A stretch of DNA of 57,647 bases, from contig CAWDXL010000019.1 in the NCBI GenBank assembly GCA_963806325.1, forward strand, positions 1 to 57,647, written 5' to 3'. A model generated the notes under the pieces. That model did not search any database, was not told where the DNA came from, and saw only the letters and a list, made by a program, of their open reading frames with translations. The stretch is from Candidatus Parcubacteria bacterium. Its GTDB lineage: Bacteria; Patescibacteriota; Minisyncoccia; Phycocordibacterales; JAKAEA01. Both the position numbers and the translations under genes were made by a program. Numbering within the stretch: position 1 is the first letter of the stretch; the number at the start of each line of letters is the position of its first letter. Below are positions 1 through 57,647 of this stretch, one piece after another.

Positions 1-1
1 G

Positions 2-685
2 ATGTATTGCTATAGAGAGACTATTACCGGTACTGCTGAAGCTGAACATAAATATATCAAGCAGTCGGGAGGCAAAGGACAATACGGACATGTGAAGCTC
101 AATATCAAGCCGATGGAACCGCTCGAAGAAGGCAAGAAAATCGCCAAGAATGTACATCGTTCAGACGAATTCGAATTTATCGATTCCATCAAAGGAGGTG
201 TTATTCCTCAGGAGTTTATTCCAGCTGTCGAGAAAGGCGTTGAAGAAGCGATGCAGAGGGGGATCGTAGCCGGCTTCAAAATGGTCAATGTTTCCTGTGA
301 ACTTACCTACGGTTCGTATCACGATGTCGACTCATCCGAAATCGCCTACAAAATTGCTGCGTCTCAGGCATTCCAGGAGGCTGCTAAGCATGCAAAACCC
401 GTTATTCTTGAGCCTATTATGAAAGTGGAGGTGAGTGTGCCGGAAAAATTCTTCGGTGATATCACCGGTTCTCTTTCATCAAAGCGCGCTCAGATTGAAG
501 GCTTCGAAGATCGTCCGGGAGGAATCAAGCTTATCCGCGCCACCGTGCCATTGGCTGAAATGTTTGGTTATATGACCCAGCTTCGATCAATGACTGAAGG
601 CCGCGGCAATGCGCCGATGGAATTCTCACACTACGCTATTGTTCCTCCAAATGTCGAGAAAACAATTGTTGAAGCACGAAAGTAA
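2..685 (+). CDS. fusA: Elongation factor G, C-terminal part (starts before the window)
   Basis: [27 protein letters not shown] and LRSMTEGRG motifs of EF-G domains IV-V; lies upstream of tuf. Confidence 0.97.
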
Positions 686-763
686 TTCTTGTTGCGGATA
701 TGTGAACTGTTGTATACTTAACAATAAGCACAAGAGCTTGGTTTATTAGTTAATATATAAATT

Positions 764-997
764 ATGGATCAGTCTGTAAATCCAATGGGTAGCAGCGGTG
801 AGTCAAAAGTATGCAAGTGTACGCACCACAAAATGGGTCCGATAATGATGATTTTTATCGGTCTTGTTCTTTTGATTGGTGCACTCAACTATTTGACGTT
901 CCAGTGGGTTACGATTTTGGTTGCAGCAGCACTCATTATTATGGGTGCAGTAAAGCTTGGCGGCCACTCATGTAAATGTTGCGGCAACAAGCAGTAA
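764..997 (+). CDS. Small two-TM membrane protein with CKCTHH and CKCC ends
   Basis: 77 aa; two hydrophobic segments flanked by Cys/His clusters; TGTATACT -10-like box upstream and terminator downstream. Confidence 0.7.
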   Translation: MDQSVNPMGSSGESKVCKCTHHKMGPIMMIFIGLVLLIGALNYLTFQWVTILVAAALIIMGAVKLGGHSCKCCGNKQ

Positions 998-1050
998 AGA
1001 CAATCATTGCTTCCAATTTCAGATAACATTGATCGTTACATATACGATTG

Positions 1051-1083
1051 TAAAACCCCTCTGTTTATAGCAGAGGGGTTTTA
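1051..1083. terminator. Intrinsic terminator (bidirectional type)
   Basis: TAAAACCCCTCTG / CAGAGGGGTTTTA inverted repeat. Confidence 0.75.
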
Positions 1084-1084
1084 G

Positions 1085-1112
1085 TTGACAATATTTGAGG
1101 TTTTGCTAGTAT
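1085..1112 (+). promoter_or_regulatory. Sigma70-type promoter of tuf
   Basis: TTGACA-16 nt-TAGTAT with TG extension. Confidence 0.6.
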
Positions 1113-1220
1113 GGCTCTATCGCATTTTTGCGTCGTTTTTGTATCTGCTCTGTTCCTAAAAAACACTGAGCAGCACTGCAAATTTATTTGTTAGTTCATT
1201 AATCACTAAATTTAATAGAT

Positions 1221-2414
1221 ATGGCAGAAATATTTGATCGGTCAAAGCCGCACGTTAACGTCGGCACCATTGGCCACGTCGACCACGGTAAGACGACCTT
1301 AACGGCCGCAATTTTGAACGTCCTTCATCTTTCAGGTCAGCAGGTTAAATTGAAAGGAGTTAATGACATCGACTCAGCTCCTGAGGAAAAAGCTCGCGGT
1401 ATTACGATTGCGCTCTCGCACAACGAATACTCGACTGTCAACAGGCACTATGCCCACATCGATGCTCCAGGCCACGCCGACTACATCAAGAACATGATCA
1501 CCGGTGCTGCTCAAATGGACGGCGCGATTCTTGTTGTTGCTGCTACTGACGGCGTCATGCCTCAGACTCGCGAGCACATTCTCTTGGCTCACCAGGTTGG
1601 CGTGCCTAAGATTATCGTCTTCTTGAATAAAGTTGACATGGTTGACGATCCAGAGCTTATCGACCTCGTTGAGGAAGAAGTTCGCGATTTTCTCACAAAA
1701 AACGACTACGACGGCAAAAACACTCCAGTTATCCGCGGTTCAGCTCTCAAGGCTTTGGAAGCAAAAGATATCAATGATCCATGGGCTCAGAAAGTTCTTG
1801 AGCTTACAAAGACACTCGATGAATATATTCCAATTCCAGTTCGCGATACCGATAAGCCGTTTCTTATGCCCGTTGAAGATATTTTCTCAATTGAAGGCCG
1901 CGGAACGGTAGTCACCGGAAAAATCGAGCGCGGTATGGTGAAAGTCGGCGAAGATGTTGAAGTCGTCGGTCTCAAGCCTACAGCAAAGACAACCGTTACC
2001 GGTATTGAAATGTTCAATAAGCAGCTCAATGAAGGTATGGCTGGAGACAATGCTGGAGTTTTGCTCCGCGGTCTCAAGAAAGAAGACATTACTCGCGGCC
2101 AGGTCATTGCAAAGCCGGGATCTGTCAATCCTCACACCGATTTTGAAGCAGAAGTATACATCTTGAAGAAAGAAGAAGGCGGACGCCATACTCCATTCTT
2201 CACTGGATACAAGCCTCAGTTTTACATCCGCACCACCGACGTTACCGGCGAAGTTACGCTTAAGGAAGGTGTTGAAATGGTTATGCCAGGCGACACCGTT
2301 ACATTCAAAGTGAAGCTTGTTGCCCCCGTTGTTATCGAAGAAAAAACACGCTTTGCTATCCGCGAAGGAGGCAAGACTGTGGGTGCCGGAGTCGTAACAA
2401 AAATTGTTGCCTAG
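1221..2414 (+). CDS. tuf: Elongation factor Tu
   Basis: [21 protein letters not shown] and [10 protein letters not shown] motifs. Confidence 0.99.
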
Positions 2415-2455
2415 TCATTTTTTCAGGATTTCATTATCAACACTTAATTACGAAC

Positions 2456-2825
2456 ATGCCAGAAGCGATCATAAAGAAAACAAAGACTCCAAAAGCTTCT
2501 GCTGCCAAGAAGGATGCTATTCAGCGACTGCGAATCAGGGTTCGCGCGTATGAATATAAGATTCTTGACGTGTCCGTTAAGCAGATTATTGATACTGCTA
2601 TCCGCTACGACGCACAAGTTGTCGGTCCCATTCCATCTGCCGACCGAAATAAAGAAATATACCGTTAATCGTTCAGCCTTCATCTACAAGAATGCCCGCG
2701 AACAGTTTGAAATGCGTGTGCATAAGCGCTTGATCGACATTATCAACCCCTCACCAAAAATTATCGAATCACTCACCAATCTCAGCCTGCCTTCAGGCGT
2801 GAATATTGACGTGAAGATAATCTAA
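2456..2825 (+). CDS. rpsJ: 30S ribosomal protein S10 (one +1 indel near 2636)
   Basis: RLRIRVRAYEYKILD...VVGPIP in one frame, LPTEIKKYTVNRS...REQFEMRVHKRLIDI in another. Confidence 0.92.
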
Positions 2826-2840
2826 TCTGCTTCTACTGTT

Positions 2841-3461
2841 ATGAAATTCATGCTTGGTATAAAACAGAATATGACGCAGATCTTTGATGAAGACGGCAGA
2901 GTGCATCCTGTCACTGTCCTTTCGACAGGTCCTGTTACGGTCACTCAAGTGAAGACAGTAGAGGCTGACGGCTACAAGGCATTTCAGGTTGGGTACGGTA
3001 CAAAACACGAAAAAAATATCTCAAAAGCTCAGAAAGGCCACTTCAAAACTCTTGGTAATTTCAGACACGTCAAGGAATTCCGCACACAAGATGCTGATAA
3101 GTCTGTTATGAATGTCGGCGACAAGATTGATTCATCTATCTTTAAAGAAGGCGATCTTGTTGAAGTGTCAGCTATTTCAAAAGGCAAAGGCTTTCAGGGC
3201 GTTGTAAAGCGCCACGGCTTTCATGGAGGTCCTCGATCTCACGGTCAGAAGCATTCAGAACGAGAACCAGGTTCTATTTCCGGAGGCACAAGAAACGGCG
3301 GTCGCGTACCGACAGGTATGCGCATGGCTGGACGCATGGGCAGTGATCGTGTGACGGTTAAGAATTTAAAGATCGCTCAGATTGATCCTGAAACAGGCCT
3401 CATGCTTGTCACAGGAGCGATTCCAGGAAGAAGGGGAACGTTAGTAGAAATTCGCGGCTAG
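2841..3461 (+). CDS. rplC: 50S ribosomal protein L3
   Basis: SKGKGFQGVVKRHGF and MAGRMG motifs; operon position. Confidence 0.98.
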   Translation: MKFMLGIKQNMTQIFDEDGRVHPVTVLSTGPVTVTQVKTVEADGYKAFQVGYGTKHEKNISKAQKGHFKTLGNFRHVKEFRTQDADKSVMNVGDKIDSSIFKEGDLVEVSAISKGKGFQGVVKRHGFHGGPRSHGQKHSEREPGSISGGTRNGGRVPTGMRMAGRMGSDRVTVKNLKIAQIDPETGLMLVTGAIPGRRGTLVEIRG

Positions 3462-3472
3462 ACAATACCATC

Positions 3473-4139
3473 ATGGAATCAACAATTTACAACACAAAAG
3501 GCGAGAAGGCCGGAAAAATCACTCTTCCTGAAGAATATTTTTGGCACAACATGGAATGCCGACTTGGTTCACCAAGTTGTCACAGGAATGATGGCAAATG
3601 CCCGCGAAAATATTGCTCACACAAAGACTCGCGCTGAAGTGCGCGGCGGAGGCAAGAAGCCATGGCAGCAGAAAGGTACCGGACGCGCCCGACACGGCTC
3701 ATCACGATCTCCAATCTGGGTTGGCGGAGGTGTTACTCATGGTCCTCGCAATGACAAGAATTACACAAAGAAGGTAAACCGCAAGATGAAAGCCGCTGCC
3801 TTCTCTTCGATTCTTGCCCGCAAATACAAAGATAATGAAATAATTTTTGTTGATGCTCTCGAATTTACGGCTCCAAAATCAGCTGATGCCGCAGTCGTTT
3901 TGAAATCACTCTCCGGCATCAAAGGCTTCGAGCGCCTCGGCACCAAGAAGCTCAACGCCGCATTCATTGCACTTCCTAAGAAAGATGCTGCAACGGAAAA
4001 AAGCTTTAGAAATTTTGGTCATGTCGAAGTCGGCGAAGCTCGCAACTTGAACCCCCTCCATGTGTTGAATTACAAGTATCTTGTAATTGCAAACCCTGAG
4101 GTGTCCATCAAGGCGCTTGCCGTATCAGCACATAATTAA
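3473..4139 (+). CDS. rplD: 50S ribosomal protein L4 (indel near 3535; true start ATG 3473)
   Basis: TKTRAEVRGGGKKPWQQKGTGRARHGS; N-terminus MESTIYNTKGEKAGKITLPE is in another frame. Confidence 0.93.
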
Positions 4140-4153
4140 TCAGACATACTATC

Positions 4154-4522
4154 ATGGCACTCTTCGGCACAAAAAAGAATACAACAAAGAAACCGGCTCC
4201 AGCAGCTTCCGTTGTAGCTGTAAAAAAAGCGGGCCCAGCTATCGTCCGCGATTTGTCCGGCATTATTCGCCGTCCACACATTACAGAAAAAGCATCTTTT
4301 TCTGCCGAGCAGGGTGTTTATATTTTTAATGTCGCTACGACTGCCACCAAACACACCGTTGCTGCTGCCATTTCCGAACTTTACAATGTGAAGCCGGTAA
4401 AAGTTACCGTGGCCGCAATCACTGAAAAGAAGAAATTCTCTCGAGGCGCATGGGGCGTAAAAGGAGGCGGCAAAAAAGCTCATGTTTTTCTTAAGAAAGG
4501 GGATGTTATTGAATTTGTATAA
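4154..4522 (+). CDS. rplW: 50S ribosomal protein L23 with N-terminal extension
   Basis: IIRRPHITEKA...KKAHVFLKKG. Confidence 0.93.
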   Translation: MALFGTKKNTTKKPAPAASVVAVKKAGPAIVRDLSGIIRRPHITEKASFSAEQGVYIFNVATTATKHTVAAAISELYNVKPVKVTVAAITEKKKFSRGAWGVKGGGKKAHVFLKKGDVIEFV

Positions 4523-4551
4523 TTTAAAAATTTTCCGTTATAAATAAAATT

Positions 4552-5403
4552 ATGAAATCATACAGACCAACAACAAAATCCCGACGCGGCATGACCACCA
4601 TTTCGTATAAGGGTGTCATTACCACAAACAATCCTGAAAAATCATTGACCCATGGTTTCCAGCAATCTGTCGGCCGCAACAGCCAGGGAAAAGTTACCAC
4701 TCGCCACCATGGCGCCGGCCACAAGCGTCTCTATCGCGAAGTTGATTTTGTATACAATAAGAAAAATATTCCCGCAAAAATCGTTTCAGTAGAATATGAT
4801 CCAAACCGAACGGGTTTCATCGCTCTCGCTATCTATGCAGACGGAGAAAAGCGCTACGTGCTTGTGCCTAAGAGCTTGAAAGTAGGGGACACATTCGTTG
4901 TTTCAGAAAAAGCAGATATTAAAACCGGCAATCGTCTTTTAATAAAAAATATTCCTGTCGGTACGTTTGTTTACAACGTTGAGCTTAAGCCTCAAGGCGG
5001 CGGTGTTATTGCCCGCTCAGCCGGCAACTACGCAGAAGTTATTGCTCATGATGCCGGATATGCTCAGCTTCGCATGCCGTCATCTGAAGTCCGAAAAGTT
5101 CTTGAGACTGCCTGGGCATCTGTTGGTGAAGTTTCAAACGAAGAAAACAGGCTCGTTAACCTCGGCAAAGCCGGCCGATCTCGTTGGCTCGGTATTCGCC
5201 CAACAGTCCGCGGTACTGCTCAAAACCCTGTTGACCATCCATACGGAGGAGGTGAAGGCCGCCAGGGACGAGGTACGCGCCGTGCGAAGTCTGTCTATGG
5301 CAAGCCTACCGGCAAAGGCCAGAAGTCACGCCGAGCCAAGAAATACTCCAACGTCTTCATTGTTTCCCGCCGCAAGGTCGGAAAAATCCGAAAGACAGCA
5401 TAG
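4552..5403 (+). CDS. rplB: 50S ribosomal protein L2
   Basis: EYDPNRT, GKAGRSRW and NPVDHPYGGGEG motifs. Confidence 0.98.
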   Translation: MKSYRPTTKSRRGMTTISYKGVITTNNPEKSLTHGFQQSVGRNSQGKVTTRHHGAGHKRLYREVDFVYNKKNIPAKIVSVEYDPNRTGFIALAIYADGEKRYVLVPKSLKVGDTFVVSEKADIKTGNRLLIKNIPVGTFVYNVELKPQGGGVIARSAGNYAEVIAHDAGYAQLRMPSSEVRKVLETAWASVGEVSNEENRLVNLGKAGRSRWLGIRPTVRGTAQNPVDHPYGGGEGRQGRGTRRAKSVYGKPTGKGQKSRRAKKYSNVFIVSRRKVGKIRKTA

Positions 5404-5416
5404 TCTCAAAAAAATA

Positions 5417-5470
5417 ATTATAAACCATAGAAAAACCCTGATATATCAGGGTTTTTCTATGGTTTATAAT
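5417..5470. repeat. Perfect 54-bp palindrome (terminator/promoter overlap)
   Basis: ATTATAAACCATAGAAAAACCCTGATA|TATCAGGGTTTTTCTATGGTTTATAAT, checked base by base. Confidence 0.9.
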
Positions 5471-5560
5471 CGTGCTGGTGTTTATATATAAGTATGTTAT
5501 GGTTTCATCTAGTTTAGTTCTTACCCTTTTCTCCGCACAATAGTGCGGAAGGAGTTCCTT

Positions 5561-6133
5561 GTGACTGCTTCAAATACACCTGGCACGACAGTTTCGGGTC
5601 AGTTGGCAACTATAGATCGGATCATGGTCGGTGCCACTACTCCACTTGTATCATTCTCATTTTCCCTTTCAGCATATGCCCGCAATCTGATTCCGCCATG
5701 GATGAAACCTGTATCTAATCATCAGAACCCGCATCCAGGAAGAGATCGTGGCAACATTTTTTTTGAAAGTGCTGAGATTATCAATATCTCCGATCTCATT
5801 GATGGTTTGGTCCAGGTCGGCTATAAATTCGCACGTGCCAAACTTGTGCCGAGCTGTGGCAGGGAAGGACAACTCCGAAACAGGCTATCTTTTATGCTGG
5901 TTTTTAAGCCGTGGGATGGCACAACCTTGTCTCTCGGTCAAATTGAGAGCCTTCACCCCTTATGGAAGAGTAACTGCTGGCAGATGACGGGATATGAGAA
6001 TGCCGACAATTCTCTTGGCTTCAAACTCTCCGGCCGCCAACCATTGGTAAACTGCGGCGAATATCAGCCTAAATTTACCCTATTTGTGACTAATGGCCTG
6101 ATCATGGTGCGCCCGCTCAAATTGAAGTCTTAA
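5561..6133 (+). CDS. Hypothetical protein inserted between rplB and rpsS
   Basis: ~190-codon ORF; GTG start 6 nt after AAGGAG; followed by a terminator. Confidence 0.6.
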   Translation: MTASNTPGTTVSGQLATIDRIMVGATTPLVSFSFSLSAYARNLIPPWMKPVSNHQNPHPGRDRGNIFFESAEIINISDLIDGLVQVGYKFARAKLVPSCGREGQLRNRLSFMLVFKPWDGTTLSLGQIESLHPLWKSNCWQMTGYENADNSLGFKLSGRQPLVNCGEYQPKFTLFVTNGLIMVRPLKLKS

Positions 6134-6165
6134 AACACTGCAAAATGACGATAGTTTATTCTTGT

Positions 6166-6197
6166 AAGCTGGAATCCTTCTAAGGATTCCAGCTTTT
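6166..6197 (+). terminator. Intrinsic terminator
   Basis: AAGCTGGAATCCTT-CT-AAGGATTCCAGCTT then TT. Confidence 0.75.
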
Positions 6198-6211
6198 CAT
6201 TTAATAGCTAT

Positions 6212-6240
6212 TTGACATCACAACCTCTTTCATATAAGAT
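6212..6240 (+). promoter_or_regulatory. Internal promoter restarting the r-protein operon at rpsS
   Basis: TTGACA-17 nt-TAAGAT. Confidence 0.6.
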
Positions 6241-6279
6241 GCATAGCACGCTCTTCAGAGCTGTTTTATTTAGTGCACT

Positions 6280-6627
6280 ATGTCACGATCACTCAAAAAA
6301 GGACCTTATGTTGACGCAAAACTCCTCAAAAAGATTGAGGGAAAAAAACCGCAGGCTACCGGTCCTATTAAGACGTGGGCACGCGCAAGCGCCATTGCTC
6401 CTGAGATGGTCGGTTTTATTTTTGCGGTTCACAATGGCCGAGACCATGTAGAAGTTCTTGTTTCTGAGGAAATGGTTGGCCACAAGCTTGGTGAATTTTC
6501 TCTCACGAGGAAGTTCGTCAAACACGGCGGTAAGATGCAGAAAGAGCTTGAACAGAAATCAAAGGATGCTGAAATGGCCGCAGCCCAGGCTGCCAAAGCC
6601 GCCACGACAGATGCCGCTAAAAAATAA
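6280..6627 (+). CDS. rpsS: 30S ribosomal protein S19
   Basis: [12 protein letters not shown] and [10 protein letters not shown] motifs. Confidence 0.98.
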
Positions 6628-6646
6628 AGATTTTTAAAATATTATT

Positions 6647-7078
6647 ATGACCGCCGTCAGCGCACAACTCTCAAATTATCGACAAGCTCCCCGCAAAGTG
6701 AGAATTGTGGCTGATCTTGTACGTGGCAAACATGTGGTCGCAGCATTGGCCGAACTTGATTTTTTGGCAAAGCGTGCCGGCGAACCAATGTCAAAGCTCA
6801 TTAAATCAGCAATCGCTAATGCTGAAAATTTAAATATCAGCAAAGAACATCTCATTGTGAAGGAAATCCAGGTTGATCAGGGGGTGACGCTTAAGCGCTC
6901 CATGCCTCGCGCCCGCGGCCGAGCATTTCCTATTATGAAGCGCTGCAGTCATATTGTCGTTGTACTCGATGAGGGAACAACAAAGCCATCAAAAAAAGTT
7001 GCCCGTTCATCAAATACAAAGACGGAAGCGAAGAAAACAAATAAGAAAGAAGTAACAAGCAGCGAAAGCGTTGCATAA
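6647..7078 (+). CDS. rplV: 50S ribosomal protein L22
   Basis: PRKVRIVADLVRG and PRARGRA motifs. Confidence 0.97.
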   Translation: MTAVSAQLSNYRQAPRKVRIVADLVRGKHVVAALAELDFLAKRAGEPMSKLIKSAIANAENLNISKEHLIVKEIQVDQGVTLKRSMPRARGRAFPIMKRCSHIVVVLDEGTTKPSKKVARSSNTKTEAKKTNKKEVTSSESVA

Positions 7079-7086
7079 TTAATCAT

Positions 7087-7743
7087 ATGTCACACACTGT
7101 ACATCCATATTCACATCGACTTGGCATCTTGCGAGATTGGAAATCGCGCTGGTTCAACACCGATAAAAAATTCAGAGAGTTTTTGAAATGTGATGTGCTT
7201 TTGCGTGAGCACTTGGAGAAAAAGCTCCGCGGTATGTATGTCAGTTCTATTGAAATGGAGCGAAGCGAAAAATCATTGCGCGTCGCCATCAAAACATCTC
7301 GCCCGGGCATGATCATTGGCCGAAGCGGAGAAGGCGCAATCAAGCTCAAGAATGATATTCAGGAGTTTATTAAGGATTTGAAACTCACCACCAACCAGGA
7401 ATTGAAAGTTGATATCGAGGAAGTTCGTTCTCCTGAATCAAACGCTGCTATTGTCGGCTACATGGTCGCCGAGAGTTTGGAAAAGCGCTTGCCATTTAGA
7501 CGCGTGCTCAAGCAGACTGTTGAGAAGGTTATGGCAAACCGCGATGTGCAGGGAGTAAAAGTTGCTCTCGGCGGACGCCTCGGCGGCGCAGAAATGGCTC
7601 GTTATGAAGAGCTTAAACGCGGCCGGATTCCGCTTCAGACATTGCGCGCCGATATTGATTTTGCCCGTGAAAAGGCTCACATGACCTACGGCGATATCGG
7701 CATCAAAGTATGGATTTACAAGGGTGAAGTATTTAAGAAATAA
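7087..7743 (+). CDS. rpsC: 30S ribosomal protein S3
   Basis: RPGMIIGR, GRLGGAEMAR and PLQTLRADID motifs. Confidence 0.98.
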   Translation: MSHTVHPYSHRLGILRDWKSRWFNTDKKFREFLKCDVLLREHLEKKLRGMYVSSIEMERSEKSLRVAIKTSRPGMIIGRSGEGAIKLKNDIQEFIKDLKLTTNQELKVDIEEVRSPESNAAIVGYMVAESLEKRLPFRRVLKQTVEKVMANRDVQGVKVALGGRLGGAEMARYEELKRGRIPLQTLRADIDFAREKAHMTYGDIGIKVWIYKGEVFKK

Positions 7744-7763
7744 TTGAATCGTTATTTACTACC

Positions 7764-8189
7764 ATGCAATTCTTTCCTAAAAAAATTCTTCACCGAAAAT
7801 GGCACACCCTCCGCCGCAATCCGGAGCGCTCAATGATTGACAGCCGCGGATCAACTATTTCTTTCGGTTCATTTGGCCTCAAAGCCACATCCGAAGCTCG
7901 CGTCCGATCAAATCAGATTGAAGCAGCCCGAAAAGTTATTTCTCGTTCGCTTGGAAAAACCGGAAAAATTTGGGTCCGCATCTTTCCAGATATGCCGTAC
8001 ACACAGAAGCCTGCCGAAGTAAAAATGGGCAAGGGAAAAGGCGATCCTGTTGGCTATCAGATTCAAGTATGGCCGGGCCGCATCATGTTTGAAATTGACG
8101 GCATTGGTGCCACGGAAGCAAAAGAAGCTTTGAGAAAAGCTGGCACAAAATTGCCGCTTAAAACAAAAATTGTATCACGCGAAGACTAA
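7764..8189 (+). CDS. rplP: 50S ribosomal protein L16
   Basis: QIEAAR, WVRIFPD and MGKGKG motifs. Confidence 0.97.
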   Translation: MQFFPKKILHRKWHTLRRNPERSMIDSRGSTISFGSFGLKATSEARVRSNQIEAARKVISRSLGKTGKIWVRIFPDMPYTQKPAEVKMGKGKGDPVGYQIQVWPGRIMFEIDGIGATEAKEALRKAGTKLPLKTKIVSRED

Positions 8190-8197
8190 CCACCATC

Positions 8198-8383
8198 ATG
8201 TCAGATTTTAAAAACAAAACCAAAGAAGAATTAAACAAAACGCTTGCGGAAAAGCGCATTGCTCTTCGCACATTTCGTTTTAATATTTCTGGTTCAAAGG
8301 TCAAGAACGTTAAAGAAGGGATGAATCTCCGCAAGGACATTGCCCGAATCATGACAGAGTTGAAAACTATGTCTCGCATTTAA
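8198..8383 (+). CDS. rpmC: 50S ribosomal protein L29
   Basis: LRKDIARIMT; position between rplP and rpsQ. Confidence 0.93.
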   Translation: MSDFKNKTKEELNKTLAEKRIALRTFRFNISGSKVKNVKEGMNLRKDIARIMTELKTMSRI

Positions 8384-8394
8384 TTTTTAATATC

Positions 8395-8676
8395 ATGAAT
8401 AGCACGACACCAAAAACCACAGCATCTATCGAAACCAAGGGTTCTCCCAAGAAACTTTCAGGTGTCGTAGTATCTGACAAAATGAAGGATACCGTAGTGG
8501 TTCTTGTTGAACGCTATATCAAACATCCGAAGTATCAGAAGTTTATCCAGCGCCGCAAGCGTTTCCAGGCACATGACGCGGGGAATACTGCAAAAGTGGG
8601 CGACAATGTAGTCATCGAAGAGACACGGCCGATCTCCAAGAATAAACACTTTAAGATTCTCGAAATCAAAAAATAA
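8395..8676 (+). CDS. rpsQ: 30S ribosomal protein S17
   Basis: GVVVSDKMKDT, HPKY and ETRPISKNK motifs. Confidence 0.97.
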   Translation: MNSTTPKTTASIETKGSPKKLSGVVVSDKMKDTVVVLVERYIKHPKYQKFIQRRKRFQAHDAGNTAKVGDNVVIEETRPISKNKHFKILEIKK

Positions 8677-8681
8677 GATAT

Positions 8682-9059
8682 ATGATACAGCCTCGCTCAA
8701 TAGTAGTAATAGCAGACAACACCGGCGGAAAAATCGGCCGCATCTTCAAAGTGCTTGGCAGTTCAAAGAAGCGCTATGCAGAAATCGGCGATCTCGTCGT
8801 GCTCTCTGTTCAGAAAGCTGAGCCTCGCAAAGCAGTAAAGAAGAAGGATGTGCTTAAAGCTGTCGTTGTTCGCCAAAAGAAAGCCTTCAGACGCAAAGAC
8901 GGTTCGTATATCCGATTTGATGAAAACGCAGTTGTTATCGTTGCTCAGGCCAAGAAGGAATACAATCCGGTCGGCGGCCGCGTTTTCGGTCCTATTCCGC
9001 GCGAGATTTCTGAATTTGGTTTCCAGAGTATTACATCATTGGCACAAGAGGTTGTATAA
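8682..9059 (+). CDS. rplN: 50S ribosomal protein L14
   Basis: MIQ, ADNTG, IRFDENA and RVFGP motifs. Confidence 0.98.
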   Translation: MIQPRSIVVIADNTGGKIGRIFKVLGSSKKRYAEIGDLVVLSVQKAEPRKAVKKKDVLKAVVVRQKKAFRRKDGSYIRFDENAVVIVAQAKKEYNPVGGRVFGPIPREISEFGFQSITSLAQEVV

Positions 9060-9064
9060 ATACC

Positions 9065-9325
9065 ATGAAAATTAAAAAAGACGATTCAATTGTAGTAATA
9101 ACAGGCAAAGACAAAGGCAAGACCGGCAAGGTTGCCAAGGCTTTTCCTCGCCTTGATATGGTCCTTGTGCCTGGTATCAATGTGCACAAGCGCCATCGCC
9201 GCCCGACCCGCGAAGGTCAGAAAGGCCAAATTATCGAGATGGCTCATCCCATTCACGTTTCAAATGTAAAGAAAGAAGGAGACACACCGGCTGTAAAAAA
9301 GCCTCGTGCTAAGAAAGTTGCATAA
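9065..9325 (+). CDS. rplX: 50S ribosomal protein L24
   Basis: VITGKDKGKTG KOW motif; PIHVSNV. Confidence 0.96.
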   Translation: MKIKKDDSIVVITGKDKGKTGKVAKAFPRLDMVLVPGINVHKRHRRPTREGQKGQIIEMAHPIHVSNVKKEGDTPAVKKPRAKKVA

Positions 9326-9330
9326 TCACC

Positions 9331-9969
9331 ATGAAAACCATTCAAGAAAAAAAATCAACATCGTTTCCTGCTCTTAAGGAGATGTTTGGATATAAAAATA
9401 TTATGCAGGCGCCACGACTCGTCAAAGTCGTAGTATCATGCGGCATCGGCTCTCTTAAGGACAAGAAGAAGATCGCACTTGTTGCCGACCGCCTTGCAAA
9501 AATTACCGGTCAGAAAGCATCTGAGCGCGGAGCTAAGCAGTCAATCTCAAACTTTAAAATCCGTCAGGGCGATCCTGTTGGTTTTCAAATCACTCTCCGC
9601 GGCAAGCGCATGAATGATTTTCTTGACCGCCTTTTGAATATTGCATTGCCTCGTACGCGCGACTTCCGCGGAATTTCAGCTCAGGGAGTAGACGAGATGG
9701 GTAACTATACAATCGGTATCAAGGAGCACTCTATCTTTCCTGAGACCTCGGATGAGGATATTAGAGACGTTTTTGGTCTTGCGGTCACGGTAGTGACATC
9801 AGCCAAGAATGCCGCTGAAGCAAAGGCCTTTCTCGATCATCTCGGTTTCCCATTCAAGAAAGCCGGCTCTCAGCCTGATATTCTTGAGGCGGAGGCACAG
9901 GCTCGAAAGAGGGAAGAGAAAAAAAAGGCGCACAAGCCAAAAGAAAAGACGGTAGAAGCAGCAAAATAG
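9331..9969 (+). CDS. rplE: 50S ribosomal protein L5
   Basis: ITGQK, FKIRQG, LPRTRDFRG and GNYTIG motifs. Confidence 0.97.
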   Translation: MKTIQEKKSTSFPALKEMFGYKNIMQAPRLVKVVVSCGIGSLKDKKKIALVADRLAKITGQKASERGAKQSISNFKIRQGDPVGFQITLRGKRMNDFLDRLLNIALPRTRDFRGISAQGVDEMGNYTIGIKEHSIFPETSDEDIRDVFGLAVTVVTSAKNAAEAKAFLDHLGFPFKKAGSQPDILEAEAQARKREEKKKAHKPKEKTVEAAK

Positions 9970-9972
9970 TAA

Positions 9973-10001
9973 TTGACAGAGCCTTATCTTATTGTTAGTA
10001 T
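9973..10001 (+). promoter_or_regulatory. Internal promoter upstream of rpsN
   Basis: TTGACA-17 nt-TAGTAT with TG extension. Confidence 0.55.
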
Positions 10002-10013
10002 CACCCATACGTT

Positions 10014-10199
10014 ATGGCAAAAACATCAGTAATCGCACGATCTCTAAAGACACCAAAATACAGTACGCGAATCGTACGGCGATGTTTTCGCTGCGGCCGC
10101 AAGCACGGCTATATGCGCGAGTTTGATATGTGCCGCATCTGCTTCAGAGAGTTGGCCAACGACGGAAAAATTCCGGGCATCAGGAAGTCATCATGGTAA
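10014..10199 (+). CDS. rpsN: 30S ribosomal protein S14, Zn-binding (type Z)
   Basis: RCFRCGR...MCRICFRE; ends KSSW; 61 aa. Confidence 0.97.
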   Translation: MAKTSVIARSLKTPKYSTRIVRRCFRCGRKHGYMREFDMCRICFRELANDGKIPGIRKSSW

Positions 10200-10206
10200 T
10201 CATTTT

Positions 10207-10593
10207 ATGGATTCAATAGCAAACCTCATTACATCAATAAAAAACGCGAGCGCTGTCGGCAAAGAGACAGTCGTGGTGCCGTACTCAAGGATGAAAGAAT
10301 CCATCTTGGCTATTCTTGAAAAAGAAGGCTATGTAAAATCTGTTGCAAAGAAAGGCAAGAAGCTTTCAAAAACACTCGAAGTGACTCTTGTGTATGACGA
10401 TTACGGATCACGCATCAAGGGTATTGAGCGAATGTCAAAGCTTTCAAAACGATCTTACAGCGGTGCGCAGGATTTGAAACCGGTTAAACAGGGTCACGGT
10501 GTCATGGTACTCACTACATCAAAGGGTATTATGACCGATGCGATGGCTCGCAAAGAAAAAGTCGGCGGAGAGCTGTTGTTTAAAGTTTGGTAA
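10207..10593 (+). CDS. rpsH: 30S ribosomal protein S8
   Basis: MDSIANLITSIKNA; TTSKGIMT...GGELL. Confidence 0.96.
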   Translation: MDSIANLITSIKNASAVGKETVVVPYSRMKESILAILEKEGYVKSVAKKGKKLSKTLEVTLVYDDYGSRIKGIERMSKLSKRSYSGAQDLKPVKQGHGVMVLTTSKGIMTDAMARKEKVGGELLFKVW

Positions 10594-10611
10594 TCGATTT
10601 ATAAAAATATC

Positions 10612-11139
10612 ATGTCCAGAATCGGCAAAAGAATCATAACACTCGGAGCGACAACAGAGGCAAAACTCACTGGTTCTGTTTTGGCTATCAAGGGTCCAAA
10701 GGGAACGCTTGAACGCTCATTTGGTCCTGAGATTGATATTAAAATCGAAGGCAAAAATATTTCTCTTTCGCCAAAAGACGAGGCAGTCGTAAGCATGTGG
10801 GGTACATATGCTTCTCACGTGGTCAACATGGTAAAAGGTGTCAATGAAAGCTTTACCAAAAAACTCATTATTGAGGGTATCGGCTACAAAGCTGATGTCA
10901 AAGGTACAGATCTTGTCCTTGCACTCGGATTTTCTCATCCTGTTGTCAAAAAAATTTCTTCAACTCTTAAAGTTGCTTCAGATAAAGGTATTGTAACGAT
11001 AAGCGGCCTTGATAAAGAAGAAGTTGGACAGTTTGCGGCAGAAATCCGTGCTTTGAAGAAGCCTGAGCCGTATAAAGGCAAGGGAATCCGGTACGATAAT
11101 GAGATTATCCGAAGAAAGCAGGGTAAGAAATCGGTCTAG
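10612..11139 (+). CDS. rplF: 50S ribosomal protein L6
   Basis: MSRIGK, GFSHPV and PEPYKGKGI motifs. Confidence 0.98.
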
Positions 11140-11147
11140 TCATTTTT

Positions 11148-11489
11148 ATGAGTACTACAACAAACAATAGAATACGTCGCCACAATAGGATCCGAGCAAA
11201 AGTCAAAGGTACTCTTGAGCGTCCTCGCTTGTCGGTATATAAATCAAACAGGCATTTGTATGCTCAGCTTATTGATGATGATAAAGCTGTCACCGTCGCT
11301 TCCATTTCTACAGAAAAAATTGCTGGAAAGGGGATGATTGAGAAAGCCGCTTCTGCCGGAAAAGAAATTGCCAAGCGTGCGGCTGCAAAAAATATCAAAA
11401 AGGTTGTGTTTGATCGCGGCGGTTTTATTTATACAGGTCAGGTAAAAGCATTGGCCGATGGTGCCCGGGAAGGCGGTCTTGAATTTTAA
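11148..11489 (+). CDS. rplR: 50S ribosomal protein L18
   Basis: [16 protein letters not shown] and AREGGLEF motifs. Confidence 0.97.
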
Positions 11490-11512
11490 TTCGACTTCAC
11501 AATACATATTTT

Positions 11513-12190
11513 ATGTCAGAACAGGATAACAAACAGCAAAATAGCACTCAGCCTTCGCAGGCGCACACAGTTCCTGCAGCAGCTTCTGCTGCTCCGGCAG
11601 CCGCCGATGCAGGTCGCAGCAACAGACCCGATCGTCGTGGTACTACAGGTAGCGCTGGTGCAGGTGCCCGACGCAATCCTCGCCGCGGAGGACGTTCTGA
11701 TGCAAAAACTCGCCCTGAATTCGACCAGAAAATCATTGATATCCGCCGTGTTGCTCGCGTTGTAGCCGGAGGACGACGTTTTAGCTTCTCGGTCGCTCTT
11801 GTTATTGGTGACCATAAAGGTCAGGTTGGCGTAGGTCTTGGTAAAGCCGGTGATACCGCTCTTGCTATTGAAAAGGCTATGAAGAATGCCAAGAAACATC
11901 TCGTAAAAGTTCCTGTTACGAAGAGTATGTCAATTCCATACGAAATATCATCAAAATACAATGCATCGCGCGTTACACTTACTCCAACTCCCGGCCGCGG
12001 TATTGTTGCAGGTAGTTCCGTCCGCAGTATCATTGAGCTTGCAGGTCTCAAAGACGTGGGTGCCAAGCTTCGCTCGGGATCAAAAAATAGACTCAATAAT
12101 GCGCGAGTTGCTTTGAAAGCACTCGGAGATTTGAGACCTCACCGCCTCTCACGTCGCGTAGCTGCATCTTCTGTTGCCGCTGTTCAGTAA
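11513..12190 (+). CDS. rpsE: 30S ribosomal protein S5 with long disordered N-terminus
   Basis: RVARVVAGGRRFSF; GVGLGKA. Confidence 0.97.
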   Translation: MSEQDNKQQNSTQPSQAHTVPAAASAAPAAADAGRSNRPDRRGTTGSAGAGARRNPRRGGRSDAKTRPEFDQKIIDIRRVARVVAGGRRFSFSVALVIGDHKGQVGVGLGKAGDTALAIEKAMKNAKKHLVKVPVTKSMSIPYEISSKYNASRVTLTPTPGRGIVAGSSVRSIIELAGLKDVGAKLRSGSKNRLNNARVALKALGDLRPHRLSRRVAASSVAAVQ

Positions 12191-12200
12191 CAAATTTTTT

Positions 12201-12647
12201 ATGCAATTCAATAATATTACAAGAAAGACGAAGAATAAGAAGCGCATGACCGTTGCCCGCGGAGGCAAGCGCGGTAAGACTTCTGGCCGCGGTACCAAGG
12301 GCCAAAAATCCCGTTCAGGCCACAAGATCCGTCCTGAAATCCGCGATATCATCAAGCGTATTCCTAAGATGCGCGGTCGTGGCAAAAACAGCAACCTCTC
12401 AATACAGATGCGCCCAATTGCTGTCAATCTCGAAGCATTAGAAGCTGTATTTTCAAATGGTGATACAGTCACCCGGGAGGCCCTCCTTGAAAAGGGTGTC
12501 ATTTCTCGCCAGGGAGGGAAAATTCCTCTCCTCAAGATTCTTGCTCTTGGAGATGTTACTAAAAAACTTACGATTAAAAATATTCCGATTTCAGCTTCCG
12601 CAAAAGCTAAGCTTGTAAAAGCTGGCGGCTCTGTTTCCAATGAATAA
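12201..12647 (+). CDS. rplO: 50S ribosomal protein L15
   Basis: RGKTSGRGTKGQKSRSG; follows rpsE directly with no rpmD. Confidence 0.95.
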   Translation: MQFNNITRKTKNKKRMTVARGGKRGKTSGRGTKGQKSRSGHKIRPEIRDIIKRIPKMRGRGKNSNLSIQMRPIAVNLEALEAVFSNGDTVTREALLEKGVISRQGGKIPLLKILALGDVTKKLTIKNIPISASAKAKLVKAGGSVSNE

Positions 12648-13911
12648 ACTTTTTGAAAAATTAGGCTTAGCCCTCAAAGATCGAGTCCTTCAGTGGAGAA
12701 TCTTTATCACGCTCTGCTTGCTTGTTGTATTTCGTTTGCTTGCCGCTATTCCAATCCCGGGCATTGATACAGCGCGCTTGTCTGCACTTTTTGCCGGAAA
12801 TCAATTTCTCGGTCTTCTCAACGTTTTCTCAGGCGGCGGATTTTCACGCCTCTCTGTTGTGATGCTCGGTGTTGGTCCATATATCACTGCCACTATCATC
12901 ATGCAGCTCCTGACGCTTCTTTCTCCACGCCTCAAAGCTTTATATCAGGAAGAAGGGCAGGCAGGCAGAATGAAATTTGCCCAGTACTCGCGTCTTCTCA
13001 CGGTGCCTCTCGCTATGATCCAGGCATTCGGTTTCCTTGTGCTTCTTGAACAGCAAAGCATCATTTCTACACTCTCTTCCTTTGCTCTTATTTTAAATAT
13101 TCTTATCATTACCGCCGGCTCAGTCTTCCTTATGTGGATCGGCGAGCGCATTACCGAATTCGGCATAGGCAACGGCACATCGCTTATCATTTTTGCGGGT
13201 ATCATTGCAGCGCTTCCGACAAACATTGGCCAGGCTGCAATTGCCTATGATCCATCTCAGCTGCCAATGTACATTGCCCTTCTCATCGGTGCATGCCTTT
13301 TGGTATACGGTGTCGTTATTGTTACCGAGGCTGAACGTCCAGTACCTGTGACCTATGCCAAGCGTGTACGCGGCAATAAAGTGTATGGGGGAGTATCAAC
13401 GTATCTTCCCCTCCGTCTCAATCAGGCAGGTGTCATTCCAATTATTTTCGCCCTCTCACTTTTGCTGTTTCCTCAGGTTGTCTTCAAATTTTTGGGCGAA
13501 GTGCACAATGTGATGATTGCCAATGCCTCTATGTGGCTCTACAATCTCTTCCAGAACCAGTGGTTCTACGATATCGCGTACTTCATCCTTGTCTTTGCCT
13601 TTACGTATTTCTACACAGCTGTCACCTTTGATCCAGAAGCAATCTCAACAAATCTCCAGAAGAACGGCGCCTTTATTCCTGGTGTACGCCCAGGTATGTC
13701 GACAGCAGTATACATTTCAAAAGTTCTCACGAGAATTACCGCTTTCGGCGCGCTCTTCCTAGCTATTATTGCCGTTCTCCCGCTCATTATTCGTTCCTAC
13801 ACTGGCATTACTTCGCTCGCCATCGGCGGTACCGCGCTCCTCATTGTCATCTCGGTTGTCGTTGATCTCATCAAAAAAACAGAAGCGCAGGTAACCATGA
13901 AGGAATACTAA
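12640..13911 (+). CDS. secY: Preprotein translocase subunit SecY
   Basis: LGVGPYITA, GIGNGTSL and FIPGVRPG motifs; about 10 TM segments. Confidence 0.98.
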   Translation: MNKLFEKLGLALKDRVLQWRIFITLCLLVVFRLLAAIPIPGIDTARLSALFAGNQFLGLLNVFSGGGFSRLSVVMLGVGPYITATIIMQLLTLLSPRLKALYQEEGQAGRMKFAQYSRLLTVPLAMIQAFGFLVLLEQQSIISTLSSFALILNILIITAGSVFLMWIGERITEFGIGNGTSLIIFAGIIAALPTNIGQAAIAYDPSQLPMYIALLIGACLLVYGVVIVTEAERPVPVTYAKRVRGNKVYGGVSTYLPLRLNQAGVIPIIFALSLLLFPQVVFKFLGEVHNVMIANASMWLYNLFQNQWFYDIAYFILVFAFTYFYTAVTFDPEAISTNLQKNGAFIPGVRPGMSTAVYISKVLTRITAFGALFLAIIAVLPLIIRSYTGITSLAIGGTALLIVISVVVDLIKKTEAQVTMKEY

Positions 13912-13924
13912 ACAAGAATAAAAT

Positions 13925-13950
13925 AAAAAATCCGCTTCGGCGGATTTTTT
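13925..13950. terminator. Intrinsic terminator after secY
   Basis: AAAAAATCCGC-TTCG-GCGGATTTTTT. Confidence 0.85.
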
Positions 13951-13998
13951 GTGCTTTCAATTGGCGGTCATATTTCTTTTGAAAATGCTAAAATAATC

Positions 13999-15061
13999 AT
14001 GTTTATGGACTACTCCTATCCGTTGTTAAAAAAGGTATTTGATCATTATCATAAAACCTCCAGTATCTCCGAGTATTATTTGGTGTGTTGCCAGCATTTG
14101 CTTGAGCCGCAGTTGGAGATGTTTAAGTGCCTTATTTCATTTGGATTTGATCCAGAAAAAATTGTTGTCCTCGGGAAAGCGTATTCCTCAAACAAAGAGG
14201 TGATTGCTGATTTAAGAAAAACAGGCATAAATGTGTTTCAGCCTGAATTTTCCGGAATTTCTTTTGATGATGAGCATAGATTAAATTGCAGTAAAATACT
14301 TGAAGTTGTTCCAAAAGACGCTGCTGTAATTATTCTTGATGATGGAGGTGAATTGATAAAATGCTTTGCTGAAGCAGATAGAAAAGTATTGTTTGCGGTA
14401 GAGCAAACATCTTCCGGTTTCAGAAAAATTGAAAATGAGCAGATTGTTTTTCCGGTGGTAAATGTTGCTCGTTCAGTAACAAAACTAGTTCAGGAAAGCC
14501 CTTTTGTTGCTCGGCTTTGCTATGAGCGCATCAAGAGTTTTTTTGATGAAAAGAATATTATTAAGCCATCCATTCTAATTGTTGGTCTTGGAGCTATTGG
14601 TGAGGCTATAATACAGGTATTCAGGCAAGCAGGTTTTTACGTTGAGGGATTTGATATTAAACACGGACACAATGATTTGCCTTCTTTTATAAAAAGATTA
14701 AAGCCGGATGTTGTAATTGGGGCAACCGGCTTTAGTATTTTGGGAAAGGCTGATATTGAGCAATTCGTATCCGAAAAAACTCTTTATTTTATAAGCGTCT
14801 CATCTTCGGATAGAGAATTTCCAGTTGCTTATTTTCGCTCAGGAAATGAAATACACAAAGATGTTATTTATAAAAATATGGTTTTTGTAAATAATGGTTT
14901 CCCGATAACTTTCAAGGGGAATAGAGTTGAACTTACTCCGATTGAAATAGAGAAAAACCCTCTGTCTTCTGGGAGGTTCGGTAGTTTATGGTGCTACTCA
15001 TCCATTTAAAAACAATGGTTTTGTAGAGGTTCCGCAAGAATTAGAAAATATTATAAATTAA
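13999..15061 (+). CDS. Divergent S-adenosylhomocysteine hydrolase-like NAD-binding protein (indel near 14955)
   Basis: ILDDGGEL, VEQTSSG, FPVVNVARS and VGLGAIG parallel AHCY motifs; C-terminus continues in a shifted frame to TAA at 15061. Confidence 0.6.
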
Positions 15062-15085
15062 GTTTCTCTGTGCTATACTCATTTT

Positions 15086-15676
15086 ATGACACCTAAAACA
15101 TTCATATTTTTTGGCCGTTCAGGTTCGGGAAAGGGTACCCAAGCTCAGCTTTTAATCAAATACCTTCAGGAAAAAGATGCCAGCAATAAGGTGGTCTATA
15201 TCGAAACAGGTTCCAAACTCCGCGAGTTTTCTCACGAGGTTGGCCTTTCTGCTCAGCTGACCGCGAAAGTCATGGCTGACGGCGGTCTTTTGCCGTCATT
15301 TCTTCCGATTTGGATCTGGACGCATTTCTTTGTACGTAATCTAAACGGTACAGAGCATATGATCCTCGATGGTCTTTCCCGCCGTGCCTATGAAGCGCCG
15401 ATTTTGGATGATGCCCTGAAGTTTTATAAGCGCGAAAAACCGTTCGTTGTATGCATCAATGTATCCCGCGACTGGGCGAAGGAACATCTTTTAAAGCGAG
15501 ACAGAAGCGATGATAATAAGAGAAGCATTGATGAGCGTCTCGACTGGTATGATTCTAACGTATTGCCGACAATCGAGTATTTCAAGAAAAGTGACTATTA
15601 TCAAATGATTGATATTAATGGCGAGCAGTCAATTGAGGATGTACATAAAGAAATGCTTGAGAGGCTTGGATTATAA
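15086..15676 (+). CDS. adk: Adenylate kinase (short-LID form)
   Basis: GRSGSGKGTQA P-loop; RSDD; secY-adk-map context. Confidence 0.88.
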   Translation: MTPKTFIFFGRSGSGKGTQAQLLIKYLQEKDASNKVVYIETGSKLREFSHEVGLSAQLTAKVMADGGLLPSFLPIWIWTHFFVRNLNGTEHMILDGLSRRAYEAPILDDALKFYKREKPFVVCINVSRDWAKEHLLKRDRSDDNKRSIDERLDWYDSNVLPTIEYFKKSDYYQMIDINGEQSIEDVHKEMLERLGL

Positions 15677-15679
15677 AAT

Positions 15680-16450
15680 ATGATTACCATAAAAACTCCG
15701 GAAGATATCAAAAAATTACGCGAGGGCGGCCGGCGGCTTGCTGAGATTTTGCATGCAGTCTCCCTTGAAGCAAAACCTGGCGTCATGACGGATTATCTTG
15801 ATGTAAAAGCGTTTGATCTCATTAAGGCGGGCGGGGACAAATCAGCATTTTTAAATTACAGACCAAAGGGTGCGGCGCGAAAATATCCGGCAAGCCTCTG
15901 TGTGTCTATTAATGAAGAAGTAGTGCATGGTATTCCAAATGAATATCCGCGAGCGCTGAAAGAGGGAGACATTGTCAGTCTTGATCTTGGTTTAATCCAT
16001 GATGGTCTTTACACCGATCATGCCATTACGGTGGCGGTGGGGGCTGTGAGCGGCAAAGCTCGGGAGCTTATGGACGTTACAAAGAAAGCTATGATGCTTG
16101 GAATTGCGCAGGCTCGAGCCGGAAAGAAGACGGGTGATATTGGCTACGCCATAGAATCATGCGCGTTGAAGCACAAGCTCGGCATTGTGGAAGAACTCAC
16201 TGGCCACGGCGTAGGCTATGCGGTGCATGAAGATCCATTCGTACCAAATTTCGGCGCTCAAAATGAAGGCGCGCTTTTGAAGGCTGGCATGGTCATTGCT
16301 ATTGAACCTATGTTTACGCTCGGCGCTCCGGACGTCGAGCTTCTTTCTGATGAGTGGACGTATGCTACGGTTGATAAATCTTTAGCTGCCCACTTTGAGC
16401 ATACGGTGGTGATTACGGATGGTGACCCAGAGATTTTGACAAAAATTTAA
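15680..16450 (+). CDS. map: Methionine aminopeptidase, type I
   Basis: NEEVVHGIP, GHGVG, AIEPM and AHFEHT motifs. Confidence 0.97.
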   Translation: MITIKTPEDIKKLREGGRRLAEILHAVSLEAKPGVMTDYLDVKAFDLIKAGGDKSAFLNYRPKGAARKYPASLCVSINEEVVHGIPNEYPRALKEGDIVSLDLGLIHDGLYTDHAITVAVGAVSGKARELMDVTKKAMMLGIAQARAGKKTGDIGYAIESCALKHKLGIVEELTGHGVGYAVHEDPFVPNFGAQNEGALLKAGMVIAIEPMFTLGAPDVELLSDEWTYATVDKSLAAHFEHTVVITDGDPEILTKI

Positions 16451-16560
16451 GAAAGTATTCTATAGCAGGCCTCTTTAAAGGTTGGCATGACAGGCACTTA
16501 CATTTAGCAGTGTGTTACTATTACTGTTGAGATTTAAATTACAAACCTGATTATATCATT

Positions 16561-19500
16561 GTGAAACGAAAATCTATTAAAACTATCCTTGTTGCCATAT
16601 TTCTTTTCTTGGCATCAATGGTACCCCGATTAGGCTATGCATATGATTTCTCACCGACAAATGCCCAAGCACCCACACCCTCTGAAGTGCTTATTGTCTA
16701 CAACTCCAATATTACAACTGATTCCGATACCGCTCTCTGTGGTTCTACGCAGGAAAGTCAATGTTTGGCACAATATTACGCTACTGCCCGCGGTATTCCC
16801 TCAGTAAATGTTCTTGGAATAGCAGCCCCGACCACAAGCGGCAGCGATGTTGAAATTATTTCTAAGACCGATTATATAAATGGAATTGAAACTCCAATAG
16901 AAAACTATCTTTCGTCGGCAACATCAAGCGATAATATTCTTCTCAAAAACAAAATTAGGGATATTGTGCTCATGAAGGGGATTCCGCTAAAGATTAATGA
17001 TGGTTACGGAAAATCTGTAGACACATCGGTTGCACAGTTATTTACACCCTATGTGACAACATCGTCAAATCTAGGAGGGGCGTTGTTCAATCCCTACTTT
17101 AATGTGGATTCTTTATTTGCTGGTTCCTATCATTTCATCGCCAACACATTTTCGGTTGGCAGCTATGCTCTGAATTACATTGTCACCCGTCTCGATGGCC
17201 AGAGTGTTGCAGATGTGAAAGGGATGGTTGATCGATCACTTGCTGCCGATACTTCCGGACAAAAATATTTTGTCATTGATGAAATGGTAACTGATTATTA
17301 TGGATATCAAAGTACGAACATAAAGGCAGATGTTACGCTTAGAAATTTTAGATACAACGATATCTATGATGGAACAAATGCAACTCTTACAACAAATTCA
17401 ATCCTTGCTTCTTCAAGTCCTGAAACCACCCCAATGATCGGCTACTTTTCTTATGGAGAAAATAGCCAGGGCGGACAGTCTCCGATGTCGAGTGATATTT
17501 ATACTAATGAAATTGCTAATACTAATGGGAGTCTTTATGCGAATGGGGCGGTGGCTGAAACATTTGAATCGTATAGCGGTCTAACTGTCACCGGAAATGT
17601 TTGCGGCAATCAAAGCTGTATCTCAGATTTTATCGATGCTGGAGGGTCTGGCGGTTTTGGTAATGTCTATGAACCCTACTCTACTTCTTTGCCCGCTACA
17701 TCAATCTGGATGCCGGCATATGCCCGAGGATACACGTGGGGTGAGGCGGCATATATGTCCATTCCGTACATCAATTGGCAAAATATTGTTCTTGGTGATC
17801 CACTAATGACTATCAATAGCGACCCTTTTATTGTTCAAGGCATTCCGCTCCCTCCTGCTAATGTCACTGCTATTGCTGGAAATGCTCTTGCAACTGTGAG
17901 CTTTAATTCAGTATCCGCTAATCCCGCTGTGACTCGCTATGTTGTTACATCTTCTCCAGATAATGTCGTTGCTATTGGAACAACAAGTCCAATTGTTGTT
18001 CCTGGTTTGAGAAATAATATTGCCTATACTTTTAGCGTGTCGGCTGTAAGTGCAGCAGGCACTTCTACCCTTGCATATTCAACTCTAGCAGTTACGCCTC
18101 AATCTTCTCAAGATATTTTAACTTGGACCGATCAAACAACAGCAGGTTCACAGTATTGGCAATCAATAACCTCATCTTCAGACGGCACCAAGCTTGCTGC
18201 CACAGTCAGTGGAGGAGATATTTATACCTCTGCAGATTCTGGCACCACTTGGACCGATCAAACAGCAGCGGGTTCACGGCTTTGGACTTCTATAACCTCA
18301 TCTTCAGACGGCACCAAGCTTGCTGCCACAGTCAGTAGAGGAGATATTTATACCTCTGCAGATTCTGGTGTGACTTGGGCAACTTCTACCGCATCCGGCC
18401 TCCGTATTTGGACTTCTATAACCTCATCTTCAGACGGCACCAAGCTTGCTGCCACAGTCAGTGGAGGAGATATTTATACCTCTGCAGATTCTGGCACCAC
18501 TTGGACCGATCAAACAGCAGCGGGTTCACAGCATTGGTATTCTATAACCTCATCTTCAGACGGCACCAAGCTGGCGGCAGTAGTTGCTGGCAACCTTATT
18601 TCAGGTACTGTCGGTGATATTTATACCTCTGCAGATTCTGGCACCACTTGGACCGATCAAACAGCAGCGGGTTCACGGGATTGGCAATCAATAACCTCAT
18701 CTTCAGACGGCACCAAGCTTGCTGCCACAGTCAGTGGAGGAGATATTTATACCTCTGCAGATTCTGGCACCACTTGGACCGATCAAACAGCAGCGGGTTC
18801 ACAGCATTGGCAATCAATAACCTCATCTTCAGACGGCACCAAGCTGGCGGCAGTAGTTGCTGGCAACCTTATTTCAGGTACTGTCGGTGGAGGAGGTATT
18901 TATACCTCTGCAGATTCTGGCACCACTTGGACCGATCAAACAACAGCAGGTTCACGGGGTTGGCAATCAATAACCTCATCTTCAGACGGCACCAAGCTTG
19001 CTGCCACAGTCAGTGGAGGAGATATTTATACCGCTGTCTATCCTGCTCCGATAATTACCTCTATCGCTTTCTCTACAACTCAAACAACCGCTACCGTCAC
19101 CTGGGTGACAGATCAAACTGCAAGTTCAACAGTTAATTATGGCCTCACTATTTCATATAGCACAGCGTCAACTTCTCCTGCATTGACTACTACCCACTCA
19201 GTTACGTTGATGGGACTATCTCCAAGTACGACGTATCACTTCCAGGTAGCAGGAGCAAATAGTTTAGGAATAATTTCAACATCAACTGATCAAACATTCA
19301 CCACCTCAGCTGCTTCCGATACCACGTCGCCCACTCCCGGTAGCATCACATTCTCCAATATTACCAATAGTTCCATCACTGCTTCCTCAACCGGTGCTTC
19401 AGACAACGTTGCCCTAGCATCAGAACCCTATCAGTATCACAATGTTACTTCCAATACATATTCTGGTGCTACCTCAACACCGTGGATTGTGACGGGTCTC

Positions 19501-21004
19501 ACCTCTAATACAAACTATACTTTTGAAATCGGTGTCGAAGATTCTTCGGACAACTGGGCGACAACCACACAATCTTCAACTACAACTCTGGCTACTATTA
19601 CAGCTCCAATAGTTACCACGTCCGCCGCGTCGGCAGTGACGCAAACATCGGCTTCATTAAACGGTAGTATCACAGCCACCGGGGGTGCCAATACTACCCA
19701 AAGCGGTTTTGCCTATGGCACAAGTACCAACCTCTCAACTGTCATCGCGACTACAACACTCGGGATGCAAACTGGTACTACGGCACTTTTGTCCGCTATT
19801 TCAAGTTTGATCGCAAATACTACCTACTATGTTCGCGCATATGCTGCAAACTCAGCGGGAACCGGGTATGGTGCGATTGTATCATTCACCACCTCAGCTG
19901 CTTCCGATACCACGCCACCTGGTGTTACTCTCACTGCGCCAATAAATGGCTCCGACGGTGTCTGGTACAGCAGTTACGCTTACTGCAACATCAACTGATA
20001 ATATCGCTGTCACCGGCATTCAATTCAAAATTGACGGTGCAAGTATTGGAGTCTTAGGTACTGCTTCTCCATACTCAATCACATGGGATTCGACAAGTGT
20101 TTCAAACGGTTCGCATGTAATCTCTGCAGTAGCCAACGATGCGGCGGGTAACTATGCGACATCGGCTGTGAGTGTGATTGTTTCGAACACTCTACCTTCT
20201 CTGACTCCTCTTTCAGTCACCACTTCCGATCAGACGGCAAATATGGGTAGTAGCATATCATTTTCAGCTACAGCCTCCGGAGGAGTATCGCCATATAGCT
20301 ATGTTTGGAACTTTGGTGATGGATCGGCAACAAGTTCAAATTCATTGTATTCATACGGAACCGCAGGAACATACTATGCTGTTGTCACCGCAACGGATGC
20401 TTCTTCAAGTGTGGCGTATGCGACATCAACAGTAACTATCAACAATGTTTCTTCTAGCGGTGGAGGGGGTGGGGAAAGTAGTAGTGGCGGTGGAGGGGGT
20501 GGAGCAACTTATGTAGCTCCAGTTTTGCCAACAATTGCGACATCAACCCCTCCTATTTCCGAAGTTTGTATTGATGGGGCCCTCTTCAATACTATGACAG
20601 GTCTTCCGTGTCCGCCTTCTATTGCTATTACCGTATGTCTTCCTGGAGATATGTTTAATAGTTTGACGGGGGCACGATGTTTGGGTGTATCAACTATTGC
20701 TGCACAGGTACCACCAACACCAGCATTTTCCGTTTCTCATATGCCGGCAACTCCTTACACATATCCGCCAACTCCAACTTCTGCCTATGCCTTCACTCAC
20801 AACCTCACGCTCGGAAGCAGGGATCCTGACGTCAAACGGCTCCAGCTTTTCCTCACAGCCCAAGGTTTCTTGAACAAGAAGTACGACACCGGCTACTTTG
20901 GCGTACTCACCAGATCTGCGCTTTCAAAATTTCAAGCTAAATATGGCATTAGCCCTTCAGTGGGGTACTTTGGCGCGGTGACGAGGAGGGCGATAGGGGA
21001 GTAA
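16561..21004 (+). CDS. Giant secreted surface protein: TIGR03790-like domain, FN3, 7-repeat beta-propeller, Ig/PKD domains, C-terminal peptidoglycan-binding domain (indel near 19945)
   Basis: Signal peptide; VLIVYN...YYATARGIP, GNVYEPY and LGDPL; SxDxGxTW repeats; WNFGDG; GYFG...FQ; the two ORFs join in an Ig-like domain. Confidence 0.75.
18121..19032 (+). repeat. Seven intragenic tandem repeats of 126-153 nt (Asp-box/BNR propeller blades)
   Basis: Units start at 18121, 18247, 18373, 18499, 18646, 18772 and 18925; near-identical DNA. Confidence 0.92.
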
Positions 21005-21078
21005 TCATCATATCTCATAGTTATTAGAATTTTATATTTGGTAGAGCAAAAGCTTGCGCTATAATAGGGATATAAATT

Positions 21079-23869
21079 ATGGAATCTCCCCAGCTTCATT
21101 CACAGGAATATAAATTTAATTCGCCTGAGGAAGAATTGGCATATTTGCGCGAGAAGGTGGCACTCCGCGAACGCGAATTGACTGCCCGCGGCGCTGAGAC
21201 GCATCATGATTCTATTGTGTCCGACGCAATCAAAGATTATGCGTCAGTGCCAGCAAAAAGTATACTACACGAATCAGCTCAGATATCGCACCGGGGACTC
21301 GAAGCGCTCGCACTCAACCTTGCTCCGGAAGAACATGATACGAAAATGTCTGAGCTTATCGACATGCTTCAGGAGAAAGGTGTAAAAAATACGCTGTCGG
21401 TGGTTGAACACATGAATGATGCACATGTCGAGGATGATTTTCACCGTCTGCTTGTGCAATACATTAAAAAAGGCCATTTCGATGGCGGTCTTTCACCAAA
21501 ATCAGAATTGTTTAAAGAGCTCTCCATGACACTCTATGAAATTTCTCTGCCGGGCGGGGGAGAGCAGGAAAAAGAAAAGCCGATCAAAGAAATTATATCG
21601 GCAATGGAGCAATTTTATTCAGGCATGATTTCGGTGAGTGATGCAAAAAGCTATGACAAATATATCGCTCTTGAAATTGCCAACCCAAACCATAGCGAGG
21701 AATTTATTATTTATGCCGCCGTGCCGGACGATAAAAAAGATCTGTTCGAAAAACAGATCCTTTCGCTGTTTCAAAACGCTAAGCTTAAGGAAGTGCCGGA
21801 TGATTATAATATCTTCAACGAGCAGGGCGTGTCAGCAGGCTCTGTGGCACGATTATCGGCTCATCCGGTCTTTCCCCTCAAGACGTACGAGCAGTTTGAT
21901 CATGATCCGCTCAATGTGATTTTAAATACATTTTCTAAAATAAAAAAAGATGGTGAAGGAGCAGCTTTGCAAATTATTTTTCGACCGGCAAGCGATGCAT
22001 ATACTAAAAAGTACACAAAAGTCCTGACTGAAATAGAGAAGGGTGTATCTGTTGAAGAAGCTCTACCTCGGACATTTGGCGGAGAAGCCCTGAGTATTTT
22101 TTCAGAAATTTTCTTTACGGGCTCAAAAAAAGATGAAGAGGAGAAGAAAAAAGAACCTAAAAAAGTTGATGAGTCTGCGGTGGAAAACATTAAGCACAAG
22201 CTTGAAAGCCCTATAATTGAGGCTAACATTCGCCTTATTGCTTCGGCGGCCACATCGCAGGAAACAATGAGAATTCTGGCTGATATGGAATCCGCGTTTA
22301 ATCAGTTTCACAATCCGCACGGCAATAGTCTTGAGTTTAAGCGCTTAACTAATTTTAAATTACAGTCGCTGGCGAAAGAATTTTCGTTCAGGACATTTTC
22401 AAAAAGCGAAATCTTGCCGCTTTCCATTCAGGAAATTACATCGCTCTTCCATTTTCCCGGAGCCACCATCAAATCTTCTCCTCAGCTCAAGCAATCGAGA
22501 GCTACTGCCGCCGCTGCACCGCTCGACCTGCCAAAATCCGGCACGTTGCTTGGCGTGAATACGTTCCGCAATGTCAAAACAGAAGTGTTTATGACCAAAG
22601 AAGACCGCTTGCGCCACATGTATGTCATCGGCCAGACCGGTACCGGTAAATCAACACTTTTGAAAAATATGGTCGTGCAGGATATTCTGCAGGGCGAGGG
22701 CGTGTGCATGATCGATCCGCACGGCGTCGACATTATCGATATTTTGGCCAATATTCCGCCGGAGCGCTATGAGGACGTTATTTATTTTGATCCGAGCTAT
22801 ACGCCGCGGCCGATGGCGCTCAATATGCTCGAATACGACAGACGATTTCCCCGAGCAAAAGACATTCGTGGTCAACGAAATGATGTCGATTTTCAATAAG
22901 CTCTTCGACATGAAGACTGCCGGCGGCCCGATGTTTGAGCAATATTTCAGAAACGCACAATGCTTGTGACATAGACGATCCGGAAACAGGCTCGACATTG
23001 CTGGATGTTTCGCGCGTCCTTGGCCGAACAAAACATATCGCCAACTTAAAATTTCCCAATGCAAGAATCCGATTGTCGTCCAATTTTGGAAAGAGATTGC
23101 CGAAAGGCCGGCGGGGAAGCGTCGCTCGCCAACATTGTGCCGTACATCACCTCAAAGTTTGATGTCTTCCTTTCAAATGAAATTATGCGCCCGATTGTCG
23201 CTCAGGAAAATTCGGCATTCAATTTCCGCGAAGATGATGGACGAGAAAAAAATTCTGCTCGTCAATCTTGTCCAAAGGCCGCTCGGCGACATCAACGCCA
23301 ACCTCATCGGTCTTATCTTGGTCGGAAAAATCCTGATGGCTGCACTCTCTCGGGCTGATTCCATGCATAAAAATCTCCCGCCGTTTTATCTGTACATAGA
23401 CGAGTTTCAAAACATTACGACAGACTCTATTGCCACCATTCTTTCTGAAGCGAGAAAATATAAATTGTCGCTGAACGTGGCCCATCAATTTATCGCCCAG
23501 CTCGATGAAAAAATCCGCGATGCTGTGTTTGGCAACGTCGGCTCGCTCGGCGTGTTCCGCGTCGGTGCCGATGATGCCGAGTATCTCGAAAAGCAATTTG
23601 CTCCTACATTTACGGCAAAAGATATTATCAACATTGAAAACAGAAATGCATATCTCAAAATTCTTGTTGACGGCAAGCCTGTCAGGCCATTCAATATCGA
23701 AACTCTTCCTCCTCCAAAGGGAAATCCGGCTATTGTCGATAAAATCAAAGAGCTCTCCTATCTTAAATTTGGCCAGGATCGAAGCGAAGTCGAAGCGGTT
23801 ATTATGGAAAAGTATATGAAGAAGCCGGCTCCGGCAACCGACACACCTCCTCTTGCTCCGAAGATTTAA
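21079..23869 (+). CDS. VirB4/VirD4/HerA-like P-loop ATPase, broken by several indels at 22850-23280
   Basis: RHMYVIGQTGTGKS Walker A; IDPHG; LYIDEFQN Walker B; SEARKY...AHQ. Confidence 0.8.
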
Positions 23870-23887
23870 TCGAGGTAGAGTGTATCC

Positions 23888-24493
23888 ATGTCACATCCAA
23901 AAGAAGAACGAACATTCGTTATTATTAAACCAGACGGTATTCAGCGGTCTCTTATCGGTGAAATTATCAAGCGCTACGAGCAGGTAGGCCTTAAGCTTTT
24001 AGCTATGAAGATGCTTGTGCCGACGATAAAGCAAGTGGAAGAGCATTATACGCTCGATCCAAATTGGCGCCGCATAACAGGGGAGAAGACAATTAAAGGC
24101 TACAAGGATAAAGGGCTTCCTCCGCCGTCGGAAGATCCACTCGAGATCACAGCTATTATTCTTGCGAATCTTAAAAAGTACATGTCTGCCGGTCCCGTCA
24201 TTGCCATGATTTGGCAGGGTGCCCACGCAGTAAAAATCATAAGAAAGCTTACCGGTGGTACTGAGCCCCTCACATCTGACGTTGGAACAATTCGCGGAGA
24301 CTATGTTCTCGACTCATATCAAATGACTGACGCTGACGGCCGTGCTATTCGCAACCTTGTGCATGCTTCAGGCTCTCCAGCCGAGGCTGAAATGGAAATC
24401 AAACACTGGTTTAAAGAAAACGAAATCATCAATTATCGCCTCGTTCAGGATGAAATTCTCTACGACGTAAATTTGGACGGAATTATGGAGTAA
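23888..24493 (+). CDS. ndk: Nucleoside diphosphate kinase
   Basis: ERTFVIIKPDG, GTIRGD and NLVHASGS motifs. Confidence 0.95.
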   Translation: MSHPKEERTFVIIKPDGIQRSLIGEIIKRYEQVGLKLLAMKMLVPTIKQVEEHYTLDPNWRRITGEKTIKGYKDKGLPPPSEDPLEITAIILANLKKYMSAGPVIAMIWQGAHAVKIIRKLTGGTEPLTSDVGTIRGDYVLDSYQMTDADGRAIRNLVHASGSPAEAEMEIKHWFKENEIINYRLVQDEILYDVNLDGIME

Positions 24494-24604
24494 AAACAGC
24501 ATAGAAATATAGATAAAAAACACCCGCGCATTATATGTGCGGGTGTTTTGTGTCATAGTACGCTGTTTTGTTTGCAGAAGTTGAATCGGAAGTTATAATG
24601 GACA

Positions 24605-24757
24605 CAGGTCGCACGGGATATTCATTCTGATTAAAGTATTCTTAAGGGAGGTTAACATCGCTGCAAGCTGGAGCGTCCGCCACGCGCGGATACCGATGAA
24701 TGCATGCTGAGACCACCCACTTTGCTTTTAGCAAGGGTGAATACACCCGGCGGCCTG
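24605..24757 (+). ncRNA. ssrS: Probable 6S RNA
   Basis: Rod-like fold: CAGGTCGC/GCGGCCTG, ATTCATTCT/AGGGTGAAT, central bubble, GGGAGGTT/GACCACCC, CATCG/CGATG; TATAAT at 24594-24599. Confidence 0.6.
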
Positions 24758-24822
24758 CTCAAGGCCCCGTTTGCTGAAATATGCAGACGGGATTTTGATT
24801 GGTTATTTGCTATACTATATCC

Positions 24823-25236
24823 ATGACAAACCGGAATTTTCTGATTGTGCTTGTGTTCATTATTCTTTGTGTGGCTGTTCTGCACTATCTGGGTTTTTAT
24901 CTTCAGCTCTACTGGCGTGTGGGCTGGTATGACCGCGTTGTTCATACGCTCGGCGGAATATGGATAGCGCTTACGCTTTTTTACTTTTTAAAAACACGAA
25001 TGGTTTCTATTCCGGATACAGTCTGGTTATTTTTTGTGGGTATAGGAGCGGCGCTTATTGTGGGAATCATCTGGGAATTTTTTGAAGTCAAAGCTGGAAT
25101 CACGGTCATTTCTGATAAGGGGTATCTTGCCGATACGGTAGGAGACATTATTTCTGATGTGTGCGGCGGCTTGCTCGCATCTGTGTATGCTTATTTTTAT
25201 TTAAATATAATTTCATGGAAAACACTAAAAAATTAA
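24823..25236 (+). CDS. Four-TM membrane protein (VanZ/DUF2238-like motifs)
   Basis: WYDRVVHTLGG, WEFFE and DTVGDI motifs. Confidence 0.7.
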   Translation: MTNRNFLIVLVFIILCVAVLHYLGFYLQLYWRVGWYDRVVHTLGGIWIALTLFYFLKTRMVSIPDTVWLFFVGIGAALIVGIIWEFFEVKAGITVISDKGYLADTVGDIISDVCGGLLASVYAYFYLNIISWKTLKN

Positions 25237-26657
25237 CACTGTCGTTTTGTGCGGGTGTAGGAACAGTGACAGGGGCTAATTTTTTACTTGAAGAGCAACT
25301 TCCCCTCAATCCCCTCCTTGCTCAGGAGGGGAGCCCGAAGCAGGCTCCTCAAGAAAGTCGGAGTAAAAAAATTTTAATAGACTGCGGATTTGAGCAAGGA
25401 TCAGAATCTGCCGATGCCCACAATAGGGAAGCGTTTCCATACGACCCGGCTTCGATAGATATCTTGCTTATTACTCACGCTCATATGGATCACATCGGCC
25501 GGGTGCCGAAGCTTGTGAAAGACGGCTTTAAGGGCGTTATTTATTCAACACCCGCTACGCGCGATCTCTCGTTGGTGATGCTTGAGGATGCCGTTCATCT
25601 TTTAGATGAAGACGCTCGGAAAAACGGTGAACTAGCTATGTATGAGGAAAAAGACTTTAAGAAAGCTTTTGGATTATGGAAAACAGCCAATTATTATTCT
25701 ACGATAGATCTCGGCGGAGAGCTGCAGGCATATGTAAAAGACTCCGGTCATATTTTAGGATCAGTAATGTATGAGATTTCTCAAAAAGGAGGGACCCGAA
25801 AGATTGTTTTTACTGGAGATTTGGGAAATTCACCATCGCTCTTTTTGCGTGATACCGATTCTATTAAAGATACTACCTACCTCGTCATGGAATCGGTATA
25901 TGGAGATCGCAACCATGAATCAAAAGAAGAGCGCAAGGCAAAACTCATCTCAATTATAGAAGAAACCATACAAAAAAAGAGAAGCCTTGTTATTCCGGTA
26001 TTTTCGCTCGAGCGAACGCAGGATATTCTCTTTGAAATCAATGATCTGATAGAGACAAAAAAGATTCCGGACATTAAAGTGTATATAGATTCTCCGCTTG
26101 CAACGAAAGTTACCGATATTTATGAGCGATACGCCACGGATTTCAATCCGGCTGCGCGTGCGCTTGTTGAAAAAGGCGATGATATTTTTAATTTTGAAAG
26201 CCTTAAGTTTACTGTACGCCGACAGGAGTCCGAGCATATCGATCACACGATCAATCCAAAAATAATCATGGCCGGATCGGGTATGAGCAATGGCGGCCGC
26301 ATTTTAAACCATGAAAAGCATTTTCTTCCCGATCCGGAGGCAACAGTGCTTCTTGTCGGCTATCAGGCTGTCGGCACGCTCGGAAGACAGATTTTGGATG
26401 GAGCAAAGACTGTTGTTATCAATAATGAAACTATTCCGGTACGGGCGAGCATAGAAAGTATTATGGGCTATTCATCGCACAAAGACTCAGAGCATCTTGT
26501 CGAATTTGTGGCCGAAGCGAAAGATACGCTTAAAAAAGTGTTCGTGGTCATGGGTGAGCCGAAAGCCCAAGCGTTCCTTGTTCAGCACCTTCGCGACTAT
26601 ATTAATGTAAATGCTACTGCTCCACAGAAAGGGGACAGTGTAGAAATAGAGCTATAA
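25215..26657 (+). CDS. MBL-fold beta-CASP ribonuclease
   Basis: THAHMDHIG, GHILGS, FTGDLG, ESVYG and YSSHKD motifs. Confidence 0.9.
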   Translation: MENTKKLTLSFCAGVGTVTGANFLLEEQLPLNPLLAQEGSPKQAPQESRSKKILIDCGFEQGSESADAHNREAFPYDPASIDILLITHAHMDHIGRVPKLVKDGFKGVIYSTPATRDLSLVMLEDAVHLLDEDARKNGELAMYEEKDFKKAFGLWKTANYYSTIDLGGELQAYVKDSGHILGSVMYEISQKGGTRKIVFTGDLGNSPSLFLRDTDSIKDTTYLVMESVYGDRNHESKEERKAKLISIIEETIQKKRSLVIPVFSLERTQDILFEINDLIETKKIPDIKVYIDSPLATKVTDIYERYATDFNPAARALVEKGDDIFNFESLKFTVRRQESEHIDHTINPKIIMAGSGMSNGGRILNHEKHFLPDPEATVLLVGYQAVGTLGRQILDGAKTVVINNETIPVRASIESIMGYSSHKDSEHLVEFVAEAKDTLKKVFVVMGEPKAQAFLVQHLRDYINVNATAPQKGDSVEIEL

Positions 26658-26660
26658 AAA

Positions 26661-27005
26661 TTATTTTGACTGAGTAAGTACTCGCTTGAATGTTTCAGGA
26701 TTTTCGGCAGCAAGCTGGGAAAGAATCTTGCGATCGACAAGGATATTCTTTTTCTTGAGTGCGCCCATAAATTTGCTGAATGAAACGCCTTCTTTATCAA
26801 GGGCTGCATTGATGCGGACATTAAAGAGTCGGCGCGTTTCGCCTTTCTTATCGCGGCGGTGGGCAAATGAGTAGGTGCCGGCGTGCGAGATGGCTTCATA
26901 TGCCTGGCGCTCTTTGGTGCCACGGCCAAAACGGTAGCCTTTTACCTGTTTTAATACATTTCGTCTTGTCTTGAGGGCGTTAACGCCTTTTTTAACTCGT
27001 GTCAT
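26661..27005 (-). CDS. rplT: 50S ribosomal protein L20
   Basis: MTRVKKG, RINAA and DRKILSQLA motifs. Confidence 0.97.
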   Translation of the reverse strand: MTRVKKGVNALKTRRNVLKQVKGYRFGRGTKERQAYEAISHAGTYSFAHRRDKKGETRRLFNVRINAALDKEGVSFSKFMGALKKKNILVDRKILSQLAAENPETFKRVLTQSK

Positions 27006-27014
27006 GGTGGTTTA

Positions 27015-27206
27015 TTAAATACTGCTAGTAGCCAAAAAACGCGATTTTGCTTTGTTTTTCATGAGCATGCCGAGTGTTCGGTGTGCTGCGAGCTGGCTGC
27101 GGCGGCCTTTCTTCGCGCGGAAGTGGTTTTGTCCAGCTTTGCGAATAACAAGCTTACCGTTTTTGGTAATCTTCAGCCTTTTTGTAAATGATTTATTTGT
27201 TTTCAT
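27015..27206 (-). CDS. rpmI: 50S ribosomal protein L35
   Basis: MKTNKSFTKRLKITKNGK; lies between infC and rplT. Confidence 0.9.
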   Translation of the reverse strand: MKTNKSFTKRLKITKNGKLVIRKAGQNHFRAKKGRRSQLAAHRTLGMLMKNKAKSRFLATSSI

Positions 27207-27213
27207 TGTCTTT

Positions 27214-27741
27214 TTATTTTCCTGATTTCTCAATGATGACCGTGAGGCCCTTGAGGCTTTTCTTTGGCGCATCCGCAATCTTATATTCTTCCGTGATGAG
27301 ATGCAATACCCGTTCCATGCGAGTCTTTAAAAAATTGAAATCCATATACTTTGATCGGCCAGTGAGGAACAGTTCAATTTTTACCCGATGCCCGTCTTTT
27401 AGCCATTCCGAAGCCTTCTTGGCTTTGAGATCGAGATCGTGATCGCCTGTACCGACTTTAACCTGAATATTCTTGGTTTCGGTCGTCTTCGATTTTGCTT
27501 TGGCCGCCTTCAGTTTCTTGCTCTCAGCATACTGGAATTTTCCGTACTCCATGAGCTTAGCAATAGGCGGAACGGCATTCGGAGCGATTTCAATGAGATC
27601 AATGCCAAGCTCAGCCGCTTTCGCGAGTGCTGCCTGAGTGGTCATGACGCCGAGGTTTTCACCTTCGTCGGTGATGACCCGGAGCTCAAGAGCTTGGATC
27701 TGATGATTGATGCGTACTCGATTCAGATGGATATTGCTAAT
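27214..27741 (-). CDS. infC: Translation initiation factor IF-3, probable ATT start
   Basis: RINHQI, DLIEIAP and MEYGKFQY motifs; no ATG near the start, in-frame ATT at 27741 as is typical for infC. Confidence 0.92.
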   Translation of the reverse strand: MSNIHLNRVRINHQIQALELRVITDEGENLGVMTTQAALAKAAELGIDLIEIAPNAVPPIAKLMEYGKFQYAESKKLKAAKAKSKTTETKNIQVKVGTGDHDLDLKAKKASEWLKDGHRVKIELFLTGRSKYMDFNFLKTRMERVLHLITEEYKIADAPKKSLKGLTVIIEKSGK

Positions 27742-27844
27742 TGATAAATGCCGGCTCACTATAGCATGCTTTGTTTTTTGTGGCAATACAATATAAGGCA
27801 ACAAAAAACCGCCCTCCGATTGCTCTCGGGACGGTTTTTTGGGA

Positions 27845-28042
27845 CTATGCGCGCTGTACGTTTACAGCGTTCAAACCCTTTGGTGACTCTTCAGTCTCAA
27901 ATGTGACAGCGTCGCCTTCGCGAAGCTCATCAAATTTTACGCCGACGAGAGCGTTGCTATGGAAAAAGACGTCTTTTCCCATGCCCTCAGCCGAAATGAA
28001 GCCGAAACCATTGGCAGTTACCTTTTTGATGGTACCTTTCAT
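27845..28042 (-). CDS. Cold-shock protein (CspA family)
   Basis: GFGFI and DVFFH RNP motifs. Confidence 0.93.
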   Translation of the reverse strand: MKGTIKKVTANGFGFISAEGMGKDVFFHSNALVGVKFDELREGDAVTFETEESPKGLNAVNVQRA

Positions 28043-28176
28043 GATGTTTGGTTTATTGCGATTAATTTTACAAATAGAGATGTGTTCTAGAAATTCGACG
28101 ATTTCGAATCATAGCTCCTTGTTCCTATAGACTAGAACATTGCCCCCTTTTTGTCAATCCCTTTTTCCACAGCCTG

Positions 28177-28848
28177 TTATTCGGTCTGGTTTTCATCATT
28201 TTCATCACCGCTATCAGCATCGTCTTCCATGTCGTCACTATCAACAGGATCAGTGTCAGTTTCGCTGTTGGCTGCCGAGCTATTGTGGGCATCACTGCGT
28301 ATTTTTGAGGCTCGTTCAAGCAGATAGCGGGATAATTTTCGGGCAATCGATAAATCAATGATAGGTATGAGAAATTTCTTAGTCTTTTTCCCCATATCAT
28401 CAACCTCTTTGTCGGCAGCAGTTACAATATCAAGCTTGGCAATGCCAAACATTCTGTAATGATATGGCCGCTCGATATGGACGTTGGTAATTTGCTGATA
28501 GGGGATAGTTGTCTCCCTAATGAAGAACAGTCCACGGTGGAGATGGATTGCATATTGGTCGACGACAAATTTATAGTTGCGGTATATAACGCTTGCTTCT
28601 AGGTATGCGATTACAATGAATGCTGCGCCGAGGAGAGCAATCCATTCTGAAAGCATTGCTACACTGATATACCAATCCGGATGGGCTCCGAGAAAGGATT
28701 GCATGCCATCATGAAAATTTCCAAAATACATGAGCCATGCAAGATATATGCACGCAAGGCCGATAAGAACAACCCACCATCCGTGGCGAATGAATAAATA
28801 AAAGAAAGTCTTCTTGCCCCGCGTGTGTTTTCGTCTGGACTTAGACAT
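28177..28848 (-). CDS. Membrane protein with bacterial PH domain
   Basis: Two TM segments, then RGLFFIRETTIPYQQITNV...RMFGIAKL; acidic tail. Confidence 0.75.
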   Translation of the reverse strand: MSKSRRKHTRGKKTFFYLFIRHGWWVVLIGLACIYLAWLMYFGNFHDGMQSFLGAHPDWYISVAMLSEWIALLGAAFIVIAYLEASVIYRNYKFVVDQYAIHLHRGLFFIRETTIPYQQITNVHIERPYHYRMFGIAKLDIVTAADKEVDDMGKKTKKFLIPIIDLSIARKLSRYLLERASKIRSDAHNSSAANSETDTDPVDSDDMEDDADSGDENDENQTE

Positions 28849-28874
28849 ATATTATATTGTACATCATGCATACA

Positions 28875-29195
28875 TTATTCCATTGCTTTGAAATATTCAG
28901 TCCAGGTAGCCATAGTGGTGTCGCTCAGTATTTTTTCAGAAAGCGGCGGCAATTCTTTATTGTGCTTCTCGATGTAGGTTACAATTTCTGCGGCAGACAT
29001 ATTTTTGAGAGTATTTTTAATATTTTCGTCAGGCAGATTGTGTATATATAAAGTAAGTGCGCGGCTTATGGCGACATCGTTGACGTCTGCAATGATAGTA
29101 TCAAGATCTTGTTCGGGGGCCCCAAGCGATAGAAGCTGTTCTTTTATGATTTCAATATCGGAATTATGGTTATCATGATCATTCATATTATTCAT
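28875..29195 (-). CDS. Hypothetical protein
   Basis: 106-aa ORF co-oriented with its neighbours. Confidence 0.6.
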   Translation of the reverse strand: MNNMNDHDNHNSDIEIIKEQLLSLGAPEQDLDTIIADVNDVAISRALTLYIHNLPDENIKNTLKNMSAAEIVTYIEKHNKELPPLSEKILSDTTMATWTEYFKAME

Positions 29196-29215
29196 GCATT
29201 AAAAATATAAAATTT

Positions 29216-29446
29216 TTATTTTGAAAGCTGTTTTTTGGCAAATGAGCGCGCTCCGAGTGCTGATACTGCCCAGCCGAGGAGAAGGGTAATGGGATTGGAA
29301 AAACCGAGCAGCATGAGTGCTTTTACGCCGAGTGTTCCTCCAATTGATCCGAGAAACAATGACCCCACCTCAATACTGGCTTTTTTGAGCCAGTCCGTAT
29401 GTTTTCCTCCAAATATTGATTCTGGACTGCTTGCTTTTTCACTCAT
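29216..29446 (-). CDS. Small glycine-zipper-like membrane protein
   Basis: Two hydrophobic Gly-rich segments; TGATATACT box 6 nt before the ATG. Confidence 0.6.
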   Translation of the reverse strand: MSEKASSPESIFGGKHTDWLKKASIEVGSLFLGSIGGTLGVKALMLLGFSNPITLLLGWAVSALGARSFAKKQLSK

Positions 29447-29496
29447 GCGGGAAGTATATCACTTTGAACATGTCTTTGAAAATTGTGGTATGAAAA

Positions 29497-29540
29497 AACC
29501 GCGAGAAGCGTTGAGAATAATCTCGCGGCTTTTCGCGGTT
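29497..29540. terminator. Terminator-like hairpin
   Basis: AACCGCGAGAAGC / GCTTTTCGCGGTT. Confidence 0.55.
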
Positions 29541-29554
29541 GGCGTTGCAGGTTG

Positions 29555-29896
29555 CTAATGTAGCGACCGCAACTCTCGAATAAATGTTGCGCTACGGCGG
29601 TGACCTCGGCGTCGCACGCGGATCAGAGTGAGGTGGTCGCAGCCGCCAATGATATTGACGACGTGTCCGCTCATCCAGTTTCCGTTCCGTGACTCAAACC
29701 GAACAATTTTTGGTTTGCCGGTCTTGTACGCCACGGTGTGGCAGCGAGGGGAGGCCTTGAACGGGGTTTTTCCCTCTTTCGCATCCAGGATGAACTCGGC
29801 CTCGATGTAGTCATCCGGGGCATCCTGGATCCACGCATCTTTCCTGAAAAGCGCCGTAAAGAAGGCCACGATAATCTGGATAATGCGGTTGAACAT
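29555..29896 (-). CDS. Hypothetical protein (ORFan-like)
   Basis: ATG preceded by AGGAG; 113 aa; followed by a hairpin. Confidence 0.55.
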   Translation of the reverse strand: MFNRIIQIIVAFFTALFRKDAWIQDAPDDYIEAEFILDAKEGKTPFKASPRCHTVAYKTGKPKIVRFESRNGNWMSGHVVNIIGGCDHLTLIRVRRRGHRRSATFIRELRSLH

Positions 29897-30099
29897 CAGA
29901 CTCTCCTGGTATGAGGAATTTGGTTGAGAGGGGCTGGCTGTGAGGCCAGCTGACAAGTTCCGCAATATGATATCACTCTAATAATAATATGTCAAGCTCT
30001 ACGGACGGTTCCAGAGTTATCCCCACCAATCAGGCCGTTTTAAATCTCAGCCATTATATACTAAAGGCACTTATTATTAACATACGTGGTTTTTATTTT

Positions 30100-33000
30100 A
30101 TGAACAGAAAATATACAGTAGGAATTTTTGTGCTCTCGCTCCTTGCACTTTTTGCCGCCAGTTTTCATAAAGCGCAGGCGACTATTTATTCCGCCGGATC
30201 TCTCTATGGCACCGTTACAGCTGTCAATCCAAGCAATAATACGCTGACAGTCCTTGAAAATAACGTAAGTTTTGTTGTTGCCGTCGATCCGACAAAAGCA
30301 GTCCTTGAAATCAATAAAGTAGGCGCTCCCGGCGCGCTTCTTTCTGATTTTGTGACGGGTGCAACCGCCAGCATCAAGGCTGTTGTCAATACAGGAAATA
30401 ATACCGCACAAGCTCTGACAGCCACATCATCTATTACTGAATTGGTCTCGGGATTCAGCGATAGCGGTACTATTGTCTCTGTCTCTAGCAACAGTTTTAC
30501 GTTTACGGACAACGCTACCCCGGCACAGACCTTCACCGTGCTTCCAAGTTCATATACGCAAGTGCGAATAAATAATGTCATTACCGCTAACGGAATCAAC
30601 CAAGTTGAAGTAGGGGAGAATGTGGATGTATTGGGTTATTATAAAGATGCTACGCATATTATGAGCGGAGATATTTTTGTGACGCCAGGCACCATAACTC
30701 TGCCACCTAGTGGCGGTATGGTACATACAGGCGGAACCACTGCTATAGCACCAGTTATCTCAAGCATCAGTCCTGCATCAGGACCTGCCGGTTCAACATT
30801 TATAATAACTGGAAGCGGTTTTGTTGGTCTAAATAGTGTTACATGGACTGGCCCAGGAGCTGATTTTAGTCTTACTCCAACCAGTATTTCACCAACCAGC
30901 ATTACTTTCACAGTTCCAAGTAATTCAGTAGCCGGTTCTTATAATGTGAGTGTCTTAGAAAAATATGGGACATCAGATACTCCGAGTATTTCCAGTAATG
31001 TGTAAAACATTCATTGTTACGGCTGCTTCAGTGACTCCTCCCGCCAGCACAGTCATTACATCTCTTACCCGGCATCAGGAAAAGTCTGAGACACTATTAA
31101 AATAAACGGCAGCGGATTTTCAACTACGGCAAATTATGTAAATTTCGGTTCAAATCAAACGGTTGTGGCTACTCGCCTCAGTGCAACCCAGCTCTCTTTA
31201 TTGTTCCATCAACAGGCTGCACGGTAAACGTTGCATGCTCGGTAAGTACATATAATTCTGATACGGTTGCTGGCGGCGCCACGAGTAATCCTGAATTGTT
31301 TACGGTGACGACCGCTACAGCACCTGTTACTCCAATAAATCCCGCAACAATCGATTGAACAATCTCATCTCTTAGTCCAACATTACGATCAGTTGGAACC
31401 CTGGTCACCATTACTGGTACCGGATTTTCAACTTCGGCAAATATTGTTAATTTCGGATCCGATCCTATCTCCGCGCTCTCTACTGATGGGACGCATCTTA
31501 TATTCAAAATCCCGACGGTTGAATTTGGGCCCTGCACAAATAACGCATGTTCTGATTTTGCTGTAAATATACTTCCTGGACCCTACGTAATTTCTGTTGC
31601 AAGACTGCTGGCGGTACGAGCAATATTACAACATTTAAAGTTGTGGCGGCTGCGCCTGTTGTGACGGTTTCTTCTATTTCGTATTTCACGCTCACAACCA
31701 GCCCTAACCCTCTCAGCGACAATGGCACAAATTACGGTACTACAAAATTCAGCATCATACTGCGCGCCTTTGATTTCAGCAATAAAGAAATTACCGCTCT
31801 AAACGGAGAAACGTATAAGGTTACATATCTCCTCGGCAATCCAAATTTGAACGGTTGGACTACGGCAACGTGGCCATATGTCGTAAGCAGCGGCCCATTG
31901 CCTCAAGTTATCAGTGCAACTCTTGCAACTTCCGCTTCAGGTGCGGTAATTAACGGCATTGCACCGATTACCAATCCAGGCACTCTTGCGCCGGGATCAG
32001 GAACATATACCTTGCAGGCAAGCGTTGATGTGACTGCAAATGGAAAAACTAGCACTCTCAAGTCCAACACGATTTCAAACTTTCTTGTTGTAGGAGCAAA
32101 TGCACCTGCAACACCTGTGGTAACGACGCCACCGTCTATTACAACCACACCTTCTACGCCTATCACATATCCTGCTCCTACTATTGGTATCACAAGTGAT
32201 TCTGGTCTCACTCCTACCACAGCGATCACTGCTGGCTCAAATATTAATCTATCGTTCAATATTAATAATGGAGGTGATCCAACTACATCTTGTAGCGCAA
32301 GTGGCGGCTGGGGTCCTGGTCCAGTCGGTTCAACATCCGGTAGTTTTACTCAGCTCATACAGAACGTAACTACAACATCAACTTATACCCTCACCTGCAC
32401 AAATAGCGGTGGTACGGATAGTAAGAGTGTGACGGTGTATGTGGCCAATGCTCTTGATCTTTCTCCGATGTCGTTCCATCTGACAAGTCTAAAGAGTTCT
32501 ATTGTCCCTCCTGGTCCCAATGCGCAATGCGGTTCAGTTTTTGGACCATTCAGTACATCCCTGGTTTCTGTCAACATGCCTTCTTCGGCAGGAGCAGTAA
32601 TACATCTTCCAGCAGGAGAGACGTATATGACAACATTCTATCTTGATACTCCTGATAAAACTCTTCTAACTGTAAGCGGTAAAGGATCAACCGCACAGGA
32701 TATACTTAAAACCCAGACCCTTTGGACGACCTTGTCAACAACCCAAGATCCGGCCAATCCAGGTTCTGTACTTACTACGACAATTAATGCAAATATTCCT
32801 AAAAATGTCAGTAGTAAATACAATGAATTAGGCTCTACAATCACCGCATCAGGATCGTCGCATACCATTGGTGCCAATATGGTAATTTATCAAAATGGAA
32901 GCCCTATTACCACTCTCTCGGTCCCTTCATCTGGACTTATAAATGTTACCAAAGCCTTTCCAACGACATGCCGTGTTCCTGCTGCTCCTGTTACTCCTAC

Positions 33001-33193
33001 TGCCCCTGGTGCAACAGCTGACGACATATATTGCGCCAACAATCCTAGTATGTATTCCTCGCCAGACGGTAATGCGTGTGTTGCTAATCAGCAGGCGTGG
33101 TGTAATGTTAATAACCAGTCTCAAACTCCGCCTCCAGGAGTTACAATCTGCACCGGTGCTTTAGGCATTGATACTGAAAGTCAGGGAAATTAA
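30100..33193 (+). CDS. Large secreted Ser/Thr-rich surface protein with IPT/TIG-like domains, several indels at 31000-31640
   Basis: Signal peptide; PVISSISPASGPAGS..ITGSGF repeats; composition continues across the frame breaks. Confidence 0.65.
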
Positions 33194-33339
33194 TTACAAT
33201 CAAAATATAGCAAAGCTGATGTTAAAATATTAGTTTCCAATAAAAACACTCTGATGTATGAGAGTGTTTTTGTTTTATGAATTATATTATATACATGTAG
33301 AGAAATAATCGATTTTATTCAAAGTGCTATACTATTCTC

Positions 33340-34098
33340 ATGGTATACACAATCATTGTAATTATAGTTTTGTTTCTCATGGTCTCGCTCAGGGTTGTGA
33401 AGGAGTATGATCGCGGAGTTATTTTCTTCCTCGGCAAATGTACAGGCGTACGTGGTCCGGGCCTCATTATTCTCATTCCGGTATTTGAAATGATGACAAA
33501 AGTGACGCTGCGCACCATCACCATGAATATCCCTTCACAGAAAATTATCACAAAAGATAATGTTTCTATCGATATTGCGGCAGTCGCGTACTATCATATT
33601 GTCGATCCGAAAAAATCTGTCGTGGCTATTGAAAATGTTCATGATGCAGTCAATCAAATCAGCCAGACAACGGTTCGCAATGTGGTCGGACGATTTTCTC
33701 TCGACCAGCTTTTGTCGCAGACAGGAGATATTAATATTCAAATTAAAGATGTTATCGATTCCCATACCGAGCCATGGGGTGCGCAGGTGACAGCGGTTGA
33801 GATTAAAGATATTACACTGCCCGACAACATGCAGCGGGCAATGGCCAAAGAAGCCGAGGCAGAGCGCGAGCGCCGGGCAAAAATTGTTGCAGCCGAGGGT
33901 GAATTTCAGGCAGCCGAGAAGCTCGGGCAGGCAGCGGATCTTATCTCTATGCATCCGGTTGCGCTCCAGCTTCGCACGCTTCAGACAATGGCCGAAATTG
34001 CGACCGAAAAAAATTCAACCATCATTTTCCCTGCCCAGTTTATGACCACGGTTCAAGAAGCATTTGCCACATTAAAAGGGGACTCGAGAAATAAATAA
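33340..34098 (+). CDS. SPFH/stomatin (slipin) family protein
   Basis: [16 protein letters not shown] and EAERERRAK motifs. Confidence 0.93.
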
Positions 34099-34108
34099 AA
34101 ATATTGAA

Positions 34109-34141
34109 AAAAGCCCCGCCATTTGTATGGTCGGGGCTTTT
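34109..34141. terminator. Bidirectional terminator
   Basis: AAAAGCCCCG...CGGGGCTTTT between convergent genes. Confidence 0.75.
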
Positions 34142-34162
34142 GCACAGCGGAAGCGAGTACTG

Positions 34163-34483
34163 CTATTTCGTGGTGAAATAACTGTCGGAATAATCGGGCC
34201 AGCGTTTAATGATAAACTGGCCATCAGCAAGCCTGACAACATAGGCCTCCAGGCCTTTTTTGGTGAGCCTGAGCATCTCTCTGTCGACTTGATGTAGAAT
34301 ATGTCGGCGGTATTCCTGCTCATCATAGAAGATGAGATTGTCTTCGCTTGGATAGACTTCAACCCATCCATATACCAGCTGATCGCCGGTCGGACGAGTT
34401 TGTGGTGTTTGAGCGTGGCTGGCTGTACAGCCGGCAGGGGTGAATGCAGACAGTGCAACAAAGAACAGAGCGGCGCTTTTCAT
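34163..34483 (-). CDS. Hypothetical exported protein or lipoprotein
   Basis: MKSAALFFVALSAFTPAGC signal-like start after AAGGAG. Confidence 0.55.
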   Translation of the reverse strand: MKSAALFFVALSAFTPAGCTASHAQTPQTRPTGDQLVYGWVEVYPSEDNLIFYDEQEYRRHILHQVDREMLRLTKKGLEAYVVRLADGQFIIKRWPDYSDSYFTTK

Positions 34484-34609
34484 AAGAGCTCCTTTAAGGA
34501 CTGGAAACACGGTTGCAATCCTAGAGTTTAGACGATCTATTGTTGGAAAAGTGTCATTCTCATCGTCAGCATCATAACGATCGATGGCGTTGAATCTCAT
34601 CTGTATATT

Positions 34610-36018
34610 ATGCCGATAAAAAACATTATAAAAAAATATTCTCCCGCCACAATTATTTTTTTAATAACGACTGCATTGTGGCTTATGCTCGATCTTGTTT
34701 TTATATATAGATCAGCCGGAGCCTGGTGGGATGCAGGCATATACGCAGGTATGGGTAAGTACCTATTTTCGAGGGGTACAATCGGAATATGGGAAGAGTT
34801 TCGTCCGCCGCTTTGGCCCATTGTCATTGGAATGTTATGGAAAGCCGGACTGGATTTTTTATTGTGGACAAAAATTTTAGAATGCATCTCGGCTCTCGGT
34901 CTCATTGTCCTGGTATATCTCCTTGGAAATGAACTATATCCTGACGCCGGCCTATACTCTGCAATTATTTTTGGATGGACGCCGGTTGTGCTTTTTTTTA
35001 CCGCAATTCAGATTACCGATATGCCGTCAGCTTTTTTTGCCGTGCTTGGTGTCTATATGACTGTTAGAAAGAAACCTGCTGCTGCCGGCCTCGCGGCGAG
35101 CCTAGCATGTATCCTCCGTTTTCCCGCAGGTCTTATTATCGTGCCGATATGTATTTATTCTCTTATCCGCGACAGGGCCACGGTAAAAAATACGGTGCTG
35201 ACATCCGGCTTCTTTTTGATTATTCCTTTGGCGTATCTTATCTCTAATGTCGTTGCCTATGCCCATCCTTTTTTGCCGCTCATGCTTGCGATCAGAAGCT
35301 CGGTCTCAGGCAGCATTGATCACAATCCATTTTTTTACATCCAGGGGCTTTTTGAAATAAATCCATTTATTATTTTTGGCCTAGTTTCTGTCGCTGTATA
35401 TTTTATCCAGTTAAGAAAACATATATATGCGCCATATACGCTCATTTTTCTGGCGCTCATTATTATCGGCGGTTATTTTTCTTTAGTGAGCCATAAAGAG
35501 CTTCGGTATGGCATCGCTTTTCTACCATATCTCTCGATTGCAGCAGGCACGGGGCTTGCTCTTGCTCTTAATCATTTTAAGACTGGCTGGAAGATTATGG
35601 CTATTGCCAGTACTGTGCTCATCATAAGCATGATTGGTATATGGGATCCATACATAAGTGTGCAGTGGCCGGCAGTTTCATTGAGTCCAGCATATTCCGG
35701 ATACTATGATTTTTTGAAGATAAAGGGCAAGCAACAGTCATAAGCTCTTCGCCGCAGCTCTCTCTTTATAGTGATATTAGAAATATTGAGATTTTTGATA
35801 CTCCTCAAGCGATGGTATCTGCAATTTCTCTCAAACAAACATCAGTCGACTATATCGCCATTGATACATGTAATATTACCAGCACAAGCGCCGTACAAGG
35901 CGAGCAATTGCACCATGAAATTTTAAATCTTTCGGGAAGTGCTGTTAAAGATTATGATGCGATAGCAACGCTGGGAGCACGGGCATGCCGCCTTCTGATT
36001 TTTAAGACACATGCATAA
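34610..36018 (+). CDS. GT-C fold (ArnT/PMT-like) glycosyltransferase, indel near 35720
   Basis: WDAGIY, RPPLWP and HKELRY motifs; many TM segments. Confidence 0.75.
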
Positions 36019-36037
36019 TTAAGCGTGTTGAATATAT

Positions 36038-36067
36038 AAAACCCCCGCCATAAAGACGGGGGATTTT
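36038..36067. terminator. Terminator downstream of ssrA
   Basis: AAAACCCCCG...CGGGGGATTTT. Confidence 0.65.
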
Positions 36068-36243
36068 GAGAACGGTTAGATCTTCTGGTGCTTGTTTATA
36101 ATATGCACGTTCGACCGACGGCTGTGCGGGTCGATAAACTTCACGGCGAGCGATACGATGTTGTCTTGGTTGAGTCGTTTCCAATACGTGGCGGCGATTG
36201 TTTCTAGGAGCATTTAAATGCCCATTAGATATTTTTTCAAATG

Positions 36244-36671
36244 TGGTGGAGATGCCGTGGAATCGAACCCGGGTGCAAGAAGTGTTCTTAGATGAGTCTA
36301 CAGCGTGTAGTATGTCTTCATCTTCGCTTTTACACGAAGACTTTAAGCAGGGCAGGTAAGAGACGGACAAAAGTCCTGCGATACCGAGTTCCTTTGTTTC
36401 AAACCTATGGCGGAACGGGCACGGGTTCTATTCCAACGTTATAACACCGTATCCGGACATGTTGGAAAAACGTCCGGGCGATGTCTCCTAGGCAGTCCTG
36501 AGCAAAGCTCGAAGGAACTTACGCGAAAGAGAAAGCGAAGTTGTTCGCGTAAGGCGAAGCAACCGCTTGTCGTGCTGAATTTGCACTTGGAGTTTCCGTC
36601 AGATTTAAGAGATAACGGTGCTCTACGCTGCACAAATAAGAGAAAGACCCTTGTCTAGGCCGATCATCCCC
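36244..36671 (-). ncRNA. ssrA: tmRNA
   Basis: 5' GGGGATG..., 3' T-arm GGTTCGATTCC...CATCTCCACCA; tag frame 36584-36519 ANSARQAVASPYANNFAFSFA*; adjacent to smpB. Confidence 0.92.
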
Positions 36672-36683
36672 AAAAAATAATTT

Positions 36684-37133
36684 TCAACGATCACTGTATT
36701 CCCGGCGGGTCTGCCGCTCGGTGTCACGTTTCTTCAGGGTCTCGCGCTTGTCGAATGCTTTTTTGCCTCGAACCGTAGCGATCTCAACCTTGATGTGACG
36801 GCCCTTATTATACATTGTAATTGGCACTATCGTCAAACCAGTGCCCAGGCTGGCAAGCTTTGCGATCTCGGGCTTTGTAAGGAGAAGTCGTCTGTTTCGT
36901 CCAGGATCGTATGAAGACTCGCGACCCACAAGGTTGTTGGGTTGGTAAGCCGGGATTTTCATGTTTATGATCCATGCTTCGCCTCCACGAATGATGACGT
37001 ACGTGCTTTCAAAAGTTGCAAGACCGGCGCGCAGGGATTTTACTTCGCTTCCGGTAAGCTCGATACCAGCCTCAAAGCGTTCAAGAATTTCATAATTGAA
37101 CGCTGCTTTTTTGTTGTACACAAGGGAAGGCAT
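36684..37133 (-). CDS. smpB: SsrA-binding protein
   Basis: NKKAAFNY, EAGIELTGSEVKSLR and GKKAFDKRE motifs. Confidence 0.97.
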   Translation of the reverse strand: MPSLVYNKKAAFNYEILERFEAGIELTGSEVKSLRAGLATFESTYVIIRGGEAWIINMKIPAYQPNNLVGRESSYDPGRNRRLLLTKPEIAKLASLGTGLTIVPITMYNKGRHIKVEIATVRGKKAFDKRETLKKRDTERQTRREYSDR

Positions 37134-37227
37134 GGCTCTATACTATCAGAAAAATGAATAAAAATAATGTTTGCGGTGAAGTCAAATTTTTGATACTATG
37201 TGGCGTGCAATCTTTAAAGCATTTTCT

Positions 37228-39168
37228 ATGAACATCAACGATACAGACCAAAATAATCAGGATAATCAAAAGGATAACCGAAAAAATCAGAAAGTCCCGG
37301 AACCGCCGGCTGGAAGCCAGTTTATTAAAAATCTGATTATCGGCATTTTTATTTTGCTTGCTCTTGCGGCAGCGTATTCTCTGATAGCCGACAACACCGC
37401 AAAAACTCCACAAGTATCCCTTTCGCAAGTGGCAGCTGATGTCATTGCGGGCAAAGTCACCCAGATAGATGTGAATACTGATGACCTTACTGTTCACTAT
37501 GATACGACAAACACTATTATAAAAGATGCCAAGAAAGAAGAAGGGACTGCGCTCACTCAATCGCTTGTCAATTATGGGGTGACTCCGGCAGAACTTTCAA
37601 AGGTTTCGATCAATATACAGCAGGAAAGCGCTGTTGCATTTTGGATTGATAATCTTGCCCCATATCTCCTGTCTCTTGTTATTGTTGTTATTATTGCATG
37701 GTTTATTTCCCGCCAGGTGCGCGGTGCTGGCATGCAGGCATTTACCTTCGGCCAATCAAAAGCCCGCATTACTGGTCCCGATGATAAAAAACAGCGTGTG
37801 ACATTTAAAGATGTGGCAGGTGCAAAGGAGGCAAAAGAGGAGCTTGCCGAAATTGTTGATTTTCTTAGGAATCCGAAAAAGTTCCTTGAGATAGGCGCAC
37901 GCATTCCCAAAGGTATTCTTTTGATGGGTGCTCCTGGTACCGGGAAGACCTTGCTCGCTCGGGCTGTTGCCGGTGAAGCTCAGGTCGCATTCTTTTCAAT
38001 CTCCGGTTCCGAATTCGTTGAAATGTTTGTCGGTGTCGGCGCCTCCCGTGTGCGTGATCTCTTTAAGCTCGCGAAATCTGCCGCCCCCTCTATTATTTTT
38101 GTTGATGAAATTGATGCGGTTGGCCGCGTTCGCGGTACCGGCGTAGGCGGCGGCAACGACGAGCGCGAGCAGACGTTGAATCAGATCCTTGTCGAAATGG
38201 ACGGTTTTGAGCCGAATGAAAAAGTTATTGTCATGGCTGCGACCAATCGTCCTGATGTTCTCGATCCTGCATTGCTGCGCCCCGGCCGCTTTGACCGCCG
38301 CGTCACCATCGACCCGCCCGATCGCCACGACCGTCTCGATATTCTGCGCATTCATGCGCGGGCCAAGCCATTTGCGGAGGATGCAAATCTTGAAGTGGTA
38401 GCAGAGCGCACCCCTGGATTTTCCGGCGCCGATCTTTACTCACTCATGAACGAAGCTGCCATTCTTGCGGCCCGCGAAAATCGCACAAAAATTTCCCAGT
38501 ACGATCTTGTGCGCTCCATCGAAAAAGTCATGCTCGGTCCCGAGCGCCGCAGCCATGTGCTCAATAAAAAAGAAAAAGAAATTACCGCCTACCACGAAGC
38601 CGGCCATGCGCTCGTCGCATCCGTGCTTCCGTTTGCAGATCCTGTCCATAAAATTTCCATTATTTCCCGCGGTCGAGCAGCGGGCTACACGCTTAAGCTT
38701 CCGCTCGATGATCACAAGCTCCAGTCGCGGAAAGAATTTCTTGACGATATTGCCATGAGTCTTGGCGGCTACGTTACGGAAAAAATGGTTTTCGGCGATC
38801 TGACAACCGGTCCGTCAAACGATCTGCAGGTTTCCACGGCAATGGCCCGTGATATGGTGACAAAATACGGTATGTCCGATAAAATGGGTCCTATCGCCCT
38901 TGAGGGCGAAGGCGGTCGGGCTCTCTTTGGCCGCGGGGTTGAGGATCGGGAGCATTCGGAAAAAATTTCGGGCGATATCGATGGTGAGGTATCTCGTATT
39001 ATGAATGAGGCTCATGCAAAAGCCGAGGGTATTGTCACCACGCACCGCGCGCTCCTCGATATTATTGCTAAGCGCCTTATTGAAACAGAAACTATTGAGC
39101 GGGAAGAATTCGAACAGATTCTTGTTGCCAACGGTGTAACACCAAAGAAAAAACAGCCGGAGATATAA
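37228..39168 (+). CDS. ftsH: ATP-dependent zinc metalloprotease FtsH
   Basis: Two TM segments; GAPGTGKT; DEIDAVG; RPGRFDR; HEAGH. Confidence 0.98.
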
Positions 39169-39185
39169 AACATAAAAATAATCGT

Positions 39186-39509
39186 ATGGAAAAAACAACA
39201 TTACAACCATCTTCTATAGAACATCCTGATGCTGAATATATCCAGGGCAAAATGAAACTTATCGAGCAGGGCTTACCCCTTGATATTTCGGAGACCGAAC
39301 TTGAGTCTCTTGAAACAATGCTCCGTGATGCTCGCGGATTTTATATCGACATTCTCGGTGATCTCAGGAGGGAAGCGGAATCAGGAGAGCAAAATCTCGA
39401 AAAACATATTATTGATGAAAGTATTAACATTGCCAATATCGAACTCGCGCTCCGGCGCATTGATGAATTTCGCGCGAAACACTGGCCACAGATTCAAAAT
39501 GGCGACTAA
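39186..39509 (+). CDS. Hypothetical helical protein
   Basis: 107-aa ORF directly after ftsH. Confidence 0.55.
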   Translation: MEKTTLQPSSIEHPDAEYIQGKMKLIEQGLPLDISETELESLETMLRDARGFYIDILGDLRREAESGEQNLEKHIIDESINIANIELALRRIDEFRAKHWPQIQNGD

Positions 39510-39622
39510 GTAAAATGTGCGGTAGGATATAAATTGGCCGGCGGTACTGACTTTTTGCGTATACGGTCTGCAGGCAGATTAAAAAATGGCACGGTGTTTT
39601 TGAAACGCAATATGCCGGCGAT

Positions 39623-39973
39623 GTGACGGACATTATGATGGAAAATCAATCTTTCTATGCCTACGATATCCGTGAATTCAGAGGTAAAAAACAATTGTCG
39701 CTTGAGGATGATTTCAATAAATATTTCAGCGTGTATGTGCCGGAAGGGTATGAAATAGAAACTTTGGAAATTTTGACGCCCGATATCATGCAGGAGCTTA
39801 TTCAGAAAGGGGCTTCGCTGAGCTTTGAATTTTCCAATAACAAGCTCTTTATTTTTAGCAATAAAGTCATTGAAAATAAGATGCAGCTCGATGCTGTCAT
39901 GGATTTTTCTGACACGCTGACAAAACAATTGGCGCCCGTTTTGAGTCAGGTGAAGAATGATTACGTTAAGTAG
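39623..39973 (+). pseudogene. Probable 5'-truncated gene fragment
   Basis: Coding-like sequence (LEDDFNKYFSVY...EILTPDIMQEL) lacking a convincing start. Confidence 0.35.
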
Positions 39974-40062
39974 CCGCTATCAGACAGGCGAGTAAAGAGA
40001 GGTCGGTATTCTCCATGCGAATTTGCTGTGACTCCCCATGGAATATGATATACTCACTTCAA

Positions 40063-42685
40063 ATGTTTGTACTGTATATACGGCAAGTGTTGCAAAGATA
40101 TGTTGGGATTTTCATTGCTGTCGTGCCCATTATCGGCATGCTTTCCTTGAGCTGCGCTCCTTTCGCGCAGGCTGACATACATCCTCCAAAATTCATCAGA
40201 CAGGTTCCAACTGTGCCTGATAATATTCATGAATCAGCTTTTGCCAACCCTTCCGCTGCAGTTGTCGATGCTTCGGGCAATCTGTATGTAGTTGATACCA
40301 ATGATAGCGTCATCCAAAAATTTAATGCGTCGGGCAATTATGTCACTCAATTTAATGGATCAGACCCGAGTAATGTGCAGTTTTCATTTCCTGTCGGTAT
40401 AGCTATTGCGTCATCAACCGGAGATTTATTCGTGGCTGATACTCAAAATAACCGCATCGAAGAACTGACTTCTTCTGGCGTATATGTAAATCAATGGAGT
40501 ACTCCTTATACTCCGGAATATATAACAATCTCGCCCATAACAGGTATCATGTATGTTACAGACAATGCGGATGGTCTTGTGTATGAATACGATCAAACAG
40601 GCAATTCCATCGCTTCGTGGGGGACATATGGTACTGATCCTGGTGATTTTCAAGACCCGCAGGGTATTGCGATAGATAAAACCGGGAATATATTTGTTGC
40701 CGATGATGTAAACCAAGATGTTCAAGAATTTGCCTCAACCACCGCATATATCGGCACGCTTGGCGCCGGCATAGGCACTGGCTCCGGGCAGTTTCAGAGT
40801 CCTTATGGCATTACAATCGATAATTCCGGCAATATATATGTTACCGACAATGTTACCGACAATGTCCAAAAGTTTGATGGTACGGGAACTTATATCACTC
40901 AATGGGGAAGTCCAAGTCCATCTGTGTATACTGTTTCTTCCGAATTTGGTGATCCGATAAGTGTTACCACCGATACATCGGGCAATGTGTACGTTGTCGA
41001 TCCGGCTTCCGGTGTCCAAAAATTTACCTCGTCAGGAATTTTTATTGCCGCATGGGAAGATTTTGCAGGAAATGGCAATGGGCAATTTGCTTATCCTAGC
41101 GCTGTTGCGATTGGTGCCTCAAATAATCTTTATATCGCCGATGCTCTTAATAGTCGTGTTCAAAAATTAGATCAATTTGGCAATTATATTGGCCAATGGG
41201 GGACATTAGGTAATAATAATGGGCAATTTGAGGCCCCCACAGATCTTGCTACCGATGCTCAGGGTTATGTATACGTCGCTGATCGCAGCAAATCTAATGT
41301 TCAGATTTTTGATGCTTCAGGCAATTATTACGCTAAATTTGGCGGTAGCGGCGATGGTATTCCTGGGCTTTTTTATAACCCGTATAGTATTGCCGTTGCA
41401 TCGTCTACAGGTACTATATATGTGCTCGATTTCAGCAATCTTATTCAGGAATTTGCTTCTCGCACAAGTACCACTACGACGCCATACAGTTTTATAAAAT
41501 ATTTGGCAACAAATAGTGCGGGCGCCGGGAACAACCAGTGCACCGGGACACCAGCGAGTGTCGCAATTTCTCCCGTATCAGGTCATGTGTATGTGGCTTA
41601 TAGCGGTTGTGTCCGGGAATTCTATCAGCACAATGATCAGTCTGCAAACTCCTGATCAATATATCGATCAGTTTTCAACAGTCCGAAATGATGGAGGTAT
41701 TAATGATATATATATTGATACTGAAGGCAACATGTATATTGCCACCTCTTACCCCAATGATGCAATCTACGAATATGATGCATCAGGCACCCTTCTATCA
41801 TCATGGGGAACGCCGGGTATTGGCAATGGTCAGTTCTCTAATCCCTCCGCTGTAGCCGTAAATAATGGATATATATATGTCGCCGACTCCTACAACAACC
41901 GCATCTCCGTCTTCTCCAATGATTACACTCCTCCACTCGTAGCGGTCACAGCACCTACGGCATCAAGTACAGTTTCAGGCACTATCACCCTCACCGCATC
42001 ATCCACTGATACCCAATCAGGTCTTGCAAGCATCCAGTTCCAGGTAGATGGAAACAATGTCGGTACTGTCGGCACGTCTTCTCCATACTCCATCTCATAT
42101 GATGCATCAGGACTCTCGGCCGGTGCTCACGCTATCACCGCTATTGCTTATGATAATGTTGGCAACTATGCCACTTCTACGCCTGTCACCATCACTATTG
42201 CAGCGCCAGCATCTTCAGGTGGAAGCACCACCAGCAGTGTCGGAGTCCAAAGCAGTGGAGGCGGAAGCATCTATATTCCTTCAGCCACAACAGCCATTGT
42301 CCAACAAGCAACTTCAACAATCTCAACCGTCTGCCCTCCCGGAGCACTGTACAACTCTCAGACAGGCTCTCGCTGCCCTGGCACCTACGCCTACGTTAAA
42401 TCACCGGCAACTCCTCATGTTCCGGCTGCTCCATACACATACCCATCAGTACCGACAAGTGCCTACGTCTTCACTCACAACCTCACGCTCGGAAGCAGGG
42501 ATCCTGACGTCAAACAGCTTCAGCTTTTTCTCATAACTCAAGGCTTCTTGAATAATAAATATGACACTGGCTACTTTGGAATCCTTACTAGATCTGCGCT
42601 TTCAAAATTTCAAGCTAAGTATGGCATCAGTCCTTCAGCGGGGTACTTTGGAGCGGTGACAAGGAGGGCGATTTTGGGGAAGTAG
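40063..42685 (+). CDS. NHL-repeat surface protein with Ig-like and C-terminal peptidoglycan-binding domains (indel near 41620)
   Basis: Repeated F..P.GIAID..GNIYVAD units; VAVTAP Ig domain; GYFG...FQ. Confidence 0.82.
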
Positions 42686-42784
42686 GCAGCAACCATTCCA
42701 CCTGTTCCTGTCTAAGTTGTGCTATTTATTGTAGAGTTAGAGTTATAATAATTAAAGATATGCATCTTATTTAATATAATCATC

Positions 42785-43949
42785 ATGCCTCCCAATCAAT
42801 ACACGAGTGTTAAAACAACAAGCTTTGGTTCCCGAATAGTGAATTCAGTGATGGGAATTCCATTTGGAATATTGCTATTCATTGCATCATTTACGGTTTT
42901 GTATTGGAACGAAGGGAGGGTTGATCTCTCCGTAATTGCCCAAAAAGCCGTGTCTGTCAGCTATCAGACGCTGGCGTCTGACCAGAATGGGAATCTTATC
43001 TCCATTACCGGACCAATCACTACCGATTCAGTGCTTGGCGATGGTATTTTTCTCAAGCCCGATAACTATGTGGGTATCAGCAGGCTTGTTCAGGAATATG
43101 TTTGGGTTGAGCAGAAAAGTTCGCAGACATCCAATAATACCGGAGGTTCTCAAACTACGAAGACCACCTATACGTACGTTAAAAAATGGAGCCCTCTAGC
43201 TCCCGATTCATCGATGTTTCAGTATCCTCAAGGCCATGAAAATCCGCCAGAAACCCTCTCGTCGGAAGATATGAATGCTTCTTCGATGACGATGGGGGGC
43301 GTATACCGTTGACCCGTCGATTCAAGTTCCTTATCCTCAAAAATTGCAATTGAACGACGGCGATATAATAAAAAAATCGCAAAATATGACACTGGTAAAT
43401 GGGAATACAATATATATTCCGATTGCCACATCAAGCTCCTATCAAAATCCTCAAGTGGGGGATACTCAGGTAAATTATTATGTTCTTCCAAATGAAGCCA
43501 ATGTGACCACGTTTGGGAAGCTTGACGGTAAAAATATTGTTTCATTCTATGACGACAATAACAACAAGCTTTTTTACATGTATCCCGGCTCACGTGCCGA
43601 TGCGATCAGCTCTCTTCATAGCCAGTACGTGCTCTGGCTATGGGTGTTTAGGGGTATTGGATTTATAATGATGTGGCTTGGTTTATCCATGCTTTTTTCT
43701 CCCATTCTCACGCTGTTGAGCATTTTGCCAATTCTGGCAAGCATCGGTGGTTTTACCGTCATGCTTGCCACCTTTGTTATCGCCCTCATATTGACCGCAG
43801 TCACTATTGTTGTATCAATAATCGCTCATAACCCGATCGCTCTTATTTCATCAGTTGTTGTCGCAATCGTAATCTTGATCGCTTTCGGATTCCATGTGCA
43901 CAATAAAAGAGGCGGCGCTCAATCACAGGACCTTACTAGTAATCAATAA
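42785..43949 (+). CDS. TMEM43-family-like membrane protein (indel near 43300)
   Basis: LYWNEGR, R.VQEYVWVE, GHENP and PQVGD motifs; C-terminal TM segments. Confidence 0.75.
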
Positions 43950-43954
43950 AATAT

Positions 43955-44455
43955 ATGTTCGGATTATTTGAACGAGGAACAATAGAAATCACGCCGGAGC
44001 AATTCAATTATCATCCAGGAGATACTATTAAAGGCAAGGTGCACATAAAACTCAATAAGCCCATTCAAGCAAACAAACTCTCGATATGGCTTCTCGGAGT
44101 AGAAACGGAAACACTTCCGCAAAATAGGAATTTTGGATTCAATAATCAAAACAATATGAATGGCATGAATAATTCGGAGCGAAGGACAATGCCGATTTTC
44201 CAATTTGAACTGCCGATCGACGGTTCAAAGGAATATACGGAAGCTGAGTATCCGTTTGAAATTCTCATTCCCGCCAGCGTTCTTCAGAGTCAGCAAAATG
44301 CTGTTCCTGCTACCGGAGTTTTAGGTGTTCTCGCAAGCATGGCAGAGGCAAGCGCTGGCATGGCTATGCGACAAATTACCTGGAGCCTTGAAGCCATATT
44401 GGATATTCCCGGAGCTATTGATATGAGGAAGCGTATTCAGGTGAATATCGGGTAA
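43955..44455 (+). CDS. SpoOM/arrestin-N-like protein
   Basis: Y.PGDTIKGKV, YPFEILIP and LDIPGAID motifs. Confidence 0.55.
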   Translation: MFGLFERGTIEITPEQFNYHPGDTIKGKVHIKLNKPIQANKLSIWLLGVETETLPQNRNFGFNNQNNMNGMNNSERRTMPIFQFELPIDGSKEYTEAEYPFEILIPASVLQSQQNAVPATGVLGVLASMAEASAGMAMRQITWSLEAILDIPGAIDMRKRIQVNIG

Positions 44456-44555
44456 TGAGTTTTAATGTCCTTTCGGGATCGGGGAAGTGGGGATAATTAC
44501 CCCATGCATTATCCTTGTGTTTGTTATACTTGGGCTATATGAAAAACTTACGCAC

Positions 44556-45846
44556 ATGATTACTCCCGACCTAGTAACCTTTATTAAAGGATCTCGCTCA
44601 GGGGAAGACACAACAAGAAATTACCAGCATGCTGATGTCTCAAGGTGGTTGGACACAGGCTGATATTAATGAAGGATTGGCTGCAGCTCAAGTGCGTACT
44701 TATACGCCAGCCGCTGCTCCTGCTTCTCAGATTGTAAATGCAAAAGGACCCGAACCGGCAATACTATCTCAAACTGCAATTGCGTATGCCGGGTTTTGGA
44801 ATCGGTTAATGGGAATGATTCTCGATGGATTCATTTTATCAGCCGGAGCACTGGCTGTCGGTATTCTGGCCATTTTTCTTAGCCACGACAAAACTGTTAT
44901 TGAAATCATCTCATCTCTCGTATTTGTCGCTTCGATACTCTACTATATCGCGATGGAGGCCTCTGCTAAGCAGGCAACGCTCGGTAAAATGATAATGGGC
45001 ATCAAGGTTGTCGATCTCAACGGCAACAAGATTTCCGGAGGCAGATCGACCGGACGATTTTTCTCAAAATATATTTCCAGCATCTTCCTGGTCGGCTTTA
45101 TCATGCAGCCTTTTACCCAGAAAAAACAGGCACTCCATGACATGATTGCCGGAACACTTGTCATTAAAACGGCAAAAGCAAGTACGGGGAAAGCCATCCT
45201 AGTTATCGTTGGATGGCTTGTCATTGTGGTATCACTTGCTATCTTCTTTGTTATTTTTTTGCTGGGAAGTTTATTTTCCGGGGGCTTGTCGAGTGTAAAG
45301 CAGCTTGAAACTGCTTCTAAAAACATGGCAACATCAACGACTCTACAAGATATTTCTAATAGTCCTCCTTCGGACATTATTAGCAGTACCACAGCAGAAC
45401 AAAATTCTATTGCATCATCAACACTACAAACCATTTTACCTAAAACAGACACCAATAACTCTTCTATAGTCAGTACAAATAATACAGTTGTTCTCACTTC
45501 TCTTTCTAGTTCTTCAGGTAAACCAAAAGATAATATTGTCATCTTCGGACAAGGTTTAAATTCTAAGCATGGATATGATATTTATTTTGGCAATACTACT
45601 ACTAGTTGGTTTGATTCTGATGTTAAGTCAACCGCCAATGGTCAGTTGCGGTTCTCGATTCCTGATACTGTATCTCCTTGCTCTTTGCAAGATGCAATGA
45701 ATAATCCGCAAAAATGTCAGTATGGATCTAATCCCCAGGTTTGGATTAATCCTGGAACGTATAAGATAATCATTGTGCCGTTTCAGCCTGGTTTCTCGGC
45801 AAGCAATCCTTTAACGTTCGTGGTTACGGCAAAAGGCTCCTATTGA
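44556..45846 (+). CDS. RDD-family membrane protein with extracellular Ig-like tail (indel near 44597)
   Basis: YAGFWNRLMGMILD, QATLGK and QALHDMIAGT motifs. Confidence 0.85.
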
Positions 45847-45889
45847 TATGGCTATAGGTGGTGAGTGGCTTGGAATTGGTAAAGACTAA

Positions 45890-45959
45890 CTTTTATTAGG
45901 TAAAAAATACCGCTTGTATCGGGGTATCGTGGAAAAGTGTTGTTTGATATACTTGAGTT
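45890..45959 (+). repeat. Intergenic repeat, copy A (with promoter)
   Basis: TTTTATTAGGTAAAAAATAC...ATCGGGGTATCGTGGAAA...TGTTGTTTGATATACTTGAGTT. Confidence 0.8.
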
Positions 45960-46520
45960 GTGAAAAATTTTTATCCAAATAAAAATTCAATACTTTTTGA
46001 TTTTATAGTAAAAATATGTTTTTTTGGCGTGTTGGCCGGGTTTACTTTTTTTGGATTACCTAATTTTTTTTCAATAAACACTATTATCGCAATAATATTT
46101 TTATTTTTATTGCTTCTAGTGCTTTCTTTATTTTCAAATATCGTAAAAACATATTACCTTGTTCGAAAAATACCAACATTAAGCATAGATTCAGAGGGTG
46201 TTTTATTACACTATATGTTTTCACCTGTGAAATCGAAAATAATATGGTCTGATATCGATTTGGTGGAAAAAGCCAGAGTTCCTTTTTATAAGAATATACA
46301 AATGTGTATAGTTATCAGACTAAAGGATCAGAAAAAATATAAAGTTAGAACTCCATTTTTCTTGGGTTCTTTTGCTCCTAAGGGTTTAGTGTATATCAAA
46401 AATAGCTATGTCTCTTCTATTGATGAGGTATTAGAATATCTCAAACAGTATCCAATTAATATCGTAGACCACACAGGCCCAGATTCTTTCTCGTTATTAA
46501 AAGCGTATTTTAAAAAATAA
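45960..46520 (+). CDS. AT-rich hypothetical membrane protein
   Basis: Two TM segments then a PH-like region; GTG 6 nt after TATACT. Confidence 0.6.
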   Translation: MKNFYPNKNSILFDFIVKICFFGVLAGFTFFGLPNFFSINTIIAIIFLFLLLLVLSLFSNIVKTYYLVRKIPTLSIDSEGVLLHYMFSPVKSKIIWSDIDLVEKARVPFYKNIQMCIVIRLKDQKKYKVRTPFFLGSFAPKGLVYIKNSYVSSIDEVLEYLKQYPINIVDHTGPDSFSLLKAYFKK

Positions 46521-46542
46521 TAACATTGTGATATCGCTGAGT

Positions 46543-46597
46543 AGAGGCTGGCTTTTATTAGGTAAAAAATATCGCCCATATCGGGGTATCGTGGAAA
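46543..46597 (+). repeat. Intergenic repeat, copy B
   Basis: AGAGGCTGGCTTTTATTAGGTAAAAAATATCGCCCATATCGGGGTATCGTGGAAA. Confidence 0.8.
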
Positions 46598-46703
46598 TTA
46601 CTTTTTAGTTTCACTTGCTCCTTTCAAAAACGGGTAATTTATTGTAGAGTTGTAATATTATGTATCAAGTTTTTCTTATTATTAATTGCCAACTAAAACA
46701 ACA

Positions 46704-48521
46704 ATGAAAAAATATATACTCATGCTGATCACTGGACTCGTGCTTGTGCCAGTGTTTGCGTTTGCTCAGATAGGGGATGTTAATCCAAATCCAACATCTT
46801 CCTGCGTTTCCATTACCCACAATCTCTCATATCGCTCACGGGATGTAGCAACAGGAGGGGATGTGTCTACACTCCAAGATTTTCTTGAATCACAAGGCTA
46901 CCTTCATTCTGATCCAACAGGTTACTTTGGTCTTCAGACTCAAGCTGCAGTGCAGGCATTCCAGTCAGCTCAGAATATTCTGAATAGCGGCTATGTCGGT
47001 CCTGTTACGAGAGCCGCCATCAATACGAGCAGCTGCGGGACGGCAACTACACCGGTTGCAGCCACGTCCACCACACCAACGACGCCTGTTATTCCTTCCG
47101 GATGGAACCCTTGTCCTATGGGTGCGTCATTCAATTCTGTGACAGGGGCGCCATGTGTTTCTACAAACCAAACTCAAACTTTAATTACTTCCATCTCACC
47201 AACTTCTGGTCCTATAGGCACGCAGGTAACCATTTACGGAAGCGGATTAAGCTCAAGCGACACCATAAACTTCAGTGAAAACGGTCAATTAAAAGAATCT
47301 TTCTATGGTAGTAAAACTATTCAGTCGGCCACAAGTAATCAAATCACATTTGCAATTCCGCTTCTTGCTATTGAAAATTTTCCTCCAGGTGTTTATCAGG
47401 TAACTGTATCAAATGGAAACGGAATGAGTGAACAGCTCGGTCAGTCAAATGCCGTCAGTTTCACAATGACTGGAAATACGGTTAGTGGATGTTTAAATGG
47501 TGCTGAGTTTGATTCTTCGACGGGGGCACCGTGCTCAAATAACCAAAATCAGCCCTCAATCACTGTTCTTTCACCAAACGGTGGGGAACAACTAACTCAA
47601 GGACAGACATATAACATAACGTGGCAGGAAAATGGGTTGAGTACTGTTAATATCTCATTAATAAACACTTCTAATCCTCAGTTTAATTATACGATTGCAA
47701 ACAATCTTACCGCTTCTTCTGATTCCTACTCCTGGACTATTCCATCTGAAATTGGTCCTGTTATACCAGGAAGTTCTTATAAAATATGGATCACGGGATC
47801 GACAGGAGTAGCTGGACAGGAAATTGTGTCCGACAACAGTCAGTCTACTTTCACTATTACCTCCCCAAACAGTATTGCAACTCGAACAGGAATGATTGAA
47901 AGTGCGACACTTGATCAAAATTCAATGACCGAATCTTCGGGTAACTTCTCTGTCACGGGTTCTGCTGTTGCTCACAGTATTACGGTGGAACTTATCAGCA
48001 CGAGCTATTCCGGCAGTACCGATTCAAATTCAACATCACAATATCTTAAAGACGGTAGTATATATCAGGCTGTAGAGGGTTCCGATGGTGCTAATTCCGA
48101 TATTCTCTCGAATGGTGGCCGTTGGAGTGTAAATTTCAATGGCGTGCCCGCAGGAACTTACCATGTGTATGTGTATAGTGGGGATGCATACAGTATTTGG
48201 CCACTTACGACTGGGACACTAACAGTGAGCGGTAACACAACTCAAACTTCAGCAACAATTCTTACTAGCACACAAGTCACTAATCTGACTCCATATATAA
48301 TAGGGACAGCAAGTGGAGTGAGTCAAATCAATGTTGCCTTGGTTGGTCAATATGGAGATTTGGTTTACCAAAGCGGTCCGATTGCAGTATTATCAAACGG
48401 AAGTTGGTCAGTAACCGTGTCGCCCGCTCTTGCTCTTGGTCAATACACAATTAATGTGTATGATGCAAATCATAATCAATTAACAAGTAAACCTTTAACT
48501 ATTATTGGACCAATGAATTAG
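46704..48521 (+). CDS. Secreted protein with N-terminal peptidoglycan-binding domain, IPT/TIG and Ig-like domains
   Basis: Signal peptide; DVSTLQDFL...TGYFG...FQ; SPTSGPIGT; SPNGGE. Confidence 0.8.
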   Translation: MKKYILMLITGLVLVPVFAFAQIGDVNPNPTSSCVSITHNLSYRSRDVATGGDVSTLQDFLESQGYLHSDPTGYFGLQTQAAVQAFQSAQNILNSGYVGPVTRAAINTSSCGTATTPVAATSTTPTTPVIPSGWNPCPMGASFNSVTGAPCVSTNQTQTLITSISPTSGPIGTQVTIYGSGLSSSDTINFSENGQLKESFYGSKTIQSATSNQITFAIPLLAIENFPPGVYQVTVSNGNGMSEQLGQSNAVSFTMTGNTVSGCLNGAEFDSSTGAPCSNNQNQPSITVLSPNGGEQLTQGQTYNITWQENGLSTVNISLINTSNPQFNYTIANNLTASSDSYSWTIPSEIGPVIPGSSYKIWITGSTGVAGQEIVSDNSQSTFTITSPNSIATRTGMIESATLDQNSMTESSGNFSVTGSAVAHSITVELISTSYSGSTDSNSTSQYLKDGSIYQAVEGSDGANSDILSNGGRWSVNFNGVPAGTYHVYVYSGDAYSIWPLTTGTLTVSGNTTQTSATILTSTQVTNLTPYIIGTASGVSQINVALVGQYGDLVYQSGPIAVLSNGSWSVTVSPALALGQYTINVYDANHNQLTSKPLTIIGPMN

Positions 48522-48686
48522 TTAAGGGACATCTAGACTAAAATATAAATAAAAAAGTTCGTAAACTGTTCTGGTATGGCTAATACCATGCCTAAAAATA
48601 ACGGTATTTTTCCTGTGCACCGCATTACCTCTTTTCCGAACTTTTTAGTATCTGCCCTTCAATAAAAATTAGTTTTGATAAATTAC

Positions 48687-48765
48687 AGAGGCTGGCTTTT
48701 GTGAGATAAAAAATATCGCCCATATCGTGGTATCGTGGGAAGTTGTTGTTTGATATACTTGAGTT
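48687..48765 (+). repeat. Intergenic repeat, copy C (with promoter)
   Basis: AGAGGCTGGCTTTT...AAAAAATATCGCCCATATCGTGGTATCGTGG...TGTTGTTTGATATACTTGAGTT. Confidence 0.8.
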
Positions 48766-48767
48766 AT

Positions 48768-51491
48768 ATGAAAAAATATCTTGCTGCTCTCAGTGCTGTT
48801 CTCGTTCTGGCAGTTTCATTTGGTGGAACACTCGGTCTTCTCAATATTCATAATTATTTAAATAGCAAGCAAGAGTTTGCTGCTGCCGCTGCAGCTACTC
48901 CAACCGGTAGTATCTGCTGCTTTGCGGTGTATGGTATTGATAATCCTGGTCAAAACGGTCGTCTTCAAGCCGATGCTCAGTATTGGCTTGACCATCAGAT
49001 AGGAAAATGTAGCGTAAATGAAATCTACCCAGAGGCGGGTTTTAATAGCGACCAATTAAAAGGTGTGTACAATTGTTCACGTGTATATGCCTACTATGCT
49101 GTACATGGTCCGATTTGTGCCAAAGTTGCTCAAGTGGCTCAGGTGTGTCTTGATTCATTTGGGGGCAATTTAAACTTTCAGGATAGTTCATGTCAGACAT
49201 TTAAGGATGTGCCAGCAGCTCAACAGTATATTTCTAGCCTTCAACGCCATCTCAAAAAAGGACAAACTGCTATCGTTACTGGCAATGAAACATATGGGCA
49301 TAACCCACAAGCATACACTATAGCTTCCTTGATCAAGTAACATTTTTTGTGACAGAAAAACAAACATCTCCTGTGATTGGAAATTGCAGTGCCGCAGGTT
49401 CGATGTGTGGACCGATAGGAGCATCGGTGCAGTGTCAGGATGGTGACAATCAAATAGTGACTCAAAATTGTTGTTCAGTCAGTAATTCAATTGCTTCCAT
49501 TAAAGGTGAAGATAATGGTGAATTTGCTGCTCCTGGATTATCCTGTGCAAATAATGGAAATCCTCAGGGAATGTGTACGGGTGATCCAACCGATTGGAAT
49601 TTCTACTATGGTCAGGAGTGTCCAGGCCAATGGTTAAATAATAGTGTTGAAAATGTTCCATCGCAACTGGTTCAAGCGTGTAATCCCGGAAGCCTCTGTC
49701 AATATACTTGTAAAGAGGGTTATAATTATGTACCAGCGACCGCAACTGATCCCGCGACATGTGTAGCAGGAAATACATGTTTAAATCCGCCTGACAACGC
49801 CTCCCTCTGTGATTTTGAAAATGGTGATAAAGGCTTAATAAATCCAATACAGAGTATTGTTGTTGATGATTGTGAAGAAGCGAATGCAATAGACAAATGT
49901 GTCTATACATGTGATTTTGGTTATCTACGGAAAGGGAATACGTGTGTATTGAATCCCGCCAACCCCCCAACACAATACGGCTGTTATCCGATGGTGGTCA
50001 CGGCCACAGTTGCCGATCCGCTTGCTGATGATCAACCTATGCCTAAGGTAAAGGTTGAACTCACCAATACCTCAGTAACACCGAACGATACGGTTGCCAG
50101 TACTACTGATTCGGATGGTAATGTTGTCTTCCAGAATTTGGCCATGCTCACGTTTGGTGATACCTATACGTTGACTGCTTTAACACCCGACAAAGTGAAG
50201 TATGAAGACTCGGATCCTGTCACTGTCGCTACAAATCTTACTACTCCAACCTATTCAGCCACCCTAGAACTCAACCCTGTCGCCGCTTCCATCACTAATG
50301 TCACCGTCAGCAAAAACTTCATTGCCAACAGTGGCAGCGCTGTCATGGCTGTTATTAAGTGGAAGACAAAAAACTTCATACCCGGTCAGACTGTCAATAT
50401 TGATCTCACCGATACCAACGACAACACCATCAAACCCATTGCATCTGGCATTCCATACGCAAATGACTATTCTTGGTTACCAGACCCGTCAATTCCTACT
50501 GGTCACTACGAGGTTGTAGTTTCATCGGCTACTGCAGCAAATCCCACCTTTAGCCACGTCTTTTCCATCACTACTTCAGGCATGCCGAATTTCGCACTTA
50601 CCACATCTCTCGTCCCTCCAGCAAGCGGAGCAACCTGCGTCACAAAAACACCGTTTACCATCACCCTGAGCGGTGTTGATCCGACGACAGGCAAACCAGC
50701 CTCATTTCCAAAGGGAGATAAATATGAAGCAACAATTTATCTTGACTACCAGACACTGCCAGTCATTACCGGAACCGTACTACCTAGAACTATTAAGGCT
50801 ACCCTAACGACTAATGCTTCAGGTGCAATCATCAATGGCATCACGCTTCCTCCTGGTGCTCACAATATGAGTGCCAACATTGTTGTCAAGGATGCAGCAG
50901 GAAATATTATTGGCACCTACTACTCCAACAATATCCAGCCATTCATGACGGTGGGGACGTGTACGCAGCCCATACCCACCTTTACTCTGACTGGAACACT
51001 ATTTACACCTCAGCCAATATGTGTCGAGAAGAATCCAATTACGGCAATAATTTCAGCTGCAAAGACGATCCCCGGATCATATAGCTATAATGCAGAACTC
51101 TTTGTCGATGGCAAAAATCAAAAAACATTATTCCTCCCGTTGCCCATTACCTTCAATGGATTTATAACAAGCCTATCGAATCCTGTCGCGACTCTTAACT
51201 TTAAATGGTGCCACCCAGAGCCTTGCCCTTACTCCCGGCTCGCACTATGTATACGCGCAGGTTAATATGAAAAACCTGACAACAGGAACCACTGCCACAT
51301 ATGTTACCAACACTCAAAGCGTATCAGTCGTGGCACCTCCTGTTGGCAGTCCGACTTGCAATCCGCCATCTACTCCACCGACCGATTATATTATTATTCC
51401 ACCACCACAGCTTGGCGGTGGCGATGGCGGTGGGCCATGTGGTCCTGATGGGGGGTTAATTTGGGGCGATGCATGTGAACAGTCTAATTAA
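48768..51491 (+). CDS. Large Cys-rich secreted surface protein, split by indels near 49320 and 51200
   Basis: N-terminal TM/signal; Cys-rich repeats (YTCKEGY, YTCDFGY); Thr-rich beta domains; Pro/Gly tail. Confidence 0.6.
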
Positions 51492-51601
51492 TTAGGGGAC
51501 TCAATTTGTGAATATTGGCAGTGGTAATCAAATTATCCTGATGCTTGCTCCTTAGTAGCGTTTATATTTAATGTTTTTTGGTGAATGGTATTTTTTCTGT
51601 G

Positions 51602-51674
51602 TGCACGCACTAGGACTCGAACCTAGGACCGGCCGTGTATAAGACGGCTGCTCTACCAACTGAGCTATGCGTGC
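51602..51674 (-). tRNA. tRNA-Ile (anticodon UAU), CCA not encoded
   Basis: GCACGCA acceptor; TAGCTCAGTTGGTAGAGC D-arm; GCCGT-CTTATAC-ACGGC anticodon arm; GGTTCGAGTCC T-arm. Confidence 0.9.
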
Positions 51675-51834
51675 AATATTGCACTCTGTTATCAGCCAAG
51701 ACAGCTATGCATGCAATAATGCAACTATAGCGAAAAAATGCCTATCTATCAATCTTTTTAAAAATTAAATTTACTCCTGACATATGCTGGTATATACTGG
51801 CAGCATACGGCTTAATTAATCAAAAATTCAAACT

Positions 51835-52602
51835 ATGAAATTATTACACTATATTATATACATCTTCTGTATTTTGTGCGGAGTTTCCATGCTTGTGCCG
51901 GTGCTTGTGGCTGCTGATGTAACAAGCACTTCTCCACTTGCTCCTGCAACCTACACATGTCTGACATTGAATACTCCGGTCGCTCAAGGCACATACAGTA
52001 ATGATGTTGCTGCGCTTCAGACTTTCCTTGATGCTAAGGGCTATCTTACCGTTTCACCGACTGGATATTTTGGCGGCCTCACGTTTGCAGCAGTAGAAAA
52101 ATTCCAGAGCGACAATAATGTTCCGCCAACAGGATATGTTGGCCCGCTCACAATGGCTGCTTTGAAATCGGTATCATGCGGTGTCGCTACCGCTGCGCTT
52201 CCAATAAAAATTACATCCCCTCAGGCACAGAGCATCCTTCTGCGCGGCACGCCCGAAGTATTTTCGTGGATGAGTGTTGCATCAACAACAGCCACATCTA
52301 CTCTTGCTCCTGTCGTGCCAAATCAATCGCTGTATGATATTGTTCTCGTCCCATCCCGTGCTCCGTGTGTAGCGACAAACACGGCATGTCCAAATTTTGT
52401 AATGGCCCCATATCCAATAGATGGAAATATATCTTCTCACGGAAATTATGGAATAAATTATTCGTGGACAGTTGGAAGTACAACGGGTACCCGGGTTATT
52501 CCTGCCGGACAATACTCGCTTGAAGTTTGTGTGGCCAATACTGTCATGTGTGCCACCAGCGATACGTTTTCACTTGTAGACTCCACAAGTACTCAGCAGT
52601 AA
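51835..52602 (+). CDS. Secreted peptidoglycan-binding domain protein
   Basis: Signal peptide; DVAALQTFL...TGYFG...FQ...TGYVGPLT. Confidence 0.8.
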   Translation: MKLLHYIIYIFCILCGVSMLVPVLVAADVTSTSPLAPATYTCLTLNTPVAQGTYSNDVAALQTFLDAKGYLTVSPTGYFGGLTFAAVEKFQSDNNVPPTGYVGPLTMAALKSVSCGVATAALPIKITSPQAQSILLRGTPEVFSWMSVASTTATSTLAPVVPNQSLYDIVLVPSRAPCVATNTACPNFVMAPYPIDGNISSHGNYGINYSWTVGSTTGTRVIPAGQYSLEVCVANTVMCATSDTFSLVDSTSTQQ

Positions 52603-52603
52603 T

Positions 52604-54807
52604 TTACTCAAAATGAATTTGATCATCTTCTTTTTCTATAATAGATTTCAAGAGAGGGTAATGGACAAGCTCTTGATCTGATTCAAGCAGCGTGCGTGCT
52701 TCAGTGCGTGCCGCTTCAACCATTTTCAAATTTTTCATTGCCTCCATCGCCAGGTCTGATACACCCCACTGCCGCCGGCCGTACAATTCTCCGGCGCCGC
52801 GCAGCTGCAAATCTGCCTCTGCTAATTCGAAACCATTTTTTGCCGTCTTGAGTGCTTTGAGCCGATCCATTGATTTTTCTGATTTTGTTTCCGAAAAAAT
52901 ATAGCAGTATGCCTGATGATGTGAACGGATAACGCGGCCGCGAAGCTGATGAAGCTGTGATAATCCAAATCTTTCCGCGCCCTCTATTATTATTACAGTA
53001 GCATTGGGAACATTGACGCCGACTTCTATCAATGAAGTTGCGACCAAAATCTGAATTTTATTGTCGGTAAAATCAGACATAATGTCTTCTTTGTCATTCG
53101 GTCGCATTTTGCCATGAATGATTGCGATTTCGTATTCGGGGAAAATATCTTTTTTTAATCGTTTCGCTTCTTCTTTTACGGATTTGGTATTTAACGCCTG
53201 TTCTTTTTCGGGATCAGGCTCGTCGATGCGCGGACAGATCACATATGCCTGTCTGCCGGCTCGCAATTCTTTGCGGATTTTTTCGTATGTCTCGGTTCTT
53301 TTTGTAGGAGGAATGATGTCGGTGATGATGGGTTTGCGGCCTGTTGGCATTTGGTCGAGGAGCGTGAGATCGAGATCGCCGAAAATGGTGAGCGCCAGCG
53401 TGCGGGGAATCGGCGTTGCGGTCATTGAAAGAAGATGGGGGATTCGGCCGTAGTTGTCGGCTTTGCGGGCGAGCAATTTTCGCTGCTTGGTGCCGAAGCG
53501 ATGCTGTTCGTCGATAATGACGTACGCCAGATGCTTAAACGCGACTGCTTTTTGAATGAGTGAATGAGTGCCGATCAAAATCGGAATCTCGCCATTCTTC
53601 ACCCACTTCAAAAGCTGTGTGCGGGAAATATCAGTCCAGCCCTGCGGATTGAATTTTGACGGAAATTTCTTGCAGCCGGATGAAGTAATGAGACCAATCG
53701 AAATGCCAAGATGGAAAAAATACTGAATGAATGATTCAAAATGCTGCTGCGCCAAAATTTCCGTCGGGCACATGTAGGCCACCTGAAGCGTGCCAAATTT
53801 TTGCGCAAATCCTGACGGGAATTTTTCCGAGGGCGGAAGCGTGGGGCGCGTAGTGACGGCGGCATAGGCTGTAGTCGCGGCGACAGCAGTTTTGCCCGAG
53901 CCGACATCTCCTTCGAGAAGCCGTGACATGGGCGTGCCGCGCTTAAAGTCATTAAAATGCCGGCGATGGCTTTTTGCTGAGCCCCCGTAAAAGCAAATGA
54001 AAATCGGGAAGTAAATTTTTCAATGTCTGCGGCATTTTTATCCATCACAAATGCCGGATTCTTCTCATTCTCGATGTGCTCACGCTGTTTGCGGAGTTGG
54101 ATCAAAAACACTTCCTCGAATGCAAAGCGCTTGCGGGCTGCCTCGCTGTCGGATGCTTTTTTTGGCGCATGAATCCAGATGAGCGCAGTTGTGAGCGTCG
54201 GAAGATTATACTTTTTGAGTACATTATCAGGGATTGGATCATGAAGCTGCTCCAAAATTTTGAGCGTGAATAATTTTTGCGCGGCATGGAAAAGCCACTT
54301 TGATGTTACTCCCTGAGTCTCGGAATAGACAGGGTAAAGAATCTGCTCGCCTCCTTCGTGAATGCCAAAAAGTGATGTACCGATTGTTTCCGGTGCCACC
54401 GATATTTTCTCAAATTCAGGATTTGATAAATAAAGTACACCCTGTTTGTCTTGCGAAACGGTGCCAGAAAATTTCGCGTACATATTTTCCTGGAGCATCT
54501 TGGCTACATATGGCTGATGAAACCATGCCGCGCGGATACTGCCTGTCGTGTCGGTAATCGTTGCTTTTGCCATCGGTACTTTTGTACGGAAACTTTTTTT
54601 GAGCTCGAGATTTGTGACTTGGCCGTAAATATTTGCCGTCTGCCCTTTTTCGAGATCTATAATATTTTTAAAATCAACAACATCCCCGTATCTTTGCGGG
54701 AAGTAGTAGAGCAAATTCTGAACTGTTTTTAGTCCAAGCTTGGCAAGACCCTTTTTTTGAATATCCGTGAGCCGGAATACCTCATCGATGCGCGTTTCGG
54801 GATTCAT
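52604..54807 (-). CDS. recG: ATP-dependent DNA helicase RecG (indel near 53950)
   Basis: GDVGSGKT, DEQHRFG, TATPIPRTL and QLHQLRGRV motifs; wedge domain in the upstream ORF. Confidence 0.95.
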
Positions 54808-54842
54808 TCCTGCATTATACCCAAAATCAAATGAAATAGAGC

Positions 54843-55673
54843 TTAAGAATGTATAAAATAATTATTTCTGGATTTTTTAATAAAACCCTCTCGTTCCAAA
54901 TCTTTAAGATTTTTCAAAATACTTTTCCGTGCGATCACTTTTATTTTTTCCGAAATCAGACAGACTTCAAGTTTTTTTAAAGATGCTCCATGGGTGTTTA
55001 GTGTTATGTTTCGTAGGAGAGCGGCTCTCATTTGCCTATTAGAACCGATAAACGAACTTTGTTTCACGTAGTGCCGGCTTTTTGTATTGAGGTTGCCGTG
55101 GATTTTTTTAAGATGAACGCCATAATCCATGAGCGCCCAATACCAATCTCTAGGATTATTCTGATCAAGTGTTTTTTCTACGTAGCTCAAAATTTCTTTG
55201 TCGTGAATCTGCCCGTGATCTTTCGGAAAAAAATGATGAATAAAAACTGTCCTGATATTGGTTTCAATAATAGGCAGTGGCTTGTTGAACGCGAATGCCA
55301 TGACAGCGCCGGCTGTATATGGCCCAATACCAGGAAGTTTCAGTAATTCCTCATAGTTTTCAGGAAGCGTTCCGCTGTGTTCCTTTGTTACAATCTCTGC
55401 CAAATGTTTCAGAGCGAGCGCACGCCTGTTGTAGCCGAGGCCTTGCCATGTGCGCAATATGTTTCCAAGCGGTGCCCGGGCGAGCGCTTTAAAAGTAGGG
55501 AAGAGAGCGAGCCATTCATTATATTTTATGATCACGCGCTCAGTCTGCGTCTGCTGAAGCATTATTTCCGAAACCAAAATTGCATAGGGATCGCGTGTTT
55601 CTCTCCATGGAAAAACTCTTTTATTTTTCGCGTAATAGGCATACACAAGCTGCTGGAATTTTTTTGTTGTCAT
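54843..55673 (-). CDS. mutY: A/G-specific adenine glycosylase, short form without Fe-S cysteines
   Basis: PWR, VSEIMLQQT, WQGLGYNRRA and LPGIGPYTA (HhH) motifs. Confidence 0.85.
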   Translation of the reverse strand: MTTKKFQQLVYAYYAKNKRVFPWRETRDPYAILVSEIMLQQTQTERVIIKYNEWLALFPTFKALARAPLGNILRTWQGLGYNRRALALKHLAEIVTKEHSGTLPENYEELLKLPGIGPYTAGAVMAFAFNKPLPIIETNIRTVFIHHFFPKDHGQIHDKEILSYVEKTLDQNNPRDWYWALMDYGVHLKKIHGNLNTKSRHYVKQSSFIGSNRQMRAALLRNITLNTHGASLKKLEVCLISEKIKVIARKSILKNLKDLEREGFIKKSRNNYFIHS

Positions 55674-55729
55674 GCGTGTAGAGATGATAGCTATTAGCGA
55701 TGTATTACTATAGCAGAATTTTGCATGAA

Positions 55730-55757
55730 AAAAGCCGCTTCACGTGAAGCGGCTTTT
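55730..55757. terminator. Perfect 28-bp palindrome / terminator
   Basis: AAAAGCCGCTTCAC|GTGAAGCGGCTTTT. Confidence 0.75.
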
Positions 55758-55787
55758 GGTCTGCGGTGAAAGAGAAAAGATTTTGCA

Positions 55788-56111
55788 TTACTGTGTAAAA
55801 CTTTTTCCATTCCACCAGAGGGTGACAGTGGGGTTGTCACCGAGAGTGATGGTGACAAATCTTCTTCCATCCGCCGTTGCCCCCGGCCGCACTGGGATAT
55901 GAACGTGAGAGTTTGCTGAAACGCTCCATGTTCTTCCGTCGTTTGTAACGACCGTGACCGCGTCTGGGCTGTCGTTTCTGATAGGTATAGCCAACTCCTC
56001 CGGCGCAGACATCCAATTACAATTCGTGCTGCAACTCGCTCCTTTGAGCGCTGCGCAAATAATAATCAGACCGACCACAATTGCCGAAAATTTGCCGAAA
56101 AATTCGTCCAT
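55788..56111 (-). CDS. Hypothetical membrane-anchored protein
   Basis: N-terminal TM; AAGGAG upstream; terminator downstream. Confidence 0.6.
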   Translation of the reverse strand: MDEFFGKFSAIVVGLIIICAALKGASCSTNCNWMSAPEELAIPIRNDSPDAVTVVTNDGRTWSVSANSHVHIPVRPGATADGRRFVTITLGDNPTVTLWWNGKSFTQ

Positions 56112-56273
56112 GGGAAGATCTCCTTTCTGTGTTTATTATAGCATTAAAAATGTCGGTAAGTCAAGTTTTGATTGTACCATATCTCGAAATATGACGTATC
56201 AGCAATCCAGTCATTTTCTATATTTGAAAATCACAGTTTTTGTGCTAAATTAGGAACGTTCTATAAATTTTTT

Positions 56274-56363
56274 GGAGACGTGGTGGAGTGGTCTAACATA
56301 CCTCTTTGCTAAAGAGGCAGGGGGTAATTCCCCTCGAGGGTTCGAATCCCTCCGTCTCCGCCA
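56274..56363 (+). tRNA. tRNA-Ser (anticodon GCU), CCA encoded
   Basis: GGAGACG/CGTCTCC acceptor; CCTCT-TTGCTAA-AGAGG anticodon arm; long variable arm; GGTTCGAATCC. Confidence 0.95.
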
Positions 56364-56421
56364 GGATTATTTAGTATCGGATGACGTCGAGGCCTATATT
56401 TATAGCCGTTTTTTTGAGGCA

Positions 56422-56459
56422 GTTCGAATCCCTTACCCATTGACCCCTCCGAGGTTCGA
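56422..56459 (+). repeat. Degenerate tRNA-Ser 3' fragments (att-like scars)
   Basis: GTTCGAATCCCT repeats 56340-56351; CCCCTCCGAGGTTCGA resembles 56330-56345. Confidence 0.55.
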
Positions 56460-56482
56460 GCTCTGCTTAAATTTTATTTTTG

Positions 56483-56491
56483 TGCTATAAT
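56483..56491 (+). promoter_or_regulatory. Extended -10 promoter of the ncRNA-RT unit
   Basis: TG-C-TATAAT consensus. Confidence 0.7.
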
Positions 56492-56814
56492 TTGAATATT
56501 CTCTGACAATTCCATAACCCCTTCGACACCGTCTTCTCATGAAGACTCTCCTTCATTGGAGACTAACCACTGTTTTCCCGACAATTACACACGTTGGCGT
56601 GAAGGTTGTAGGTAAAAGTTTTCGCCTGAAAGGGCGTAGACTGTAACCTTAAACCTGCATTACGTTCGTTTCGTTCAATGTATGCATATTCCTGAGTGAT
56701 ATATTCAAGCTGTGAGAACAGTTTGAAAAGGTCGAATTATTAGAGTAATTTTTGAAGGGGTTGCTATCAGGTTAAAAACTGGTAGGCCTCTTCAAATACA
56801 TTAACCAAATTAAT

Positions 56815-56967
56815 ATGGAAAAATTTTTAGCAAAGATGAAAGTCTTTGCAGAGATACAGAGTGTCTCGTTAACCATCTTAAAGCGGTTCGGGTACATAGT
56901 CTTATGGGTAACCATAATCATTAGGTATTTGTTACACACGCTTTGCTTTCAAACTCGTCGTCTTTAA
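56815..56967 (+). CDS. Possible 50-aa hydrophobic peptide embedded in the structured RNA
   Basis: MEKFLAKMKVFAEIQSVSLTILKRFGYIVLWVTIIIRYLLHTLCFQTRRL*; AT-rich leader. Confidence 0.35.
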   Translation: MEKFLAKMKVFAEIQSVSLTILKRFGYIVLWVTIIIRYLLHTLCFQTRRL

Positions 56968-56990
56968 ACTCAAGACGGCGTTTTGTTTTT
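56956..56990 (+). terminator. Intrinsic terminator directly before the RT start codon
   Basis: CGTCGTCTT-TAAACTC-AAGACGGCG then TTTTGTTTTT. Confidence 0.65.
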
Positions 56991-57647
56991 ATGAGAAAAA
57001 TATTTCATTCAAGACCTGATCAAAAAATTCTCTCTGTAGCAGAGCTTTCAACAGTATTAAATGTTTCTGAGAAAGATTTGTATAGATACGCTTCAACGTC
57101 TTCTTATTTTTATAATCAAATTCGATTGAAAAAGAGAGACGGAAATATTCGCATCATTAACGCCCCCTCAGAAGGGCTTAAAAAAGTACAAAGATCAATT
57201 CTTTCAAATTGTCTTAGTAAAAATAGGTTAATGAAATGTGTATACGGATGTTCTTCTGGTAAGTCAATTATCGAAAACGCAAAATCACACATGTGTTCAG
57301 AAAATATGATTAATTTTGATATTAATGATTTCTTTCCTAGTATTCATCACACGAAGATACACCGGCTATATCTAGATATTGGCTGCTCAAAAGAGGTTGC
57401 AGAAATGCTTTGTAAAATTACTACTCTTGATTATGTTCTTCCTCAAGGGTCTCCGACCAGTCCTTATATCTCGAATCTTGTTTTAAAAAACTTAGATGTA
57501 AGAATACTATTGTTAGCAAAGAAAAATAGACTCACTTATACACGGTATTTTGATGATATTACTATATCTGGAACTGATAGAGTATATTCTCTAAAAAATA
57601 CCATAGAAAAAATAATAATTACTGAAGGATACAAAGTAAAAAGATCA
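56991..57647 (+). CDS. Retron-like reverse transcriptase (3'-truncated by the window; not in the ORF track)
   Basis: 219 stop-free codons: KKRDGNIRIINAP..LKKVQR, NAKSH, FDINDFFPSI, LPQGSPTSPYISN, YTRYFDDITISG. Confidence 0.93.
   Translation, partial: MRKIFHSRPDQKILSVAELSTVLNVSEKDLYRYASTSSYFYNQIRLKKRDGNIRIINAPSEGLKKVQRSILSNCLSKNRLMKCVYGCSSGKSIIENAKSHMCSENMINFDINDFFPSIHHTKIHRLYLDIGCSKEVAEMLCKITTLDYVLPQGSPTSPYISNLVLKNLDVRILLLAKKNRLTYTRYFDDITISGTDRVYSLKNTIEKIIITEGYKVKRS

Follow-up and report, generated by a model that had tools for sequence, protein, structure and literature searches.

A candidate compact retron with a structured RNA and a small-protein gene ahead of its reverse transcriptase in a Candidatus Parcubacteria contig

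The end of the window (the whole 57,647-nucleotide stretch of Candidatus Parcubacteria DNA that was analysed) is best explained, with slightly better than even confidence, as a compact retron of an unclassified lineage that is organised like type VI retrons without their HTH gene. It is probably a cassette for defence by abortive infection that was inserted next to a tRNA gene. Full relatives were found in four loci among the matches listed (L008, L009, L010 and L016), together with a partial one (L089), and the shared order is a -10 box, an RNA of ~315 nt, a small ORF, a hairpin with a U run and a reverse transcriptase (RT). The hosts of the related loci are small-genome bacteria, and Patescibacteria wherever the record names the organism; judged from the matches listed, the lineage appears so far only in small-genome bacteria. 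The features of the locus are collected in Table 1.

Table 1. Features of the candidate cassette and its flank, in window positions
Feature	Positions	Strand	Basis or remark
tRNA-Ser, anticodon GCT, flank of cassette	56274-56363	+	ARAGORN; Rfam tRNA 57.3 bits
tRNA trailer	56364-56462	+	99 nt, 96% identity to trailer of another tRNA on contig C16
Extended -10 box TGCTATAAT	56483-56491	+	conserved in related loci
Structured ncRNA, new family, putative retron msr-msd	56498-56812	+	fold, nhmmer core, pairing tests
Closing stem of RNA	56501-56512 with 56734-56745	+	helix coordinates
Motif X of RNA	56516-56527	+	
Two small RNA hairpins	56531-56546 and 56547-56562	+	
Variable multi-hairpin insert of RNA	56563-56703	+	
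GAGA-capped RNA hairpin	56704-56727	+	
Invariant AGGTCGA of RNA	56729-56735	+	
Hairpin B of RNA	56751-56796	+	
Small ORF, 50 aa, hydrophobic helical protein, candidate effector	56815-56967	+	conserved frame, protein relatives
Hairpin (56956-56980) and U run (56981-56990), just 5' of RT start	56956-56990	+	terminator scan
Retron-type RT, first 219 of ~307 residues, cut at contig end	56991-57647	+	PADLOC, NCBIfam, Pfam and PDB matches

The RT is retron-type, and neither group II nor DRT, as judged by its profile and structure matches. Its frame opens with the ATG at 56991, stays open up to the final base of the window and contains NAKSH, LPQGSPTSP and YFDD, just as an earlier sequence-only reading of this DNA had described it. 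The protein matches Pfam RVT_1 (E 1.3e-19) and the PADLOC retron RT models (E 1e-41 to 6e-67), the best of which is RT_III-A (PDLC02946, E 5.8e-67), at 224.2 bits compared to 188.0 bits for RT_VI; the two models score in the same order in L008, L009 and L010. Among NCBIfam models, retron_St85_RT is matched at E 1.7e-54 (185 bits against a cut-off of 235, for a truncated protein), while the group II and Drt2 models reach E 7e-10 and E 1.7e-9, respectively. The most similar solved structures in the PDB are the retron Ec67 and Ec86 RTs (around E 2-5e-26), and the N-terminus shows a weak match to Pfam HTH_17 (E 0.018). Retron RTs are marked by NAxxH, and by VTG after the catalytic core; full-length relatives carry [VI][TN]G (VTG, ITG, VNG or ING), the position of which lies beyond the contig end in the window. 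The retron-type assignment of the sequence-only reading is thus borne out, but its view of YFDD as atypical is not, as this motif is the rule in the clade, occurring in 39 of the 54 RTs compared and in all of the closest relatives among the matches listed (P0001-P0029). A literature search returned no paper that pairs YFDD with reverse transcriptase.

The genome and metagenome scans yielded at least 599 and at least 593 stretches, respectively. The proteins P0001 and P0002 are 60% identical to the RT, and their contigs are not among the matches listed. No RT closer than 42% was found in viral contigs and none closer than 38% in 400 other genomes of the phylum, of which only five hold retron RT matches at E <= 1e-20, so such matches are rare there. 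A search by title and start of abstract returned no literature on retrons of Patescibacteria, Saccharibacteria or CPR, and the supplements of published surveys may list the clade or the RNA.

The RT is preceded by what is predicted to be a single hybrid transcript, running for ~490 nt from one conserved promoter box to the hairpin and U run. The extended -10 promoter proposed from the sequence holds up in comparison, with the nonamer TGCTATAAT standing at the equivalent position in L010 and L009 and TGCTAAACT in L016; the box is not listed by a generic promoter scan because such a scan needs a -35 hexamer, and the RNA is predicted to start near 56498. Likewise, the hairpin that had been taken for a terminator was returned by the terminator scan and is present in all five loci, where five of its nine pairs have changed on both sides (compensatory changes). 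The hairpin and its U run are a putative attenuator or translational-coupling element.

The upstream stretch is as rich in structure as the sequence-only reading had claimed, with a fold z of -6.81 for 56495-57000 (0 of 100 shuffles as good) and of -6.50 for 56498-56814. The minus strand of 56498-56822 reaches just -2.93, the 3' part of the ~490-nt stretch by itself gives -4.53, and sense-strand values lie between -6.0 and -9.3 in the window, L008, L009, L010 and L016. The predicted transcript is also, as proposed, multi-branched and about twice the usual length of a retron ncRNA. The conserved core of the RNA, searched with nhmmer, was found among the matches listed only in the window and the four full relatives, and a rescan of 251 loci returned the same four and no others. 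No Rfam family, intron families included, matches the RNA of the window or of four relatives. At the DNA level, a search of 60 relatives' genomes gave nothing beyond a 22-nt chance-level match, and BLASTN among the upstream regions gave short matches only.

Comparison of the upstream regions of homologues, which had been suggested as a check, revealed a conserved core and compensatory changes in five loci. The closing stem, in which the leader pairs with the core, beats shuffles in all five sequences (fractions 0.000-0.090), and in L016 it is kept with quite different sequence. In hairpin B, 94.5% of cells are paired and five of 11 pairs are changed on both sides. On the unfitted alignment, the covariation score was reached by 13 of 500 shuffles and the count of pairs changed on both sides by 73 of 500; these statistics are thin because just five members are known. 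GNRA loops cap three of the five hairpins that precede AGGTCGA. Retron ncRNAs are closed by a1/a2 inverted repeats and have a conserved branching G after a1, but these hallmarks are indistinct here: a G follows motif X and the closing stem in four of five sequences, in a context unlike that of L092 and L013, which are canonical, and in the L008 RNA neither the pair of small hairpins nor the variable insert is present. A canonical msr-msd of ~190 nt, including an a1/a2 stem and TAGC as branch site, was considered at 56818-57006, a stretch that is in fact the small ORF, and was rejected because the corresponding pairing does not outperform shuffles in any of the five loci (0.18-0.96).

The claim that the whole ~490 nt are non-coding is not borne out for the last ~155 nt, which encode a conserved small hydrophobic protein. 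An ATG lying 7-18 nt 3' of hairpin B opens a frame of 50-83 codons in all five loci; shuffled sequence yields an open frame of this kind with a probability of 0.007-0.024 per locus. The protein of the window is 52% identical to the metagenomic P0045 over 42 aa (E 2e-11), a profile search returned eight small proteins of 63-83 aa, and conserved blocks are common to those of L010, L089 and P0043. Hydrophobic helical character is constant across these proteins, and AlphaFold models that of L010 as a single helix (residues 4-54, pLDDT 74); Pfam and PADLOC models gave no match to any of them. In the window, 24 nt separate the end of the ORF from the RT start, and in the relatives its stop meets or overlaps that start (ATGA in L010; 35-50 nt in L009, L016 and L008), with the similarity of the C-terminal parts being due in part to this overlap. 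A Shine-Dalgarno-like motif is carried by only four of the 38 long ORFs of the window, and its lack here is therefore normal. In the sister-clade locus L098, an 86-aa ORF overlaps the RT start behind a leader whose fold is not significant (z -1.86); neither the RNA core nor the small-protein profile matched there.

Since the last ~155 nt encode this conserved protein, the likely effector lies within the window and not, as had been supposed, beyond it. A further gene may nevertheless follow the RT in this genome, as the window stops within the RT. The genes 3' of the RT in the relatives have none in common and include no match to a PADLOC retron effector: L010 has tRNAs directly 3' of the RT, L016 and L034 have genes on the opposite strand, and a PCMT gene and an unknown protein follow in L008 and L009, respectively. 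On the upstream side, the neighbours of the RNA in the window are the tRNA and opposite-strand genes. PRTase+WH or NDT genes stand upstream of the ncRNA in neighbouring clades, but no PRTase or NDT was found upstream in the window or in L008, L009, L010, L016 and L089, while both were recovered in L092, which served as the positive control (PRTase, E 1.7e-74; WH, E 1.1e-21).

The organisation most closely recalls that of type VI retrons, which are described in the accessible part of a 2025 bioRxiv preprint (10.1101/2025.10.22.683967) as having the order ncRNA-SP-HTH-RT, RTs of clade 3, and a hybrid RNA of ~470 nt that combines the template with the message for a small protein, which is toxic, is kept repressed and contains a hydrophobic helix. 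Measured against that description, the present locus resembles Retron-Vpa2 and Retron-Eco12 in placing template RNA and then a small-protein gene in one structured transcript with the RT last, in the length of that transcript (~490 nt predicted here), in the hydrophobic helix of the protein and in a structured element just ahead of its start; short repeated motifs could, as in type VI, link the template part with that element. The differences from the same description are also considerable. No HTH gene stands between the small protein and the RT, and there is no room for one because the gap between small ORF and RT is 24 nt or the two overlap. By profile score, III-A is the model that fits the RT best, the small protein has no PADLOC match, and the hosts are small-genome bacteria, Patescibacteria where named. 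The 5'-3' wrap-around pairing of Vpa2 is not conserved here either, as pairing of the 5' leader with the RT-start region is no better than shuffles (0.17-0.90). Within the accessible text of the literature consulted, type VI retrons are the only ones for which the layout of hybrid RNA and small protein has been described to date. The suggestion that the system is undescribed therefore stands in part: the RNA has no Rfam family and none of the tested effector types is present, but a system of this kind has been described.

Other retron types share single features with the locus. Types III-A and II-A (for example Retron-Eco11 and Ec86), whose effectors are a PRTase with or without a winged-helix protein, or an NDT, give the best RT profile matches, carry NAxxH and include Ec86 among the nearest structures, but their effector genes lie upstream of an ncRNA of ~200 nt (L092, L013 and L095), where the tRNA stands here; their RTs fall outside the YFDD clade in the tree, and no PRTase-like gene of the type III-A kind was found upstream of the RNA here or in the five related loci. 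With type IV (Retron-Eco6/Ec48) the locus shares a hydrophobic protein of small size as its sole candidate for an effector. [quoted passage not shown]

A rather unlikely alternative is that the locus is an orphan retron with a leader peptide, which would make msDNA as usual and in which the small ORF would only couple or attenuate RT expression, the effector acting in trans or being absent. Such a role would suit the way that the small ORF abuts or overlaps the RT start at a junction hairpin, and the overlap accounts in part for the likeness of the C-termini; as in the Ec107-like branch, no recognised effector gene stands beside the RT, and orphan branches are discussed in the available text of Mestre et al. 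2020 (PMC7736814). However, the RT here comes with a small gene that is conserved and with an RNA of increased size, unlike in orphan retrons, the conservation of the protein spans its non-overlapping part (in P0045 as well as in the blocks of L010, L089 and P0043), and its hydrophobic helical character is constant. There is also no overlap for coupling in the window, where a gap of 24 nt lies between the two frames. It is quite improbable that the whole ~490 nt form a single non-coding RNA belonging to a new RT-ncRNA system, with its effector downstream beyond the window: the fold of the entire stretch and of its 3' part would be expected from such an RNA and the contig does end within the RT, but the open frame is conserved and has genuine relatives at the protein level, and the related loci share no gene 3' of the RT.

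Insertion at a tRNA could also mark an integrative element in which the RT and RNA serve maintenance or transfer and not defence, a reading that we regard as improbable. tRNA genes adjoin the cassettes in the window, L009, L010 and L016, a serine recombinase lies immediately upstream in L010, and fragments resembling tRNA ends occur between tRNA and promoter in the window and in L009. Defence islands often integrate at tRNA genes, so that this position does not discriminate; moreover, no recombinase was seen in the related loci other than L010, and RTs of this family are known to act in defence. An RT ORF that follows a long structured RNA bearing GNRA loops could also suggest a group II intron or an RT of the DRT2/DRT9 type together with its ncRNA, since DRT systems use upstream ncRNAs. 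We give this next to no credence, and at the level of RT family membership it is already refuted by sequence comparison: the RT scores 38.6 bits with the group II maturase model TIGR04416 (cut-off 300), 37.4 with Drt2 (390) and 36.5 with Drt3a (200). No Rfam intron family is found in the window or in four relatives, and there is no room for intron domains V-VI because the first tRNA in L010 starts 62 nt past the RT stop.

The tRNA-Ser neighbour named by the sequence-only reading was recovered by both ARAGORN and Rfam. Cassette-specific sequence begins 3' of the tRNA trailer (after 56462), and the cassette lies beside the tRNA gene, as expected of an inserted island. Assembly contig C19 stops at the final base of the window; the missing RT C-terminus has no match elsewhere in the 23-contig assembly, contigs from the sequencing run covered the cassette in fragments no larger than reads and did not extend it beyond the end of C19, and no holder of the RNA was found in the sequencing runs searched. 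At ~1.6 kb, the candidate defence cassette is very compact.

If the compact retron reading is right, one promoter would drive the ~490-nt transcript, the first ~315 nt of which would be the putative template and RT-binding part. A long stem would close this RNA by pairing the 5' leader with the segment that follows the invariant AGGTCGA. Hairpin B would come next, with the start codon of the small protein 7-18 nt further on, and the hairpin with its U run would precede the RT start or be overlapped by it. The RT may then copy part of the RNA into DNA, and the small protein could be a toxic effector, silent or neutralised until phage infection, with abortive infection as the likely outcome. In type VI retrons, RT-dependent DNA is not seen at rest. 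The hybrid-RNA logic, with template and toxin message in one transcript, would in that case extend beyond type VI RTs, which would suggest that the layout is older, or reinvented more often, than thought. The locus adds one structured RNA family and one family of small proteins, both of them new, and a lineage that may need only RNA, small protein and RT could be of practical interest for retron-based editing tools.

More tentatively, and in our estimate unlikely, the cassette could work as one riboregulated hybrid RNA, in which motif X acts as a switch and reverse transcription with removal of the copied RNA licenses translation of the toxic protein. This would be the two-gene, HTH-less form of type VI logic, arisen in a different RT clade and in very small genomes. 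In the closed state motif X would be paired with the segment before AGGTCGA while hairpin B is formed, and in the other state it would be paired with the 5' strand of hairpin B, an alternative partner with which it can form 9-10 Watson-Crick pairs in four of the five members. Pairing of the leader with the start codon of the small ORF was considered and set aside, being significant in the window (0.026) but in none of the other loci (0.24-0.91). Pairing of cDNA of the core with hairpin B is speculation; its values are 0.003 for the window, 0.04 for L016 and 0.10-0.46 for the remaining three loci.

The reverse transcriptase (RT) frame runs open from its ATG to the final base of contig C19 (assembly 0.92 Mb, 23 contigs, 85% complete) and encodes 219 residues; the missing remainder of the gene was not found elsewhere in the 23 contigs. 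The fragment matches Pfam RVT_1 (E 1.3e-19) and, far better, the PADLOC retron RT models, led by RT_III-A PDLC02946 (E 5.8e-67, 224 bits) and followed by a second III-A model (211 bits), II-A (197), XI (190) and VI (188). Similarly, NCBIfam retron_St85_RT reached E 1.7e-54, compared with 7e-10 for group II maturase and 1.7e-9 for Drt2, and among solved structures the RTs of retrons Ec67 and Ec86 come closest. These scores and structural relatives identify the enzyme as one of the retron kind, bearing out the retron-like RT of an earlier sequence-only reading.

That reading overrated YFDD as an atypical catalytic motif, as it is carried by 13/13 of the closest aligned relatives and by 39 of 54 compared RTs (YADD 9, YVDD 3, YSDD 1, YIDD 1, YCDD 1). 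In a midpoint-rooted FastTree of these 54, with named reference RTs left out, the window RT clusters with proteins P0001-P0027 and related loci L008, L009, L010, L016, L089 and L098; outside the group lie L013 and L095, with NDT effectors, and L092, with a PRTase effector. YFDD is thus a trait of the clade and no anomaly. The nearest proteins in a collection of 5.8 billion are 60% identical (307-308 aa), one being named as from a Patescibacteria MAG.

Among the matches listed from a scan of one genome per species, four loci are full relatives: L008 (Ryanbacteria, 47% identical), L009 (Nomurabacteria), L010 (uncultured bacterium) and L016 (Saccharibacteria). A metagenome scan adds, among the matches listed, L089, whose contig begins 190 nt before the RT. 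Closer loci exist beyond the matches listed. Retron RTs occur only rarely in genomes around this one, with two weak matches (E about 1e-5) in 60 relatives and five at E <= 1e-20, none above 38% identity, in 400 other genomes of the phylum.

The stretch ahead of the RT folds strongly (z -6.81), as do the 310-745 nt of non-coding sequence in the four full relatives (sense-strand z -6.0 to -9.3, the other strand being weaker); the more distant L022 (z -3.6) and L034 (z -3.1) do not follow suit. Rfam gave no match in the window or the four relatives' RNA, and an nhmmer profile of the RNA core matched, among all loci examined, only these five sequences. Read side by side, they share a common plan. 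A leader, preceded by an extended -10 box (TGCTATAAT in 3/5), pairs with a segment after an invariant AGGTCGA; this pairing beats shuffles in 5/5 (fractions 0.000-0.090) and is kept in L016 by different sequence. Motif X (ACCTTCCCGA-like) and two small hairpins follow in 4/5, then a variable insert of ~85 to 200 nt, missing from L008, a hairpin directly 5' of AGGTCGA (loop GAGA, GAAA or GUGA in three sequences) and, as the last element, hairpin B. In an unfitted five-row MAFFT alignment, 94.5% of hairpin B cells are paired, and in 5/11 pairs both partners have changed; jointly, the two hairpins reach 84.9%, compared with at most 64.4% when partners are slid, and 13/500 shuffles attained the covariation score. 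The 5' strand of hairpin B is a second potential partner for motif X (four members, each with 9-10 Watson-Crick pairs; shuffle fractions 0.000-0.087), so two mutually exclusive folds are possible.

An ATG lies 7-18 nt 3' of hairpin B in all five loci, opening frames of 50, 60, 72, 83 or 63 codons. The window's frame stops 24 nt short of the RT start, that of L010 meets it in an ATGA overlap, and the others run 35-50 nt into it. Frames as long arise in 0.7-2.4% of shuffles per locus (product 3e-10, the start having been chosen after the data were seen). The products are hydrophobic (Kyte-Doolittle 19-residue maxima 1.8-2.6), and AlphaFold models that of L010 as a single helix (residues 4-54, mean pLDDT 74). 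L089 holds a sixth copy, and searching 1.84 billion representative proteins with a profile returned eight small proteins (63-83 aa), six of them not queries; P0045 is 52% identical to the window's protein across 42 residues (E 2e-11). Pfam and PADLOC gave no match to the small proteins. The want of a Shine-Dalgarno motif is no objection, because such motifs are rare in this genome (4/38 long ORFs). On this evidence the frame is judged a real gene. A terminator-like hairpin with compensatory changes stands at its end in 5/5 loci. The last ~190 nt were also considered as a canonical msr-msd and rejected, the closing pairing not being conserved.

No known retron effector was found in the five related loci. 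L008 is neighboured by exonuclease VII and a PCMT methyltransferase, and L009 by an upstream tRNA-Gln and a downstream 352-aa protein without known function. As positive controls, L013 and L095 each yielded an NDT, and L092 a winged-helix protein together with a PRTase (E 1.7e-74); all three keep the effector upstream of an ncRNA of ~200 nt whose a1/a2 repeats are clear.

According to a 2025 preprint, the type VI retron operon runs ncRNA, small protein, HTH, RT; a single ~470-nt structured 'hybrid RNA' holds both template and small-protein message, the toxin is a translationally repressed small protein with a hydrophobic C-terminal helix, msDNA builds up only upon infection, and toxin translation requires msDNA (10.1101/2025.10.22.683967). 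The cassette shares that order and size and would work most like type VI. However, it is not filed there because it lacks the HTH gene, its RT scores higher with the III-A than the VI model, its small protein is not related by profile and no conserved 5'-3' wrap-around pairing was found in its RNA; nor is it filed as III-A, since no PRTase accompanies it. The feature is both real and conserved, differing from described type VI in gene content and RT score. The earlier reading was right in what it saw. The system that it thought might be undescribed has a precedent in type VI, of which that reading could have had no knowledge; the upstream ~490 nt are strongly folded on a conserved plan, yet not wholly non-coding, the small gene having been missed.

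Downstream of tRNA-Ser, 99 nt match the trailer of a different tRNA on contig C16 at 96% identity, and cassette-specific sequence starts at ~56463. This shared trailer, the tRNAs next to L009, L010 and L016 (in L016 a tRNA-Gln after the RT, opposite strand) and the serine recombinase upstream in L010, where tRNA-Ser and tRNA-Glu immediately follow the RT, suggest a small inserted island, which would account for the assembly break inside the cassette.

Coordinates of features in the window and related loci
Sequence	Feature	Position	Remark
Window	tRNA-Ile	51601-51674	anticodon TAT, by ARAGORN
Window	399-aa ORF, minus strand	53608-54807	final ~100 residues an Arg/Pro-rich low-complexity tail; may be a frameshift in a helicase-like gene
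Window	shared trailer	56364-56462	hairpin with T run; two fragments resembling tRNA T-arm ends, which may be integration-site scars
C16	shared trailer	73464-73562	
Window	folded stretch	56495-57000	
Window	structured RNA	56498-56812	
Window	motif X	56516-56527	
Window	AGGTCGA	56729-56735	
Window	hairpin B	56751-56796	
Window	small ORF	56815-56967	
Window	RT	56991-57647	
L010	cassette between recombinase gene and tRNA pair	14-847 and 2363-2673	looks like a minimal integrative island
L098	86-aa ORF	1729-1989	overlaps start of sister-clade RT
L022	~200-nt ncRNA	2050-2300	second YFDD clade
L034	~200-nt ncRNA	3780-4000	second YFDD clade
L090	~200-nt ncRNA	95-285	second YFDD clade

In L098 the leader fold is not significant and the small-protein profile gives no match to the 86-aa protein. 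The second, distant YFDD retron clade, from similar bacteria, has its own ncRNA family, with a conserved GACCTCAGTGGATAAT-like segment directly 5' of the RT start that is complementary to a segment just 3' of the putative a1 repeat.

Follow-up and report, generated by a model that had tools for sequence, protein, structure and literature searches.

What is the strongly folded stretch that lies directly ahead of a reverse transcriptase (RT) gene at the edge of a contig? The window, by which we mean the whole 57,647-nt stretch of DNA that was analyzed, comes from a small-genome bacterium, and a segment of 493 nt near its 3' end (56498-56990) had been predicted from the letters alone to fold into ten hairpins with a retron-like 5' part. 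We find it likely that 56498-57647 reads, in order, as a retron RNA, a coding small ORF, a terminator-like hairpin, and a retron RT, an anatomy that draws on the family of the RT, on the conservation and covariation of RNA helices, on the coding signature of the ORF, and on the conservation of the terminator-like hairpin. This compact retron arrangement is undescribed so far, and we interpret it as a new retron variant. The nearest relatives are Patescibacteria MAGs: the arrangement ahead of the RT is repeated at six related loci (L008-L013), mostly from such MAGs, and a further locus, L088, holds the ORF, the hairpin, and the RT on a contig that begins at the ORF and so has no RNA part.

The reverse transcriptase and the folded stretch upstream

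The outer elements of the region are as follows.

56483..56491, + strand: promoter with an extended -10 element (TGnTATAAT type), matched by the regular expression TGNTAYAMT
56815..56967, + strand: small ORF of 50 aa for a basic hydrophobic single-helix peptide, from the ORF listing and coding tests
56956..56990, + strand: T2, a 9-bp GC-rich hairpin (56956-56980) with a U-run (56981-56990), from a terminator scanner
56991..57647, + strand: retron-type RT, first 219 of about 307 residues, truncated by the contig end (PADLOC RT_III-A, 5.8e-67)

The RT is a member of the retron clade. Every top-scoring PADLOC model is one for retron RTs: RT_III-A comes first, at 5.8e-67 with the fragment and at 6.5e-81 with P0002, a full-length homologue, and other retron types score almost equally (II-A, 9.3e-71; XIII, 1e-68). 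Additionally, the RT matches Pfam RVT_1 (1.3e-19) and NCBIfam retron_St85_RT (1.7e-54, under the model's cut-off; P0002 reaches 219.6 bits, just below the required 235), and its best 12 PDB sequence matches are retron RTs wherever they are named (two carry generic polymerase names), Ec86 being first at 6e-37. The NAxxH motif is present in the window as N-A-K-S-H and is near-invariant in alignment A1; the contig stops short of the VTG position, where homologues have VTG or VNG. The window ends where its contig (C19) ends, inside the RT gene, and a search with P0002 did not find the missing part elsewhere in the assembly. Because the RT is truncated in this way, the intactness of this copy cannot be shown.

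At the other end of the region, a match to TGNTAYAMT lies 5-8 nt 5' of the first helix arm of the RNA (S1, below) in six of the seven loci with an RNA part, L013 having no match by that pattern. The promoter scanner made no call at 56483-56491 because a -35 element is absent. Transcription would start just past the -10 element, with a predicted RNA 5' end at about 56495-56499.

Each of the ten predicted stems folds alone as first drawn, with energies from -3.2 kcal/mol (56578-56597, the weakest) to -22.5 kcal/mol (56751-56796), and the minimum free energy (MFE) fold of 56498-56990 has 11 hairpin loops, namely these ten plus 56956-56980. Five tetraloops occur in this fold, of which four are GNRA loops at the places foretold (GAAA at 56628-56631, GAGA at 56714-56717, GAAA at 56838-56841, and GUAA at 56908-56911), while 300 dinucleotide shuffles gave no GNRA loop in 277 cases, one in 22, two in 1, and three or more in none. 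The folding energy of -151.9 kcal/mol compares with -110.6 +/- 5.9 kcal/mol for shuffled controls (z = -6.98; 0 of 100 shuffles as good). The reverse strand reaches a z of only -2.21, which supports the original reading of a + strand RNA. Structure is found in both halves separately (56498-56800, z = -6.53; 56801-56990, z = -4.75). The third hairpin (56578-56597) is not robust, as other small stems take over when a shorter stretch is folded. In Rfam, the region itself has no family match and nothing besides tRNAs lies near it (E <= 1), and the RNA of seven related loci has no family at the gathering threshold.

Between RNA and RT: a small ORF with a terminator-like hairpin

The 3' domain of the folded stretch, which the original prediction had left unexplained by a retron model, is now mainly accounted for as a structured coding mRNA followed by a terminator-like hairpin. 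Hairpins 8, 9, and 10 sit within the ORF at 56815-56967, and a search of the 13 nearest of 160 loci identified homologous ORFs in L008-L013 and L088. In an ungapped test made without L012 and L013 (their lengths differ), the codon changes in frame 0 comprise 52 synonymous and 124 non-synonymous ones; this frame has a BLOSUM sum of +1 and is free of stops, whereas the two others have sums of -123 and -104 and contain 62 and 18 stops. Counted by codon position, the differences are 87/60/129 (p = 2e-6), and two independent pairs give 34/20/48 (p = 0.003). By manual count, all eight loci have a spacing divisible by three between the ATG and the T2 hairpin arm. The mRNA of the ORF is itself structured, with a z of -3.86 in the window and of -2.3 to -5.5 in 8/8 homologues. 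RNAalifold across both subclades yields T2 and a 4-bp stem only, and we therefore do not propose one shared structure for the body of the ORF. A small gene can thus hide inside what seems a purely structural RNA leader.

The encoded peptides are 50-83 aa long, with a net charge of +5 or +6 and a best 19-residue hydropathy of 1.4-2.2, and AF2 models the L009 homologue as a single helix over residues 2-50 (pLDDT 81); for comparison, a type I-like small membrane toxin would be shorter than about 60 aa and have one hydrophobic helix. We identified 15 further relatives of the peptide in databases, annotated, where named, as "hypothetical protein" of Patescibacteria or Parcubacteria MAGs. The peptide has no match in Pfam, PADLOC, or the Atlas families. 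Given that a membrane span would be a borderline case at this hydropathy and that no family matches, we use the word "toxin" for this peptide by analogy only.

The scanner's terminator-like call covers 56956-56980 plus TTTTGTTTTT, a GC-rich stem with a U-run directly after it, which is the form of a putative intrinsic terminator. The ORF stop codon lies in the T2 loop, the U-run abuts the RT start codon, and in L009, L010, L012, and L088 the ORF stop overlaps the RT start as ATGA. An equivalent hairpin and U-run are present in 8/8 loci with differing stem sequences, and the T2 pairs are retained in RNAalifold; the window's own T2 is marginal against shuffles (z = -1.91; 9 of 200 as good). L010 and L088 differ in the frame in which the 3' arm of T2 is translated, so the constraint acts on the RNA. 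A strict scan for a hairpin, a U-run, and an ATG identified T2 in 6 of 38 loci, all in the close clade, and missed L013, L014, and L022, where folding gives a similar hairpin.

This placement of T2 raises the alternative, which we hold to be unlikely, that the small ORF encodes nothing more than a regulatory leader peptide, whose translation controls the T2 terminator and thereby the RT, any true effector lying beyond the contig end or being absent. Such a role would fit an intrinsic-terminator-like hairpin that overlaps the ORF end in 8/8 loci directly ahead of the RT start and whose nucleotides dictate the C-terminal residues of the ORF, in a frame that differs between loci, and it would suit a peptide that matches no known family; but the amino acids of the ORF are constrained, the second codon position being the least changed and the changes being conservative in frame 0 only, and 50-83 aa is long for a leader peptide. 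Complete loci, moreover, carry no other conserved gene after the RT, and hence no alternative effector is seen.

Long-range helices in the msr/msd-like RNA

The RNA part of the cassette (56498-56797) comprises the following elements.

56500..56512, + strand: S1, 5' arm of S1.S3, the long-range closing helix of the alternative fold (duplex and covariation)
56516..56526, + strand: S2, the a1 arm, which includes G56525 (duplex with 56752-56762)
56531..56546 and 56547..56562, + strand: HP1 and HP2, twin short msr-like hairpins, present in all seven loci
56563..56702, + strand: variable msd-like region with hairpins at 56578-56597, 56602-56650, and 56656-56686
56704..56727, + strand: HPc, conserved GNRA hairpin (92.7% of cells paired; 3/8 pairs changed on both sides)
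56726..56735, + strand: single-stranded conserved motif of AAAGGTCGA type, directly 5' of S3
56735..56746, + strand: S3, 3' arm of helix S1.S3 (duplex and covariation)
56748..56797, + strand: T1, or hairpin 7, whose 5' arm S4 is a2 (56752-56762); -22.5 kcal/mol

The canonical msr/msd plan consists of terminal repeats, one to three short msr hairpins, and one or more long msd stem-loops (PMC7736814). All of these are found here, and the retron likeness first seen in the 5' part holds up in its twin hairpins, its variable long hairpins, its GNRA-capped hairpin, and its terminal inverted repeats. The sequences AACCCCTTC (56516-56524) and GAAGGGGTT (56754-56762), as well as G56525, are at the positions claimed for them, and the proposed a1/a2 pairing (56516-56526 with 56752-56762) is kept in 7/7 loci with 5/9 pairs changed on both sides, a count that, like the others of its kind here, comes from a MAFFT alignment in which we chose the column pairs for maximal pairing and that therefore leans towards structure. 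The duplex has an energy of -18.3 kcal/mol, equalled by 0 of 2000 shuffles, and 85.7% of its cells are paired. HP1 and HP2 have both-sided changes in 3/6 and 2/5 pairs, with L013 counted as gaps in both. Although the sequence of 56563-56702 is unconserved, every locus has two to three hairpins there, one of them long, and this region may be the template. The tetraloop of HPc reads GAGA in the window; L010 and L011 have GCAA in its place, and L012 has GAAA. The adjoining motif at 56726-56735 reads GGTCG in six loci and GTCCG at the equal position in L009, and our guess is that it is an RT recognition or template-start site.

The long-range architecture proposed at the outset is supported in its a1/a2 helix and incomplete otherwise, as it missed a second covarying helix, S1.S3, and the competition of hairpin 7 for a2. 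S1.S3 has a duplex energy of -6.1 kcal/mol, which is near the margin against shuffles in the window (p = 0.0475) and well beyond it in the six other loci (p <= 0.0015), and 6/11 of its pairs are changed on both sides (alignment A4). Hairpin 7, or T1, is formed in the unconstrained MFE of 7/7 loci; its lower stem has 93.5% of cells paired and 4/11 pairs changed on both sides, and its 3' arm (56788-56797) resembles a1 and competes with it for a2. We did not adopt T1 as a terminator: a U5 run is present there in L010-L012 and absent from the window.

The alternative fold, with S1.S3 and the local hairpins, has 89.8% of cells paired versus 38-54% with slid partners, and 18/41 of its pairs are changed on both sides, a level reached by 0 of 500 shuffles; the fold with a1/a2 has 90.2% of cells paired and 13/28 pairs changed on both sides. 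Without constraints, all seven loci adopt the alternative fold as their MFE structure, and forcing a1/a2 costs only 2.3-9.4 kcal/mol. When the RNA is cut just past a2, a1/a2 is predicted to form in 6/7 loci, versus about zero expected a1/a2 pairs in the full-length RNA, so that the position of the RNA 3' end flips the predicted fold in 6/7 loci. In the MFE fold of the whole 493 nt, 56505-56516 pairs with the ORF start region and 56522-56527 with 56732-56737. The 5' arm thus pairs elsewhere in this longer RNA, and the alternative fold with S1.S3 is therefore not unique. The pairing of 56522-56527 with 56732-56737 is missing from L008, and we therefore rejected it as a conserved element. The two long-range helices cross, and nearest-neighbor energies, the sole basis of this reading, suggest a length-dependent switch between them, with a pseudoknot as the alternative. 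Two mutually exclusive covarying folds would offer a testable case of RNA-level control of template versus messenger.

One part of the original prediction fails. G56525 had been proposed as a conserved, unpaired branching G, and we find it inside a helix, as a G.U pair in the window, with a counterpart that is G-C in L010-L013, A-U in L009, and missing in L008 (G in 5/7 loci). Upstream of HP1, the seven loci have no G in common, L008 having none at all between S1 and HP1, and neither candidate a1 arm ends in a conserved G in these loci. With a conserved G absent, classical priming from the 2'-OH of a G is not established for this clade, which makes the clade a test of the generality of that mode of priming.

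Another reading of the crossing helices, which we consider quite unlikely, is that the RT is retron-like and makes no classical branched msDNA, the helices forming a pseudoknot that positions a template for some other priming of cDNA, be it unbranched or from a 3' end that is cleaved or folded back. DRT2 defense RTs, which use pseudoknotted RNAs (PMC12039810), are a precedent, and the missing G at the a1 end, the covariation of both helices, and the sequence-conserved motif at their junction are all compatible with this. Yet the best HMM and PDB matches of the RT are to retron RTs, with Drt2 and Drt3a at only about 1e-12, and the overall plan of the RNA is the canonical msr/msd one (PMC7736814). 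The arm linkers are also short, about 3-5 nt on each side, so that on steric reasoning joint formation of the two helices is doubtful.

Very unlikely, lastly, is the proposal that the whole 493 nt is one non-coding RNA partner in which the frame at 56815-56967 is untranslated and its conservation comes from RNA structure: the ORF region is indeed unusually structured in all eight homologues, the consensus structures of the two subclades have 39 pairs (5 compensatory) and 31 pairs (7 compensatory), and the apical loop of the long hairpin is GNRA in 6/8 loci at an equal place in the ORF with differing codons, but the frame-0 contrasts in stops, codon positions, and BLOSUM sums given above, a conserved ATG, length differences that up to T2 are multiples of three, and the fact that across both subclades T2 alone aligns as common structure speak against it.

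A possible mechanism and its relation to known systems

Returning to a retron with its own small effector gene, we offer as a tentative scheme, doubtful as a whole, a three-part retron with a length-sensing template, in which short RNA forms a1/a2 and is reverse-transcribed, possibly with non-G or otherwise unusual priming, read-through RNA hides a2, pairs its 5' end at the start of the template, and serves as the mRNA for the 50-aa toxin, and translation of the toxin opens the terminator towards the RT, so that RT would be produced only together with the toxin. The functional steps are individually less certain than the anatomy. A single promoter at about 56483-56491 would drive an msr/msd RNA of about 300 nt, the peptide mRNA, the hairpin with its U-run, and the RT in that order. 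The RT would copy the variable hairpin region into msDNA, with priming where the a1/a2 duplex ends on its inner side. This duplex would be accessible only if the RNA stops short of the 3' arm of hairpin 7. In read-through RNA, the a1-like decoy would capture a2 and the 5' end would pair with 56735-56746, so that one transcript region could act either as RT template or as mRNA. Ribosomes on the small ORF may then melt the terminal hairpin and couple RT expression to the peptide, by antitermination or translational coupling. By analogy with other retrons, the peptide could be a membrane-active toxin effector that is restrained by RT-msDNA and leads to abortive infection. If this switch reading is true, the retron would have a built-in effector resembling a type I toxin and RNA-level gating of msDNA synthesis.

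Type I toxin-antitoxin systems of the hok kind combine a hydrophobic single-helix peptide of about 50 aa with a highly folded mRNA that refolds depending on its 3' end. The size and helix of our peptide, its folded mRNA, and the predicted refolding by the RNA 3' end are similar; here, in contrast, the partner is a retron RT with its RNA, and there is no sequence relation. With classical retrons such as Ec86 (Eco1), the cassette shares a retron-clade RT with NAxxH, an RNA directly upstream on the same strand, terminal inverted repeats, and two short hairpins past a1 with longer ones before a2. It differs in its lack of a conserved branching G, in the second covarying closing helix and the a1-like decoy that compete for a2, and in the small ORF and terminator-like hairpin between RNA and RT.

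Type III retrons are defined by an associated PRTase-like protein (PMC7736814); RT_III-A is the best-scoring PADLOC RT model here, and the flanks of L008, L009, and L011 hold no such protein. In the type IV (Ec48-like) retron, a two-TM protein of no known family is encoded downstream of or overlapping the RT (PMC7736814). Our cassette is similar in that a small hydrophobic, family-less protein is the sole partner of the RT, but it lacks a two-TM protein in that position and has instead a single predicted helix, about 49 residues long, whose gene sits ahead of the RT and after the RNA, and no type IV model is among the best 25 PADLOC matches. None of the 13 retron types, as they are set out in the excerpted text of PMC7736814, has a single-helix protein of about 50 aa between RNA and RT. 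Among the literature matches listed, judged by title and the start of the abstract, we found no description of a Patescibacteria retron; a search for a retron with a small transmembrane protein and a reverse transcriptase returned no paper, and no natural retron pseudoknot or switch was among the matches listed. Retrons are classified by effector, and this one has candidate-phyla bacteria as its source; if the peptide is the effector, the retron is very compact, at about 1.5 kb in complete relatives.

A protein-pattern scan of genome contigs with the RT fragment alone returned no close relatives, sixty related genomes contained no close RT and two weak matches (E about 1e-5), and viral contigs had no match above 41% identity. 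Contigs from four DNA sequencing runs were short low-depth pieces with heavy cover of the tRNA only and are mute on expression and msDNA. The flanks of L008, L009, and L011 share no further conserved gene next to the cassette, and the neighbors there are a PKD-domain protein, UDG, an MPG glycosylase, and a glutaredoxin.

A structured RNA ahead of a retron-clade reverse transcriptase

The region 56498-56990 lies between a tRNA-Ser(GCT) gene (56274-56363) and an ORF that starts at 56991 and is cut by the window end, which coincides with the end of contig C19 (assembly of 921 kb in 23 contigs). The original prediction drew ten hairpins and four GNRA loops here, on a + strand RNA. All ten fold as drawn when each is folded alone, and the MFE fold of the region consists of these ten and an eleventh at 56956-56980. 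Four of the five tetraloops in this fold are GNRA, and more than two occurred in 0/300 dinucleotide shuffles. The folding energy is -151.9 kcal/mol for the + strand (z = -6.98; 0/100 shuffles as good) versus z = -2.21 for the - strand, and each half is structured independently (z = -6.53 and z = -4.75). The structure is real and well beyond chance.

The ORF from 56991 encodes a reverse transcriptase (RT; Pfam RVT_1, 1.3e-19) of the retron clade. Every top PADLOC match is a retron RT model (RT_III-A, 5.8e-67; II-A, 8.7e-59), its closest solved structures are retron RTs with Ec86 first (6e-37), and it carries the NAxxH retron motif. The full-length homologue P0002 (308 aa) likewise matches RT_III-A best (6.5e-81), with PADLOC models II-A, XIII, XI, XII, and VI close behind; its nearest NCBIfam family is retron St85 (219.6 bits against a cut-off of 235), and the Drt2 and Drt3a models reach only about 1e-12. 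The RT is truncated in this genome, with 219 of its ~307 residues inside the window, and the remaining part was not found on any other contig of the assembly. The VTG position falls past the contig end and is VTG or VNG in homologues.

A protein search with the RT returned 40 matches among 222 candidates (best 60% identity, 305-314 aa). No close copy was found in sixty related genomes (0/11 in the same family and two weak matches in the order), therefore the distribution is patchy. With our pattern scans we collected 80 genome loci out of 423 relatives and 80 metagenome loci out of 579; the nearest of them are L008-L013, which share the layout of the window, and L088, which holds only the small ORF, terminal hairpin, and RT. 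By title, L008-L011 and L013 belong to Patescibacteria, Paceibacterota, or Saccharibacteria MAGs and L012 to an "uncultured bacterium" MAG; L088 is a metagenome contig with no title. In a blastn comparison with the loci collected up to that point, the region upstream of the window RT matches only L008 and L009, besides an unrelated tRNA-flank repeat in locus L002, and reading of the sequences shows that L010-L013 keep the same layout with largely different sequence. The RNA comparison rests on seven RNA sequences from roughly three lineages.

Covarying helices and two exclusive folds of the 5' RNA

In six of seven loci, an extended -10 box (TGnTATAAT type) lies 5-8 nt ahead of the first helix arm. 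The following elements make up the 5' RNA.

Elements of the 5' RNA in the window (+ strand)
56500-12: S1
56516-26: S2, the a1 arm of the original prediction
56531-62: hairpins HP1 and HP2
56563-56702: variable region, two to three hairpins including one long
56704-27: HPc, a GNRA-capped hairpin
56726-35: AAAGGTCGA-type motif, sequence-conserved
56735-46: S3
56752-62: S4, the a2 arm of the original prediction
56788-97: a1-like strand that closes hairpin 7 (T1) onto S4

The long-range helix S2.S4 is strong in all loci (-16.6 to -19.0 kcal/mol; p <= 0.0035 versus shuffles). The helix S1.S3 is weaker, yet it too outperforms shuffles throughout (p = 0.0475 for the window, p <= 0.0015 for each of the other loci). 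In an alignment of the related RNAs, 89.8% of cells are paired across S1.S3, HP1, HP2, HPc, and the T1 lower stem, compared to 38-54% with partners slid. Both sides have changed in 18/41 pairs of S1.S3 and the local hairpins, which was matched by 0/500 shuffles, and in 5/9 pairs of S2.S4. These alignment counts lean towards structure because the column pairs were chosen by maximising pairing; the slid-partner controls and the per-locus shuffles serve as safeguards. In anatomy the 5' part is msr/msd-like, its RNA is conserved and covaries, and the retron-like a1/a2 pairing that had been predicted for it holds.

The proposed branching nucleotide does not. G56525 had been likened to a branching G, and we find it inside the a1/a2 helix, as G.U in the window, with G-C in L010-L013 and A-U in L009 at the same position. 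L008 has no G at all between S1 and HP1, and none of the other Gs close to the two candidate a1 ends is common to all seven loci. Among the defining retron features tested, a conserved branching G is the single one absent.

S1.S3 and S2.S4 cross, so they cannot share one nested structure, and S4 has two possible partners, S2 and the 3' arm of T1. When the RNA is folded without constraint from its predicted 5' end to the small-ORF ATG, S1.S3 and T1 form in 7/7 loci, and forcing S2.S4 costs only 2.3-9.4 kcal/mol (3.4 in the window). When the RNA is cut two bases past S4, S2.S4 is fully formed and S1.S3 is absent in 6/7 loci. The ensemble of the longer RNA has about zero pairs in S2.S4 and 10-12 in S1.S3. 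The exception is L013. The two folds are exclusive and conserved, and based on these folding models we read them as a switch that would be set by the 3' end of the RNA. Alternatively, the two crossing helices could form together as a long-range pseudoknot. The constant across full-length folds is that a2 is paired within T1; when all 493 nt of the window region are folded, the 5' arm pairs with yet other partners. In that fold the spacer after S1 (56505-56516) pairs with the start region of the small ORF (56815-56821; UUCCAU/AUGGAA). No counterpart was seen in L008 or L009, and this pairing is probably specific to the window copy or due to chance.

A small ORF on structured mRNA and a terminator-like hairpin

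The 3' domain, which the retron model of the original prediction left unexplained, is a coding small ORF on a structured mRNA. The ORF (56815-56967) has 50 codons, and its counterparts in L008-L013 and L088 begin at the equivalent position and run for 59-83 codons. For an ungapped, within-subclade coding test we used six sequences, leaving out L012 and L013 because their lengths differ.

Coding test of the small ORF (window, L008, L009, L010, L011, L088): synonymous/non-synonymous codon changes; BLOSUM62 sum; stops
Frame 0: 52/124; +1; 0
Frame 1: 28/147; -123; 62
Frame 2: 24/158; -104; 18

Differences per codon position are 87/60/129 (p = 2e-6), and 34/20/48 in two independent pairs (p = 0.003). 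By hand count, the ATG and the first arm of terminal hairpin T2 lie 141, 141, 141, 147, 147, 144, 147, and 165 nt apart, a multiple of three in 8/8 loci. Searching 409 candidates with a profile of the eight peptides found 15 further proteins, 60-86 aa long and lacking any Pfam domain; those with a name are annotated as "hypothetical protein" and come from Patescibacteria or Parcubacteria MAGs. The peptides themselves gave no match in Pfam or PADLOC and no usable match in the protein atlas. All are basic, with a net charge of +5 or +6, and their hydropathy over 19 residues peaks at 1.4-2.2; AlphaFold2 (20-row alignment) predicts the L009 peptide as one helix over residues 2-50 (mean pLDDT 81).

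The RNA of the small ORF is also folded, with z-scores of -3.86, -3.09, -5.50, -3.43, -4.08, -3.89, -2.32, and -4.03 in the eight loci. Each subclade has a two-domain consensus fold (39 pairs, 5 compensatory; 31 pairs, 7 compensatory), that of the window subclade including hairpins 8, 9, and 10 of the original prediction. These 3' hairpins are therefore real but lie within coding mRNA. Between subclades, T2 alone aligns as a common structure.

T2 (56956-56980) has a GC-rich stem of 9 bp, after which come TTTTGTTTTT and the RT ATG, and a terminator scanner scored it as terminator-like. Its z-score in the window is only -1.91. The form is conserved at the RT start in 8/8 loci with differing stems (-12.4 to -18.5 kcal/mol), and its 3' arm is read in different frames in L010 and L088, so the constraint here acts on RNA. 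The window ORF stops at a TAA (56965-56967) in the T2 loop, nine codons before the end of L009's; the in-frame codons past it still resemble the L009 tail because they are the T2 3' arm. The small-ORF TGA overlaps the RT ATG in L009, L010, L012, and L088, and the ORF extends beyond the RT ATG in L008, L011, and L013. A strict scan for the T2-U-run-ATG arrangement found it in 6/38 loci examined, all of the close clade, and folding shows similar hairpins in L013, L014, and L022.

L014 (2950-3000) and L022 (1925-1965) are more distant relatives with a T2-like hairpin and U-run directly before the RT start; one of the two is titled Bathyarchaeia archaeon MAG. L014 has a 44-aa ORF upstream, and the upstream RNAs of both look different from that of the window.

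Relation to known retrons and genomic setting

In the classification of Mestre et al. 2020 (PMC7736814), each of the 13 retron types is defined by its accessory protein. In the portion of that paper available to us, type III requires a PRTase-like protein, the partner in type IV is a two-TM protein encoded downstream of the RT, and small DNA-binding proteins accompany the RTs of types V, VI, and X; a ~50-aa single-helix protein between RNA and RT is in none of the 13 types as described there. III-A models give the window RT its best score, but no PRTase-like protein, the defining partner, lies beside the cassette in L008, L009, or L011, so we do not assign it to III-A. The window RNA follows the canonical retron plan as set out in that same portion, and beyond this plan the cassette adds a competing fold, a decoy arm, an embedded ORF, and T2.

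We have high confidence in the anatomy of the cassette, namely RNA, small ORF, T2, and RT. With moderate to low confidence, we propose that msDNA would be synthesised from the variable region and that the a1/a2 fold may be the state competent for reverse transcription, which only short or nascent RNA could adopt. Ribosomes could open T2, which would couple RT expression to peptide expression, and the peptide may be a membrane-active effector restrained by RT-msDNA in an abortive-infection defence.

No conserved extra partner gene follows the RT in L008, L009, or L011, where the genes are unrelated and mostly on the opposite strand (encoding a PKD-domain protein, a DUF5681 protein, uracil-DNA glycosylase, and methylpurine glycosylase). 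The upstream neighbours in L008 are glutaredoxin and tRNA-Arg. With no other conserved neighbour, the unit that is conserved comprises RNA, small ORF, and RT.

tRNA genes adjoin the cassette in L008 (2435-2509), L012 (2363-2450), L013 (4097-4168), and L011 (4508-4581), which hints at tRNA-linked insertion sites; the L008 tRNA-Arg ends 11 nt ahead of the promoter box, and in L012 a tRNA-Ser comes after the RT. Directly after tRNA-Ser(GCT) in the window, a 99-nt stretch (56364-56462) is 96% identical to L002 1463-1561, which lies on a different contig of this genome (G000:C16), directly after tRNA-Ser(TGA). This stretch carries T-arm-like GGTTCGA repeats, the identity stops where the retron cassette begins, and it could be a shared tRNA trailer or an integration-site remnant.

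About 1 kb downstream of the L009 RT there is a full-length match to the Rfam LOOT RNA (4907-5025, - strand; 70.1 bits, gathering score 46.4). The genome of the window encodes a second, unrelated RT (302 aa; G000:C2 65360-65971, L003 1405-2313) with RVT_1 at 2.3e-22, a YCDD-type motif, and a 115-aa ORF just upstream on the opposite strand. Lastly, two overlapping - strand ORFs in the window (52604-53929 and 53608-54807; 441 and 399 aa) read like two parts of one helicase-type gene, which may reflect a frameshift or an assembly error.
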